Below are positions 1-64,000 of a stretch of 64,000 nt of DNA, piece by piece. Below the pieces are notes generated by a model. That model was not told the origin of the DNA. It ran no database searches and was given only the letters and a program-made list of their open reading frames with translations. Location: assembly GCA_010356995.1 (NCBI GenBank), contig ML996690.1, positions 685,420 to 749,419 of the forward strand, written 5' to 3'. Made by a program: the position numbers and the translations under genes. Within the stretch, counting starts at the first letter, position 1. Each line of letters opens with the position of its first letter. Origin of the DNA: Trichodelitschia bisporula (taxonomy: Eukaryota).

Positions 1-1927
1 GCCTAGTGGAGCATCGTTCTCCTTGATCGTGGGGAGTCAGCTCTGGATAGCCTTTGGCAAAGACATTTGGATCTACAAGCACAGCCCGGAAAGTCGAAAT
101 GCGACGCAAGTCCTTCAAAAGCCTCTGAATCAGCAACATGTTGGCGAAGTCACATCTGGAACGGTGATTAGCAGCCAGACGGACCGCATTTACTTTGGCC
201 ACATCGATGGAAAGGTGACAATATACTCTCGTAATGACTATAGTTGTCTCGGGATTGTCAGTGTCAGCCTCTACAAGATCAGTTCTCTTGTGGGTGTGGG
301 CGAGCACCTGTGGGCGGGCTTCAACACTGGTATGATTTACGTCTACGACACGACCACGCAGCCGTGGAGGGTTCTGAAGGACTGGAAAGCGCACGAGAAT
401 ACCATTGCTGGTATCCAAGTAGATCGCACGAGTATCTGGAAACTCGACAGATTGCAAGTGGCGTCGCTCGGCACCGATGGAATGATCCGGCTATGGGACG
501 GCATGCTGACCGATGACTGGCTTGGTATTATACCTTGCAAGCTTTCATTACTACGCTAACGCCTCGCAGAGACGGATATGCAGGAACACGACGCGGAATT
601 CTGTGACTTCCGCGAAGTCACCGCGCTTGTGCTGACCTGGAATGCGGGTGCATCGAAGCCGACTAGCCTGAGACATGACGGGCGCGACGCCAATTTTTTT
701 AGAGATCTCTTTCAGTCGATTGAGCCTCCCGACATAATCGTGTTCGGCTTTCAAGAACTAGTCGACCTTGAGGACAAGAAAGTTACAGCCCGTAAGTACG
801 TTTTCTCACGGCGAAGCAATGTTCTCATCAGCACCTAGGGAGTCTTTTCAAGAGCAGCAAGAAAAAGGATGCGCTTGAGCACGAACATATGGCACACCAG
901 TACCGCGCGTGGAAGGACCATCTTACCAAGTGCCTTGAGTTGCATATGCCAGTGGATTCTCCTTACATGCTTCTGCATACTGCCAGTCTTGTCGGACTTT
1001 TCACCTGCGTCTTCGTAAAGCAGTCGGCACGACCCAATATCCGCGATGTTGAGGCAGCCAAAGTCAAACTTGGAATGGGCGGGCATTACGGAAATAAGGT
1101 ACGCAGTTGATCGTGGTTGCTTGCGCCGAATTGACGGGTACAGGGCGCGCTGATTGTCCGTTTCCTTCTCGATGACAGCTCCTTATGCTTCATCAACTGC
1201 CACCTGGCAGCCGGCCAGCGTCAGACGGTGCATCGCAACAACGACATTGCCGCCATCATGGAAGCGGCAGCCTTGCCTCCTGGCAAAGACGTGACAAGCC
1301 GCGCCGATATGTTCGTGAGCGGCGGAGATGGTACCATGATCCTAGATCATGAGATTTGTATTCTCAATGGCGATCTCAACTACCGCATAGATACCATGAG
1401 CCGCGACACTGTCATCGCAGCCGTTAAAGCGAACAACCTAGCCAAGCTTCTTGATCGCGACCAGTTGCTTCTCTCTCGCAAGAAGAACCCAGGCTTCCGT
1501 CTCCGCGCATTTCAAGAAAAGGAAATCACGTTCGCCCCAACTTACAAGTACGATGTGGGCTCTGACAATTACGACTCCAGCGAGAAGAAGCGCTCACCTG
1601 CCTGGTGCGATCGGTTGCTTTACCGCGGCATTGGCCGAATCAAGCAGGTCGACTATAAGAGGCACGAAGTGCGAGTTTCTGATCATAGGCCAGTGAGCGG
1701 TATGTTCAAACTACGCGTCAAGACCATCTCTCCCAAGCGGAGAGTAACTGCACAGGAGCGGTCTGAACAACGCTTTGAGGAGGTCCGGCAACGAATCGCC
1801 ATGGACATCAAGTACGTCTCTCCTATTGACTCATTTGAGCACACTCACTGACAGGTAAAGGCTCGATTACTTGATAAATGTATTTGGCGTGACGGTAAAG
1901 GAAGCGCAGCGGCTACTTGCCAAGTGA
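1..1927 (+). CDS. Inositol polyphosphate 5-phosphatase with upstream WD40-like region (5' truncated by window edge)
   Basis: IPPc motifs TWNAG, FGFQELVDL, NCHLAAG, GDLNYRI, PTYKYD and PAWCDRLL. Introns 525-569, 792-838, 1099-1143 and 1812-1860 (GT-AG) join the frames; stop TGA at 1925-1927. Confidence 0.92.
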
Positions 1928-2346
1928 AGAATGAACATCATATGTATGGCGGACAAGCTTCTGTAGTGAACTGGACTGGAGTGTCGGGGAAGGCTAGGTC
2001 GTTTGGCCGAACGAAGACATGATTTGCATTTGCTGGGGATTACGGATGTATGATTGCATGCATGCATGAGGCAAGGCGTTTTCTTGTTTTAACCTTCGGG
2101 AGAGCGTATTTTTTGTGTGCCCCAATGCATTCGATCATGGAGATCGTTGATTGCCCATGTTCATCAGAGCAAATGCCATGGTGAAGTGTGGGGCCAAATG
2201 CTGTGATCCGCACTCATACGTCATACCCGTTCAGACGTCACTTCCACCTCATACACGACCCCGCGCGACTTAAAGTCAGGAGCGACCCTGGTGACCTGCT
2301 AATGCAAACACCCCTCCTGCTCAAATCTCAATTGGCCCCTTTGCAT

Positions 2347-3266
2347 ATGGCAGCAAGGGGATTTAGATCGCTACATTCCACCACCCTCTTCGTATCCATC
2401 AACGCCCGTACCCCAACACATCAACTCCGCACTTCTGGATCTCGATTTCCACAGCTCGCGACCTTTCAATTCTTCCAGCGCCAGTTCATCTCCAAGACCA
2501 GAGCTATGGATCAAGACGTGGCTCGTGAGGAAACCACCGAGGGCATCAACGAGTGGAAGAAGCGCCCACCATACCGTATCCATGAAGACAACGAAAAGTT
2601 CCCTGTCAAGTACGAAGCTAGCTGCCACTGCGGGAAGGTAAAGTACCAGCTCAGTCGACAGGAGCCTCTGGACTCCAAGCTCTGTCACTGCACGACCTGT
2701 CAAAAGCAACATGGTGAGTCGCGTCGCTGATGGTGAATGGGGAAGATAAATGCTAATACGAGCTCTCGTTTTCAGCTGCTCCATTCCAGTGGGCCGCTAT
2801 TTTCCACAAGGAAGATATCAACTTCACCCACGGCCATCATAACCTCGAATGGTACGATCCGACAGAGAAGAGTGTGGACCATAAGCTGCCATGCAAGGTG
2901 CGCTGCTCGTACTGCCACAGCCCGATCATGGATGAGGGCCGCAATATGATATTGCTCTTCCCTAGCCTGATCGACCTGCAGACTGATGAGGACAAGGCCT
3001 TTTTCAAGCCTAGGTGAGCCGCTTCTAATATTTGTGGGGAAGTCATGGATAGAGGCTAATGCACGGTCTTCTTATTCGGTAATTCCAGATGCCACATGTT
3101 CTACGGCCAGCGCGTCATGGATATTCCCGACGGGCTCCCTAAATGGGATGGCCTCAGCAATGAGAGCAATCTTATTGAGGACAGCCCGCCGGATATGGTC
3201 AAGGACTTCGAACGCAAGCGCGAGGCAGAGCGGAATCAGAGGTTCGAGAAGGGGATGAATCAGTAG
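2347..3266 (+). CDS. GFA/CENP-V (Mss4-like) zinc-binding domain protein
   Basis: CHCG...CHCTTCQKQH...RCSYCHSPI...HMFY motifs; introns 2714-2775 and 3014-3088. Start is ambiguous among in-frame ATGs at 2302, 2347 and 2506. Confidence 0.85.
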
Positions 3267-5115
3267 ATGGCAAAATCGCATTCCATAGGGCTCAGTGATT
3301 TTTCTCCAGTTTTCCAGGCACCGGATAAAAACCTCTCAGCCTGCTCGTGGAGAAGAAAGACCAGGCTGTCCTCGGTGATGGTCCGAGCGTTTGGAACTAG
3401 AATAGTCTGTGGCTTATCTCTTAGAACTTCACAGGGGCACTCCTAAACACTACATCTTCATTGCGCACTGGACCGATATATTTCCTTTGAGAGCGTTGTT
3501 CGTGAAAGACCATAAGTATTTGTAGGAGACGCTTGTAAAGCTGTGAATGAATCCTATGCGTGCTGCTCACACCAAATGTCCTAAGTACGGGTATCTGCTC
3601 TCAATCGACGAGACCAAAACAGAGCATTTCTTAACTTCATGACACGCAGCTCTCTTGCAGCAGCTTGGCGCTAGTCTGTCTGTATCTCGTTTCCCTTGTT
3701 TGCTGAACATGTGGAGAGCATGCGGAGTAGCTTTTGCACCTCTGAGCCGCTCCAGGCTTACTGTACCGGTGTCAGCCTGAGAGTTACCCGTAGAGTACTA
3801 CTGCGTACCATCGTAATTTTTCTCGTCCTACTGAAAGGCACAGGAATGACTCTGTTAAGCATCGCTGGCTTGTGATTGAAGCTGGATCTCTGTGCCAATC
3901 AGCGTGATTTAATAGCAGTAGGAGAATGCTACAGCAGATAGTCGAGTCTACCAGCCACGAGACCGGAAGCTGATGTCCGCTACCCGTAGTCTTGATATCA
4001 AGCACTTCGATGCTGGATGGCGGATAAAAGTTAGGAATGGAATCAGACTTTCGCAAAAGCATATTGAACATGCGGTGCCGGATTTTCATGGTCGAATCGC
4101 ATGTACTTGGGTATCTGCTTATTTACTACGTGCTGAAGTACAGCAGTTACATCCAAAATACGGGGCGGATAGATGAGTGGATATGGTGATTATGGTTATG
4201 GAGGGCGTTTATCGTGGGTTGACAGGAGTGTAGAATAGACAGATAGGCTTGAAGCATAAGGAGATGCAAAAATCTACATCACTGTAGGCTAGATAGAGTT
4301 CCTGTCTGATCTCAGAAGGGACGTCGACAATCTTAAGAACCGGACCTTCCTATTGATCCGGCCTAACCATTGACTACCCTATGGCGGTGTCTTGGACGCA
4401 GTTGTGACAGCTGCTCGTCCCTTGGCTCGCCTGCCATTCAGAGCTGCAAACTATGTTTTGGGCACCCCACTCCAAGTTCTGAACATCACATTCACATCCA
4501 CTCCACACAACCTCCTCATCTACGATTTCTTCGAGGACTTCTTTGAAATCCACATCATCACTCAGTCTCCCTAGTTCATTTCCACTGATAGACACAGGTT
4601 AGTTTACATTCCCTCTCACTCCAATTCACTCTTCGTTTCTTTCATTCCTTCCCTTGCGATGCTGCATTAAGCGCTTCGTGATCATGCGCTTCTTCGCGTA
4701 TCGCGCCTTGTGCCATCACTCTTCTGGGCAAGGCGGGCGATACCAAGCCACACGTCGCCAGCCAGCCAACGGGGACCAGTCCGAGGGGCAAGGGCCTCTC
4801 GCTTACCTAAAGAGAGCCCCTCCCCATCGGAGCAATCTCGGCAGGCTGAAAATCAAAAGAGGCGTGCCACCTCCGTCGTGCGCTGCTCACTCTCCACCCC
4901 CATCAAGGCGGCCACCAGCGCGTTGCACGTCTCTTACCTCTCGCCTCATCAAACCTCCATCCAGACTCTCTTCTATCTGTCGCGGTAGTCATTTTAGCGC
5001 GCGGCTACTTTCTTGTCACTTGACCCGCTGCATCTCTTCACTTCTTTCGTTCTGCACTAAGCATGGCCTTTACCAGACTCAACGTGCCTTCCGGCACTCG
5101 GGTCGCCCTGGCGTA

Positions 5116-8100
5116 ATGGTTACAAGAAGCGGAAAGTTGAAGCTTACGAACAGGTCCCGACAGCCTTCCGATCACTCACCAGCGTCCGAGTCTGTCTTGC
5201 TGCGCCCTGCTCCCGACTCCGCTCCGGAGTACCAGGCACGTGCAATCCTCAAAGAGCGGAACGTTCGTGGTCATCTACAGTACCTCATCGACTGGGAAAA
5301 GGACGTCAGAACAGGCGAAGATTTCAAACCGAGTTGGGAACCAGAGGAGAACGTAAACGAAGCACTCGTCGAAGAGTGGCTGCATCGCCCCGCTCACTCC
5401 TGCTCCGAGTCCAAGGTATGTCCACAAATGCCATTAGCTCCCACTTTTTTTATATGCGACAGCACACGCTTCGACAAGCTGCCAGTTTTGGTCTGCTGTT
5501 AGTAATGTGTCGCTGGCGGAAGAAGCGTCATCTTGTCCCTTGGAGCATCAGCTCAATCGCCCGGCGCGCCAGTCTCAGCCTGGTGGTCACGTGATGCGTG
5601 ACGCACAGACCAAGCGGGCTGGCTGTTTCGCGGGCGCAAAGGACAAGGTGAAGCACCTCTTCCACAGCGTCGCCATTACAACACTCTCCCCCACATACCA
5701 CACCACCTCCAACTGCAAACACTCCCCACAGCATCAAATCTAACCTACTGATTTCGAAAAGGAACACGAACCGGTTGAAGTCCGTTCAACCCGCCAGTCG
5801 GTGTTGAATCGCCAAGGCGACGCGCGTGACCTCGTCGCAGAGGGTCGAGGCTCTGTCTCCGCCTCGTCCTCATCCTCATCCACCATCAAAGTCGTCACAA
5901 TGCCTGCGACGCGCTCTTCCACGCGCCTTAGCAGCGCATTTAAGCAGGCCTCTGCGGAGCCTGCAGAGACGTCGCGTGGCAAGGGCCGTGCCAAGGCTCA
6001 GACGAAAAAGGATCCTCAGCCTGCCGCGCAGACCGCCGGCAAGAACGGAAAGTCTGCCACACCGCAGGCCGCCGCCGCATCGTCTGGCTCTTCAAAGGCA
6101 AGCAAGGCGGCCGAGCCGGCCCTGGATGCCACCTCCGTCCTTTCGCAGGCCACCGCCGGCTCCCAGGCGGGGGCGCCCCCCGACGCCACGACCTCTCTGG
6201 AGCGCATGGAATTTGCGCTTCCTCTTCCGCTCTCCAAGCACTCACTCGACGACTACAAGAAGACGTCCGAAGGTCTAAGTGTCGGCGATCTCCTCAAAAA
6301 ATTCGAAGCTACCTTCGTCGACGACGAGCCACCGGAAGCTACCGAGGACTTTGCTAAGATTGAAGCGGCCATCGACAGTCTTCGCAAGGCGTCGATTCAC
6401 CGTGACCTGGTCGCCGCAGACGAGGAAGAGGGGGGCATCGCGAGCCACCAAGCTGAATGGGCTAAGCACAGCTCCAAGTTTCACTTCCTCGATGCCTTGA
6501 TGAAGGAACTGTCAGATGTCGAGATCCACGTCATCATCCTCTGCACATCAGTCGAGGTGATGCGCCTCGTTGAAACCCAACTCATCGGCTGCAAGGTGAA
6601 CTACCAGCGCCTTGACACCAATAGCAAGGCGGACCCAGCCAAGGTCGACGGACTTCTCCAGGCAACGATCATGCCCCACGACTGGAGCGGATCTGGAGCG
6701 AACGTTCCAAAGGCGGATCTGATTCTCACCCTCGACCACCTCTTCGACGCCTCCAATGAGAGCATCCATGCCTTGCGTCTCGCGCCCAAGAGCAACAGGC
6801 TTTGTCCGGCGATTTCCATCGTGGCTCCAAACACCATCGAGCACATTGAGTTCAATCTCGCGCCTACCTTCTCCCCGCGCAAGCGGCAGTATGTCATCTT
6901 GAAGTGTTCTTTGCGTCTGATGAGCGAGGTCTCAAAGAGCGTGGCAAAGCCGGACGAAATGGAGGCGACGACGAAGGCGGTTGCAAACTTTGTCAAATCC
7001 CACGGTACAGAAGTGGACTGGCCAAAGGGATACCGCCTAGGCCATATTGCGCACAGTGAGGCTTCTGACCTCGCTCGTGGCTTCGTCTCCATCGGGTCGA
7101 CTCCTACTAGCGAATCTGCGCGGACGCGTCGTTCGGCGAAGCGCCGCGCGACGAAGGCTCAACCCGATCCTGCGCGCAAGAAGCAGAAAATGGATAACGA
7201 GTCCGGAACCTCGAGTGTCACCGATCCGACTCCGCCGGCTGCTGAAGCTACGTCTGCTCAAGACGACCTCGTCTCGGTGAAGTTGAATCCCAACCTCGCC
7301 TCACTTCCGTCGACCAAAGAAGCGACTCCCATCTACAGCACCCCAGGAGATCAAAACGTGCCAGACAGCAGCCGATTTCTGCCTGCGGACCTTTCAGAGT
7401 TTGTTTACAAGCCCAAGACTGAGCGCACGGAGCTTGAATGGATGCGGAATCAGCTTGTGGAGTGGGAGAAGAGCGTCGAGCTCGCGATGCAACTGGTTGA
7501 CGCTGAGAAGGACCGCTCCCGGGACCTCTTGAGGGCTCGAGCTGCTGACCAGAAAAAGTACGACGACATGACCCGGGAGCTGAAGTCCACCGTGAAAGCC
7601 AATGGTCGGGTCATTGACCGGCTAACCGCTCAAAACACCAAATTGAACGAGAAAGTGGTAACTCTGACTGCGCGTTTTAACACCACAGAGAGTGATGCTC
7701 GGGGGCAGTTGCACACCATGTCGATCGAAAAGGAATCCCTTCAAACCAAAGTCACCAAGCTCGAAAGGGAACTGAAAGCTGCTCAGGATCACGCAGGATT
7801 CGTCCAGGACGTCCTTGGTAAAGCCCAAAACAGCGCCATCGAGACCAGGGATGAGAACAACAAGCTTCAGGAAGAGAACAAGCGCCTCTCACTTCTTGTA
7901 CTGAACTTGGGTGAAGAGCATTCTGTTCAATCCATGCGTCAGTTTAAGGAGACTTGCGATCGGAAGGTCAAGATCGCGGAAGAGGCTAAGAAGGATTTGG
8001 AGATGACGCTAGCTCAGCGCCATGAAGAGCTTCGGATGCTGAAGCGTGGTCACGGCGTTTCTACGCGTGCTGGTAGTGCGCCGAAAAGCCCTCACGTCGG

Positions 8101-10456
8101 TCCTGCTAGCCGTGTCGGCAGTCCAATTCCTGGTCGTCGCATAGACGCTCTCAAAGACACAGCGAACCAGTGTGTACCCTCTCGTAGATCTCCACGCTTA
8201 CTAACTCTTGCCAGTAACCGTCGCTCAGGCAAGGGCGCGGCTCAGACCACCCCGAGTAGCCTGAAAGAGCCAAAGACGGCCGCTGACAATGCCCGTCCTG
8301 CTCAAGCTAACCCTCAACCGAACATGTTGACCAAGCAGCCAGGCAATTCCCGCCAGTCCAAGTCCAGTGCAGCTACTGTCCCTGAGGCCGGCCGTGTCCA
8401 GCCTACCCCAGATGTCAAGATGTCGACGGAGGGCCCGCCTCAGAAGAAACCTCGGAACGAAACATCTGCCCGCGTCATGACTCGTCGGTCAGCTGAGCTT
8501 GCGCAGCAGCAAACGCCGGTGCAGGAGCCTGAGAAGATGGAGGGCGTCGAGTACACGGTGCCGCAACCGGCGCCTGAGAGCAATCTCAATGCTAAGGCCG
8601 CGAATCAGACGCAGATCCACCCCCTCCTGCGAGCGACACAGCCCCTGACACAGGCCCCGGCCCATCAGCAAAAGCCCAAGCCGCGCCTTCCGGAGCTGCG
8701 TCAAGATCCGAAGCCCACTGAGAAGGCTCTGGAGCCGAAGATGCCAGCGCCGAAGCCTACTCCGAAGGCGAACGCCCAAGCGTTGACTCCTCAGACCATT
8801 GCGAAGTCGACTGACGCCAACCGCGTAACCACCACACCCACTACCACTGGCACGAGTGCGCGTCCGTTTCCATGCTGCTTTCTCCCCTACGGTTGTCCTG
8901 CCGCCTTCACGTCCAAAAATGAGTGGAAACGCCACATCAGCACCAAGCACATACAACTTAATTTCTGGCGCTGCGATATGTGTGGCTCATCCCCTGGAAT
9001 CGACGTTCCGGTCTTCAACGACTTCAATCGGAAAGATTTGTTTACGCAGCATCTGAGGCGCATGCATCCATCGACTGTTCCTGTGATCAAGGACGAAAAC
9101 ACCACGCAGCCGTCAACCACCACTGCTTCTATCCCCGATGACCAGATCGCGCTGATTCAAGAGCGCTGCCATCGCCGCCTCCGTTACGCCCCTGAATCTT
9201 CCAACTGTGTCTTTTGTCCTCGCGAGTTCAGCGGAGCCAACAGTTGGGAAGAGCGCCTTGAACATGTCGGTGGACACCTGGAGCGCGACCGCAAGAACGG
9301 GTCGAACTGCATTGACGTGAGTCAATGGCGGGACGACCCGGCTCTGCGCGACTATCTGTTGCTCGAAGGGATCATCGAAGTCGATCAGCGTGGTGGTTAC
9401 CGGATCGGCGATGGTAAGCCTCGTCGCCCTGTCGACATCGAAGGCTTCCAGGGACAACCGAGTGTGGCCACCGGTGGCGATCAAGTGAAGCCTGACTCCA
9501 CTCCCGCAGCTCCCACCACCGAGCCCGCCAGCGAAGAGTCGAACGGCAAGCGTCGTCGTGGCCGCCCCCCGAAGCGGTACACAGAAGCTGAGACCGAGTC
9601 TCCGCTGCGGCACGTGATGTCCGCGACGCCTACGCCTCAGGCAATGGGCTACAACCTGAACGGCGGTCCTCCGGTCGACCCCCAAGCGCTGGCAATGCAA
9701 CAGCAACAACACATGCAAGGCAGTCATGTTCCCCCGCAGTTCATGGCGGTCCCTCCGATGCCTCCACCAAACCCAGGCGAGTCGCTGTACGACGCGCGCA
9801 CGCAGCATTACACCCGCCAGGCGCCAACTTCAGCGATGCAGTTCATTATCGCGCCGCGGCCTGTTGCCCCTTCGCCGCATTCTGCGGGTCTGCAGCGCCC
9901 GGTCGAGTACTCGGATGTTGGCAACCAGCAGCCTGTCGGCGCGGGCTCGCATCCTCCTCTAGCGCCTAAGCCGCCGACTGAAGGCTCGCACGGTGCTCGC
10001 GCGCCCATTGCCCCCCCGCAGCCCGCAATGGCTCAATTCCGCTTTGAACGGCCGCTGCAAGCGCAGCAAGGTAGCCCGGAGCAAACCACGAACGCCAATC
10101 CGGATCCGGCCCACCGCGAGGACAAGGACCCGGGCTTCCACCACCATCCGCACATGCAGAAGGTCCAGCAGCTCGAAGCCAAGCTTGGAAATCGGTCGAA
10201 GCCGTTTCCGGGAACGCCGGGCTCTGCGCCTTCCCCCCAGAGTATGGCCAATGCGCAAGCTCATGCCGCCAACAACCTCTTCAGCGTCTTTGCCGCGCCT
10301 CCGCCGGAATTTGCTACTCCGGCTCCTCCGTCACCTTTTTTGTCTTCTGCTTCAGCGGCCCCTGTCGCTTCACCTTCTGGTGAAGCGGTCGGTGGGGCGG
10401 AGGACAAGAGTCGTGGTCGGCCTGGGAAAGGATTTCATGACGTCGTCATGAGCTAG
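5116..10456 (+). CDS. Large chromatin protein: chromodomain + HDA2/3-like domain + coiled coil + C2H2 zinc fingers + AT-hook
   Basis: Exon 5116-5415 encodes YQARAILKE...YLIDW...F.PSWEPEENV (chromodomain). Intron 5416-5761 (GTATGT...CTAAC...AAG) splices in phase 0 into the frame of ORF 5801-10456. That ORF has EFALPLP...HRDL...SSKFHFL (HDA2/3-like), a heptad-rich region, CCFLPYGC...WKRHISTKH, CDMC...FTQHLRRMH, CVFC...LEHVGGH and KRRRGRPPKR. Probable in-frame intron 8170-8214. Confidence 0.8.
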
Positions 10457-11330
10457 ATGTGGCGCGATGGCGCATGTGGAGGGAAAAAGGAAAAATGGGA
10501 CGAGTGGAACGGAGCATTTGTGCAGGGAGTGTAGTGCGATGATGAGTTATAGTTATGGTTTACATTGTTTCATTTGTACGCGGGCCAGGTTCTGTACGTA
10601 GATCTGGAGCGCGCTGGCCTTCTTTGGCTTATGACTACGAGCGGTTTACTAGGCTTCCGACATGTATCTAGACTTTTGCCGCATGGATAGCCGCGGTTTA
10701 CTGGGGAGTTTTGCTCGTTCAGAGAGGCTAGGAAACTTATGGCGGTGGCTGGTGAGCGCACCTTGGTTCATGTAGGGCGGCTCGCGAAGCTCGAATAGCG
10801 TAAAAGATTTGCGGTCGTTTCATTGTTGCGGTTTGAACTGTTATTTTGCATCTTTCTCATTGCGCCATTTGAGCGTTTGCGCGTCAACCAAGGCCGCCAT
10901 CTCATCAATACGTTGAAGGATCATGGACGCTGGATTTGTGTCCCGTCGGGTGTTCATACTGGCAATTCAGTCGTGGAAAGTTCACCTGGTTTGAGATACT
11001 GATGCTCTGCGCGTGAATGTGATACATACCCCCTTGTGATCTAGACAAGGAGCATATCACTCTTAAGAAGGAACGTGATGTAATGTGCGCACGATAGAAG
11101 GAAGGTGCATAGCAGGATACTTGGTATCATTGTGTATTATTCTTGAGAGTTCCCCGACTGTCTTCCTCTTTTTGGCTTCCCCTTCAATCTTCAGTCTTAC
11201 AGTGGACTTAGCAGGTAAGGAGCCGTCGCTCCCATCAAGCTTGCACCAACTGCCTTTAGTGAGGTGCCACAACAAAGAAAGTCTTTAAAGGATAACACGC
11301 AGATCCCCAGGTCATACTGAGAGCCCTTTC

Positions 11331-12742
11331 TCAGCCCTTCCAGACAGGCGGGTGGACCACGCCATGCCCGCTGATGGGGACCTTCCGTAGCCTCGCAACT
11401 CGAATCCACCTTTCATTCTGCTCTTCCTTCAGGACATCCACCCAAGCACGTTCGCCGTCCTCTTCCAACCCCACAGCCGTATGAATCGCATTATCTCCTC
11501 TCTCCGCCCAAACCTCCGCCCTGCGCGCCATCAAATCCGCCTGGACCCTGCCCATAATCGTCTGCAACACCGTGTCCCCAACCTCCTCCTTCAATCTCTC
11601 CTTGCCTGTCGTGAAATGACGCACCAACATCCCCTGACAATCATTCCCCTGCCCAGGAAACCCATTCGCATCATCGCACGCAAAAGCCTTAAAATCCGTC
11701 TCCCGGTCATACATATACCTAACGTACTCGCCAAACGCGCCCTGCTCCGCCGGCCATTCTTTCAGAAACCTTTCACAACCGGGAAATCGCTCACCGTCGT
11801 CCGGACACGCGAGCCAGGCGCGCAGCATGGCGAACGTGCGCGGTAAATTCAGCGCGGTAATGAACCCGGCGTTCGGGTTCAAGGCTCCGAAGCGGTTGTT
11901 CGTGTAGCCGATCGGCTCACCGGCTGTGGTGAGCGAGACGTCAAGCGCCATGGCGAGGGAGGTGTTGCGTGTTACGCGCCAGCGGTTCAGGAGCCATTCG
12001 TAGGGCAGGTGCAGGTGCCGGAAGACGGCGTCGGCGTCGATCATAACCACAGCGTCGTAGTGCGGTAGTGTGTCGGCTAGCGCGGAGACTTTCGTCCACA
12101 TGTCGGCGCGAGAAGCGTTGGGATAGCGTCGCGTGTGGATGAATTTGTAGGAGTAGCCGTGGATCGTAGCTGGCGGGTTAGAGGGGAAAGCGGGTGAGGT
12201 GGGAGGGCGTACCGTAGAGGTAGTGGTTTAGCATGCCTTGCGAGACACCGGTCATGCTGGCCCAACTAAAGGTCGGGTTGAAGATTTGGTTCGCGTCATC
12301 GAGGGGCCGGGTGTCGACGTCGAGGATGAGGATCCGCTTGCCGAGCGATTCTGTCCATAGTGGGGCGCCGGTGAAATTGTACACCGTCCCATCTCTTGTG
12401 TCTGTAAAGTTTGGCTCCGTGATCAGCTGAAGAAGTGGAGCATAAAGAGCGCGGATTGCGTCGTCGAAGCCGATGGTAGACTCGACGTTGACGGTCTGAT
12501 TTGGAGCAGGTGCTGAGCGAAGGAACGAGAAGGCTGGTAACGATATGCTAGTAGGATATTCATTAGCCATCTCACGGCAAGGGTGAGAAATAAACCAACC
12601 TGAGCTGAGACAACTGCTCTCTAGTCTTCAACGTCAGTCTGGCAGATGAGAGAGAGAAGGAAACAAGCAGTGCAAGAAAAGTGACGAAGGAGAGGACGAG
12701 CAGTGTAGAATTGAGTCTCTTAAATTGCCGCATTTTCAGCAT
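11331..12742 (-). CDS. Type II membrane glycosyltransferase (GT34/GMA12-MNN10-like)
   Basis: N-terminal TM anchor; LNHYLYATIHGYSY, WTKV, DADA (DxD), NAGFI and PAEQ motifs. Introns 12548-12599 and 12170-12212 restore the frame. Confidence 0.8.
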
Positions 12743-12988
12743 GACGCTGCCGGAGCTCACTTGAAGCGAGATTATGAACTCAAGGACACCAGGACCTCTG
12801 CATTCTAATACATATTCGGCGACGGGATACAGGTAGTGGAGCTTGAAGACTAGTCGGTGCGTTCTGCGATGTGGCTAGCTGCCCGCAATGAAAGCTTCAG
12901 TTATACATCTAATTCAGTGAGTCGTACCCAATTCACCAACGGACTACGGCCAGTGTGCTTCCACACAATGCTGGGTGATGGTTGTAGA

Positions 12989-13049
12989 GTTTGGTTTGGT
13001 TTGGTTTGGTTGGTTGGCTTGTGTTGGTTAGGTTGGTTGAGTTGGGTTG
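12989..13049. repeat. Degenerate (GTTTG/GTTG)n microsatellite
   Basis: gtttggtttggtttggtttggttggttgg... decaying into variant units. Confidence 0.75.
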
Positions 13050-13579
13050 ATGCAGAGTTGTGTTGATCCAGGTTGAATTCCATGAGAGACGTACTCGTAG
13101 TAGGAGGTGATAAAGTCCCCAAAGACCTGATGCCCGAGGTTCCTCCTGGCCACCTTCATCGTGCTACCAGTTCAGCAGTGAGGAAACACTTTTCCTAGGC
13201 AGTTTCATCCCCAGGACCGAGGCCCCCGAGGTGGAGGTTGGGGGATGATAGAGTCCAGAGCAACGTATCAACCGAAGCTTCAAGGCGCTTGTGTTCCCAA
13301 CGCTGTCTAAATGCTGTGACATCGAAGGTCCGTACAGATGTAAACGAACGTGATGTTGCACAGAAAGACGCCCTTCTGCAGCCGCTATCGCGCTCGACTA
13401 AGCGTGGTGTGCAACCACACTGCAGCCAGGGTGCGCTCATGCCTGGATAGGGCTTCTCATCTACGGAGAGCACCGGATATCTCGGTGCGGCAGCAAGTAA
13501 TCAGACATGATCATCATCAAAAAGAAGATCCACAGCAACACAAACTCTTCCTCAACAGCCCGCGCAAGGCGAACACATC

Positions 13580-13725
13580 GATGAAAAGAAAGTAGACCAT
13601 CAAAAATTAAGCCAGTGAGGCCCCCGAAGGAGACTCATACCAACACCTCTCCACGCTGTGCAATGCAGGAGGTCCTGGCAGGCTTCCGCATTCTTGAGCG
13701 CAGTTAGCCCCAACAAGGTAAGTAT
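13580..13725 (-). ncRNA. U1: U1 spliceosomal snRNA
   Basis: Minus strand begins ATACTTACCT (5' splice-site pairing sequence). It has SL1 with a TCAAGAA loop, SL2 with the ATTGCAC U1A loop, SL3 TCTCC-TTCG-GGGG and Sm site AATTTTTG. The 3' end is approximate. Confidence 0.92.
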
Positions 13726-13766
13726 GAAGAAAAGAAGAAGAGGAGGAGAAGGCGGGGAGAGGGCGG

Positions 13767-13774
13767 TATTTATA
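13767..13774 (-). promoter_or_regulatory. TATA box of the U1 snRNA gene
   Basis: TATAAATA on the minus strand about 42 nt upstream of the U1 5' end, followed by a pyrimidine-rich spacer. Confidence 0.65.
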
Positions 13775-14406
13775 ACCCCTGAGGAGGCTGGGGCTTGGCG
13801 GTCAATGAAAGAGTTTCTCCGGCTCCGGGAAACACCGATGTTTGGGGGCGCGGGAAGGTGCAAAGGTGCGTCGGAGACAGCCTCCTTCCTCAAGGGCCAA
13901 TAAAAAAGTCATGTCACTCCCCGCGACTAGACCTCAGCCAAACGTTGGTGGGGGGGACATGACTTTTCCGGGCTGCCTCTGCTCCTGCCTTTCCCTCCTT
14001 GGACGCCGCTCTTGTATTTAACCCAGGAGACTGGGAATTTGTTCTCGTCGACGGGGGGTTCATTTGTTTAGCCCGATCAGTATATCTTAATCCATCTGCT
14101 TCCGCTGCCTCTGACACCCCTAATCATGACGCCATTATCCCTCATAGCAAAGTGACAGTGATGCTTCATATCCCACACCATATGGCAGACGAACATCTCC
14201 ATGACCGTCAAGCGATACGACAGCGGTCCAATACATAAAAATCGGCTTCCGCTCTGTAACCTTTCAATGTTCGCTGACATCTCGGCCGTTCAGCCCAGTG
14301 GCCTCGTCCCGCCCTCCCCCCGTTACTCGTAAATCTAGTACCAATCCCTCTCCAGCACTGCAAGCCCAGACTTCATTTGCATTTTGTTTCCCTCTAGCAT
14401 CAAATA

Positions 14407-14494
14407 GCCTGGGTAGCTCAATCGGTAGAGCGTGTGACTCTTATTCCCCCAAGAATAAATCTCAAGGTCGCGGGTTCGAGCCCCGCCTCGGGCT
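14407..14494 (+). tRNA. tRNA-Lys(CTT) with 15-nt intron (14444-14458)
   Basis: Acceptor GCCTGGG/CTCGGGC, D arm TAGCTCAATCGGTAGAGC, anticodon CTT at 14440-14442, T loop GTTCGAG, downstream T-runs as Pol III terminator. Confidence 0.93.
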
Positions 14495-14726
14495 GCACAT
14501 TTTATCTTTTTTGGTCCCTTGAACGGGACCAAATTCTTTTGGCACCGGCAAGGCTATACGCCGGGAAAGTGCAATCCCGGTTGGGCCGGAGCTTGGCGGG
14601 CATAAAGCTTGGCATGGCGGGGCAGCGGGCTGGACTCCGTACCGGTACCTCCTCCGGAGCTCTATCAAAAGCAACCTCCCGCCTTGCCTTACCCGCACGT
14701 AAATACCCCGATATACATCACCTGGC

Positions 14727-15251
14727 ATGTCCACCTCACCACCCTCCGACCCGTTCCACACCTGCTGGGCCCTCCAATCCTGCACCTCCTGCCTCGCCCA
14801 CGCCGCCTGCGGCTGGTGTCCCTACGTCCGTCCCCCCACCCTACGAACCCCACCCCTAACCCACCCGTAGTCCTCAACCTGCGTCCCTCTCCCGTCCTCC
14901 TCCCTCCCCCCCCTCCTCCTCCCTCTCAGCAAGGCACACATCTGCCCCCTCCCCTGGCAGGAGCGCTACGAGCTGCGCACCGCCCCGCTGGGCTGCGGAT
15001 GTAGCACGACGAGTCTGCTGGTCGGACTGGGGGCTGTGGGGGGGACTTTGGTTGCGTTGCTGGTGGGATGGTTGTTAGTCTGGGTGCTGGGCTGGATATA
15101 CGCGGCGGAGCGTGCGGAGAGGGGCGGGTGGGTGCTCCACGAGGGTCCACGAGGGGAGCGGTGGGGGCATACCTGGACGCGACCACGTAGGACGTGGTGG
15201 ACGGGCTGGCGACGACGCGAAGACGGAGAGTCAGCAGCACTACTCGCCTGA
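14727..15251 (+). CDS. Small Cys-rich (PSI-like) single-pass membrane protein
   Basis: Spliced product MSTSPPSDPFHTCWALQSCTSCLAHAACGWCPY|SSTCVP...ICP..QERYELRTAPLGCGCST followed by a hydrophobic helix; intron 14826-14870. Confidence 0.75.
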
Positions 15252-15297
15252 CACCCACATGCAATTATGGTATCTAGAAGCCACCCCTATCGCTGCG

Positions 15298-16914
15298 TTA
15301 ATCAACCCGATCCTTCCCCCCCTCACTCCCTTCCTCGCCCTGCACCTCATGCACCCGCATATCAAACCCCACCCAGAACCCCTTCCCGCGCCACACAACC
15401 GTCGCGCCACCCAGCACCGCCCATGCCCAAACAGGCCACGCAAGCGCCTCGCGTCCCATCCATGCCAGCAACCACTCCGGGAACTTCCGTCTCCGCCCCC
15501 TCGCCCGCGCAAACGCAGGTGTATCAGAATCAGCATCAATCGCGCGGAACGACTGCAGGACGTTGAACAGCACCCAGTCGGCGGCCGCCCAGATACTTGT
15601 AGCCATGAGCCAGATACCGACGAACGCGAGCCAGGTCCGCGGTATCCACGCCACGAAGAAGGGTAGAGAGGTGGCGGCCCACGCGAGATACGCGCTGCAC
15701 ACGAAGCACTCGGTCCCAGGCTCGACGACCGTGGCGAGCAGGACAGTGTACTTCCGGACACGCAGCCAGCGCACGCGGCGCGCGACGTAATCAGCCACAC
15801 TCATGCGCGCCATGGGCTGCACGGCCAGATCGCCCCAGACCAGCGCATGATTGCCCCAGGGGCGCTTGTCGGCCTGGGCAGCAGCGACGGAGGCCGGGAC
15901 CGGACGCCGCCAGAGCAGGTCCCCGATCAGGTGATCCTCGCAGATATTGTGCGCGAAGAAATCGATCCCCGCGCCGTCGGTCAGCGCATCCAGGTGGCTG
16001 CGCCGGAACATGTTGCTCTTGCCGACGATGCAGGGCGCGAGGAGGACGGTATTGATCGCGGTGTAGAACTTGGCGTGCGCGGATGACATGAATGCTTCCT
16101 CGAGGCGGCCGCCGCGAGTAGTCCATAGGCCGTGGTAGGAGGAAGAGAGGACGCGGGGTGTCAGGCTGTGCGTACTTTGCGAGGCAATTTGGATGTCTGG
16201 GTCGGAGAGGAGAGGCACAACAGCCGAGTCCGCGTCGCCGTGCGGGACGGGGGCGACGGGTAGGTCTTCCATGTCCACGACGATGGGGAGCTGGTGCACG
16301 AATTTATTCGGCGGGGCGGCGGGCGTGCCGAGGAGCGTCTCGACCATGCGGCCACACACGCCCTTGCCCACCCACACGTTGCAATCTATGATCCAGACAA
16401 TATTCCCAGCTGCCTCGCGGTACGCGCGGCTCATAGTGCGGATTTTGGGGTTCGGGCCCGGGGAGTGTGTTGCCAGGCGCGGGTCTTCGGCTTCGATGTA
16501 GATGCGGGCGTTTGCTTCTGGAAAGTCGGACAGGAGCTGCTCTAGCACCGTGAGGGCGGGGTCATGCCGGTCGGCGAGGCAGAGTGAGATGATGAGTTTG
16601 GTGGCCGGGTAATTCTGCTGGAAGGTGGAGGCGAGACAGTCGTACAGGCCCGGGTCTAAGCCTTTGATCGGCCGGATTATGGTTACGGGAGGGGCATTGG
16701 GGGAGGTGGAGAGGGGAGAGGGCCGGCGCGGCGCGGAGTAGTGTCTATAGCTAGAAGAATATCAGCTTTACTGTGACTAAAGGGTTTGCGAGCTTGAGAG
16801 TGGAGCGGGGGAGAGGTAGGAGAGTGCTTACAGCTGCACGAAGCCAGTCAGCGCGACGAGCGCGACGAAGAGGCCCCAGATGAGGCAGACGTAAGCCACA
16901 ATCTGGTCAATCAT
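15298..16914 (-). CDS. GCS1: Ceramide glucosyltransferase (GT21; GCS1/HSX11-like)
   Basis: N-terminal TM; RPIKGLD, GPNPKI, WIIDCNV, GKSNMFRRS, ICEDHLIG and RRVRWLRVRK motifs; intron 16751-16831. Confidence 0.92.
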
Positions 16915-17492
16915 ATTGGCTGTCGTATGATCATAGTTGTATGCGTGCACTAAGGACAAACCAATGGGAGAGAAAGAGGGGGTGGGAGGGAGTGAGCGTG
17001 GTGACGATTTGAGGGAGCTTCAATGCAAACGCAGGAGAAAAGAAGGAAGAGGCTCAGGTGCGGAGGACGAGCGGAGGCGGAGAGCGGCGGATGTGAGTGG
17101 AAAACACGAATCCTAGAATTAAGGTTAGTCAGTGCAGCTGGCTGGCGGGTGGCCTGGAGCGCCATTGTCGATCTCGTATGGAGTGAGGAGAATGTCGTGA
17201 AGCATAACCGATTTACTGTTTGGCAACGAAAGACAAAAGGACGTCGTCTGAGGGTTTGATTGAGCTTGACATTCCTAGTGCAGCTCAAGCTTCCGCCCAA
17301 GAGGGTGGGATGATGAAAGCAAGACGTGCAGGGTAGTTCTAGAGATCCACCACATCCACCACAGATAGCAACATCACCAGCATCACACCCCACCATCAAA
17401 GTACTGTACTCCATCCATCTTCCGTAGCTCGTTATTCATGCCCCAAAATATATACAAGAAGCAGCCAAACCGCCTTCATCGCTTCATCAGCA

Positions 17493-19045
17493 TCATCTCC
17501 GGCTATGCGTTGTGAAGTCCGAATCCGACGACCCCTTCCGCAGCTTCTCTGCGCCAACATCGCGCATCTCAACATCTTGCCCGCCTCTCCTCCTACCAAT
17601 CCCCAAGAATCCCCTTCGCGGTTTCTCCCCGCCGCCCACAGCCATCCACTCCGTCTCCGCGCGCTTCCTCGCCTTCTCCCTCCTCCAAACCACACACACC
17701 GCCAGCACCGCCAGCACCAACGCAATGCCTCCAATCACACCCCCAATCACCGCCCCTATCATCCCAGTCGCCACAAACCGCGAAATCCCCGTCCGGTAAC
17801 CATACGGCACAGGCACGCTATTCGGACAAAACGTCCGCGGCATCACGTACTTCCCATGCGGCAGCGCCTGCGCAAGGTGGAACTGCGCGCCTTCGAAATC
17901 GAGCATGAGGTACACCTCGCTCAGCCACGCCGTCGACAGGTAATACGGGCCAGTGTAGTTTGCGTTCTGGGCCTGCTCAACGGGGGACAGGTTGGACGCA
18001 TTCCGCACCACGTCCGCGGGCAACGTCACGCTGAACCCGTCGCTCAGCCGGATGGTCATGCTCCCATTGAACGGCTTCTGAAGCATGAGACTCCCGTCCG
18101 ACTCGCCCGATGCCTCGCCCTCAAGTAGATCCGCGAAGTTGCGCGTCACGCCTGCCGGCAGTCGCATCGGGTACTGGTCCGTGGTGATGCGTGCCTCGAA
18201 TGGAACGCCGCCATTCATGATGCTCCGCTTCCCCAGGCCGTGCGCCGCGTCTTCGAGCACGATGTCCGCGACTGTGACGGGGAGGTAGTCCGCGCTCTTC
18301 AGGTCCATGGGGTATGTGTGCACTGGCCCTTTGAAGCGGCCCGAGTCGTATCCGCCGAAAACGTTGGACCCGTTCACTGTCCCGCCTGCCCGGTCCATTC
18401 CTGACCCGATGTACAGGCTATATGTGCGGCCAGCGATGAGCCCGAGCTGGTAGAGACGCGCGAGCAGCGTTGATTGGCTGCCTATGCCGACGATGCCTGG
18501 GCGTGAAGACCCGGAGTTGACGAGCGAGGTCGTGAAGTTCTCCAGGCTTGTCTGCCATGCCGGCGAGGGATCGAAATAGTGTGTGTACAGGTGGAGCGTA
18601 TCCGTGCCGTAAAGCGCATCGCGGCGCGCATCTCTCGGCCGGTAATCCTCATCCGTCTTCCAACTATACCCATCAGCCTCGCCATCAAGCACCCAAACTC
18701 GGGGCACACTTACGTCGTCGAAAGATTCCCATCCACATTCCCCCCCTCCACCCTCTCACAATCCGCCACCGCACTCCTCTCACAGAAACTCCGCGCCGCA
18801 AAACTCGTCTCGTTCTGGCTCAAACTCGGCCAGAGACTCTGATTCTGCGCCGGCGAGCCCAAGCCTATAAAACTGCCATACAGGAACTCCGCCTTCGGCG
18901 ACGTGACTCGGCTGTGGATGTCGACGTAGATAGGCGGCTGCGAGCAGTTGAACCCCGCGACAGGGCGTGCAAGGCTGAGTAGTGCGGCCGCGGCGGTGGT
19001 GAGCCTGAGCGCGCTGCTGCGGGACCTAGGTCGAGGGGACGCCAT
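17493..19045 (-). CDS. Pepsin-like (A1) aspartic protease homolog with signal peptide and C-terminal TM helix; catalytic motifs absent
   Basis: Signal peptide; IGLGSPAQ, GIVGIG, YSLYIG, VFGGYDSGRF and YLMLDFE..FHLAQ fold motifs; TM IGAVIGGVIGGIALVL; intron 18664-18713. Confidence 0.8.
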
Positions 19046-19893
19046 CGTGCTAGCTTCGTCGATGTGGGCCCGTGGTAAAGTGTGTAAGATCCGTCTCGCG
19101 GGCTGGGACAGAGGGCCGAATATCTACCCCACAGCCTAGCAGCACAAACACAGTCAGCCCGATCCGCGGGCGCCCGGGCACACGTAGTATATACGATCAT
19201 CCTCGCCACGCCCGCAGCCAAGTCGCCGCAACCGCCGCGCATACAAGCCAATCTCGCGCTCCCGCGGGCCCCCAAGCAAAACGCGCAGAAGATCGTGTGC
19301 AGACCCCGCGTCCGCACGCCCACGTAGCCCCAGGCAAGCCCCATGGCAAAATCGCCAGCCTAGCGCGCCCCACAGGGCTATTTCCGTCGAAACATGCACC
19401 GGGCTGGCCAATCAGGGTGCCCAGTCACGGCGCCACTCCCGCTTGCGGGTGCGGCTCGGGCGGACTAGGCGGGGGTGGGGATATGCCCTTAATATAGCAA
19501 GAGCTAGTGTGTGGGTTGGCTTTGTGGGCTAATTTGCGGGCTAATTTGTGCGCCGGTGAAGGTTAATTTGTGGGACTTGGAGGGGGGGGGTGTTGGTGCG
19601 GTTTTTGGCTTGATTGGGCGACTTTGGGAGATTTCGACGGTGAGCTCAACGGGTCCGGTGACGAGGGTTTTCCGTGGTGGGAAACGGCGGGGGCACGCAG
19701 TGGAAAGGTCAATTGGATACGCGAACTGTTTCCTCGCTTTAGATCAACTGGTCCCGCGATGATGATATCACTGCAACGAGCCATACTGTGGATACATGCC
19801 TAAAGCTTGTCAGCGGATACACATAAATGCTGGGAGTCCATAGAGCTCACAAGTTTGTCAAATCTCTTTGCCATACAAGCTAATATCGTCCTC

Positions 19894-20922
19894 CTAGCTG
19901 ATGTCCCATCGCCTAATCACCCCGGGGTCGGATAGAGACAGTAACTGCCTGCCGTCCGACGTGAAAGATACGGCCCGGACTATATCCGAATAGTTCTCGA
20001 ACGTCCGTAGTACTCTCCCCGAGCCGGGGTCCCATAGCTTGACCGTTCCATCAAACGATGCCGACGCCAGCTGCTTGCCGTCCGGCGAAAAGGTTATGAA
20101 CCAGCCTGAATGGCCCGCGAGCGTCCGTATCAGCGTTCCCGAGCTAGCGTCCCATAGCTTAACCGTTCTATCGGTCGATCCCGATGCCAGCAGCTTGCCG
20201 TCCGGCGAGTAGGCTACGTCCCGGACCAGATCCAAATGGCCCTTGAGTATCCATGGCGCCTGATTCCGTGGAGCCTGTTCCGAGCCGGTGTCGAATAGCT
20301 TAATCGTCCCGGGGTCTGATCCCGCCGCCAGCTGCTTGCCGTCCGGTGAGCAGGCTATGGTCTGGATAGCGGTCGATTGGTCCTTGAACGCGTGCAGCGC
20401 CTTTCCCGAATCGGCTTGCCAGAGCCTAACTGATCTATCGCCCGGTCCTGCCCCGGTCGCTAAATACTTGCCGTCCAGCGAGAAGGCGGCGGCTGTGGGC
20501 TTATTATCATGGCCCCTGAGCCAGCGTATCTGCTTTTCCGAGGCCGTGCTCCATAGGATGACTGGTCCATCATACACTGCTGGCGCCAGATACTTCTCGT
20601 TCGGTGAATACACTACGGGTGGGACGTGACCAACGACACCCAACCTAGGACTGATCTTCCCTTCCGCCTGTCCTGAGTGGGCATCCCACAGCCAAACACT
20701 TCCACTCAGATTTATCGTCGCTAGTCTCTTGCCGCTCGGCGAGAAGGCTGCCCTCTCATCTCGCCAAAAGAACTCGTCCTTGACCTGTAGCTTCACTTCG
20801 GAACCGCCGTCCGCCAGCCGAGCCGTTTCATCGCCTGAGACTGTCCGCAGTTCATTGTCGTCTAGCAGCAAGGCTGAGGGTACGGAGGTGATGTCATCCG
20901 GATCGCCCAGCGCGTTGGCCAT
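19894..20922 (-). CDS. Stand-alone WD40-repeat protein (HET-E/NWD-type repeats), copy 1
   Basis: Intronless ORF with repeated GH...AFSPDGK.LASGS.D.TVKLWD units; likely start MANALGDPDD at 20922. Confidence 0.85.
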   Translation of the reverse strand: MANALGDPDDITSVPSALLLDDNELRTVSGDETARLADGGSEVKLQVKDEFFWRDERAAFSPSGKRLATINLSGSVWLWDAHSGQAEGKISPRLGVVGHVPPVVYSPNEKYLAPAVYDGPVILWSTASEKQIRWLRGHDNKPTAAAFSLDGKYLATGAGPGDRSVRLWQADSGKALHAFKDQSTAIQTIACSPDGKQLAAGSDPGTIKLFDTGSEQAPRNQAPWILKGHLDLVRDVAYSPDGKLLASGSTDRTVKLWDASSGTLIRTLAGHSGWFITFSPDGKQLASASFDGTVKLWDPGSGRVLRTFENYSDIVRAVSFTSDGRQLLSLSDPGVIRRWDIS

Positions 20923-21315
20923 TTTGTTTGTGCGTAGGCATATGCGCCTTAGAGCCGGCTGAATGGATGTACAAGATGGTGGTCGTGGTGGTCGTGGTGA
21001 TAGTTCGCGGATGAGGGGTGCACGGGGTATGTGTCCCACAAGGATGGGAGCTTGAGTTGGCCCGTCCATCCAAGCTGAGGCTCAGGCTACTGCGCATCGC
21101 CTCACCAGGGCTTACCATACACACTGGAAAGGACAAAGTGTCACACATGCGTGGTAAACCGCCGTTTTTAGACCGTAGACCGACAGGTCTGCGACAACGA
21201 TCCGATCACACGAGCGAGAGACATGCATAGACACGGGGTGGGGATACACTAGATCTTAGGAGTGCGCCTAACAAGTGTGTCAAATATTTCACCCTTATTG
21301 CAAGTTGATGTCGTC

Positions 21316-22146
21316 TCAGCCGACGGGCCATCGCTTGATCTCTCCACCCCCAGATACCGACATTACCTGCTTGCCGTCTTGCGAGAAGACTACGGACTGG
21401 GCTTCACCTGAATCGAACTCGAACGTCTGTAGCGTATTTCCGGAGCCCGCGTCCCATAGCCTAACTGTTCCATCAAACGATGCCGACGCCAGCTGCTTGC
21501 CATCCGGCGAGAAGTCTATGGTAGTGATACTACCCGAATGGCCCATGAGTTTCCATAGCTTCTTTCCCGAGCTAGCGTCCCACAGCCTAACTGTGTCATT
21601 AGATGATCCCGACGCTAGCTGTTTACCGTTCGGCGAGAAGGCTACTGTCCGGATTGTATCCAAATCACCCTTGATCTTCCGCAGCGTCTTTCCCGAGTCC
21701 AGGTCCCATAGCCTTATCGTTTCATCGAACGATCCCGACGCTAGCGGCCTGCCGTCCGGCGAGAAGGCTACGCCCCAGACCCCAATCGAATGGCCCGCGA
21801 GCGCCTGCAGCGCTTTTCCCGAGCCGGCATCCCATAGCCTAACCGTGTCATCGTACGATCCCGACGCCAGATACTTGCCGTCCGGCGAGAAGGTTAGGCC
21901 ACAGACTCCATTCGAATGGCCATAAAGCGTCTACAGTAACCTGCCGGAACCGGCGTCTCATAGTCTGATCACTCCACCGAAGTCTCCCGACGCTAGATGC
22001 TTGCCGTCCGGCGAGAAGGCTGCATACAAGATTCTCGGATCGCCCTCATACAGCTGCAGCTTCACTGAGGCGCCGCCGGCCGGCAGCAACGTTGTATCGT
22101 CTCGTACGGAGCTGATTTCATCCAGATCGCCCAAATTGTAGACCAT
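21316..22146 (-). pseudogene. WD40-repeat paralog, copy 2, with two in-frame stops
   Basis: MVYNLGDLDEISSV... is homologous to the start of copy 1. The frame is continuous apart from TGA at 21958-21960 (the W of a WD) and TAG at 21931-21933. Repeat period is 126 nt. Confidence 0.82.
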
Positions 22147-22981
22147 TTTGTTTTCGTGTAGGTATTGGCTTCCCAGACACGGCTGAATGGTTGTCCAAGG
22201 AGTAGTAGGAGGAGGAGGAGCAGGCGGGCAGGGGGAGGATGAGGAGGATGGTGAAGTGCTGGTAAGGATGGGAGCTTCAGAATAGTTCAATGGTGAGGTG
22301 TGGGTAGAGTATGTGTCCAAGGTGGTCGTGGTGGTGAAAACTTGAGAATGGTTCCCGGCAAGGCGTGCGCGGGGTAATTGTCCGCAAGGGCGGAAGTTAC
22401 GATTCTGTGGTAGCTGAACCCTATCTTCGCTGGGGATTGGGCTACGGCACCATACTGCCTACCGTGCCTACGTCGCACCTTACCGGAGCTTGATTGCGCG
22501 CGAGGCCACCAGCCAAGGACTTCACTTTCGGGCTGCAAGGCCTTACTACGTGCATATGCATTCAAAGACTGGGAATCATTAGATGCACTCCAACCCCTGA
22601 AAAGACGTGGTACGCACCTTGCATACATATCCCCCAATCAGTCACGGGCGAGCACGGTGTGATTGGTATGAGGCTGCGTGTGTGTGTCGTTCAGCCGAGG
22701 ACACGGTTTTAGCAGTGCCATTGGCGCATTCAGGACAATGTCGTGCGGTAGATACTTTTGCACGGATACGCAGGATAAGATAGTGTTTGACTATCCTCGA
22801 GTACCCCACCGCGCTAGCATCATCCATCCGTGAGAAGCAGCACACAACAAACCAACCGCATATGAAATGCCCAGCCATGTACATCCGTACAGTAACATGG
22901 CACCTGAACCCCAGAGCCGTCTATTTGCCAAGCATGAAAAGGCTCAAGCAGCACCACGTAACCAGCGTAACTACGCCCCGA

Positions 22982-24908
22982 TTAAACCGGCCCGTCATCA
23001 AGCAACTTCCACTTCTTCTCGGCTGCCCTGGAGCCCACACGCACCGCCACAGCACCGAGCGTATTGACAATGGCGTCCTTAGTGATCTTCGGGAACCTGT
23101 ATTGTAGAATAAGCATATGAACCCCATTTCTTCTAGTCCCGAACCACTTACTTGCGTTTGAGATCCTCAATTAGAGCAATCTTGGTCATGTCGCTGCCGT
23201 CAATAGCCTCCTTGAACGCCGCAAGGTCCTCGGCCGGCACCATGCGCTTCGTAGTAGCCAGCGTCGCGAGCGCCTTCGGACCCGTGCCCGCCGCCTTTGC
23301 GCCGACAGGCGGAACGGGTTTGTCAAGCGGGCTGCTGCCGTTGAGGCGCGTCTGCAGGGGAAAGCGTGTCTTGGTGGCCGCAGAGCCAGGGTTCGTCGGT
23401 GCGGCAGCGGTAGCTGACTCAGAATCCCAGTACTTGGTGGAGTGCGGGTCGACGGAGGTAACGCTGGAGTCTGCAGCTGTTAGGGAGGTCTTCAAAATCG
23501 AAAAGGTAGGCCTACCGAGCAGGAAGACAATCTTATACTCGTCCAGATCAACTGTTTCACCTGTCTCCGCGTTCCGCGACACGCCCTTTTCGTCCTCCCA
23601 GCACAGGCCCGTGGACACAGGCAGCAGGTCCGTGGTGATAATGCCACGCCGGTGCTTCGCTGCATCTACGGCACCCTCGTCGTCCACGAAGTCTTCCATG
23701 TCTTCGTCCCCCGGCTCATCCTCCTCCTCCTCCTCACCTTCCGACGCCAGATCCTCGCCCTCTTCAGGTTCTTCCCATTCCGCCTCCGAGTCGTACTCAT
23801 AGTTGACGCCCTCCATGATTCGATGGTTCGGGTTTCTAGCCGCTTTGCGCAGTTTGTCCACGTCCTGGCATTTAGTGCACGTTCCTACATATGGTGGACG
23901 CACGTCTTCACAGAAATGCAGGTACTTCATGGGGATGCAAAAGAGTGTGGCCAGCGGGTCGTAGGTTGAATTTGTGAGGTCAATCGGGGAACTTGAAGAT
24001 AAACCCTGAATTTTGTCGACGAGGCGACGCACCGGTGGATCAACACGGCCGCGGCGGGGACCCTTGGGAAAGTAGTGGTGGACGGCCATGGGCTCTTGCT
24101 TGTCGCCAGAAAACTTATCGAGTTCGGAGCAGATGCGTTCTAATTCCTCCTTGGGTGGAAGTTGAGGATTGATAGGCGCAAGGATGGTGTGCTGGGGAAG
24201 GCAAAAGGGGAGGAAGTATCTGTTGTACTCGCGAACCTGATTTTGTGAGGACGAAAGTTTGCTACAAACGGTTAAACTTACTTGTGCGTCTTTCGGATTG
24301 ACCTTCATTGGACTAGCGGTAGTCCGAGGCTTAGATGACGTTGCGGTCGTCCCTTCTTTCAGCGCTGGCTTTGCAGGTGAAGCATCGGCGGGCTTGGAAG
24401 CGAAAAAGGAGCTGAGGCGCAATTGAGACTACAACGTCAATGCCTGACAACTCTTACGAGAGCTTGTACTTACACGCTCCTTCTTACGCTGCTCCTCTTC
24501 CTTCTTCTGCTTCTCGAACTCCTTTGCCTTTCTCTTCTCCTCCCGCTCCTCTGCTCTGCGACGCTTCTCCTCATCTTTCACCCGCTGCTCTTCCTCCCGC
24601 TTCGCTTTTGACTCGGCCTTCTCCTTCACCTTGGCTTCCTTTTCCGCCTCCAGCTGCTGCTTCTCGGCGATCGTCAACTTGCGGCGCTTCGCCGGCGCCG
24701 GGTTCGCGTAGGAGCCGGCAGGGCGATTAGGGAGTGTTTGCGACGGTTGTGAGAGCGAGTTCGGATCCGCAATGGACTTCGGAGACGTGAGCACAGAGGA
24801 ACTGAGAACAGAGTCCACGTCGTCACCGGCCCCTTCACCATTAGCGTCGGCGAGGGACCGCTTGCGTGGCGTCGACGGGGTTGACGACATGGGGACGTCG
24901 TCCGCCAT
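22982..24908 (-). CDS. RLF2: Chromatin assembly factor 1 large subunit (Cac1/Rlf2/p150)
   Basis: K/E/R-rich coil, PIP-like QLRLSSFF, MKYLHFCEDVRPPYVGT, NYEYDSEAEWEE acidic tract, C-terminal winged helix. Introns 24429-24473, 24237-24281, 23471-23515 and 23097-23151. Confidence 0.92.
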
Positions 24909-24930
24909 GATCAAAAAGCGGAAGAATAAC

Positions 24931-24988
24931 GGGCGGCGTTGGTCGGAGGGGCGGCGTTGGTCGGAGGGGCGGCGTTGGTCGGAGGGGC
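24931..24988. repeat. Perfect 18-bp minisatellite, 3.2 copies (GGGCGGCGTTGGTCGGAG)
   Basis: Units at 24931-24948, 24949-24966 and 24967-24984 plus a partial unit. Confidence 0.95.
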
Positions 24989-25058
24989 AGTAATGCTATG
25001 TGGATCGAGCGTTGACGTCGGCGGTGCGTGTGAATTGAACAGTTAGATGTTAAAGAGC

Positions 25059-25100
25059 ACGCGCAACCGACGCGTCGAAGCGGACGCCTTCGTGACGCGC
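25059..25100. promoter_or_regulatory. MCB-like elements in the divergent CAC1/SPO11 promoter
   Basis: ACGCGT at 25070-25075 and ACGCGC at 25059 and 25095. Confidence 0.55.
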
Positions 25101-25310
25101 CATTCCTTAAGTAGGTTAGCGTATTTTAGCCTTATCGCCTTCTAGCCTTGTGGCCTCCCGCACGGATGCCCAGGGGCCACACGAAAAGTCGTGGCTGCCC
25201 TAACAGGGCATCTTCATGGACGAGGCGGTCACCACTTTTTCAGGTGATATTTAGTCGCTGGTCACTTCCTCAGATATCCCATATCTTCTCCCAGAGATGG
25301 GACCAACATC

Positions 25311-26877
25311 ATGTCTGCAGATCTTTCATTGCGACTGTCTAATTATGCGGCTCCTACCAACGAGGCAAATATTCCGGTAGCAGAGACAGAAGACTCAGGC
25401 TCGAGGCCCAAAGCACCTCCGAGGCGGGACAGGTTTGTCAAAAGCCAGAAGTCTGCTTCGGCTCTTTCCACTGCACAATACTGATATGCTTCCATGCAGC
25501 CAGTATGTTCTTTCTCGTATCGAGTACATCTTCGAGTCCCAAGTTGACGCCTTGTTGGCGGAGAACAAACCGCTGTCCGTTACCCTTCAGATACGACGAG
25601 CTGTGAAGCCCTCGGGAACCCAAGAGGATGGCCATTCCAAAGTAAAGGCGATTGCTCCTCGCTTCCGTAAATTTGAATTTCCAGGTAAATCTGAGCAGGA
25701 AGCATGGCGATACTGTACGCCAATGCCCTACCTAGGCTGTATCCCGCTTAAATTTCCCAGCTGTCATCCTTCGCGTGCTCGAGATCATCCATGAGGCTTT
25801 GACGGAGGATATGATCTTCACAAAGAGGTACTTTCCTGTCTGGAACTCTGCATAGTCGACTCAAGGAGATCAGGGAAATCTTCTACAGAGATCCTGCTCT
25901 ATTCAACCAGCAGCTCGTCGTTGACCGCACTGTTGACGACCTAGCCTTCACCTTCGGGGTACCACGACAGCTTCTGAACGTGGTAGCACTCTCACTGCTC
26001 TTTCTTCTCGTACCTTGATGCTCAGTGACTTGCAGACTGCCACTGCAAAAGGACTTGCTGCCGGGGCCTTTACCATCCACCGTCAGGACAAGTCATCTGT
26101 AAAAGGATGGCTGGATCGCGAAGTGAAGCCCACCAGATAAGACGGATGTCGGTAAAACGTATGCTGAATGATTTAGGGAACGTTGATCTCGCCCATTGGC
26201 GAAAATGATACGGTCGAGATGCCCGACGTCGAATGGATTCTCGTTATCGAGAAAGAGGTAGGCCCAACGGCGCCTTTTCGTGCACTCACTTACCCCAGAG
26301 GCAACCTTCCACTCCCTAGCTGTATCTCCTTTCTGGGAGACTATCAAATCTCGCGGCATCATTCTCACAGTAAGTCCCCTCTCATCCGCAGCGGCAGGAC
26401 TCACCGTCCCAGGCCAAAGGCTATCCCGACCTCTCCACCCGTGCCTTCCTCCGCTTTCTCTCTTCCCATGCACCGCATGTCCCAATACTCGGCCTCGCCG
26501 ACTTTGATCCAGACGGAATCGAGATCTTCTCCGTTTACAAGCACGGCTCCATGGCACTCCCGCACGAAAACGCAGCGCTCAAAGTACCTTCGCTGCACTA
26601 TCTCGGTATTGACAGTGCGATACTGTCGGAGCAGGGGAACGCACGGCAGGAGCAGGGACTGCTGCAACTGTCGCTGAGAGATAGACGGAGAGCTATGGCT
26701 ATGCTCAGGAGAGCGCCGTTTGTTGAAGGGGGAAAGGAACCCGGATTGCGGAGAGAGTTGCAGGTCATGCTTATGCTAGGTGTCAAGGCGGAGATCCAGG
26801 TGCTAGAAGCACGGGATGGTGGACTAGTGCGTTGGTTGAAGGAAGCTCTAAAGGGAGCCTGCAGTCAGAATGGCTGA
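25311..26877 (+). CDS. SPO11: Meiotic recombination protein SPO11 (TopoVI-A)
   Basis: Spliced product has FPGK..EAWR, TKREIFY (catalytic Tyr), TAKGL, ILVIEKEATF, AKGYPDLSTR, ADFDPDG and KAEIQ. Multi-intron; start codon uncertain. Confidence 0.92.
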
Positions 26878-27004
26878 CGACTTTCCCGATCAACATATCG
26901 AAGTACCAGGATTCGAAGACGTAGCTGAGGTTATCTTTTCATTTTCAAGCGGTTATCCCAACTTGGACGCATTCAATGGTACTCACACACTATGGACAGC
27001 CCGT

Positions 27005-28239
27005 CTACCTTGACCTCCACTCCTGGAGTGCCGCAAAACCCTCTCCTTGCGTCGACTCAACGAGCTCCTCGATCTTAGCCGCTGCCCTGTCCAGCCGTCC
27101 CTCGACAACAGGCAAAAGCGTCCGCAGCTGCTCGTGAAGCCCTTTGCCCATACGCTCACCCAAACCCTCCTCCGCGATCTTCAGCCCAAAGTACACCGGT
27201 ATCCAGTTCGAAACCTTCTTGTTCAGATCGTAAGCCGCAGCCGCAGGCTTCATATCCTCGGCCACCGCCCACGCCTCATCATCATTCTAAGCACGTCAGC
27301 CGCGTCCAACATCAACACCCAAAACACTCACCAACGCCTTCAGCTGCCGCTCCAACACCGGCAGCATCCGCTTCACCATCACAACCAGCGTCTCCTCATC
27401 CTCACCCCCCGTCTTCGCCATCCTCGCCGTCAACTCCAGCGCCGTACCCACAACCAGCGGCTCCGCACGCGGATCCCGCCCCGCCTGATGCGCCGGCAGA
27501 TCCATGTACTTGAGCACCTCGCGCACGCGACTCAGCGCCTTAGCCGTAGCATCAGGGCTCCAGGCCTCACGCCGGGCCGCATTGCGAATCTCGCGGAACA
27601 CGGGTTCGCGCACTTGGCGCTCAGCCAGGCTCATGCCATTGCGGCCGGCCTCGCGCAGGCAGCGGATGACGGTGGAAATGGCACCGGCGGTCGCGGCGCG
27701 GGTCACAAACAGCGCGAGCCAGGAGGGGCGCAGAGTGCCTTCGCTTTTGTTACGCGCGGTGTGGAAGCCTTCGAGCAGGGCGGGGAAGTTGGCCCAGTCG
27801 TCGGGGGAGGAGGAGAGGTGTAGGGCGCGGAGGAAGGAGTTCGCGGGGGGGATGTCGGTTAGCACGTCCAGGTGTTCGAGGCGGACTTCTTCGTTCCCGA
27901 TGGTGGCGTAGATGGCTTCGTTTTCGAGCTGGGATTTATATTTTTGGCGTTGGATGCGCTTGCGTTGGGTGTCGTTTAGGTAGCCGGGGATGAAGACTTT
28001 GGAGCGTATGGTGGTGAGGAGGGTTTCGAGCTCGGGATTGGAGGAAGGGCGGAAGGTTGGGAGGGTTCCTAGAGGGTCAGATTGGGGAGCTGTGGGATGT
28101 TCATGAGGAATAGGTACTCACTCCGCTTAAGGCACCGTGCAGAAGAGGAGAATGCGCGGGGAGTGCTGGAGTTGAGACAACGCAGCAGCGGCCCATTGCT
28201 GCGGCAGAGCGAGAACGAGAGACCCCCTGAGGCATTCAT
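27005..28239 (-). CDS. Uncharacterised, probably mitochondrial protein
   Basis: R/S/L-rich presequence MNASGGLSFSLCRS...RAFSSSARCLKR. Two GT-AG introns join it to LPTF.PSSNPELETLL and to ORFs 27296-27865 and 27005-27265. Confidence 0.7.
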
Positions 28240-30682
28240 CGGTGCGGAATTGGCGCGAGGTGAGTCGGAGGGAGTGCAATGGCCGTTGCGTGTAGTTTGA
28301 CGCCGTTGTCAAAAGTTCGAGATTGCCAAGACTGTGGCGTTGATGCCAGGCTTCATGGCGCAGAATGTGGCCTGAAAATCGAGGCCGCAGGTTTTTGTGA
28401 TATCTATTGCGATCCTGCAAGTGCATCCATTTGCGTTACCCGTTACTCGAACGACAACTTCACTATTTGGCAGCCTTCGCTTTTACAGACTCTCCGTCGG
28501 GAAAAGGTCAAGTGAACTCTAATCTTCGATTGCCTCGGTTTGAAATGGAGTCATATCTTTGTGCTCTGTACGATCTGTATCTCTGATGCTATGTAGTTCT
28601 ACGAGTACTGCACTCTCCGCTCTACGAAAATATGACATGTACCTCTCTAAGCTCCCTCGAACCTTCTGGAGAACCTTTTTCCGATACGGGAGCTATTAAC
28701 AGCCTGACCCCACTTGCGCATGACCCATTCTGCGGGATTATGTGATCTCAGATCGGATTCCCCCCACCTAAGGCGATCAGTTCGCCGTACAAGAAATCAC
28801 ATGAAGCGGAGGGGCGGGCGATTCAACATGACCCAAGATCTCCGGATTAGGAGCGAGAGAACACTGGTATGCAACATCACGCCACCTGCGCTCAGCCGTT
28901 CATGGACAATCTGCTGTACGAAAGATCGCCAGCATGGAATTTAGCAGTCTCCGGAACAAGCGTGCACGCTCCACACGGCATCTGTTATTAGCACACTACT
29001 CCGAGCGAGCGTAGCGGTAGCTTAAGCCTAAGAGTGCTGATAGGATAGTAGCATCGGAACGGCCGAGCAAGACGACATCCGACCCTTATACTTTCCGCAC
29101 ATCTCGCTCGACCGTTAATAATAAGCAAAACCAGATGCCACTGCAGGTTGCAGAGTGCTTCGCAGCACATCCGTGCCATTGGGCCATGCGCCGTATTACC
29201 GTCAACCTCAGCTGCAGCGGCTGTTCGCTTAGTATATACCCCTCAGAACACAGCCCCACGCAATTTGGCAATCGAAGCTACAATTTATGGCCTTCATGAG
29301 TGCGGAAAGGACTCCGAATACCGCGTGATTTGGCGACATTGCGGTTCGCCACGTTGTGGGGCTATCTCGCTCCCCTTGTCCCACGAGCTCGGCCCTCTCG
29401 TAAGATGTTGCACCGTATGTAACGTTGACTATTCAAGGTAACATCTCACGAAAAGACTTCCACGATTGACAGGCAAGCCGACGATCCAATAAATATCCCG
29501 TTCAATCACACCGCCAGCATCGCGCGTCTAGTCCGGATCGGCCGTACGAGTGGTAGCCAGAACACCCGTGCTGGAGCGCAAGGCTGATGTACTCTCGCGG
29601 AAAGGTGCCCGTTCCGATTCGGTATCCTTCAGAGAGCTGCGCCGCGGAGATCCCGAAGCTCGTCATTGGATTTTAGCCTCGGTGCTTTTTTAGGCCCATG
29701 GCAAACCTTTCAATCGGGCCCACTTCCAGGCGGAAAACTGTTTGACACCATAACCGTTGTACGATCTAAATAGAAGCTGATAGTCGACTTTCCACATCAA
29801 GCTTCTGACAAGGCGATGCGCATCATTGGCTCGGCATGTGGGCCACTCGGCAAACTTCTATTGCAGCTAGCCGCCAAGGTGAAGAGGTCTGTGAGCAATT
29901 GTCTTTGCTCTAAGCTGTCTTGATACGGTACAAAACTTGTGCTGGTGTGAGGTTGATGGTCACTCGGAACAGTATTGTCGCACAAAGCAAGGGAAGGGAG
30001 CAGAAACATCGCGCTGGGGGTTGGTAAGGGAGTGTTGAGAGGGCTCGTGAATCTCATCGCGATCACAACCCATACGGTGTGGCGAGCTAGAACTAATATG
30101 CGGAGTACCTGGTTGAAGAAAGAAGATAGGAGGGCTCTCGGAAGAATATGTAAAGTGTCTAAAGTGTGTAAATAGAGCTTGGCGATTGAGTGAAGTGGCA
30201 TCTCCTTGACGCCAGACGCCTTCCAAGGAAACTTTGACCCCGCGGCTGACTCGTACCCGCCTTGTCACCTCAGGCTCAGACACCAAACCCTTTTAGAGGC
30301 CCAGCCCGCGACTGACCTCATCAACACCAATTACCCTAAAGCGTGTCCTCCTCCTCCGCCTTGCTCCGACTCCGAACCGCTGAACCTTCTCACACTAGGA
30401 CCATCTCTAATCCTTCGTTCCTTCACGCCCAAACTACATCTCGACCACGAAACCACACCTTCTCCCTTTCCTCCTCCAGCGGAACCACCGGTTTCCTGTC
30501 ACACTCCCGCCCTGCTCCTTCCATAGGCCCTCCCATCCTGCACTCCCTCGCCTTCTCTCGCCCAATCTCGGCATATCTTGCAGGTCTACCTTGCAGCACC
30601 ATCCAAACAGACTCTCAACTTCGATCGCGCCGCGTCGTCCTCCTCCCCCAACCCTTCCCCACCCCACCCCTCCTTCTCCGCC

Positions 30683-32020
30683 ATGTCCGCCCCGCTCTTA
30701 GACTCGTACATTCCACACAGAAAGCCGCTCCCGGCGCACAGCGCAGTAGCCGCCTACCATCCCGCCAGTTCCGATCAAGAAGGGGCCGGTTCAGCCCCAC
30801 AAAGGGCTATTCCCTCCAGCTCGTTTCCACAAACAGAACAACGCCCACTGTCCACAATGAATCTCCCACTTCGCCATCCTCCTCAAATGTACAATCAGCA
30901 ACAGCAATATGCTCCCTATCATCCCCATCAGGGTCCCGCTCTCACGCACTCTTCCTATTCAACCATGACAAGTCAGCAGCCCAACCAATCCCAAAACCGC
31001 CGCACACTCTCCAACGCCACTGCCTCCACATCGTCCACTGGGTCTTCTCTCCATCATGGCCAGTCCCGCCATCAGTACACCGCCTCACAGTCTTCGGCAT
31101 CAGCTCCTATCCGCCGCTCCTCTTCCTCCCGCTCGGGCGCGTCAACTTCAAGCACGAACCCCACTTCATATGTAGCCTTGCTTCGCAAACAAAAAGCTAC
31201 CGTCTGGTGCGACCGCAGCCAAGCTTCCGACCCTCGTCTACGCCTTCAACAACGCATCGCTCGAGAGCGCGCGGCCGGAGAAATCGGAACGGGTGGAAGT
31301 TTAAGAGGTGGGGCTACGCCGCCGATGGGCGCCAGTAGTGCTAGCGAGGGTCGCACCTTTACCGGCACTGGCAACCTGGCACGCAAGATTCGACATCATG
31401 GCGCCGCGCGGACGGTGCAGGTTGGCACGGTAACTGGTGTGGGAGGCGTTCCCATGCGTTTGAGCGCGACTGAAGTCGACGACGACGAAGAAGATGATTA
31501 CGCCCATTCCTACTCCATGGCGCGCCAAGGTGTCCATAATCATAAGGAAGAAGCCGAGGACTGGCTTCGGCCGGGAGCACAGCATCGGCGTGCGGATTCG
31601 GGTCGCAGTGTTGGGAGTGCTGGCCACAAACCCAATCAAACCTACCAACCTGGACACTCTCGCTCCCCCTCGGACTCTATACCACACATTGCTGAGGAGG
31701 ATACCGTCGCCGGTCCGCCGTACAGCGCCAGCGGACCGAGCTACTACCCTACTGGCTCTCTGGCAAACGCCCGCAGCAGGAACGGCTCGCGCAGATCTCG
31801 CACGTCCTCGGGTAGTGGTGGGAGCGGAGACCAGCGCGAACGGGAGAATTCCTTTGGCAGCATGGGGCCGTTGAGAGAAGCTGATTCCGAGGCCACCAAA
31901 AACTCGCAGCAGGAGAGCCTTGACGAGCTGAAGCGCCGCGGGAGTGTGGACGAGAGAGCCATGACGATGAGTGGGCGTGGAGTGCGTTTGTTTGTTGCTA
32001 ATCCCGATTTGAGTGATTGA
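30683..32020 (+). CDS. Fungal hypothetical protein, Ser-rich and disordered
   Basis: Long single ORF with motif-like blocks YVALLRKQKATVWCDR, VPMRLSATEV and RRGSVDER...LFVANPDLSD. Confidence 0.75.
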   Translation: MSAPLLDSYIPHRKPLPAHSAVAAYHPASSDQEGAGSAPQRAIPSSSFPQTEQRPLSTMNLPLRHPPQMYNQQQQYAPYHPHQGPALTHSSYSTMTSQQPNQSQNRRTLSNATASTSSTGSSLHHGQSRHQYTASQSSASAPIRRSSSSRSGASTSSTNPTSYVALLRKQKATVWCDRSQASDPRLRLQQRIARERAAGEIGTGGSLRGGATPPMGASSASEGRTFTGTGNLARKIRHHGAARTVQVGTVTGVGGVPMRLSATEVDDDEEDDYAHSYSMARQGVHNHKEEAEDWLRPGAQHRRADSGRSVGSAGHKPNQTYQPGHSRSPSDSIPHIAEEDTVAGPPYSASGPSYYPTGSLANARSRNGSRRSRTSSGSGGSGDQRERENSFGSMGPLREADSEATKNSQQESLDELKRRGSVDERAMTMSGRGVRLFVANPDLSD

Positions 32021-33466
32021 TTTGGAAGTCAATGATGGGTTATGCGCCTTGTAGGGGACATGGTTTACTGGCATATCTGGGCATTTCGTTCTCGATTGAC
32101 TACATGATACCTATTCTTGCATCTGATGGGCTGGGAAGTGAAGGTTTAGGTTCTTAGTAGCTGATTAGCTACCAGTGGAACGTGTATTGCTCTTTCCGGA
32201 TTTGGGTACGGGATATGGGTTCACCATGGGCAAGGCGTAGCAATGGAAGCCTTACTGTCTGGTGCGAACTTGAGGTTGCTATGAAACGAGTGACGTTTGA
32301 CAGCCATTACGATGGAGGCCAGGGTGCCGACGTAACGGCCTTGGAACGCATGGCGCCCGTCCTTGACTTTTCCCTTTTCTGTACGTCCGCCGCGGACCAA
32401 GACGGACGGCGGAAAGCTTTAATCCCGCGGCCCCGGCGAGTAACAGGGACACGATGTGCACCCTTTTTCTTCTTGTGCCTTGGCCGATGCAAAGCGCCGA
32501 TCCGCCGGGTCCGCCGTTGCGGGACGATCCGCGCGGTCTTGGAAGGGACGTCATTGGCGCCTTGGGCGCAGTGCCTGGCGCGTTCGCTGGACGACAACTG
32601 GAATGTGGGTGAGGGAAACTATCACAGCTTCATTCGCTTCACGCGTTTATTGGCTTGTTGACGCATACATAATCTTTGTGGCTCTCATAGACTGATTGAT
32701 GGTTGCCTTCTTCCGTTCATTTTCGCAATTGAATCGCTCACATGGCTTCGTTGTCGATTCATTATTGTCGTCCTGTTTGAACGACTATGCTGTTGAAGGC
32801 GTCTCAATGGTGGCTTTATGGACAAGGAAGATGCTCACGTAGGTAATCGCTGAGTATTAAGCTCATTTACTTCTAGTTTTGAAGAGATGGATTGCCTTGT
32901 CTTGAGCTATGCATTTGCAGCTCTACCGACAACCTTACTACTGTGAACAAGACTTCAACCCTCGGGAAGGATCGTGCACCTTCAAGCCTCTCCTTGTCTC
33001 TCTTCACATTCCAAATTCAATTTTTTCTGGAAACGCTATGATCTGGACAAGTCCGAAGATGGCATTCTTAGTCTCCTTGCGTGATGTCTATGTTCTCGGT
33101 CTCCTCCCTCGTCTACATTCCGACCGCTGGCCCCAAGATGCATACCGCAGGAAAATCAAAACAACTCTGCAGATTTGCCCGTATTGCGCTTTTGAATGCT
33201 GACCATCCTCGCCTTTCGTGTCTGATGCGCAAAAAACGACACCGCGGTAAGCGCGATACTCGAGGACGATCAGACACCGACCGCCGGACGCCAGCTTGGA
33301 ACTCCATCTCCATCGCCGCGTGCCTAGGGGATCGACACTCACAATAGGATACGGCCTTTGATTTGTGGCGGAGCTCACATCACTCCAATCGCCCTTTTGA
33401 TCAGGACCGAAGAGACGATTTCCGACAATCAGCAAACTCGGACGACTCCCAAACACTTCGTCCACC

Positions 33467-36279
33467 ATGACAGCCGAATTCACTACCCTCCAGCTAGTCG
33501 GCATGGCCGCCAGCGATGGAGCCATGTTTATCATCATCTGCTTCATCATCGTGCTCTTCATCCGAGCACGGAAGAAACACAAACGCGCCTTAGCCGATCT
33601 GGAGCGCGAGTGCTTAGAGGTGGTGCGCGCGAACAGTACAGGAAAAGAAGTCCCCCAAATTACCCAGCCTTGCTCTGCAATCATCCGAAGCTCTCTCACA
33701 CCCTGTGGCGATGCTTCTGGGCAGAATAATCTGGGCCTGCGTGATGATGGCGCCACTCTGCCAAAGACTTCTGGGGAGCTGGAGAAGAGCGGGAAGACCC
33801 AAGGCGGCGCATCGCTGATTTCCTGGCCTTTTGTTAGGGGCGATACGCAACCTGAGGAAGTCCCCATGGAGAGGATATCCAGAAATCAGGCAAGGAGTGT
33901 GAGATCTGAACCCGGACCAACGATTTCGACTACAAGCGCCGAATCAACGCCGGCTCAAAGGCATTCTGCTACGAATTCCGCCAGAGCTCGCGCATGCACC
34001 GTTGCTGGATCTGCTCCATCCCATCAGCAGTATGAATATCGCTCGCCAGCGTTTTTCTCTCTCCCCAAGGAATTGCCGAACCTGGCTCCTCAACCGCTGT
34101 TCAGCAGTCTTACTCAGAGCCCCACTGTGACGAAGCGGAATAGGTCCAAAACAATCTCCGTTACGCGTCCACTTCGGGAATGTCCTGAGCCACGACGCAC
34201 TCATGTCCGCTCAGCCAGCTTAGGCGGCCGCAACCCCGGCCCACCGCTCGGCCCTGTCCCACCTCTCCCATCGGATATTGCCAGTGCCACGAACAACGGT
34301 CGGCCGCGGAGCTGGGCCGATCCTGGCCCGTCGCGCCCGTCATCATCGAGCCTCGAGTCAGTTGGCAGCGAGCTGCTTACCGGGAGTCCGCACGTTCGGC
34401 GCGCGGCCAGCACAAGGCTGAAGTCCGTGACGACGTTCGACTTTGCGAACTCTATGGTCGCGGGCCCGCGTCCGGTACTTCGGCGCGCGGAAAGTGTCAA
34501 GGAGCCTATTCAGTCATCACCGCAGCATAATTTCCGAAGCCAGCAAGGCTCAATAGGAACGGTGCCCGATTCGGGTGGCAGTTCGCCAGAGAAGGAATCT
34601 GGGAGAGATGGGATATCTGTCGAACCCCACCCAGAGTTAGCCGATATCCGACCCGCAGACTCCGTCCAGCTCGGGTATATCCCCCTCCTCTCCCCCCGCC
34701 AACCCAGCTTCCCCTTCCCCCGCAACACCACCACTCTAACCCCGCGCCACTCCCGCACCCTCGTCACTCCCAACGGCTCCCCCGAACAATGCCCACAGCG
34801 CTCATCCCTAAAATCCCCAGACATCACCCGCCACACTTCTCAGCTCTCCCACACCTCCTCCACACACTCCAGCAACGGCAACCCCTTCCAATGGGACCCC
34901 TCCCCCATGGCCACCACCAAGCAGACCAAACCCAGCGCCCTCAAGGGCTCGCCCACAGGCCGCAAGGGTCACCGCCGCCAGAACTGTGTAAGAATATGTC
35001 TACCCCCTACCACCCTCGGCCCGCGCAGCAAGTCCCCCTCCCCGTCTATGCTCAGCATTGAAGAAGAAGCCGACGCCGCTGCTGCCTCGCCAACGGCCCG
35101 GCGCCGCGCCCTGCCCCGCCCACCAAGTATATCTATCTTCGCGCCCGAGGTCCGGTTAACGGCCCTGAGAGCGAGCCTGCCGCCTAGCTCCCCCGCGCTC
35201 TCGTTGACGGATTACGCGCTTCAGCATTCCCGCCGCGGAAGCGCAGGGTCGACCCTCACGATCCCCGCCTTCCCCAGCCCAGCGAAAACAATCTCCACAA
35301 CGACAAGCGTAATCCAAACACCAACATTCACCCTCCAACCCTCAACGCCCGCCCTCGCAATCGACGCCTCAGGGTACACCCCCGTCGCTCCTTCCCCATC
35401 CTCACCCACCTCCCCCATCACCCCCCCACCACCCCAACCACCCCCGCCAGCAGCCCCCATCCTCTCTTCCACGCCCTTCATCCCTACCACCACCAGTCCA
35501 CACCACTCCCCCCCCTGCAGCCCCAAATCCCACCCTGCCGACCGGTCTCCAACCCTATCCCGCCCATCTACGCCGCCGCTTCCCGACTGCGGCCCGCTCG
35601 CAAGCCATCCCCCCTCCCCCGCCCTCTCCAGCGGGACAAATACCCCACGCTTCAGTCCCTGCGCAACACCGAGTCCATCCCGCAGCGGCAGTCCACTGCG
35701 GCGCGTGGGTGGTGTCCTGACACCCGCCGGCTCGCCGACCAAGGGCCCGGGGCAACGCAGAGTTTCCATGATAGTCGGACCCCCGCGGACAGGGTCGCCA
35801 GCACCCGGCTCGCCGGTGCCTGGGTTCGCGTTCGGACTCGATGCAGCACTTTCGGCGCCCACGACGCCCGCGCTCATCGGCCCGCGCAGCCCGCCCGCAG
35901 AAACAATCCGCGCTTCTGTGGCGCGCTTGCAACGAATGAACAACGACGCGCGGCGCGAAGGGGCGTCGCTGGAATTGCGTGCCGCGAGGCGGTATCTGCG
36001 GCTCGGTGGTGGGGAGGCGAGTCCGACGCTTGAGGGGGAGGGGGGAGAGGATAGTGTGCTTGGTTTAGGGCTAGGGGTTGAGGGGGAGGGTGATAGTTCG
36101 TGGGAGGGGACGGGGAAGGGGGATAGGGTGTTTGTTGTTAGCGTTGATGCTGGGAATCGGAGTCCGGGTTTGCAGAGTCCGTTGCCGAAGCGGGTTGGGG
36201 TGATTAGGGGGGAGGAGAAGGGGGGAGTCCGGGGAGTTTGTATGATGAGAATGGGTTCTTGAGGGTTGATGTTAGCTGA
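33467..36279 (+). CDS. Membrane-anchored Ser/Pro-rich hypothetical protein; C-terminus possibly frameshifted
   Basis: 931-aa ORF with an N-terminal TM followed by RARKKHKR, plus NGNPFQWD and KGHRRQNCVRI blocks. The ORF as given stops at 36262; an alternative-frame tail SPGSLYDENGFL ends at 36279. Confidence 0.7.
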
Positions 36280-36613
36280 GGGGAGGGGAGTATTTAGGTA
36301 TCTGTCTTTTGATATGGTCGCTTTTTGGTTTCTTTGCTACCCTCGTTTCTCAGATAGCTGTCAGTATTGCTTAATGGTAATTATGCTCTGAGCTACGTTG
36401 TTTGAAGCCGTACACTTGTGCGTGGCTCCGGAGCCCAAAGCCGCGCAATGTTAGCAGCACCCGTCACAAGAAACGGGCCAAAAAGGCAAACATCTCCATT
36501 CCATCTATCTACGCGTGAAGCGGACACATGGGTATCACAGAGAATAACGGCGAACATGACCCCTACATCAAGTGCCGCAACGCCAGCTAACGTGGTGCAA
36601 GTATATCCAGTTC

Positions 36614-39600
36614 TTAACCCATAAACGGACCCGCTGGCTTGTCAGCGGTGCCGCGCGTCCGCTTGGTAGTGATACCAGGCTGCAGCGGCGCACCACCGCC
36701 GCCGCTCTCCTCCTGCAGGTGAAAGGCGACGCGCTTCTGCTTGCTAATCATCTCAGTCTCCTCCGATCCATTACCGGGGAAGGGGTCCTCTAGCTGGTCA
36801 GTGGCGTCGCCATTCCGCTTGATGGCGGTATCAGCCTCCGAAGACCCATCACCACCGCCGATGCGGAGGAGCTTGACAAGTTTCTCCACGGCGTCAACCT
36901 TCGAAGCGAGATCACCCTGGTCGCCTGCAAGCACTTTCTCAACGACGGCGGGGTCAACCTTTGGAGACCCATCACCGTCATCTCCGACGAGGGCCTCCAC
37001 AACACGCTTCATGAGCGTGTTAGTTCTCGAAGCGAGCGTAGCCTTCTGAGGCGCATCACCGGCGCCGCGGATGTCCTTCTTGGTAGGCTTAAGGCTGGGC
37101 TTCTTGAACCAGACCGTCTCCGCCTTTTCCGTGACCCTCTTTGCAGGAACGCCCTTGTGTTTGGCCAGGTCCCGTTTGATGATCTCCCATTTTGAAAGCG
37201 GATTGAACTCTGCGATCGGCTTTGCAGGAACGTCCTTGTACTTGGCCAGATCCGGTTTGGTGTTCTCCTGCTTAGAGGGCGGATCAACCTCCATGACCGT
37301 GATCACGATCTCGTCCTTCTTCTCGTCAATTTCCTCGGCCAGAGCCATCTTCTCTTCGACAAGAGAAGTCAGGTTGGTTTCGAACTTGGGTACCGGTAAA
37401 AGATAGCTCGGGTCCTCGGGCAGCCAGTTTTTTGCGCCGCTCATCATGTAGAGCGACTCGTCTTCCTCGGCAGCCGCTTCAGCGCTTTCATCAGACCTCT
37501 CATGAACAACAGTGTCCGTGCTATCATCACTGTCCTCATCACACGTCTCCCCTTCAGACTCGCTCTCTTCGCCCATGTTGAACGTACGCTTGTTCCACGG
37601 CGCCTCAACCGCAAACCCCTCCGTGATCAGCTCCGTCATGTCCTTCCCCACGCGGACCGCGTTCCCCAAAGGCGAATATAAGCCGCGGTTGTCCGTGGCC
37701 TGGGGGTCCACATCGTCGCGCAGGCTGAACAGGCGCACGATCTCAGGCTCCTTCATACGCACAGCAACAGCGAAGGGCGTCCGGCCCCTCACGTCCGGCT
37801 TGTCGGTGTCAATAGCCCCCCGGGCCAGGAGCAGCTCGACACCCCCCACGAACCCCCCAGCTACGGCAACCATTAGCGGCGTCTTCTCCCCATCGTCTTC
37901 GGCGTTGATGTCCACATCGGGATGGTTGACGAGCAGTTGCGCAGCGCGAAAGTTCCACGCGGCCATTGCGTGGTGCAGCGGGGTTTCAGACTCTCTGTTA
38001 CGCACATTCGGCTTATCGAGCCGGAAGAGTAGTTCCTGGAACACAGGGAAGAGATCCGGCACGCACGCTGCGAGGTGGAGCGGCGAGTTATCCGCTGGGG
38101 TCAAAGCGTCAATCGAAACCGTCGGATCGGCGACGAGCGCAAGCGCGATGCGCAGGTACGAATCCAGATCTGCGCCTTCACTGAGCGCGCGGCGCGCACC
38201 AGCGAGGCAGTGGTGCAGCGGTCGCGTGCCGAAGGAGGTGCCGTGGTCATAGTGGATGGTGCTCGCACACTTGAAGAAGTGATCTGCTTGGCCGTTCTCG
38301 CACATAATGTGCACAGGCAAGCGGCCGAGGAGGTCGGGCTGGGCGCCGTATTTCGGGTTCGCAATGATGTCGGTGATGAGGGATTGGTACTCCGCAGCGA
38401 GGTCTAGGATATATTGGTCTTCAGCCTTGCCCGGCCCTGGCAGGTAGGTCTCGTCATCTGAGTCTGAGTCTGGGTCTGAGTCTGTCTCGTCAGCTTTGGC
38501 GAGCTGGGTCGCCAGATCTTTGAAGTAGGGCTGTGTCGCGCTATCCAGGATGATATGTGCCAGATTCCGACAGAGAAGATCGGTTTTGTGGCGGATTTTA
38601 CGCAGTAGCAGTGGGTTCAGACCGGCTACGATGAGGGCCTCGGCGTCAATGACGTGGCACACTCCAGCCTGGTTTGGAAGCAGTAACGTCTTGAGAAACC
38701 GCTGGTAGCGCGTATGGAGGTCCACTATCAGTGAGACTAGTCCCTCTTGACTCTGCGTGGGTGTGCCTAGTCTCAAGTACTGCCCGGCGTTCATTTCTTG
38801 GGCCAGCAGCGCGGTGCCATAGTCTCCGCTTTCAATCAAGCTGACGGACAGTCCAGCCCAGTGCTCGAATCTGTTCGATAGGATGGCCTGCACCTCGGCT
38901 TGGTATGGGGGTTGCGCACTGGAAAGGAGTCGTATCGTGAGGGGCAAATGGCTGAGCTGGGGATCTCGCCCCGCATGGATAGCGATATCCCGATCGATCT
39001 TGCGAACAGAGTCTTCTACCCACGTGTTAAACCCCTGAGCTACGACCGAGTTGATTGGCTCTCTGAAGAGTTCCCTCTCTCGCTGGAGGATAGCCTCGAG
39101 TCGGTCACGGTAACGACGAAAAATTACCCCGGCAGTGGACGCCTGGACACTACAAGAGGCGAGTCATCAGCTTATACGTCACGGAGCGAGGTGGTGGCTT
39201 ACATGTACGCAACAGTCCCTTTGGAAGTATTTTCCTTCGCCATTGCGCCCTCGTAACCCAAGCTGGGTATGCCAGCGATAGGGTTCGACCCAGCGCCCCG
39301 CTGGGACCCGGACTCACGCCTGCGCTGGGACTCCTTGTCTCTGTTCGATGGCACGCGGGCCAAGGGCTCCAGGACTTGTATATCGTCGTCTATCACAGCC
39401 CACTCATGCGTTGGGTTCGTCGAGGATATATTCACCGTAGACGGCCGTTCTGTTGTCAAAGACCGGCGCCGCTCTCGCTGACGCCGATCTGCCCGGCTGT
39501 CGAACTTGGGGATATCCAAGCTAGTTTGAGGAACACCCTCATCATCCTGACGGGCCCGACTTGCCAGCTCCGCGAGCTCTTTCATGGTAGCTTTGTCCTT

Positions 39601-40281
39601 CGGAGGAGACGCAACAGTGATGACGACTTCAGGAGGGCCAGTGGCAGGCGTCCCGTCAGGCGTTGCGATCTTGTCCGTCTCTTTCGCGGCCGAAAATGCT
39701 GACGGAGCAAGGCTAGGAGTCCAGTCCCCCTTCTCGGATGATAGCTCGAGTGATATTGCAAGCTCGGGAAAGTGGATTCCAAGGCCAGGCAGCTCCCCGT
39801 CCGGAATGTCATCGAGATTGCCAGGCGCAGTAGGGATCCGAGGGGTCATCGGGGCCCTCGGGTTTGCCTCCACACTCGGCAACACTCGCACATCTCTGAG
39901 AGGCGAGGAGTTTCCATTGGCCATGTTGTCCAACATCCCCTCGATGTGCTCAGACATCGGGGCCACCTGCTCAGCCTCAGCAGAGTCTTCGCCCGCCGGT
40001 ATGCCGCCTTCAGCACGCTGATGCGGACCAGGAAGCCCCGGCATGGCGTCGCTTCCAGGTTGGGCATTCTCGGAGTCAGCTAAAGCAGTCTTGTCAGCGC
40101 ATCTTGTTGTAACAGAGGAGCGGGTCCCGCGTGGGGCACCCCGATGCGACGAACACGCAACCGACACGTCAAAAGCCGGGCGTTTACGGCTACGTCGCGG
40201 GAGTTCTGGTATCGAGAACACGGGAGTCGGTGGTGGACTTGGGAGGTCCTTGATCTTTTCGGCGTCTTCGGGCGTGAGCAT
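36614..40281 (-). CDS. Large ankyrin-repeat protein (~1200 aa) with disordered flanks
   Basis: Intron 39150-39202 joins ORF 39199-40281 in frame to ORF 36614-38947. Ankyrin motifs SPLHLAA, TPLHHA, TPLMVA and TPFAVA. Confidence 0.8.
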
Positions 40282-41353
40282 CGCAGCGATCTCAGGTTGT
40301 CCCCAGACCGGGCAATTCTCGTCTATGCTCCAAGAGCAGGGTATTCCGAAGTTGAGGCAGCTGGTGCACTGATTTTGGGGGCCACTCTCTGGTTTTATGC
40401 ACTGTCAAGTGGTGAGAAAGGCATGCGGTAAGTGTGGGGCTGACGAAGGAAGGATGAAGAATGTGGAAGCAAGCGGTGGAGGACATCGGAGTGTAGAGAA
40501 GGATCCCCAAAGGCTTTGCTGAGTGAGAGGAACGGTGGCCTTTCCCCAGCAGTGACAGAAAAGGCTCGGTTTGCCAGCCAGAGGAGGGTTTGGGCAACAT
40601 ACCTCTCTCTCCCGTTGTTCACACACTTCACAATCTGCCACTCCACTAGATTGAGGTATCGCCAGCTTGAGCGGCATTAGGTCGCAGAAGTGAGAGTCAA
40701 AAAACAGCAGCGAAAGGATATATTGGCAAGGGCCGGGAACTTTGGCAGTCTGCTGATGCCCTTATTGCTTCGATAAGTATGCTGAGTCGCCTAAACGACG
40801 AGTGAATGTTTGGTGGCTGTGGCTTCGGTGTAAGAGTTGTTGTGTATTGATGGCGATAGTCAGAGAATACGAAGTGAAATGAAGATGAAGTTGAGGTCGG
40901 AGTTGGAGTTGGGGACGCGCAATGAGCTAAGATCCTCCCAGCGGTCGAGAAGGGACGAACCGGTTCCGCTTGCCGCAAGAGCACTACGTAAGGTGCCATT
41001 TCCGGGCGAGTCGAGATCAAGTCGATACTGCTACTACATTACAGGTGGCAAGGTTGTGTCAACCGCTTCAACGACGTTGGCATATGCCAGGCTTCCTATG
41101 ACTTTCGGTGATATGAACCGACGCGAAAAATGATGTTGCAAGGCGACGTGCAGCTCCAAACTTAGTGACCGCGAATAGATGTTTATGATGCAAGATTGAA
41201 CGCCATGCTGTAAAATAATGGATAATGGATACCATCCAACAGTTGAAAGATCCGGGTGCTATCTACACATCAGTGATCTCGGGACAATATATACGCGCCA
41301 TGGAGCTATCACCTGCGTGCATAGAGATCCCCATTCAAGCATCCTTCAGTCCA

Positions 41354-42650
41354 TCAATCTAGTCCCGTGAACGACATACCGCTGTTCTTGCTTCCTGCCG
41401 CCGCCTTCTTGCCCCGCTTCCTCCGCTTCCTCGGAGCTTTGTCGACGCTGGAATCACTATCCTCATCGCTGTCACTGTCACTGTCATCCTCCGCCAGTCG
41501 CTTGCGACTCTCGTCGAGTTCCCTTTGCGCCTCCTCATCATCTGTCGCCTCCGCTTGTCCCACGGATTCTTGCCAGACCTTGATGGTTTGACCACCGCCG
41601 CTGATCAACCGGCCACCGGCATCGAACCCAACACATGCGACTCCTTCGACTTCGTCGTGCCGCAGCACATCGAAGACTTTGTTATGTTTCAAGTCCACGA
41701 ACACCAGTGCCCCATTCCCCATACCTGCCACAACCCCCTTCCCACCAGACACTATCTCCCCGGGCACCCGTACCATGCAATCAATACTCTCGCCACCCCC
41801 AGGCGTCCTGTCGATGACAATACGCGAGTCCTGATCATCCCATACTCCACGCTCCCATAGAGTAATCACACCTCCAGCCTCGCCCACAAGCACCTTCTGG
41901 CCAACGTTTGTGCCCTTCTTCGGGAATCCGCCAACAAAGGCGCTGCATAACAGCTCCTCCTCTTGGGGCTCGCTGCGCACCAGCACACCGCGCCGCAGGT
42001 CCGTAACCGCCAGAGTTGTACCTCCGGTCGTGACCCACTGCTTACTGAAGCCGCTGGTGCTGGCATCGCTGGGCGGCAGAGGCGTCAGCGAGGAGATGTA
42101 GTCCTCGTGCGGATAGTGTGTAGCTTGCGGTTTGCGCGCCTTGAAGTGATGGCCGGCACGAATATCGTAGAGGTGAAGGGCAGAGGAGTCGGTTGCAAGA
42201 AGGAAGGTCTGGGGTGAGAGTACGTGGAGAACCGAGGGCGCGTCGGTGGCGTTACTACAACTAGTCAGCGTGGAGAGCGCGCAGGCGTGCGCTGACGTAC
42301 TGATGTTCAGGGATAGCAATCTTGCTGATGACCTGTCCCGTCTTTGCGTCCGCGGCCTTCACAATTCCATCAGTGCCGGCGGAGTAAAGAGTTGTGCCGT
42401 CGAGACTGAACCCGAGGCTGCGGCAGCTGCCCTTGTGACGACGGGTCCTCCAGGCAGTTTGGATCAACCCACAACCACTCTCCGACGTTATAGACACATC
42501 ATTGTCCTCTTCAGTGCCGGGCGCTGGGGGAAGGCGAAAGCATTGTACATGGCCTGATGAGAGGCCCGCCGCGATCAAAGGCTCGCTGGGATGGATGGCC
42601 TGGGCGAAGATGTCGGCGGTCAACGGTAGTGTGCACACGTTTTCGAGCAT
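41354..42650 (-). CDS. JIP5: WD-repeat protein JIP5 (WDR55-like, ribosome biogenesis)
   Basis: [35 protein letters not shown], acidic then basic tail ending FTGLD; one intron near 42251-42300. Confidence 0.88.
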
Positions 42651-43053
42651 TGTGACAGGTAATGGGGGGGGCTAGCAACTAAAATAAAGCCATAAAGATA
42701 CACAGCCGATCGGAGTTGACGAGGTGTGGGGCGACGGCGCATCTGTTCGTATTGTGCTCGGTGCTCGGTGCTGAGAGTGGAATGAAAAAGTTCCTACCGC
42801 ATGTCCCTGAACGAGGCGTGCGCGTTTTCCTCTCACAAAGGCTTGAATTTCAGCCAATGACAGACACTGAACCAGGGGTGCACTGCATTTCCCTTGACGA
42901 CGCTTTAGACGACATGCCTTTTGTACTCACTCTCAGAAAGACAACGCACCATACACCCTACCCTTCAGGATATATCCTGCTGATACCTTTTGAATCACTT
43001 GCTAAGTTTACTTTCATCCATTCCTTCAACTGGTTCATCCTTGATATTGCGGA

Positions 43054-43584
43054 CTACCGACTGAGTTCCTCAATATAGCGGCGCATTGTGTCAAATTCCG
43101 TCTTTCCTGTCTATTCGCGCCTCGGTCAAAACTAGGACTCATATGGAAGGGATGGCTTACCGAAAGCAGATATCGAATATGATCCTGTCTTCATTAGTAG
43201 CGGTCGTCAGTGTGCACAGTATGACTTACGATGTCCGTTATATGCCGATGCCTCTCGAATTCACCTCGAGCATACTGACGCATCTCCTGTCGAGCCGCGG
43301 GCGATGGGATTTCTGACAAGCGTTAGATGATCGCAATGGCTGACTCACGAAGATCGTACTATTGACCTCCCGAACGATGCTCCTCCAAAACGCTAACACG
43401 CGGGCTCTTTGAAGGAACTGCTCTTCATCAATTGCTGCTCAATCAGGAGCCAGAGAACCATCCATACATGGTCGAGCCCTAGAATGGGTCCATCGGGTGG
43501 AAGGCGATGCTTCCTTGCCTTGCTGGCCAGTGTCCGAAGCTGGACATTCAGCGGCTGCGAACGAAGAAATGTCTGCACCAGCAT
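43054..43584 (-). CDS. Mitochondrial LYR-motif protein (LYRM2-like), 5 exons
   Basis: Manual splicing gives ...LGLDH|FLQRARVLAFWRSIVREVN|KIPSPAARQEMRQYARGEFERHRHITDI|DHIRYLLS|TGKTEFDTMRRYIEELSR*. Confidence 0.85.
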
Positions 43585-43980
43585 CTCATATTGGTCATAG
43601 GTTCAAGAACGACGAATCGAAAAACTTTTGGCTGGTTACTGGAGTGCTTTGCCCTCGACCAGATGATGATGCATTTTGGCCGGGCCGTCGAACTCTCGGC
43701 AGGCAACAAAGCATTAACTGCCTTGTTGCCTTGTCGCCTTGTTGCCTCAATATCTCATCCGCACCCACGCGCAAAGCGCAGAATTGAACTTTTCCTGATA
43801 CTGAAGTGTCATGAATGGTTCTTTCTCTATTCCAATTGACTGGCTACCATAAAAGCAAACATCAACTGCATGTAGATATTAGATCGCTTCATACCGTGAA
43901 AGTGTACAATCAGCTTGATGACACGGATCGGGGCCAAGCTGAGCCTCTCTAACGCCTCAACCCTTGACTTGCAACCACAC

Positions 43981-45915
43981 CTATGGAGCAAAGAGCGTCC
44001 CCCAAATGGCCCTGGGCACACCTATAATTTTCTGGCCAACGCTCAGTTTCGGCTGTTGCTGCAGCGCCCGGACCTCGTCCATATCTCGCAAGGTGTTCTC
44101 GCGGATTCCGGTGAGGATGTCTATCTCGCTGATCTTGATATAAGGTTTCCACCCCCTGTGGTTGATCCTCGGGTCAGTGGAGTAGGCGGCGGAATACACT
44201 TTCCAGATGATAAAGACAGTCAAAATGACAAATGCAGTTAGGTACGCTGAGAAGAAGCTCTCAACGCGGGCGCGAGGTGATAATTCTCCTTCTCCGATGG
44301 GCTGCTTCAGTTAGCCTGACATTTTCGCCTATCGGGAGCGACCTACCCAGGCGGCGACGTAAAACTGGGCGATAAGGCAACAAACATTCAGGAACAACGC
44401 TAGGTAACTTCCATAGACGCCGGCGAACGCCCGAAACTGCAGTTCCTCGATGCTTCTCCCGTTGGCAGCCCATGCTTTCCGAAATCGGATGTGGGCCAGA
44501 CAGATAGAGGCCCACGTGAAGAAGGATTGCAGCCCGCTGAGCGCCAAGAGCCAGTTGAAAATCTGATCTCCGACAGATGGGATGAGGTTCAGAAAAGCAA
44601 GTAGGCCGAACGCCAGCTGGAGAATGATTGTTGGGATCGGTCGGCCCTTCCGATCGACGTACGCCAGAATTTTGGGCGCCATACCACCCTGTGCGAGTGC
44701 TTGGAAAGTGCGAGTCGAGCCATACATACAGCTGTTGCCAACTTGTGGTATGTCAGCAGTGGCTCGCGAAGGGGGAAGAGGTAAGCGGGAGGTACCTGAG
44801 AGAACGGCCAGAGTAATGACTGCGTTAAATACACTGGGTAGGCCTTTGATGCCGGCTTGCTTAATAGCAAGGACAAAGGGCGAATACTTCGTATTTGCTC
44901 CAGTGCTTTTCAAGAGGAATTCCGAGTTAGACGGGACAATAAGGCCAATTATGAAGACGTTGACAATGTAAAAGAAGAAGATTCGCCAGAAGACCTGCTT
45001 AGTGGCCCGAGGCAGCGACTTGACTGGGTCAGCAGCTTCAGCCGCTGCTAAACCAGCAAGCTCTGTACCTCCGAAGGCAAATGCAGCTGTGACTAGGACA
45101 GAGGCAAATCCTTTGAACCCGTTTCGGAAGGCTCCGGGATCATGCCAGTATCTGAGGGATGGGTAAGCCGCTGTAACTGACATGACAGACGAACTCACTT
45201 TGCGCCAATGTAGCCACGAGAGTCAGTTGGAACGCCACCACAATCGATGATGATACCGAGGATAATGAAGCCAGCGCAGGCCAGAATCTTGATCATCCCT
45301 AAGACATATTCCACCTCACCATAGCCCCGTACGCCGAAGACCTGAATGGCACACAGCGCAACGAAGAAGACTGTGATCCAAACACCCTTGTTGACATTCA
45401 CTTCCCAGAAGTCAATGGTAATACTCGCAGCAGTCAGCTCAAAAGGCAAAACTGTAAGCCACCCGATTGCATAGTCCCAGCCCATGGCACAACCCCAAGA
45501 AGGGTCTATGAATCGGCACAGGTACTGGTACATAGCACCGTTTTGCGGATACAGAACGGCGAGCTCTCCCAGCGCCTGGACGGTGAAGAGCAACATGGTA
45601 CCAGTGATCATGAAGCCAATAAGCTACGATAGTTAGAGGTGAGGTATACAACCACAGATCCAGAAGACTTACCAGACTGCCAGGACCGCCGTTCGATAAG
45701 GCACCACCCGATCCGACGAAGAGACCGGCTCCGATGCTCCCACCGATGGCAATCATTTGCATGTGCCGGCCCTCAAGGGCCCGAGCTAGCGGTCTCGATT
45801 TGACAACATGACCCGACTCCCCCTCCTCGATGGGTGCATCGCTGCTGGTGGTCTCGGTGACCTTTTCCTTTTCGCTAAGCGCAAGCGGTCTGCCGTATGG
45901 ATCGTGAGAAGCCAT
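43981..45915 (-). CDS. Amino acid permease (APC/YAT family)
   Basis: [45 protein letters not shown] and [10 protein letters not shown] motifs; several introns. Confidence 0.93.
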
Positions 45916-47249
45916 AAGAAGGGACTGGGATTGACGGACACGATCCAGCGGCTCGACAATCAGTCGCCCGGCCTATATGGCCGGCCGAGAAGCCAGAATA
46001 TTGCAATCGCATTGTGCCATGGGCCATCCACATTGCAAAGATAAGGGCTGCCGGGTAACAATCAAGACGCATCGACGTTACCTTCTCCATTAAGCTGTGC
46101 CGACAGGGCATCGCCGCTGGCATGGTTCGCCTGGACATCCCCAGCAGCGGACGGCTGTGTTTGATAGCTAATCTCGACTATTGGTTGCGACCGAGTCGCT
46201 TGTTACAAGTATCGCAATTAGCAGGTGCCGCAAAGTGGTCACGGCATTGGCAAGCCTGGGCTGGATGGGGGCTAGAAGGCAGGATCGGAGTGCTCTGGGA
46301 ACGGAGGTCGGTCTGCCTATCGCGTGTCGTCACTGAATATTGTTCCGGTGCCAAGTTGACTGGGGTCCATCGGAGCGATCTTGGAACTTTCCATTCCGCT
46401 CGAGTTCTACGGATGTACTCCTCTCCCCGACGTCTCCCTTTGTGTCTCTACAGCCCTTGGGCAGATCATCATGCTGGACACTTCTGGCCTTCCATATTTA
46501 TCTCTTGGCCATCTGTTTCCTGGTTCTCGGCCGCTTCTCTCGATAAGATATCCAGATGTAACGGTGCTGCTGTGAAAGCAAACGTTGAGACGCGTACCGG
46601 CGCCGATTCGAGTTTCGTGCACCCAGCAGTTCGCTCACAACCTTCAATCCGTCATCGAAGCTTTAGGATGGGGCATGCTGTGGGATGTCTGTCGCCGTCT
46701 TCGTGCTACCGGCTGGAGCTCTAAATATCGTGAGCTCTGGTGAAGCTCCGAACACAGCCTACCCGAGAACCGACCATCAGCACCGTCTCCTGCAAGAACT
46801 GGATAATGCGGATTGATGAGGTTGTCGGGAGATCGATCGCTAGAAGATACAAAAATCAATTTTGAAAGAGCCGTTCCCTAACCGATCGGAAAGACAATCC
46901 ATGTGTCGAGATGCCCACCAGGTGAGCACGTTGGGCCGAAATAAATCTAGAGCCGTCCGCCGAACGCCCTGCTTGGATAGATGCCTCGCAATTGGCAAAG
47001 GACGTGCAGATGGCGCTCGCTGTAGTTCGCCATAATGTGTAGCAAGACTCGAGAATCCGAAAATCAAATAATGGCTTCCACTCGAAGCACGCAATTGACG
47101 CCATACTTGGTGTGACGCGGGACCCGGCAAACTAGGCTGTCGATGTCAACATCTAAGCCAACTGCGAAGAATTGGCAGGATTCACGACTAAATATATACT
47201 GCGTGGAGACTTCCATCTTTGCACGATCGATTTTGCAAAGTGAGCAATC

Positions 47250-49501
47250 ATGCTATATCAATCGCTTCTGGTAGGTCTGCCACTTTGGTGCGCACTCGTA
47301 CTCGGCCATGGCGAGGAATCCCAGCAAGTCCTCATGCCGCCTGGCGCCGCGAAGACCTCAAGACCCAACATTGTCTTCATCCTCACCGACGACCAGGATT
47401 TACACATGCACTCCCTTGACTACACTCCTTTGACCAGGAAGCATTTCCAGGAACAGGGGACGTTCTTCTCAAAGCACTATTGCACTGTTGCTGTCTGCTG
47501 CCCTTCACGCGTCAGCCTTTGGACAGGCAAGGCTGCCCATTCGACCAATGTAACTGGTACGTATCTGCTTTGTTACCACTTCAGATATTGACCTCGGAAA
47601 TGCTAATTGCCAACAATAGACGTAAGCTTCCATTGGTATGCTGATTTAACAATATTTAACCGAGTCGTCCGGCGGAATAGGTGTTTCCTCCCTACGGTAC
47701 GTATCCCTCGCTTCTTGAACTTGATGTATGAATATTGACGGCCACCCAGGCGGCTATCCCAAGGTCGGTAACTCCTCTTCTATGGCAACTCCGCATACGA
47801 CCAGTGATAAGCTGACATTTCACTCGAACAGTTCGTTAGTCAGGGTCTGAATGAAAACTATCTTCCTATCTGGCTCCAGGAAGCCGGGTACAACACGTAC
47901 TACACCGGGTATGTCTCACCGACCTGTGCTAGATTTAAACGCTGTTGCCACCATGTCTAATCAAGGACATGTGCCCAGGAAGCTGTTCAATGCTCACACG
48001 GTGGAGAACTACAATAAGCCTTACGTCAAAGGTTTCACCGCCTCGGACTTCCTTCTGGACCCCTTCACATACCAGTATCTGAATGCAAGCTTCCAGCGCA
48101 ACACGGATCCGCCAATCAACTATGCCGGAAACTACAGTACGGATGTCCTCGCTCAAAAGGCCTATGGTCTCCTTGATGAAGCCGTTGAGGCCGGCAAGCC
48201 CTTCTTCCTCACGGTCGCCCCCAATGCTCCCCATAGTAACGTGGGCTGGGACGGAGACTTGGATGAGGTACCCGATAAAGACCATCTGCCGGACAACTTT
48301 ATCATGTCCGCCCCAATTTCAGCTGAGCGACACAAGGATCTTTTCAAGGACGTCAAAGTCCCGCGCAGCGCGAACTTCAATCCCGAACACGTAGGTTCAC
48401 GCTTCCCTGCCTTTCTGTATTTCTAACCAAGAAGCCTTCCGGCGCCGCCTGGGTCCGTGAGCTCCCGCGCCAGTCGGAAGAAAACGTCGAGTACAACGAT
48501 CATTTCTACCGACAGCGGTTGCGGGCTTTGCAGGCCGTAGACGAACTGGTGGACGGACTCTTCGAGCGCCTCGAGAAGCACGGACTTCTTGACAACACCT
48601 ACATCTTCTACACAACGGACAACGGCTACCACATCGGTCATCACCGCATGCAGCCGGGTAAGGAGACCGGCTACGAAGAAGACGTCAATATCCCCTTGTT
48701 CGTCCGCGGACCGGGTATCGCCGCCGGTGCTGTCTCCGAGCTCGTCACTACGCACACCGACCTTGCGCCTACCATCATTAGCCTTATCGGTGCAGAGCCT
48801 CGCCCGGACTTCGATGGGCTAGCTATTCCGCTGTCACAGGATGAGATCCGTGCGGCGAGTGATGGCTGGCACGAGCATGTCAACATTGAGTATTGGGGAT
48901 TCGCCATGGGTGAAGGCAAATTTGACCGAGGATTTCATACGAACAACACGTGGGCTTCCCCAGTGATTCACCAAGCTGAGCTATACTGATGAGACGTAGG
49001 TACAAGGCTCTGCGTGTCATCGGCCGCGACTACAACTTGTACTACAGCGTAAGTCAATGGCAGAAGGGTCGTCCTGTAGTCACTGTTCAAAGGAAAACTA
49101 ATCGTCATCAGGTATGGTGCCACGGCGAGCACGAGCTCTACGACCTTAGAAACGACCCCGGCCAGCTCAACAACCTCCTCCGCACCAGCGGCGCCATTGA
49201 ACCCACTCTCTTTTCCTTCCCTATCGCTAAAGTAGCCTCTCGTCTCGACTCCCTCCTCTTCCTACTCAAGTCCTGCAAGGGCATCGTGTGCACTCGGCCA
49301 TGGAAGGCACTTCACCCAGGCGGCGGCGTGAACACGCTGCAGCATGCGCTCGCGCCGGAGTTTGACGCCTTCTACGAGGGCGAGCAGCTGCGTGTGCAGT
49401 TCTCGCGCTGTGAGGCGGGGTACTTGCTTGATGCGGAGGGGCCGCAGTGGGAGGACAAGTTGGCTTATCGCCAGGGAGTGAAGTGGTCGGAGTGGGTTTA
49501 G
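47250..49501 (+). CDS. Secreted arylsulfatase (Cys-type)
   Basis: Signal peptide; PNIVFILTDDQD, CCPSRVSLWTG (formylglycine motif), GKLFN, DNGYH and PGKE.GYEED motifs. Nine exons including microexons of 2, 16 and 14 nt. Confidence 0.93.
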
Positions 49502-50524
49502 GTCGGCGGTTCAGCCTCCCTTGTCGTTTTCCGACAGGGAAGGGCAATTGGCGATAACCTCGACTTCCATGGCCATGCAAATGATTGAAAGACGCCGTGG
49601 TTATCCTGCTATATAACTTTTTTTGGATAGTAAAAATCGAATCTGCAGATCCGATTTTGTGGAACCGTTGCGTTGACATCACATTCTGTGAGGTTGTGAA
49701 TGTGATGACTAAGCAGCCTGACGACATCTCATGCCGAGGGTCCCTTCCCTCCAACTTCTCTCAAGATTCTCCCAGATCAATACTTCACCTCTTCGACTCA
49801 TCCATCAGCGATCCCAAACAATACACCATCATTTTCTCCCCCGCAAGTGGCGAAGCCGGGATGCCGAACCATGCATGTCGTCATCCGCGAGCATGTTGGC
49901 AAATATCGGGCTAGACCGGGGCCGGACAAGGCTGAGGCGCTAAACAGCAAATCCACGACATCTCCGCGCAGCGGCATCCACCATGCGCTTGAGAATCGAG
50001 CATCCAGGCCCACCTTCTCTCCTCCGACACCGGGGACATAGCTGGTATTTTCCGCTATCTTACCCGACGCGCTGGTCGGGTCTTCCTCTATAGTGGAAAT
50101 GCCCGCGCAGGTCTGCAGGACGACCCCTGGTATGTCAGAGGAGATATGCATGCCCACACGCGCTCGAGCCCCGCCACCTAGATATACACGCGCCGAAGAG
50201 TCTTCTTTCCGAGGCCGTGATTGCCATTGATCCCCATGCCGTTCTATCGGAGACGAGCCCGGTGGCGAGCACGTCTGGCCGAGTACCCGCACATATGTCG
50301 GGCGGAACACAGACTAGACCGGCAGGAGCGGCGCAGGCATGCAGTGTGGTGGCGGAATGGTGGATTCGCGTGGCTGATCGAGCTTTTGCGTTTTGCGGCC
50401 CGGCAGCGTGGGTCTACGCCGGGGAATATAAGCCTCGAGTGGGAGTCAGAGGGTTGGCGAGGGGAAAAGGATTGACTATGAAAGCTGTGCGGGCGTAGGC
50501 TGACGATTGATCAACAATTGACCG

Positions 50525-52564
50525 ATGGCTTTTTTTACCACCTCGCCTTCGCGTGGGACTCCGGCGCCTGGCGATGGAGGTCAGGCGGATGAGAATACAC
50601 CACTGCTGGGAGAGACGCCGCTGATTGGAGATGTCGTGGGTGGATTGGCGGAGCCGGATTTATCAGAGGGGTCGTTGATGAGCTCGACTGTGACGGAGGA
50701 TGAGGTTCCCAAGGGGGATCGTGAGGGGTCGTCGCCGCTGGTTATTGTCCTTGTACTCGTCATGGGTACGTCCGTTCTTGCCCCCAGTTGAGGAGGAACC
50801 GCAGGGGTGGAGATTGACTGTGCAGGCGTTTTCATCGGTCAAATGGACGGCAGCTTCGTCCTGGCCACGCACAGCAACATAGCCTCCGAATTCCAGCAGC
50901 TGTCCAACTCGGGCTGGCTGCTAACGAGCTACTCCCTCGTCGGCGCAGCGACACAGCCTATTGTGCGTCCGTCGGCTCATCTCCTGTACCGCAAGACTGA
51001 CACGTCCAGATCGGCAAGCTCTCCGATATCTACGGCCGACGACAATGCCTCCTAACCTCCTACGCAATCTTCGCAACCGGAACCCTCTTAAGCGGCATCC
51101 TCCCTACCTTCGCCGGCGTAATCTTCGGGCGCTCAATCGCCGGTATCGGTGGCGCAGGCCTCAACTCCCTCGTCGCCCTCATCGTCCTTGACCTCGTGCC
51201 CCTGCGCGAAGTCGCCACCTTGCGCAGCTACATGAACATCGCTTCTACAACGGGACGCTCGCTTGGCGGCCCGCTGGGCGGTATCTTCGCCGACACCATC
51301 GGCTGGCGGTGGAGCTTCGTCGCACAAGTACCGCTGCTGCTTATCTCTGCGCTGCTCGCGTGGCGCCTCGTTCCGTCACACCCGCTCCATCACCATACCC
51401 GCGCATCCGCACCACCCCAGGCCGTCCAACTTACAGCAAAGGAGAAGCTCGCAAGGATTGATTTTGCGGGCGCGGCGCTGCTGGCTGCGACGATTACGAC
51501 ACTCCTACTTGCCCTTGAGATCGCTGGCAAGATGTCCTGGACGAGCCCGCTGGTCCTGGGCCTTTTGGGCGGGGGATTGGTCCTCGGCGCGGCATTTGCG
51601 ACGGTCGAGACATGGTACACGACTGAGCCGGTGTTTCCGCTTTTCCTCCTGCGGGATCGTGCGGTCGTGAGCGCATATGGGACACTTGGAACGGCGGTAG
51701 CGGCGCAGATTTGTGTAAGTGTCCCACCCTTTGATCCGGGAGATAGAGGTAGAGGAGGGGCTGATAGTGGGTGACAGTTGATGTACTGCGTCCCCATCTA
51801 CTTTCAGGTAACGCAAAACGCCTCCGCCGCGCTAGCAGGCACGCATCTCTTCCCCGCAGTGGCAGGCAACGCAGTCGGCGCGCTGATCAGTGGTCTGACA
51901 ATCAAGCGGTTCGTCACCCTTCCCCATCCCAAACTCGAAAGCTAACCCACCCAGCACGGGCCGCTACAAAGCACTCGCAATCATCGCCACCATCAGCAGC
52001 AGCATCAGCTACAGCTTGCTAATGCTGCGCTGGCGCGGACACACCGGCTTCTGGGAGTCACTGTACATCGTGCCCGGTGGGTTCGGGCTAGGTATCTGCG
52101 AGGCGGCTGTGTTTATCAGCTTGTCGGCGAGCGTGCCTAAGGCGCTTCAGGGCGTTGCGTTATCGGGACTATTCCTGACGGTGAGTGTGGGTGTATTGAC
52201 GGGGTATGCGGCGAGTAGTTCGGTGCTTGAGAATGTGCTACGGAGCGAGCTTGTGAGGCGGTTGGTGGGATTCGAGGGTGCGGATGAGGTAAACTTTTTC
52301 TGAAGCGATGCGTTACTGGACTTGTATTGACGTGGACAGATTATTCGCAATTCCGTGTCCGATATCGGGTACGTCAAGGGTCTAACGGGACCCATACACG
52401 ACGCCGTGGTGGCCTCGTACGTCCGCGCGCTGGAGTGGACACACGGTTAGTACCTGCCCTAACCCTTTATGCGAGTAACGCAGACTGACAGAGTAGCCGT
52501 GTCGCTCGTGTGCATGGCCATCGCCTTTGCGGCGTCGTTGGCGATACCGCAGAAAAGGTTGTAA
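50525..52564 (+). CDS. MFS transporter (DHA2/VBA-like)
   Basis: ENTPLL sorting-like motif, GKLSDIYGRR, GGPLGG..ADTIGWRWSF, ARIDFAG and EPVFPL motifs; multi-intron. Confidence 0.88.
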
Positions 52565-52679
52565 GGGATAGTTCGACCGGGTGCAAGGTAGACAGCTTGA
52601 TTTTGAGGCCATAGATTTCATTCCAGCCTCTTGATTCCGACTCCAGCCACCGTGATGCTTGATATCCCCATTAACCTGC

Positions 52680-55535
52680 CTAGTCCTCCAAGCCCATCCA
52701 CTCCCCCTCACTGCCCTCACTCTCACTCCCCGTCTCCCCCATATCCACATCCGCCACATCCTCAATCGCCCCCATCGCACCCTCCACCTCCTTCAGCGGC
52801 TGGCGGAGGAGCACATCAACCGCATACCCATTCCTCTCGCCCATCCTCCAAATCCCCTTCTCAATCCACCCCACAACCCTGAGGACCAACTTCATCTCCG
52901 CCGCAAACTCGCCCCTCCGCTCCCTCAACACGCGCCCATGGCACACAAGCACGGCCTCGATCCATCTGAGGCAAAACTCAAGGTGCGGACCCTCCTCCGC
53001 CCGCTCCGCAATCAAGCGTATCAGGCGCCCCAGATACACGAGTGGCAGCGCGCCGACAACGAGCGGTACGTCCGCAACCGGTATGCCCTCAAACACACGC
53101 CGAATCAGCCCCTTCTCGCCGAGGCGGAACGCCATGACCAGGGCACGCAGCCCGTCGCCCCGGCACAGCGCCGACAAGGCACCCGCGGGCGTGACGTCAA
53201 CGTCCAGCTCAAAGGGATCGAAGGCGAAGCCTGCGTCGAGTGAATAGAGAAGCAGGCCCTCAGTCGACGCAGCGCAGAACGCGCGACCGGTCGGCGAAAA
53301 CGCAACGGCCGGGACGCGGATCTCGGGCCGCGTGCGACGGACGCTGGCATCCCCACGGGAGGCCCCGGGAAGGGTGTGATCCAGGCGGTCCTGCAAGTCC
53401 TCGGCCTCGCCCTGCGTGTCGATGAGCCCTAGAGGCCCGGCTTCGGTCATGAGTCTACTGTTCAGGTATTCCTGCGTGCCGTCGAGGGCGAGATTGACGG
53501 ACACTGTGAACTTCTTCACTAGCATACCCGACTGCACTTCGTACAGGCAGATGTACTTGCTGTTGCCGCCGGCGAGCACACAGGTCCCGTCGGCGCTGTA
53601 GCGCAGCGTCGTGAACGTCTTGGTGCCGGCGGCGTTGGCGGCAGTGCGCCGGTCGGACAGCTTGCGTCCACCTGAGACGTCGCGCCGCCCGTCCAGGACA
53701 CCAGTTTGCAGCGCATCGGATACGTTCCAGAAGGTGAGTTGGCCGTCCAGCGTGGAGACGGCGATTTGCTTGGAGTCTGGGCGGAAGGCGAGAGCGAGGA
53801 CGTTGGCTTGTAACTGCAGGGGCTCACTGGTTTGTGTCCGCGAAAAGATGTTCCAGATGCGTACGGTGTTATCCCAGCTGCCGCTGATGAGGGCTCCGCC
53901 GTCCGGGGCGAATGCTAGGGAGGATACTGGGCCCTCATGGCCGGCGAGCTGATCCAGAAGCTGGCCCGTTTGGACGGACCAGATGTGGATATTGTCCGAG
54001 TCTAAAGATCCGGCGCAGACAACTTCACCGCTGGGGTCGATGGCAAGAGAGGAGAAGGAGAGGCGGGTAGGGGCGGTGAATGTACGGAAGTTACGGTATC
54101 TTATGAGGTCCCATGCTCGCACTGAGCCGTCAAGGCTGGCTGTGAATAAGACGTTGCCACGTTTGGAGAATTCGCAGGCAGTTACGCCGCTCGAGTGTTC
54201 CGTGAACGTGACTATGCAGAATCCGGAATTGGTGTCCCAGACCTTGATCTTGCCGTCATCGGCACAGGTGATAATCCGCTGACCGTCTGGAGAGTAAACG
54301 ATGGAGTTCATCGAATCGTAATGTCCTTGCTGCTTTAGGATGAACGACTCTGATTGCCACTCCCAGACGAGCAGCTGTCCAAGCTTAGATGCTCCAAAAG
54401 CTAGCCACTCGCCTGTTGAGTTGATTGTAACGTAATCGATACCGTTGTTGGATATACTGCCTCCCATTAGCTTGATTCAGCAACCCACAAGGCTGAGATA
54501 CCTTAGCGTCTGGATCTCGTTGAAGTCAGGAAGTTCGTGAATCATGAAGATGCCGGACGAGAAGCCCGTCACCAGGAGATTGGACGGCGCATGGAAAGCT
54601 GCGCAGGTAAGAGTCGCGTTGTTTTGCATGAAGAAGTGCTTCTTTGCTATCCGCCACCGCTCATCTTTAGGCTGCTCTTCTTCATCTTCGTCGTGCTTAG
54701 CCTTGTACTTCCACTCGAAAAGCGCTCCGTCTTTGCTGATTGTGTAGATCTGAGCACGTCAGTGCCATCCGCGGACGCCTCCGAGGGGGTTCGTACCCAC
54801 CGTTTCCTGATCTTTCGAGAACCACGCGTTGCGCACTGGTTGCCGGTGACCGGCTAAGGTGGTCGGCACAAAGCCTTCTTCTGGATCCAAGCTCCATATC
54901 TTCGCAGTGAGATCTTTCGCCGCACTCAAGAAAAATCTAGAGTCGCTCGACCATTCTATGCTCTGAACCTCGTCAAAGTGCCCTGTATACGTCCTGTGGC
55001 GAATGAAGGGCGCAAATTCTAGGCCGCCGTCGCCGCTGGTATCCGGTGTGGACGGTGTGTGCCACACTTCGATTTGCCTGCCAATGCCCGCCGCAAAGTA
55101 CCGTCCCGAGGGGCTAAAAGCGAGAGCCGTAAGAGCACCGCGGAATGAAAAGTGGTAGAGCGCGATCCTTCGCGGCAGATGTGTTAGGATTGCGCGTCCA
55201 TCTTCGTCGACTGAGAGGAGGAGGTTTCCACGCGGGTTGAGGGCGATGCGGGAGATGTTTCGGCGGTGGGCGAACGGGAGTGTGTACGACTTGTTGCTAT
55301 CATCACACGTCAGTACCAGGTGCAACTTCATGAGAGACTCAGCAACCACGTACCTCACAAGATCGAAAACAGAGACTCGATTTCCGACAGGAGACAAGAG
55401 GCATGAACCGTCCGGCGCAAACAGCAAGTTGCCCCGCCCATAGACGGTTCCAAGCAGATTGGAGAACTAGGGGAGGCGTTAGGATCGCAAATTTTGTAGA
55501 AATCAATTGTTACATACGTGGAAGTCCGTTTTCAT
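52680..55535 (-). CDS. PWP2: Periodic tryptophan protein 2 (UTP1), SSU processome
   Basis: MKTDFH|FSNLLGTVY, SPVGNRVSVFDL, WEWQSESFILKQQGH, RAWDLIRYRNFRTF and the Utp12-type C-terminus. Confidence 0.96.
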
Positions 55536-55915
55536 TGTGCAGAGGAAAGCAAAGACAAGATCAAGGTCATTTCCTGTCCGCTCAGCGACGTGAAGCCGTC
55601 AAGGCCAAACTTTTTGGAAATCTTGCGCACAGACCATCGGAGTGCCGGCGAATCCAGCCCCGGCTCTCCGCTCCCCCCAAAACTGTCGATTTGGTTTAGG
55701 GGCAACCTGTTGATTCTGGGGAACCCTCCACAACTTCTTTCTCAATCCCCCGTCTAGTCTCCAACCCGATATCATCTTCCTGCGCTCCGCGGTCTATCAT
55801 CTGAGCTTTGGTCGGTCTATTAGCGCTGATATTCTCTTGCAGCCGCTAATGCTTGCAGTACAGCCTTCTACAACTTCACCCCTGTTTAGCCTTTCGCTGC
55901 AACTACACAATCACG

Positions 55916-57290
55916 ATGGCTGAATCCTTGTCCCCAATTGGCATTGCCAACGTAAGTCTAATGCTTGAGATCCGTCGAAGCAATACTGACATGCTGCTAG
56001 CTGCCGAACCAACGGTATGGAAGCCGCCTCCAAGTCCCGTCACATCTAACGTTCATCCAGGCACAAGATCGTCGCCAAACGCGGTGCTGCGTTCACCATC
56101 ATGGTACGATCTATCGTCACATCCTACTATATCTGCTAATTCTGCTAGGTTGCTGGTGAATCTGGCCTCGGCAAGACGACCTTCATCAACACCCTCTTCT
56201 CGACCACCATCAAGAACTACGCCGACCACAAGCGCCGCCACAACAAGCAGATCGACAAGACTGTCGAGATCGAGATCACGAAGGCGGAACTCGAGGAGAA
56301 GTTCTTCAAGGGTAACGATTACGGCGCTATATACATGGATAAGGCTGATGATGATAGTCCGGTTGACCGTCATCGATACCCCCGGCTTCGGCGACTACGT
56401 CAACAACCGCGACTCATGGCAACCCATCATTGAGTTTCTCGACGACCAGCACGAGTCGTACATGCTCCAGGAGCAGCAGCCGCGCCGCACGGAGAAGATT
56501 GACCTCCGCGTCCACGCCTGCTTGTACTTCATCCGCCCCACCGGACACACTCTGAAGCCGCTGGACATCGAGGTGATGAAGAGGTTGTGCACCCGCGTCA
56601 ACCTTATTCCCGTTATTGCGAAGGCCGACACTTTGAGCCCGGCTGATCTGGCCAAGTTCAAGCAGCGGGTGAGTTTTTTGCGCCAAGGAAGGTGCTGTCT
56701 AATATTTGTAGATACGCGCCGTTATTGAGGCCCAGGGCATTCAGATCTACCAGCCGCCTCTTGAGGAGGATGACGAGGCCGGTCTGCAGCACGCGCGCAG
56801 CCTGATCGCCGCGATGCCCTTCTCCGTTATTGGCTCGGAGAAGGATGTGCAAACGACTGATAACCGCACGGTCAAGGGCCGGCAATATGCTTGGGGCGTA
56901 GCGGAGGTGGAGAACGAGGACCACTGCGACTTCAAGAAGCTGCGGGCCATCCTGATCCGCACTCACATGCTGGACCTGATTCACACAACGGAGGAGAACC
57001 ACTACGAGGCCTACCGCGCGCAGCAGATGGAAACTCGCAAGTTCGGCGAGGCGAGGCCGCGCAAGCTAGACAACCCCAAGTTCAAGGAAGAGGAAGAGGC
57101 GCTCCGCAAGCGCTTCACCGAGCAGGTCAAGGTCGAGGAGCAGCGCTTCCGCACGTGGGAGCAGAAGCTCATCTCCGAGCGCGACCGCCTCAACAAGGAC
57201 CTCGAGCAGAGCCATGCCATCATCAAACAGCTCGAGGCCGAGGTCGAGGGCCTGCAGGGCAGCGTCAACCGGTCGCACGGGCGCCGCTAG
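55916..57290 (+). CDS. CDC12: Septin Cdc12/AspC/Spn4
   Basis: PIGIANLPNQRHKIVAKRG, GESGLGKTT, DTPGFGD, AKADTL, GRQYAWG and C-terminal coiled coil; includes a 14-nt exon at 56001-56014. Confidence 0.95.
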
Positions 57291-59152
57291 ACAGGTTTTC
57301 AGGTTGTTTCGTCTTGTCAGTGCTTACCTCAAAGATACCTCTCTTTTATTTGACTTTGTTGCTTCTGCAAGTAATGGCGCCGTTTTCTGTCGGTGGGGGT
57401 GAACTTGGCATTTTGAAGCTGGGTCGTCGACCCCCCGTGGTGTGGTGTGCTCCGAGTAATTGCTTTTAAGTCCTTTCTGATGACAATGAGGATGGGGGCA
57501 AGCGCGCGCGTTGCGTTCTTCAAAAGTGGTGCGGGAGCTTTAGGCCTTACATGTTTGTAGATTAATGTAGCGGCGATAGCTTGTGCCTGAGTCATCTAAT
57601 TTGTGCTCTCTTTGCTATAATGGGTGATGTTGGGTTTGAGGCTGACTAGTGAACTGAGCCTGTGTGATACATACCCACGCTGGGCTGGCTGAACGACAAT
57701 TACCAGAGCTCGTAAGGTCGGCGGCGCCTTGAACATTTCGCTTCCAAGCACAGAGTGTCGAGGCTCCGGAGACGAAATTTGGTCCCTCGAGAGGGTGTAA
57801 ATCCTCGCCCTCATTGGCCAACCTCAAAATGACGACCAATTCAAAACAGCCCCACATGTTTACTTCTGTCGTGACGAAAGGTAGCGGGCGTCGCTGGGTC
57901 AAGATCGATAGCCGGCTGGCCCAGGTGTGTACGTTCGTAGCATGTGAAGTTCACCGATGCGCACTTCCGGCTCTCGTGGTTAGTGCCGTAGCCGACCTCG
58001 GAACACCCACGACACCCTATGGCAGCAGCTTCGCGTGGCCAGCAGAGTCGAATGCCCTATAGAGTGTCCCGAAGGTGGAAGAAATCCCTGTAATATACCG
58101 TACTTCATTCAGGCTTGGGGAGGCACAGCGCAGGGAATATAAGTTGTCTGAATCACACCTGCCTTGATGGAGCTATGGACAGGTGGCAGCTCCTCATCCT
58201 TCTCCTAATTTTATACCCCACGTTCAGCTCGTCGACGGCGAATACTGCTACGTCCTGGAGAAGGAGCTAAGTTTTCGCAATGGACGCAAATCCACCATCA
58301 GGTTTAGGGGATGATTTGCGCCCCCCCAGTGAACAATATGTGTCCAAGTGAGTACCTTCCGCCAAGGCGCCTGGTGGTTCAGAGGAGAGCTCGATGGAGG
58401 CTCAGATTCGCATCACGAGCATCGAACGAAAAAGCTCGTTGATCCCAAGGACATATCAAGATGAAGAGATAAATAGCGGTATCGAAGTGGTGTAACGGCG
58501 AAACCCTAGTGGAGCCTCTTGCTGTCAAAGGAACCGTCAACGTCATCCATACTTCAGGTAATCGCAACAACCATTGATACTCCTTGAAATCAGAAATTGG
58601 GCCGGCGTCAAAAGTCCTCCACAGATCCGCTAATCGGGACGCTGTTATCGCCACCGATGAACCGCCGTTGAAAGGAGTTCGGGCCGTCGCCATGCGCCAT
58701 GTCTTGGAATCGTGAGACATGGTTCACAGTGCACGGAGCCTGCAGAATTTCTCAGAGCGGTCTTGCTCGGAAATTGAAATGGAGATGAGAGAACGGGAAC
58801 GAAGAACTCAAGCCAAAAAGGCCAGATGTCAAGTGGCGAGGTACGTCTGTCGTTGGGAGGGAGCCTTGGAGTCCTCGAGGTAGAGCTTCCGATTGGTTAG
58901 GGCAACACAATACCGAGTGCCGCCAAACGCGGGAGATCAGCAGCGATCACAAGCAACAAAGCAACAACAACAATGACTGACAAAAACATCGAATTGGGGA
59001 CTTTAAACATATACACAAAAAATCCGCGGATCCCCACGAAAAGCTATCCAAGCCATCCAAGCACCTCGCCAAAACGTCGCCAGACGCTTAAAAGTCGCCC
59101 CAACCCGGAATCCGCCTTCCCACACACCAAGCCGTATATCATATCACAATAT

Positions 59153-59949
59153 CTAGAGGAAGTACGTCTTCAGCGCCGCGGACTCGCCGAGACCCGTGCA
59201 CCCGCCGCTCGCGGCACCGGCGTACGTGCCCGCACCCGCGCCGGGCTGGCTGCCCGTCGCGCAGTTCTTCAGGCTGTAGCCCGTAATGCAGCTCGTGGCG
59301 CTGGCGTCGTCGCACACGAAAACGCACTTGTCGAAGTTGGATACGCAGTTGGGCGCCTCAATGCTCATGACGTGCCCCTTCATGTTGACCTCGCGGCTGA
59401 CGTCGAAGGTGCTCCAGGGGTTGCTGAACGTGTACTCGCCCCACGTCTCGCTGATCTGCCCGTTGACCAACTTGGTGTCCGGGTAGATGCCGGCCCAGCC
59501 ACCGGATTGGCCGTTGGCGAAGCTGACGACCTGGGTTTGGCCGGGGGCGAGGGAGACGGTGATGAGGGGCTGTTGCGCGTTCACCCACGAGCCCCAGGAT
59601 CCCCAGACGACGGCGATGATGGTCGCCGTGGAGTTGTTGATGAACTCGTTGGTGTAGGGACCGCCGGGGCCGAGCCACACGGCGCCGTTGGGAGCGGCGG
59701 CGTTGATACCAGCGCTCTTGACGCCCAGCGTGGTGAGGATAGATGCCGCATCCGTGGTCAACAGATTACGCTTCCTGTTCCTGTTAGCAAGGATACTCAT
59801 CCGATCTCGGAATAAACGTACGTAGGGAGCTCGACAGCCTCGTTCGCAGCGCGCTTCGTGTGGAAGTGACGGTGGGGGATGGAGGTCGCGACGGCTTGGC
59901 CAACGGCGAAAGCGGCCAGCGCCAGGACAGAGTTCTTCGAGAAGAGCAT
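59153..59949 (-). CDS. Small secreted Cys-containing protein, Asp f 4 allergen-like
   Basis: Signal peptide MLFSKNSVLALAAFAVGQAVA, KR sites, TWGEYTF, FDVSREVNM and six C-terminal Cys; intron 59781-59821. Confidence 0.75.
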
Positions 59950-62233
59950 TTTGGATTTTTGGAGTGATTGCGATGGGGTATATTCGTGTCGTTAAGCAGG
60001 GGGTGGAAATCCTCGATTTCGTTCAGGGGCCGGTTTAAATGATTGACAGGTAGTACAGAATGAGTGACTACGAAAAAATATCGTGAAGAGCGAACGTTGA
60101 CAGAGCGTGAATGAGTGAACGCGGTGTCAGATAGGCCCAAGAACAGGAATCGAGGTGGTTTTTGAGGTGAGAGAGAGAAAACCAGCAGAACAAAGGCAGA
60201 AGAAGGGGGATAAAGGGACTAAAAGGGCGGCTGGCGGGCTCAAAGCGGGACCGTGGGCGAGATTCCTTTGGGGGCGGTCATGGCGCCTAGCATGGCGTCG
60301 ACTACGACCAGCCGTCTGGCGCCGCCGCAGAATCCACATCTCGGCCTGCCGAAGCTGGTTGGACCGTCACAAGGATGCAGGCAGGGACGTTGTGTTCCGC
60401 CGACGAGCGGGCTTGTTTGTGGAGACAGGCCGCGCACACGCCAAATTGCGTTGTCCACCGGCTGAACAGGGGGGAGGTGGGGGGGATAGAGGCATTCCGG
60501 GGCGGCATGGCGGGCGGCGGTATCCACAACACGGGACAAGCCTTTTGTTTCGAGATGCTCACGGCCGGCAGGAGCCGGGCGTTTACCGTTCAAGGTCAGT
60601 GACGATGCACTGTCAGGATGGTTGTGTCTGGCGTCAATGCCGGCTTGAAACATCGGAATCAAGGGCCAGTCAATCCTTTGACCTAAAATAGTAGACGAAA
60701 ACGCATCAGCAGCAATTGCGACACAAAGAATGCAGCTTTGTCGCGCTGCAGGAACTGTTCAAACACGCCCACCATCCACTGCATGACGCTGACATGGGCA
60801 GACTGGGCGGACCTCCGAAGCGTTGAAGCGGTGCAGTCGGCGGTTTGATTGAGGTTGCGAGGATGCTTCAGCCAAGAAAGCGCGGCTTTTGCTGACTTTG
60901 CTGGATTCTGCTTGGGCAGTGCATGCGGAGAGATAACAATTGGTTGATTTGCAAGAAGAGGTGGAGGTTGAGGCGCACGCCAGAGAAGCATCACCTTTGC
61001 TTTGTGTGGATCAAAAGTCGACAAAACAGGGGTAGCGCTTGAAAGAACAAGGGGAGCCCGGAGCTTATGGTGAGCCTTGCGCAGGGGCAAGTGTGGCACA
61101 CCAGGGGTAATCTGCATCACGTGACAGCGAAACGGAGATTTGGCGATTGTTTTTGTGGCGGTGCGGAGCCTTGGCCGGATCTTGGTACCGGTTGGCGGTC
61201 GTTGAAGTTGACGCCAAACGGTATGCGTGAAGACGATCGGGTGGCCGGCTTGGGCGCAATGATTCGGAGCTTTGACACAGAAAACTGATCATCGACTTTA
61301 GAGTTAACGACCGCGACAAAAACAATGCGGTACATCCACGCTGAGTCCGACAGCTCCTGCGCTTCTTTGCCGGCTCGGGTCCCTCGACTCCGTTCCAGCA
61401 TCGGAAGACGGCAAGGCTATCCGTCCCTCCCTAGTCAAAGGATCTCGTCCGCTGAGTGTGCCTGATAACTTGCCGTACCTTGTCGCCAAGCGAGGTTGAT
61501 CCCCGTATCATGATCCCAACATCCTCTACTGTCGTTCACGTTGCGGCCAACTCTACGGATGGTGGGTTTTTCCATGTCGTTCGCGGACGTCACCTTCAGA
61601 ATAGCCATTGCAACGATAAACAGTCGGACCATTTCATATGCTTCCGTCCAGATGCAGCAAGTTACATGCAGATCTACCGTCCGTAGCTCGGCCTCAAACC
61701 AATACTCGTGGCCGTAATTGCGCAATGAAGATCAGTCCATCTCCCGAATTGGGAGGCAAATCCTCTACATTAACTGTCACTCCTCTCAAGACGTCCGTTC
61801 ATTCCATGGAAGCTTTTCGCAATCAGAAGATTCTTCGACGGTGCATCGGGAGTATCTAAATACGAAACATCATGGTCTCGGAAGCAAGCAAAAGTCTTTA
61901 GCCTTCCGGATGCACTCCATCCAACGTCCATGCCAAACTTTCATGCTTCATATCGCATTCACCAAAGTGCAGACCAATCCCATGCGCTAGCTTTATCAAC
62001 CGTCCGGCCAAATATCGAAACGCCCGCCAACCAGAACTAGCCCCGCGCCAAGGACAGTCCATCGCAGCCACTAGCGGATGGACGAACGGTCCAGCCCCCG
62101 GATCCGCACACACCTGTTGCGACTCGGCTTTTCCTCATCTCGTGCTCAACTCGTGATGCCTCCTTTCTTCTCCACATACAAGATGCGCTAACGTCCCACA
62201 CCAGGGCGGATCAATTCCCCTTTCCTCGGCAGC

Positions 62234-63407
62234 TCATGCGACGACGGTGATATCGACGTCGTCGTAGTCTTCGACGCCATGCTTTTGCCAGACATGTCGT
62301 ACCAGACCCTTCGCACTCTCCAGCAGCGTGTCCTTGTCACGGAAGCGGTAACATAGCACGCAGGCAAATCCACCATTCTGGCGATGGCACTTGACCACGA
62401 ACCGATTGTTGAGCAGATAGGTCCGTTCCTCGCGCACCTCCTCATCGTAAGCAGGCGTGGATATTCTGTCGCGCACCACCTCTTTGGCCACTTTCCACAC
62501 ACGTCCCGGCCCAAGAGGAAGCACCGCACCGCACTCGAAACACGGACCGCCATGTACCAAGGAGTCGGGGAGTGGCATGCGCGGCAGGCGGATCAGCTCG
62601 CGGCTGTATCGGCAAAAGAGCGGGCCAGTGGTGTCGAGCTCGAAGTTCTCCGTGGTTACGCTTTCCGGAGCCGGGAGTTGGCGCATCGTCGGCACCGACG
62701 AGCTGTGCCGTAATGTCAAGCCGGGCCGTATCGGCTTCGACTGTTGTAGGCGCTGGTACTGCTGTTGCAGCGCGGAGATCGAACCGACGCGTGCGAGTTC
62801 GGAGGCATTATACAATTTCCCGATGTTGTCAAGCCGGCCCGTCTCGAGCGCTTCCTGGAGCATCTTTATGACAGTTCCTTGGAGCATGATAATCTGTCCC
62901 TGCAGCTGATTCTGTGTAATTGCTGCTTTACGTCAGCGTCGTTGGCAACTCTTGTGGTGGAACGTACTGTCGCCTAGGGCAAAGCGCTGGCCGAGCCGCG
63001 CGAAGTACCTGTCATACTCCTGCTGAATCGCCGGGCCACCCCGATGGAGCGACATTTGCAGGTCATCATCTCGCCGCCCGTAGTCTCGTCGATCATCTCG
63101 CCTGTCGTCCCGTCTGTCGTCCCTGTCATCGTCCCGGCGGCCTCCGTTTTTTCCCCGCTCCTCGGCGGCCTTGATCTCAGCCTCAAGCTCCTTGATCTTC
63201 TTGTTCTGGCCCTCATCGAGCTTCTTCTGGCGACGCTGCTGGCCAATACGGTCGTAAAGGTTGACACTGGTAGTAAAGGTTCCGATAATGGTGGATGCGA
63301 GTGTTGCTATAATGAAGGTTTTCTGCCGACGTCAGATCCGGCGCTTCAGCGCGCTAGAGATTGCTTACTTTGAGGTTTTTCTCCTCGATCATATTAGAGT
63401 AGTTCAT
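62234..63407 (-). CDS. Fungal hypothetical protein with DDRR repeats and C-terminal Cys/His motifs
   Basis: Three exons: MNYSNMIEEKNLK|KTFIIATLASTIIGTF...QQEYDRYFARLGQRFALGD|...LQGTVIKML...CFECG...KCH..FACVLC..LVRHVWQKH. Confidence 0.78.
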
Positions 63408-64000
63408 CTTGGCGGTGGGTATGCAAGCACACTTTGATCGAGTGGTAAATCGTGCGAGTGAGTTTGGGCCAGAGCTCGCGATAGCTTCGTGATCTTTGAC
63501 GTGGATCGCGGAGCGAACTCGGCTAGATATTGGGCTGGACGCGGCTGTGTGTACAACTCGGGGGCCAGGCTTCTGGTGGCGGATATGCGGAATGACGTCG
63601 ATTATTCCGGCCCGACGGCGAGGCCTACCCCACCTAGATCGACCACACCTGGCGGGAATATGGCAACTTTATCGGCACAATGGCACTTTACTTTCCCCAT
63701 TCGATTTACCATGGCTATTGAACCTTGATGTTACTCTTAATCATGCTCTTCTCATAAGACTATGGTCCCCTCCAAATTTCACCGTCAGGCTGGAAGAACT
63801 GGCCATGTAAGTGAATCTTCTGAAATGCCCAAAATCATACCTAAATCGCGCGAGCACTTCCCTATCTCGCCCAACATTCCAGCATCTTCCCTGCCAACCG
63901 TTCATTAACCATACCGCTACGTAGCATTAATTACCGCAACATGCAGCGTCCGACCCTACGACGTCATCATTCAGCTGACTTCATGATACCTAAAGACCTA

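Follow-up and report, generated by a model that had tools for sequence, protein, structure and literature searches.

Does one fungal gene join a chromodomain and an Hda3-like scaffold to a cluster of zinc fingers and an AT-hook, and what would such a protein do? The question is raised by a locus of Trichodelitschia bisporula located in a stretch of 64,000 nucleotides (ML996690.1:685420-749419), hereafter referred to as the window; all positions are counted from its first letter. An earlier annotation made from the DNA alone (the sequence-only reading) proposed a self-targeting adaptor of a histone deacetylase at this site. We consider it probable, with moderate confidence, that a three-exon gene gives rise to one mRNA, which encodes a single-chain adaptor for a histone deacetylase of class II.

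Gene model and transcript

The exons and introns are listed in Table 1. The frame from 5744 to 10456 contains no stops over 1570 codons. Transcript contigs were available from two public runs (X1 and X2) of one sample of one study, with the run type recorded as a guess. In contigs from both runs a skip of 346 nt with GT..AG ends removes intron 1 exactly, and exon 2 opens in frame at 5762 after the 100-codon chromo exon, as the sequence-only reading had proposed. Contigs of both runs also skip 45 nt with GT..AG ends at the second intron (the junction intron). This intron is in frame, has no stops and exactly separates the N-terminal from the C-terminal half. It was overlooked by the sequence-only reading, which had correctly recognized the long stop-free ORF. 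The deposited hypothetical protein EJ06DRAFT_314812 (P0001; 1649 aa), which is 99% identical to the window gene product, does not contain its residues.

A single contig of 5572 nt covers 4870-10832 and thus the whole gene with both introns removed. The junction is bridged in both runs by a spliced contig with at least 255 letters on each side, albeit as assembled sequence, which is no proof of single molecules. These data support one gene with one spliced mRNA. The 5' leader contains a uORF of 17 codons (ATG at 5063), the stop of which overlaps the main ATG. Exon 2 encodes, in this order, a disordered S/A-rich region, the HDA2-3 domain, a disordered basic/acidic region, the coiled-coil helices and the S/P-rich motif. 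Exon 3 encodes a disordered, low-complexity, P/A/T/Q-rich linker of ~215 aa with no stop among its codons, followed by the zinc module, the AT-hook, a P/A/Q-rich tail, the C-terminal motif and the stop codon.

Table 1. Features of the T. bisporula gene, with positions in the window and the basis of each assignment.
Feature	Position	Strand	Basis
5' leader of the mRNA	4870..5115	+	first positions of the spliced contigs, 4870 (X2) and 4902 (X1)
Exon 1, coding part, 100 codons	5116..5415	+	sequence; same as N-terminus of annotated P0001
HP1-like chromodomain (candidate), residues 39-90 of exon 1	about 5230-5385	+	Pfam below cut-off; phmmer against PDB
Intron 1, 346 nt, GTATGT...CTAAC...AG	5416..5761	+	sequence; spliced contigs of both runs
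Exon 2	5762..8169	+	ORF; agrees with P0001; covered by single contigs
HDA2-3 (Hda2/Hda3 family) alpha/beta domain, ORF residues 154-385	6203..6898	+	PF11496
Two long predicted helices, 88 and 117 residues, coiled-coil-type	7415..8047	+	AlphaFold2 DSSP
S/P-rich motif (G..TRA.S.P.SP.VGP.SR..SPIP.RRI..LK)	8054..8155	+	columns G624-K657 invariant, alignment of 4 fused proteins
Intron 2 (junction intron), 45 nt, GTGTGT...TTACTAAC...AG	8170..8214	+	sequence; contigs
Exon 3	8215..10456	+	ORF; agrees with P0001; covered by contigs
Compact three-finger zinc module (predicted), ~190 aa	8861..9445	+	conserved C/H ligands; AlphaFold2
Fingers 1, 2 and 3 of the zinc module	~8873-8950, 8972-9067, 9206-9277	+	conserved C/H ligands
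AT-hook KRRRGRPPKR	9548..9577	+	translation; alignment
Conserved C-terminal motif (relatives: RG[KR]SF[RH][ED]VVMS)	10412..10453	+	alignment; C-termini of 23 type-A proteins
3' UTR, minimum extent	10457..10832	+	X2 contig ends at 10832; X1 contig passes 10900

Domains of the two halves

The chromodomain of exon 1 remains under the curated Pfam cut-off of 25.1 bits for Chromo (PF00385), both for the exon alone (E 2.2e-4, 21.5 bits) and for the whole protein (17.1 bits), but phmmer matches exon 1 to the HP1-beta chromodomain (1ap0) in the PDB at E 3.2e-4. The 34 distinct PDB sequences that match exon 1 at E<=1 are chromodomain proteins nearly throughout. From the aromatic cage proposed earlier (Y, W and F), the first two residues could be retained, Y39 and W60 aligning to HP1 cage positions, while the third position aligns to D63. 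An aromatic residue (F/Y/W) past a 4-residue insertion is present in all seven relatives compared and might replace the third cage residue. Neurospora CDP-2 has a PxVxL-like HP1-binding motif; in the four fused proteins described below no P.V.[LIVM] motif occurs at a common position, degenerate forms being possible.

The HDA2-3 domain is well above its Pfam cut-off (PF11496, E 2.4e-22, 79.9 bits versus 27), in agreement with the HDA2/3-like domain previously placed at ~6200-7000. Yeast Hda3 (3hgq) is matched by sequence at E 1.5e-6. With the AlphaFold2 model, Foldseek ranks 3hgq and 3hgt on top (E 1.4e-12 to 2.0e-12, TM 0.75 on target), followed by 6z6o_D and 6z6o_C (the Hda3 and Hda2 chains) and then by SNF2 ATPase lobes; Ccq1 (7cuj) also follows the 6z6o chains (E 1.1e-9, TM 0.75 on target). 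The modelled domain thus has the predicted fold of the Hda3 alpha/beta domain, which resembles an inactive SNF2 lobe. Two long helices follow at residues 411-498 and 505-621 of the model of window:6185-8169, where the pLDDT of the block is mostly 70-85 in the helix region. They coincide with the coiled coil anticipated at ~7430-8045, and a coiled coil after the HDA2-3 domain is what the Hda2/Hda3 family leads one to expect. Together, sequence and model support an N-terminal half made of a chromodomain and an Hda3-like scaffold. Binding of a deacetylase and of methyl-lysine by this protein would be in keeping with that composition.

In the C-terminal half, three C2H2-like fingers had been proposed at ~8860-9290, and three Cys/His ligand sets are indeed found at ~8873-9277 (C10/C17/H30/H35, C43/C46/H69/H74 and C121/C124/H140/H144, numbered in the translation of window:8846-9460), each invariant or conserved in at least 90% of 50 aligned relatives. 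AlphaFold2 predicts a single compact unit rather than beads on a string (pLDDT 90.1, pTM 0.81). The zf-C2H2 label itself found no backing in Pfam, where no family at all was significant, PF00096 and its kin included, and zf-C2H2_jaz reached only E 0.28. Similarly, phmmer matched TFIIIA at E 0.1, Foldseek found nothing in the PDB at E<=0.001, and the best Z of VIA-align over 48,161 chains was 3.2. Fingers 1 and 2 superpose locally on the finger pairs of CTCF, ZBTB7A and HIC2, a weak likeness; 5t00_D fits two fingers with an rmsd of 2.5 across 69 columns, at a VIA-align Z near 3, as a local superposition only. The net charge of the module is close to zero (0 to +5 over about 200 residues). With this charge, the lack of a significant Pfam finger and the weak likeness of fingers 1-2 to DNA-binding C2H2 pairs, the fingers are no more than putative DNA binders. 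The module belongs to an Ascomycota family with 1110 representatives at E<=0.001, and 208 of the 250 module proteins collected are ~500 aa long with the module at the C-terminal end. In some members it is accompanied by PHD or acuF-like fingers.

The AT-hook is located exactly where it had been predicted. Its G449 and R450 are invariant in 17 aligned sequences, with R446, R448 and K453 conserved in at least 90%, and the RGRP core is present in 20 of 23 proteins of the AT-hook subfamily (hereafter type A). The GRP near the C-terminus, also pointed out earlier, does exist in T. bisporula, but within the conserved C-terminal motif it is peculiar to this species, as the relatives among the 23 type-A C-termini carry no GRP there. 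Translation and alignment support a C-terminal half with three fingers and an AT-hook, through which the window protein may bind DNA.

Fused and unfused relatives

The combination of HDA2-3 domain, zinc module and AT-hook recurs in Verruconis gallopava (P0002, 2010 aa), Venturia effusa (P0003, 2072 aa) and a JGI protein (P0004, 1474 aa), all three with PF11496 above cut-off and with divergent linkers. The fusion is therefore clade-level and not species-specific, and the compared sequences show an architecture common to Phaeotrichales and Venturiales. The lineage-specific fusion previously suggested thus holds for a small group of related fungi, but not for T. bisporula alone. All 20 type-A module rows group to the same side of a branch supported by SH-aLRT 99, and in the unrooted HDA2-3 tree a single branch (SH-aLRT 96) parts the four fused from five unfused domains. 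ORF-level fragments of Venturia-like relatives start just before the first post-junction residues, which fits an intron at the same place as the T. bisporula junction intron.

Unfused chromo-HDA2-3 genes exist as well, as the sequences of seven metagenome loci (L001-L007) show. The chromodomain and HDA2-3 domain are present in 7/7 and the finger module in 0/7 (tblastn; profile at E<=1). They share chromodomain, HDA2-3 domain, coiled coil and S/P-rich motif with the window gene, in the same order. Downstream sequence of 3.5-7 kb is available for six of them, and in these six assessable loci, which represent about 3-4 lineages, the gene ends just past the S/P-rich motif with no finger module downstream, which bears out the earlier expectation that chromo-HDA2/3 genes end near this motif. 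L001, L004, L005, L006 and L007 have a stop 10-40 residues beyond it, and none of eight unfused ORF pieces contains a basic-flanked GRP. The position where these relatives end is that of the T. bisporula junction intron. In L005 and L007 the stop codon forms part of a hexamer, GTGAGT, that stands where T. bisporula has its junction donor (AACCA/GTGTGT in T. bisporula versus AACCAGTGAGTG).

The finger cluster had also been regarded as normally a separate gene. This agrees with the ~500-aa module proteins at large, but is unsupported for type A, since 4/4 intron-aware type-A gene models are fused and the full-length type-A proteins seen are fused only. Type-B proteins of Dothideomycetes (~500 aa; P0045 of Venturia effusa, P0049 of Verruconis gallopava) have a three-finger module ~45-55% identical to that of the window protein, located at the C-terminal end, and lack the AT-hook and the C-terminal motif. 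Both Venturia and Verruconis have them alongside the fused gene, which makes them paralogues. In sum for the sequence-only reading, the transcript contig runs on past ~8300 through the finger half, the HDA2-3 domain is matched by its HMM, and the full architecture was seen in three proteins besides this one rather than commonly in Pezizomycotina.

Origin and function of the joined protein

CDP-2 of Neurospora has an HDA2-3 domain and CHAP has zinc fingers. In the published descriptions, the Neurospora crassa chromodomain protein CDP-2 forms a bridge from HP1 to the deacetylase HDA-1 in the HCHC complex, while CHAP attaches to AT-rich DNA with its AT-hooks and aids the recruitment of HDA-1 (PMC10349943, PMC7544195). 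The window protein unites the chromodomain/scaffold half and the finger/AT-hook half in one chain, whereas CDP-2 and CHAP are described as separate proteins, and one canonical AT-hook is conserved in its family versus two described for CHAP (PMC10349943). The likeness is one of described domains and roles; a word-index search with the N-terminal half returned only the T. bisporula protein itself, and no CHAP sequence was among the 150 representatives listed for the zinc module.

We tentatively suggest, as a possibility well short of probable, that the two targeting subunits of an HCHC-type deacetylase complex, one CDP-2-like and the other CHAP-like, are joined here in a natural ‘Rosetta-stone’ fusion. 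The joining would go back to the ancestor shared by Phaeotrichales and Venturiales, in which splicing led from a donor at the site of the former stop codon to the partner lying downstream. The three-zinc module would then be an undescribed domain family whose task is to dock the deacetylase and not to read DNA. The fused form might instead be ancestral, the separate CDP-2-like and finger/AT-hook genes elsewhere resulting from fission; the window gene would then represent a retained old state rather than a lineage-specific innovation. Such a history could account for the four fused full-length type-A proteins, which occupy no fewer than two basal lines within this clade. Moreover, no free-standing type-A gene came to light, the HDA2-3 tree parts fused from unfused domains by one unrooted branch, and the GTGAGT at the stop of L005 and L007 could be a relic donor that is read through. 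However, with a TGA stop at this site, chance alone would produce a donor-like hexamer in roughly one case in 64. Unfused forms occur in about 3-4 lineages, and Neurospora is described with CDP-2 and CHAP as separate proteins (PMC10349943). Type-A clusters are also few (11 of the best 150 representatives exceed 450 bits), and the named type-A members among these 150 come from two related orders only. We therefore regard an ancestral fusion as rather doubtful.

It is unlikely, in our view, that the scaffold has captured, as its finger half, a sequence-specific DNA-binding domain of the transcription-factor type, which would send the deacetylase to particular genes instead of AT-rich heterochromatin and would be unrelated to CHAP. 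The large Ascomycota family of the module, its mostly ~500-aa members named ‘C2H2-type domain-containing’, the PHD or acuF-like fingers joined to some of them and the local superposition of fingers 1-2 on known finger pairs all agree with this idea. The near-neutral charge and the single compact unit of the model argue against it, as does the conserved AT-hook that marks type A, a minor-groove element of low specificity. Furthermore, the zinc finger of CHAP is reported to bind the Arb2 domain of HDA-1, not DNA. As to an artefact, i.e., two neighbouring genes joined by chance ORF continuity or by annotation, the low-complexity linker would allow it, and the frame alone cannot separate one gene from two because the junction intron keeps the frame and contains no stop. 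Yet the junction is bridged by spliced contigs in both runs, the linker runs for ~215 codons without a stop, three other proteins with divergent linkers are joined in the same way, and the Venturia-like fragments start at the junction, as expected with an intron there. This reading is close to refuted and highly improbable.

In the single-chain adaptor that we favor, the N-terminal half would correspond to a free-standing chromodomain/Hda2-3 protein in its full extent, a kind among which Neurospora CDP-2 is counted, with an HP1-like chromodomain having two of three cage aromatics and with coiled-coil helices of about 210 residues. By analogy with yeast Hda3, the Hda3-like domain and the coiled coil would hold the deacetylase. 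The AT-hook, perhaps aided by the fingers, would tether the complex to AT-rich DNA, like the AT-hooks of Neurospora CHAP, and the chromodomain, or bound HP1, would connect it to methylated H3. Saccharomyces cerevisiae Hda3 and Hda2 (3hgq, 6z6o) have the same alpha/beta domain, as judged from Pfam, from sequence and from fold, followed by a long coiled coil. The solved Hda3 chains consist of these two parts only, while the window protein is ~3 times longer; yeast Hda2 and Hda3 are not known to carry a chromodomain, fingers or an AT-hook. The HDA2-3-like fold predicted for the N-terminal half is also seen in Schizosaccharomyces pombe Ccq1 (7cuj), a telomere protein whose matched chain has no chromodomain, fingers or AT-hook and which is linked to the Clr3 deacetylase complex.

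Gene structure and transcript

Trichodelitschia bisporula belongs to the Dothideomycetes (Phaeotrichales). One of its genes joins an N-half with a chromodomain and an HDA2-3 domain to a C-half with a zinc module and an AT-hook, and the coordinates of its features are collected in the table below. Exon 1 (100 codons) starts at an ATG and is followed by GTATGT, while the in-frame start of exon 2 was placed by a CTAAC branch signal and AG. The frame that follows is free of stop codons over 1570 codons, and the sequence-only reading overlooked a 45-nt intron within it. This intron is revealed by its splice signals (GTGTGT, branch signal TTACTAAC, AG) and by the deposited protein EJ06DRAFT_314812 (1649 aa, deposited as ‘Chromo domain-containing protein’), which shares 99% identity with the translated frame but misses the 15 frame residues after ‘...ALKDTAN’. 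The intron is in frame, contains no stop codon and lies precisely between the N-half and the C-half.

The transcript data consist of two small public runs (X1 and X2) from one sample of one study, whose kind is recorded as a guess and not as RNA. Their contigs, a contig not being a single molecule, were compared over window 4600-10900 and show two GT..AG joints, one skipping 346 nt (5416-5761) and one skipping 45 nt (8170-8214). Run X2 has a contig of 5572 nt that alone spans 4870-5412, 5759-8169 and 8215-10832, and a contig of 5172 nt in X1 also crosses the junction between the halves. Since both introns are missing from the contigs yet present in the genome, the contigs are best read as derived from cDNA. 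Thus, in this sample, spliced contigs bridge the junction, as expected for the one-transcript gene initially proposed and not for separate transcripts of the two halves.

The mRNA leader contains an upstream ORF (uORF) of 17 codons, which ends in a TAA that shares bases with the main start codon (TAATG); termination could be coupled to re-initiation here. Run X1 also contains two small contigs within intron 1 (5438-5612 and 5673-5788, with a depth of 3.2 and 46, respectively), the second of which is unspliced across the acceptor at 5761/5762. They could reflect intron retention or a start site within intron 1, and the latter could give an isoform that lacks the chromodomain and begins at the in-frame ATG 5901.

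The neighbouring ORFs are of housekeeping type and unrelated to this gene. Their products include Exo_endo_phos2 phosphatase-like, GFA-domain, glycosyltransferase-21-like (Glyco_transf_21) and aspartyl-protease-like proteins. No chromatin-related gene was found among them.

Coordinates of the gene, its features and the neighbouring ORFs in the window
Feature	Position	Strand	Remark
uORF	5063-5116		17 codons
Exon 1	5116-5415	+	chromodomain
Intron 1	5416-5761	+	346 nt
Exon 2	5762-8169	+
Stop-free frame	5744-10456	+	1570 codons
HDA2-3 domain (PF11496)	6203-6898	+	E 2.4e-22 (Pfam)
Modelled helices	7415-8047	+	88 and 117 residues
S/P-rich motif	8054-8155	+
Junction intron	8170-8214	+	45 nt
Exon 3	8215-10456	+	C-half
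AT-hook KRRRGRPPKR	9548-9577	+	core conserved
Neighbouring ORF	1135-1848		housekeeping-type, unrelated
Neighbouring ORF	2185-2727		housekeeping-type, unrelated
Neighbouring ORF	11334-12227	-	housekeeping-type, unrelated; 298 aa, no Pfam match
Neighbouring ORF	15301-16761		housekeeping-type, unrelated
Neighbouring ORF	17496-18755		housekeeping-type, unrelated

Domains of the two halves

The N-half is a member of the Hda2/Hda3 family; of the four defining features of this family three were assessed, and it has all of them. Besides the Pfam match, phmmer against the PDB retrieved yeast Hda3 (3hgq) at E 1.5e-6. An AlphaFold2 model of window 6185-8169, built from 14 rows (mean pLDDT 67, with 75-90 in the folded parts), shows an alpha/beta domain (residues 1-303) followed by disorder and two helices. 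Its top Foldseek match is again Hda3 (3hgq, E 1.4e-12, TM 0.75 on the target), followed in this order by two chains of the Hda1 complex in 6z6o (Hda3 and Hda2), Schizosaccharomyces pombe Ccq1 and SNF2 ATPase lobes. For the HDA2-3 domain (model m0bda4c1875aa, window 6185-7093), the telomere protein Ccq1 (7cuj, S. pombe) is the best structural neighbour outside the Hda proteins, with an E-value of 1.1e-9 and ahead of the SNF2 ATPase lobes. In the ESM Atlas, which provides leads only, the N-half lies near ‘HDA1 complex subunit’ clusters with representatives of 756, 1384 and 1172 aa.

The chromodomain is a divergent member of its family. It scores 21.5 bits, which is under the Pfam cut-off of 25.1. 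Among solved structures, 34 distinct sequences match it at E ≤ 1; almost all belong to chromodomain proteins, HP1-beta being the best (E 3.2e-4). Y39 and W60 align with positions of the aromatic cage; the third position is occupied by D63, ahead of a four-residue insertion. All seven aligned relatives have an aromatic residue three places before a conserved ‘PSW’, and judging from this alignment it might replace the third cage residue. Methyl-lysine reading is therefore possible, though not backed by a complete cage.

The C-half begins with a linker of 215 residues, rich in P, A, T and Q, which precedes a zinc module of about 190 residues at window 8861-9445. Three Cys2-His2 ligand sets are invariant or near-invariant in this module across 50 aligned sequences, and none of the Pfam zinc-finger families matches it significantly. 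AlphaFold2 models it as a single compact unit (pLDDT 90.1, pTM 0.81) and its charge is nearly neutral. Foldseek against the PDB gave nothing at E ≤ 0.001, only local superpositions of two fingers on CTCF-type arrays. A comparison with 48,161 representative chains (VIA-align) reached a best Z of 3.2. Neither comparison found a global counterpart, which does not make the fold new. The AT-hook is followed by a tail rich in P, A and Q and a conserved C-terminal motif. A GRP in this motif was considered as a second AT-hook and rejected, because it is not conserved and occurs in the motif of T. bisporula alone.

The Venturia-like proteins P0003, P0010 and P0013 have a degenerate hook behind the fingers, with RGRA for RGRP. 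P0003 (Venturia effusa) has an extra canonical hook, KRRGRPPAR, at about residues 581-595 in a disordered region ahead of the HDA2-3 domain. The AT-hook thus seems able to move along the chain.

Distribution and origin of the fusion

The fusion is not specific to T. bisporula. The HDA2-3 domain, coiled coil, S/P-rich motif, zinc module and hook follow one another in the same order in proteins of Verruconis gallopava (P0002, 2010 aa) and Venturia effusa (P0003, 2072 aa) and in a JGI protein (P0004, 1474 aa), the gene model of the latter being without a chromodomain. The search with the whole ORF considered up to 8000 candidates and is not exhaustive. A word-index search with the N-half, under the same cap, gave back only the query protein, probably owing to a candidate list swamped by coiled-coil words, and is uninformative on relatives.

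Unfused counterparts of the N-half were found as well. After alignment of the N-halves of all four fused proteins, a scan of metagenome contigs from JGI gave 226 pattern matches, and seven loci (L001-L007) were confirmed among them. These represent about three to four lineages: L001 equals L003, is near-identical to L002 and, like them, shares 88% identity with L004; L005 and L007 share 94% identity; and L006 stands alone. All seven encode both the chromodomain and the HDA2-3 domain. The finger module was detected in none of them by tblastn or a type-A profile at E ≤ 1 (six-frame ORFs of at least 40 aa), with 3.5-7 kb of downstream sequence available in six loci and L002 cut off too soon to tell. 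In L001, L004, L005, L006 and L007 a stop codon occurs 10-40 residues past the S/P-rich motif, which bears out for these loci the statement of the sequence-only reading that chromo-HDA2/3 proteins usually end near this motif; the 756-aa ‘HDA1 complex subunit’ cluster, a lead only, fits this as well. The next genes in L007 are unrelated and on the opposite strand, and none of eight unfused ORF pieces contains a basic-flanked GRP. In a quick HDA2-3 tree of nine rows, one branch separates the four fused from the five unfused rows (SH-aLRT 96), a weak result given the very long branches of T. bisporula and P0004.

The zinc module itself is widespread. In a search with the finger region, restricted to proteins of 410-1306 aa, 1845 of 5728 candidates matched at E ≤ 0.001, and a profile of 17 close C-halves returned 1110 representatives at E ≤ 0.001 in 1.84 billion. 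In the ESM Atlas (leads only), the finger half groups with Ascomycota ‘C2H2-type’ clusters. We sorted 250 collected proteins, all with the module, by a simple layout rule into 23 of type A, which have either the C-terminal motif or an AT-hook at most 200 residues beyond the module, 208 of type B, which are about 500 aa long and end with the module, and 19 others. Type-A clusters are few: among the 150 best listed of the 1110 representatives, 11 exceed 450 bits and the next one scores 340. A quick module tree was made of 53 rows, comprising 20 type-A sequences (three fragments were left out), the 23 named type-B sequences out of 208 and 10 of the 19 others; all 20 type-A rows fall to one side of a branch whose SH-aLRT is 99. 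Venturia effusa and Verruconis gallopava each encode a type-B protein beside the fused one, which makes types A and B paralogues.

Four type-A sequences come from gene models that seem intron-aware, each of them a fused protein. The remaining 19 of the 23 are short jgi, lgn and ena calls of uncertain intron-awareness. At least four of these (P0007, P0008, P0010, P0013) have a few odd residues right before a ‘QGRR’, the sequence found just past the junction in P0002 and P0003. Judged from protein sequence, these entries seem to be ORFs truncated by an intron at the junction position. The short proteins were therefore rejected as proof of free-standing genes.

The junction bears on whether two genes fused or one gene split. 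The unfused proteins of L005 and L007 end with ‘...LLRNQ*’, encoded by AACCAGTGAGTG (about 8960-8990 in L005 and 6632-6660 in L007), and the aligned place in T. bisporula (window 8165-8175) reads AACCA|GTGTGT, where the junction intron has its donor. The unfused stop and the donor of the fused gene are thus at most one codon apart, and the stop sits within a GTGAGT hexamer. Such an arrangement fits a fusion in which a cryptic donor at the old stop was spliced to a downstream gene, and fits equally well a relic donor that remained after fission. As the coincidence comes from a single lineage and, with a TGA stop at this place, has a chance expectation of about 1 in 64, we treat it as a lead for either.

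Proposed working and the zinc-module family

By analogy with yeast Hda3, the alpha/beta domain and the coiled coil would scaffold a class II deacetylase, and the fused chain would join this scaffold to a tether for AT-rich DNA. The protein would then work like the Neurospora HCHC subunits CDP-2 and CHAP together, neither half being assigned as an orthologue. In CHAP, the zinc finger is reported to bind HDA-1 at its Arb2 domain. Should the zinc module be the counterpart of this finger, it may dock the enzyme rather than bind DNA, with which its near-neutral charge and compact fold would agree.

The fusion is natural and clade-level and makes the functional coupling of two targeting subunits testable, although we infer every functional step. 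The clade includes Venturia (apple and pecan scab fungi) and Verruconis (opportunistic pathogen). If the finger/AT-hook half is the CHAP counterpart, evolution has run the tethering experiment: two HDA-1-recruiting subunits that are apart in Neurospora would act as one chain across the clade. This would argue that the two subunits act as a unit and would offer a compact single-gene handle to study or perturb heterochromatic deacetylation in these fungi. The fused proteins are already public as hypothetical proteins; among the papers searched, none joins HCHC and CDP-2 with Dothideomycetes and none reports a CDP-2/CHAP gene fusion.

The zinc module represents a large, uncharacterised Ascomycota family without a Pfam family or a solved global counterpart, and offers a well-defined target for work on its structure and binding. 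It also occurs together with a PHD finger in Pseudocercospora (P0233), with an acuF-like finger region in Lophium (P0094), and at the N-terminal end of proteins of 750-890 aa (P0185, P0192) that share a conserved C-terminal helix of their own.

Follow-up and report, generated by a model that had tools for sequence, protein, structure and literature searches.

The window, by which we mean the whole 64-kb stretch of DNA analysed, carries on its + strand an arylsulfatase gene of the Dothideomycete fungus Trichodelitschia bisporula that is split into nine exons by eight introns. With the start codon placed at 47250, the coding sequence comprises 1782 nt (593 amino acids) and ends with the stop codon at 49499-49501. 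The start codon (ATG at 47250) is presumed, RNA contigs having no coverage over 47091-47363. The deposited model starts at 47334, and the deposited protein probably lacks 28 N-terminal residues. Translations of three exons gave PF00884 matches with E-values of 7.6e-10, 2.3e-05 (24.3 bits, slightly below the 25-bit cut-off) and 3.7e-23. Exon 1 encodes two sulfatase signatures, CCPSR (the CxPxR formylglycine motif) and LTDDQD (the N-terminal DDQD metal site), and the protein is 60-67% identical to 29 named fungal arylsulfatases. Judged by sequence, the gene belongs to PF00884 and to the fungal arylsulfatase group, its name being taken from the database annotation of the homologues. The gene is organized as follows.

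47250-47556, + strand: exon 1, 307 nt; signal-like N-terminus, LTDDQD, CCPSR, ...HSTNVT and the G of the Asp codon (Pfam Sulfatase, E 7.6e-10; RNA contig over 47393-47556)
47557-47619, + strand: intron 1, 63 nt, GTACGT..AATAG, phase 1; absent from the RNA contig
47602-47607, + strand: branch-like GCTAAT of intron 1, 13 nt upstream of the intron end
47620-47621, + strand: exon 2, 2 nt, AC, bases 2 and 3 of the Asp codon G/AC
47622-47680, + strand: intron 2, 59 nt, GTAAGC..AATAG, phase 0; absent from the RNA contig
47681-47696, + strand: exon 3, 16 nt, VFPPY plus G (exon join, RNA contig)
47697-47749, + strand: intron 3, 53 nt, GTACGT..CCCAG, phase 1, between PPYG and GYPKF (RNA contig)
47750-47763, + strand: exon 4, 14 nt, remainder of Gly, then GYPK (exon join, RNA contig)
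47764-47831, + strand: intron 4, 68 nt, GTCGGT..AACAG, phase 0, branch-like GCTGAC at 47811 (RNA contig)
47832-47908, + strand: exon 5, 77 nt (exon join, RNA contig)
47909-47978, + strand: intron 5, 70 nt, GTATGT..CCCAG (RNA joint)
47979-48390, + strand: exon 6, 412 nt (exon join, RNA contig)
48391-48434, + strand: intron 6, 44 nt, GTAGGT..GAAG (RNA joint from 48390 to 48435)
48435-48949, + strand: exon 7, 515 nt (Pfam search, RNA contig)
48950-48999, + strand: intron 7, 50 nt, GTGGGC..GTAG; the contig's 10 loose letters before 49000 are 48940-48949
49000-49048, + strand: exon 8, 49 nt (RNA contig)
49049-49111, + strand: intron 8, 63 nt, GTAAGT..TCAG (RNA joint)
49112-49501, + strand: exon 9, including the stop codon (exon join, deposited protein, RNA contig)

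A two-base exon at the head of a microexon chain

Within the part of the gene encoding the motif TNVTDVxPPYGGYPKF, four short introns are packed into 32 nt of coding sequence and leave exons of 2, 16 and 14 nt. Joined in silico, the exons read ...HSTNVTDVFPPYGGYPKFVSQGL... and the motif is restored. The smallest exon is the dinucleotide AC, which is bounded immediately by an AG acceptor and a GT donor in AATAG/AC/GTAAGC at 47615-47627 and falls among exons of at most 3 nt. All eight introns of the gene are of the GT..AG type and 44-70 nt long, and a CTRAY-type branch-like site is found in seven of them, intron 3 having TTGAC. The two introns flanking AC are normal in size by this measure (63 and 59 nt) and have GT..AG ends and branch-like sites. 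In intron 2 the branch likely lies in TTTAAC at 47655-47660, and an AG at 47663-47664 goes unused; this and the other branch points are putative.

Eight AC dinucleotides occur within 47557-47680 and a single one, at 47620-47621, has AG before and GT after it. When the 124-nt stretch was shuffled 20000 times, AG-AC-GT flanked by 40 nt or more in both directions turned up 188 times, and once when a branch-like site and a good donor were also demanded. A spliced-alignment script given nothing but the consensus peptide and the GT..AG rule recovered exactly these introns. The initial annotation had proposed this 2/16/14-nt chain, the rebuilding of the motif by its introns, and a separate donor, branch-like site and acceptor for each intron beside AC. 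Its intron coordinates and letters agree with the sequence, the exon join and the aligner arrive at the same introns, and the individual splice signals can be seen in both intron sequences.

Transcript evidence and alternative splice readings

The junction is covered by an assembled, spliced contig. From run X1, contig record 1 (421 nt, depth 7.4) shows no mismatches and no gaps to the window in the listed pieces. It aligns to 47393-47556, continues with 30 letters that match neither side (ACGTGTTTCCTCCCTACGGCGGCTATCCCA) and then resumes at 47830-47907 and 47978-48126. These 30 letters, together with the AG that the aligner had placed on 47830-47831, equal AC followed by the 16-nt and the 14-nt exon, and the junction reads ...ACTG, AC, the 16-nt exon, the 14-nt exon and TTCG.... 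The X1 contigs lack all eight introns of the gene, and two depth bins lying wholly within introns 2 to 4 (47637-47818) have zero depth in X1. Support for the junction comes from one contig of one run whose kind is recorded as a guess ('RNA?'), none of the listed runs being registered as RNA; no contig of run X2 aligned here, which is not proof of absence. The contig establishes the anatomy of the region and the sequence of the mature mRNA, in which AC is an ultra-short coding microexon needed for the frame and for the conserved Asp. The cDNA string predicted by the initial annotation is present in the contig, AC included, and in that contig the frame is not restored by other splice sites.

That AC could be an assembly or sequencing artefact of X1 was considered in view of the single contig, its depth of 7.4 and the guessed run kind. 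An artefact of this sort would have to invent exactly two bases that restore both the frame and the conserved Asp. Moreover, the 30 extra letters correspond to three separate genomic microexons in the correct order, all bounded by AG and GT, and the listed pieces contain no other deviating letters and no gaps. We regard this explanation as most improbable.

The deposited protein of T. bisporula (P0001) carries Glu at the Asp position. In the deposited model, a single GT..AT intron (47557-47678) connects the G at 47556 with AG/GTGTTT at 47679, giving TNVTEV and no two-base exon. This join does reproduce TNVTEVFPPYGG, which is what the public P0001 reads, but it needs a non-canonical AT intron end. 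In addition, the contig has AC rather than AG at this place, with no other differences from the window in the listed pieces. Conservation points in the same direction. Among 68 homologues with the CCPSR motif, the residue following TN[VI]T is Asp in 62 and Asn in 5, while Glu occurs solely in the window's own deposited model and in none of the 67 other homologues. In a bacterial GlcNAc-6-sulfatase (5g2v), the residue aligned with the Asp encoded by G/AC is the Asp of FTD. The deposited Glu model is wrong, its GT..AT join of 47556 to 47679 being contradicted by the RNA contig, and the chance that it is nevertheless right is very slight. Most probably, the Glu arose when a transcript or protein aligner set AC on AG with one mismatch. 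The public gene model is corrected by this result, the mRNA encoding the conserved Asp where the deposited protein obtains Glu through a non-canonical GT..AT intron.

A different way of keeping the frame would use the donor GTAACT at 47550 with the acceptor at 47680, so that nine bases (VTD) are lost in frame, either in the main or in a regulated isoform. GTAACT is acceptable as a donor and the resulting join, ...HSTNVFPPYGG..., is free of stops. However, the sole transcript contig over the site contains GTAACTG-AC, the three residues are kept in all 68 motif-bearing homologues, and the intron would measure 131 nt compared with 44-70 nt for the eight introns of the gene. This makes the VTD deletion very unlikely, if marginally less so than the two preceding readings. 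The Logan contigs used here lose rare variants, and minor isoforms such as AC skipping or the VTD deletion may escape them.

Reading frame and possible regulation

The initial annotation had stated that skipping of AC frameshifts the enzyme, and in silico translation bears this out, with the first stop at codon 115. Retained introns also lead to stops in silico, at codon 114 for intron 1 and at codon 139 for intron 2. Based on the seen transcripts, use of the AC exon may be constitutive, the included form being the only one in contigs from one run.

A further suggestion was that the exon might act as an on/off switch. Besides transcriptional control, AC would be skipped under sulfur-replete conditions, and the frameshifted mRNA would be prone to nonsense-mediated decay. 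The stop at codon 115 is compatible with such a device, and a microexon switch has been reported, in the text cited, for Xlr2 of Trichoderma virens (PMC11121469). Against it, no skipped form was seen, though contigs cannot reveal rare forms. The region 47540-47850 has no unusual RNA structure around the exons and folds no better than shuffled sequence (z 0.23; 55 of 100 shuffles did as well or better). Finally, the arrangement is missing from 71 relatives, a point against an old regulatory device. No support for the switch came from the data: for one condition, assembled contigs, from which rare forms are lost, contain the fully spliced form alone. We consider a regulated switch unlikely, and the same low probability applies to the wider idea of regulated unproductive splicing, in which AC skipping, the codon 115 stop and mRNA decay would tune arylsulfatase output to sulfur supply.

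Splicing mechanism

Taken together, the observations are in all likelihood best explained by a nine-exon arylsulfatase gene in which four self-contained U2-type introns delimit probably constitutive exons of 2, 16 and 14 nt and would be removed sequentially. Splicing in the fungus probably proceeds by intron definition. For the AC exon, the most likely mechanism is that two self-contained short introns are removed one after another in this mode. Each of the 53-68-nt introns would be recognized as a unit, its donor pairing with whichever branch site comes next downstream and with the first AG that can be used, which would make inclusion of AC automatic. Only 2 nt separate the intron 1 acceptor from the intron 2 donor, so two spliceosomes should not be able to occupy the site together. 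Introns 1 and 2 would instead be removed successively, in either order, and the first removal would leave the remaining splice site beside an exon of normal size. The sequence itself dictates no set order of removal: the letters preceding the intron 2 donor are GAC with or without intron 1 removed. For Arabidopsis APC11, with its 1-nt exon, one-after-another intron removal has likewise been proposed in the text cited (PMC4674806). An RNA structure bringing the splice sites together was also considered as a candidate and rejected on the basis of the z-score of 0.23 over 47540-47850.

The initial annotation had likened the arrangement to fungal stwintrons, that is, nested complex introns in which a splice signal of one intron is split by the other, making a fixed order compulsory. 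Two introns that are 2 nt apart invite this comparison, and stwintrons are known in Pezizomycotina (PMC5639578; PMC8469720). According to the cited portions of this literature, they resemble the present case in that two U2 introns lie as close to each other as possible and are spliced consecutively (PMC5639578; PMC8469720; PMC12403724). In a stwintron, however, a donor, branch site or acceptor of the external intron is split by the internal one, and the whole is removed with nothing left in the mRNA, whereas here donors, branch-like sites and acceptors are complete in both introns and AC stays in the mRNA. No nested GT..AG combination yields the observed mRNA; only two side-by-side introns do. 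The likeness does not hold, neither intron interrupting a signal of the other and two bases remaining in the mRNA, and the probability of a true stwintron is practically negligible.

Recursive splicing involves zero-length exons at AG/GT ratchet points, where the first splice leaves the 5' splice site that is used next. Such sites share with the AC exon the succession of acceptor and donor and are mentioned in PMC4674806 (see also PMC6224609), but they break up very long introns of animals without leaving any bases behind, whereas the introns here are about 60 nt long and two coding bases are retained. A recursive splice site was rejected on account of the two bases retained between AG and GT.

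Distribution and origin of the introns

We compared intron positions with those of related metagenomic loci. Counted from the CCPSR cysteine, the four clustered introns lie at coding positions 61, 63, 79 and 93. Of the four, intron 3 alone (PPYG/G, position 79) occupies an old and widespread position; 51 of 71 loci share it, and 96 of 120 ORF fragments diverge at it. Introns at the two sites flanking AC were found in none of the 71 loci, and the same holds for the sites of introns 4 and 5. The closest locus (L078), 77% identical over the N-terminal 232 residues, is intronless there. One fragment (P0207) may have an intron at position 63. Recent intron gain is possible, given that the relatives lack three of the four introns. 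It is fairly likely that the packing arose when this lineage gained introns in a burst, around the single ancient intron at position 79 and inside an invariant motif.

Sequence similarities among the introns were examined as well. Introns 1 and 3 have GTACGTATC and ATATTGAC in common, and the 3' part of intron 1 resembles the inner part of intron 2. Shuffles were as similar as the pair of introns 1 and 3 in 20 of 300 cases and as introns 1 and 2 in 22 of 300 (65 and 39 of 500 with softer gap costs). For the most similar pair among the eight introns, the numbers were 8 of 300 and, with softer gap costs, 18 of 500. No pair beats shuffles convincingly, and an origin by duplication was rejected as unsupported. 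A blastn-short search for introner-like copies, using the eight introns against the 64-kb window and 80 loci, returned only matches of 9-18 nt (E of at least 0.068).

Relation to known ultra-short exons

Exons of 1-3 nt are rare but have already been published for fungi (Coprinopsis, Fusarium) and plants. In the cited text on Coprinopsis cinerea, long-read annotation yielded 13 exons of 1 nt, 57 of 2 nt in 50 genes and 27 of 3 nt, and omitting ultra-short exons often creates a premature stop (PMC12230235). The two cases have in common ultra-short internal coding exons in a fungus. C. cinerea is, however, a basidiomycete and the genes in the cited text are different ones, compared with a Dothideomycete arylsulfatase in which the 2-nt exon is the first of three consecutive microexons and four introns fall within 32 nt of coding sequence (PMC12230235). 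Another parallel is the cytochrome P450 CYP621A of Fusarium, as described in the cited portion of that study, where an ascomycete exon likewise sits between AG and GT in a conserved motif, is essential for the frame and was missed by automatic annotation, with support there from public RNA reads (PMC12940212). That exon is a single nucleotide, G, and 20 orthologues conserve it, whereas the arylsulfatase exon has 2 nt (AC) and was found in none of 71 loci (PMC12940212).

Plant microexons of 1-15 nt, including the 1-nt exon of Arabidopsis APC11, are constitutive, as the AC exon may be, and like it mis-annotated in public records, and the explanation offered for them is intron definition with one-after-another removal (PMC4674806; PMC8831610). 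Adjacent microexons are also known there, of 5 nt and 12 nt in rice (PMC4674806; PMC8831610). Plant microexons are old and conserved, in contrast to the arylsulfatase 2-nt exon, which looks lineage-specific (PMC4674806; PMC8831610). In the literature collection searched, no paper links arylsulfatase with microexons. Among the matches listed, work on Trichodelitschia was taxonomic or ecological by title and opening of the abstract, and none of the papers on 2-nt exons dealt with this gene in the main article.

The arylsulfatase gene leaves the understanding of how ultra-short exons work unchanged. Few ultra-short exons have been documented in fungi, and the RNA-supported 2-nt exon described here adds one from a filamentous ascomycete. 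The gene may have gained introns recently, and its four introns within 32 nt of mRNA make it a compact natural substrate for questions of minimum intron spacing and removal order.

Transcript support for a 2-nt exon

The arylsulfatase gene lies on the + strand, where exon translations matched the Pfam Sulfatase family (PF00884; E 7.6e-10, 2.3e-05 and 3.7e-23) and the encoded protein shares 60-67% identity with 29 named arylsulfatases of fungi. The G+C content of the window was 50-65%; Trichodelitschia bisporula belongs to the Dothideomycetes, order Phaeotrichales. A 172-residue exon translation was 100% identical to the deposited protein P0001, "Arylsulphatase [Trichodelitschia bisporula]". 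All coordinates originally claimed for the microexon chain proved correct when checked against the window:

Exon-intron structure around the 2-nt exon
47556, + strand: end of exon 1, last base G
47557-47619, + strand: intron 1, GTACGT..AATAG, 63 nt
47620-47621, + strand: 2-nt exon AC, bases 2-3 of the Asp codon
47622-47680, + strand: intron 2, GTAAGC..AATAG, 59 nt
47681-47696, + strand: 16-nt exon
47697-47749, + strand: intron 3, 53 nt
47750-47763, + strand: 14-nt exon
47764-47831, + strand: intron 4, 68 nt

The joined exons translate as HSTNVTDVFPPYGGYPKFVSQGL. Using a purpose-written spliced aligner, given only a consensus peptide, BLOSUM62, GT..AG boundaries and an intron penalty, exactly the same introns were recovered from the window. 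Among the eight AC dinucleotides in 47557-47680, the one at 47620 is the sole AC preceded by AG and followed by GT. When the stretch was shuffled 20000 times, such an AG-AC-GT arrangement with at least 40 nt on each side appeared in 188 shuffles, and in 1 when a good donor and a branch-like site were additionally demanded.

Of the words sampled from 47250-49500, a fraction of 0.64 occurred in the public run X1, which is presumed to be RNA although its kind on record is a guess; the X1 contigs were aligned to window 47000-49700. Contig record 1 (421 nt, depth 7.4) spans 47393-47556, continues with 30 letters matching neither side (ACGTGTTTCCTCCCTACGGCGGCTATCCCA) and then covers 47830-47907 and 47978-48126, with no other letters. 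The 14-nt exon and intron 4 both end in AG, and the aligner had assigned the exon's AG to the intron; the mRNA therefore reads ACTG + AC + GTGTTTCCTCCCTACG + GCGGCTATCCCAAG + TTCG, which is the predicted cDNA through the 2-nt, 16-nt and 14-nt exons. Because this contig reads through AC, the outcome, for one contig of one run, favours the microexon over a cDNA that lacks AC or restores the frame elsewhere; assembled contigs of this kind cannot reveal rare isoforms. The 2-nt microexon is thus real, RNA-supported and was correctly described.

Introns were missing from the X1 contigs, and the depth bins 47637-47727 and 47728-47818, wholly within introns 2-4, had no X1 depth. Further joints delimited introns 47909-47978, 48391-48434 and 49049-49111, while a 10-letter loose end preceding 49000 corresponds to 48940-48949 and yields intron 48950-48999. 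Intron 6 (48391-48434) is just 44 nt long and intron 7 (48950-48999) has a weak donor, GTGGGC; both are backed by transcript contigs. Upstream of the gene, a contig of depth 3.17 over 47000-47090 may represent the terminal part of a transcript from next door, with 47091-47363 lacking coverage.

Skipping AC leads to a stop at codon 115, bearing out the claim that its omission frameshifts the enzyme; retention of intron 1 or intron 2 gives stops at codons 114 and 139, respectively. One frame-keeping alternative joins a donor GTAACT at 47550 to the acceptor at 47680 and deletes VTD. This splice was unused in the X1 contig, and the VTD positions are kept in 68 of 68 homologues with the CCPSR motif.

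Conflict with the deposited gene model

At this site P0001 reads TNVTEVFPPYGG, obtainable from the window DNA solely by a 47556-to-47679 joint, which implies an intron ending in AT and reads the intron's own AG as exon. The X1 contig has C where this model needs G, and the public model is wrong at the 2-nt exon. Among the 68 CCPSR homologues the residue is D in 62, N in 5 and E only in P0001; D is also found in 9 further homologues without an exact CCPSR (8 with CCPAR, 1 lacking the segment). In an alignment with 5g2v, a bacterial GlcNAc-6-sulfatase of solved structure, the window Asp falls on the Asp of FTD. We infer that an aligner matched the transcript AC to the genomic AG, accepting one mismatch. 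The result serves to correct the public annotation and offers a compact natural test case. The P0001 model begins with MPPGAAK, from the ATG at 47334; a further in-frame ATG lies at 47250, in a part that the X1 contigs do not cover, and adds 28 hydrophobic residues, as in orthologues, that look like a signal peptide.

Intron positions in relatives

Scanning metagenomes with 30 aligned orthologues yielded 80 loci, 71 of them with the CCPSR anchor, several being near-duplicate contigs with identical peptides.

Intron positions among the 71 anchored loci (counted in nt from the codon for the first Cys in CCPSR; slash, intron)
Position 79, PPYG/G, equal to window intron 3: 51/71
Position 51, HNT/NVTD: 2/71 (L054, L079)
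Position 161: 2/71
Position 164: 1/71 (L054)
Positions 61, 63, 93 and 170, equal to window introns 1, 2, 4 and 5: 0/71

In the ortholog comparison proposed in the initial annotation, intron 3 is common, and introns 1, 2 and 4 had no counterpart in these loci. The closest of the loci, L078 (77% identity over residues 2-233), is intronless in the stretch. Intron positions vary among lineages across the stretch; window intron 1 lies 10 nt downstream of the HNT/NVTD intron position, and the position-164 intron of L054 is 6 nt from window intron 5.

A second survey considered ORF fragments similar to exon 1, 120 listed of 394 matches. Within the listed fragments, 96 diverge after PPYG, 10 after HNT, 3 after WTGKT and 2 after TNVTD[VL], 8 run through and 1 is merely a Ser variant; divergence after TNVT+G, as expected of the window, occurred in none of the 120. 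Fragments diverging at HNT, such as P0121, P0122 and P0127, include those most similar to exon 1. In fragment P0207, TNITDV gives way to unrelated residues and then a stop, with the Val codon as the only GT-compatible donor site; it may carry an independent intron at position 63, that of window intron 2, in another lineage.

Because position 79 is common and positions 61, 63, 93 and 170 are empty in the 71 loci, intron 3 is old, while introns 1 and 2 flanking AC, together with introns 4 and 5, were apparently gained in the window's lineage. Losses everywhere else would be less parsimonious. Duplication or introner-like spread as their origin found no support: no intron pair of the gene was more similar than shuffles, no intron copies occurred elsewhere in the window or the metagenomic loci, and no special RNA fold was detected (z 0.23).

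Among the public orthologue models P0074, P0077, P0078, P0082, P0044 and P0098, insertions (in P0074, P0077, P0078 and P0082) or starts fall exactly at PPYG/GYPKF, suggesting that the ancient position-79 intron was left unspliced. The CCPSR segment is missing altogether from P0098. These models appear to be mis-annotations from other fungi.

Proposed splicing mechanism

In U2-type splicing, recognition of short introns in fungi spans the intron itself, and the acceptor is the first AG past the branch point that can be used. In intron 1, GCTAAT lies 13 nt ahead of the terminal AG and no other AG intervenes. The intron 2 branch would most likely be TTTAAC (47655-47660); the AG at 47663-47664 would be too near for use, so that AG 47679-47680 is taken, matching observation. 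A branch at GCTGAT (47640) predicts the 47664 acceptor, which the RNA does not show. If each donor pairs with its nearest branch and acceptor, AC would be included without exon recognition.

As the intron 1 acceptor is 2 nt from the intron 2 donor, the two complexes presumably cannot co-assemble, and the introns would be removed sequentially. The sequential intron-definition splicing put forward in the initial annotation is plausible; an order imposed by sequence is not upheld, since positions -3 to -1 of the intron 2 donor are GAC both before and after intron 1 removal. The suggested on/off switch role is unsupported. Removal of one intron after the other is also the model put forward for Arabidopsis APC11 and its 1-nt exon (PMC4674806).

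Comparison with known ultra-short exons

The likeness to stwintrons does not hold under the definition in PMC5639578 and PMC8469720, since neither intron interrupts a splice signal and the mRNA retains two bases. Nor is the AC arrangement a zero-length recursive splice site. Exons of 1-3 nt are an already known kind, which the window's 2-nt exon joins: in Coprinopsis cinerea, annotation from long reads gave 13 1-nt exons, 57 2-nt exons (50 genes) and 27 3-nt exons (PMC12230235), and Fusarium CYP621A has a 1-nt exon with SRA support, in a paper that also cites 2-5 bp exons from Arabidopsis, Drosophila and humans (PMC12940212). Conserved plant microexons of 1-15 nt are described as widely mis-annotated, and some are adjacent (PMC8831610).
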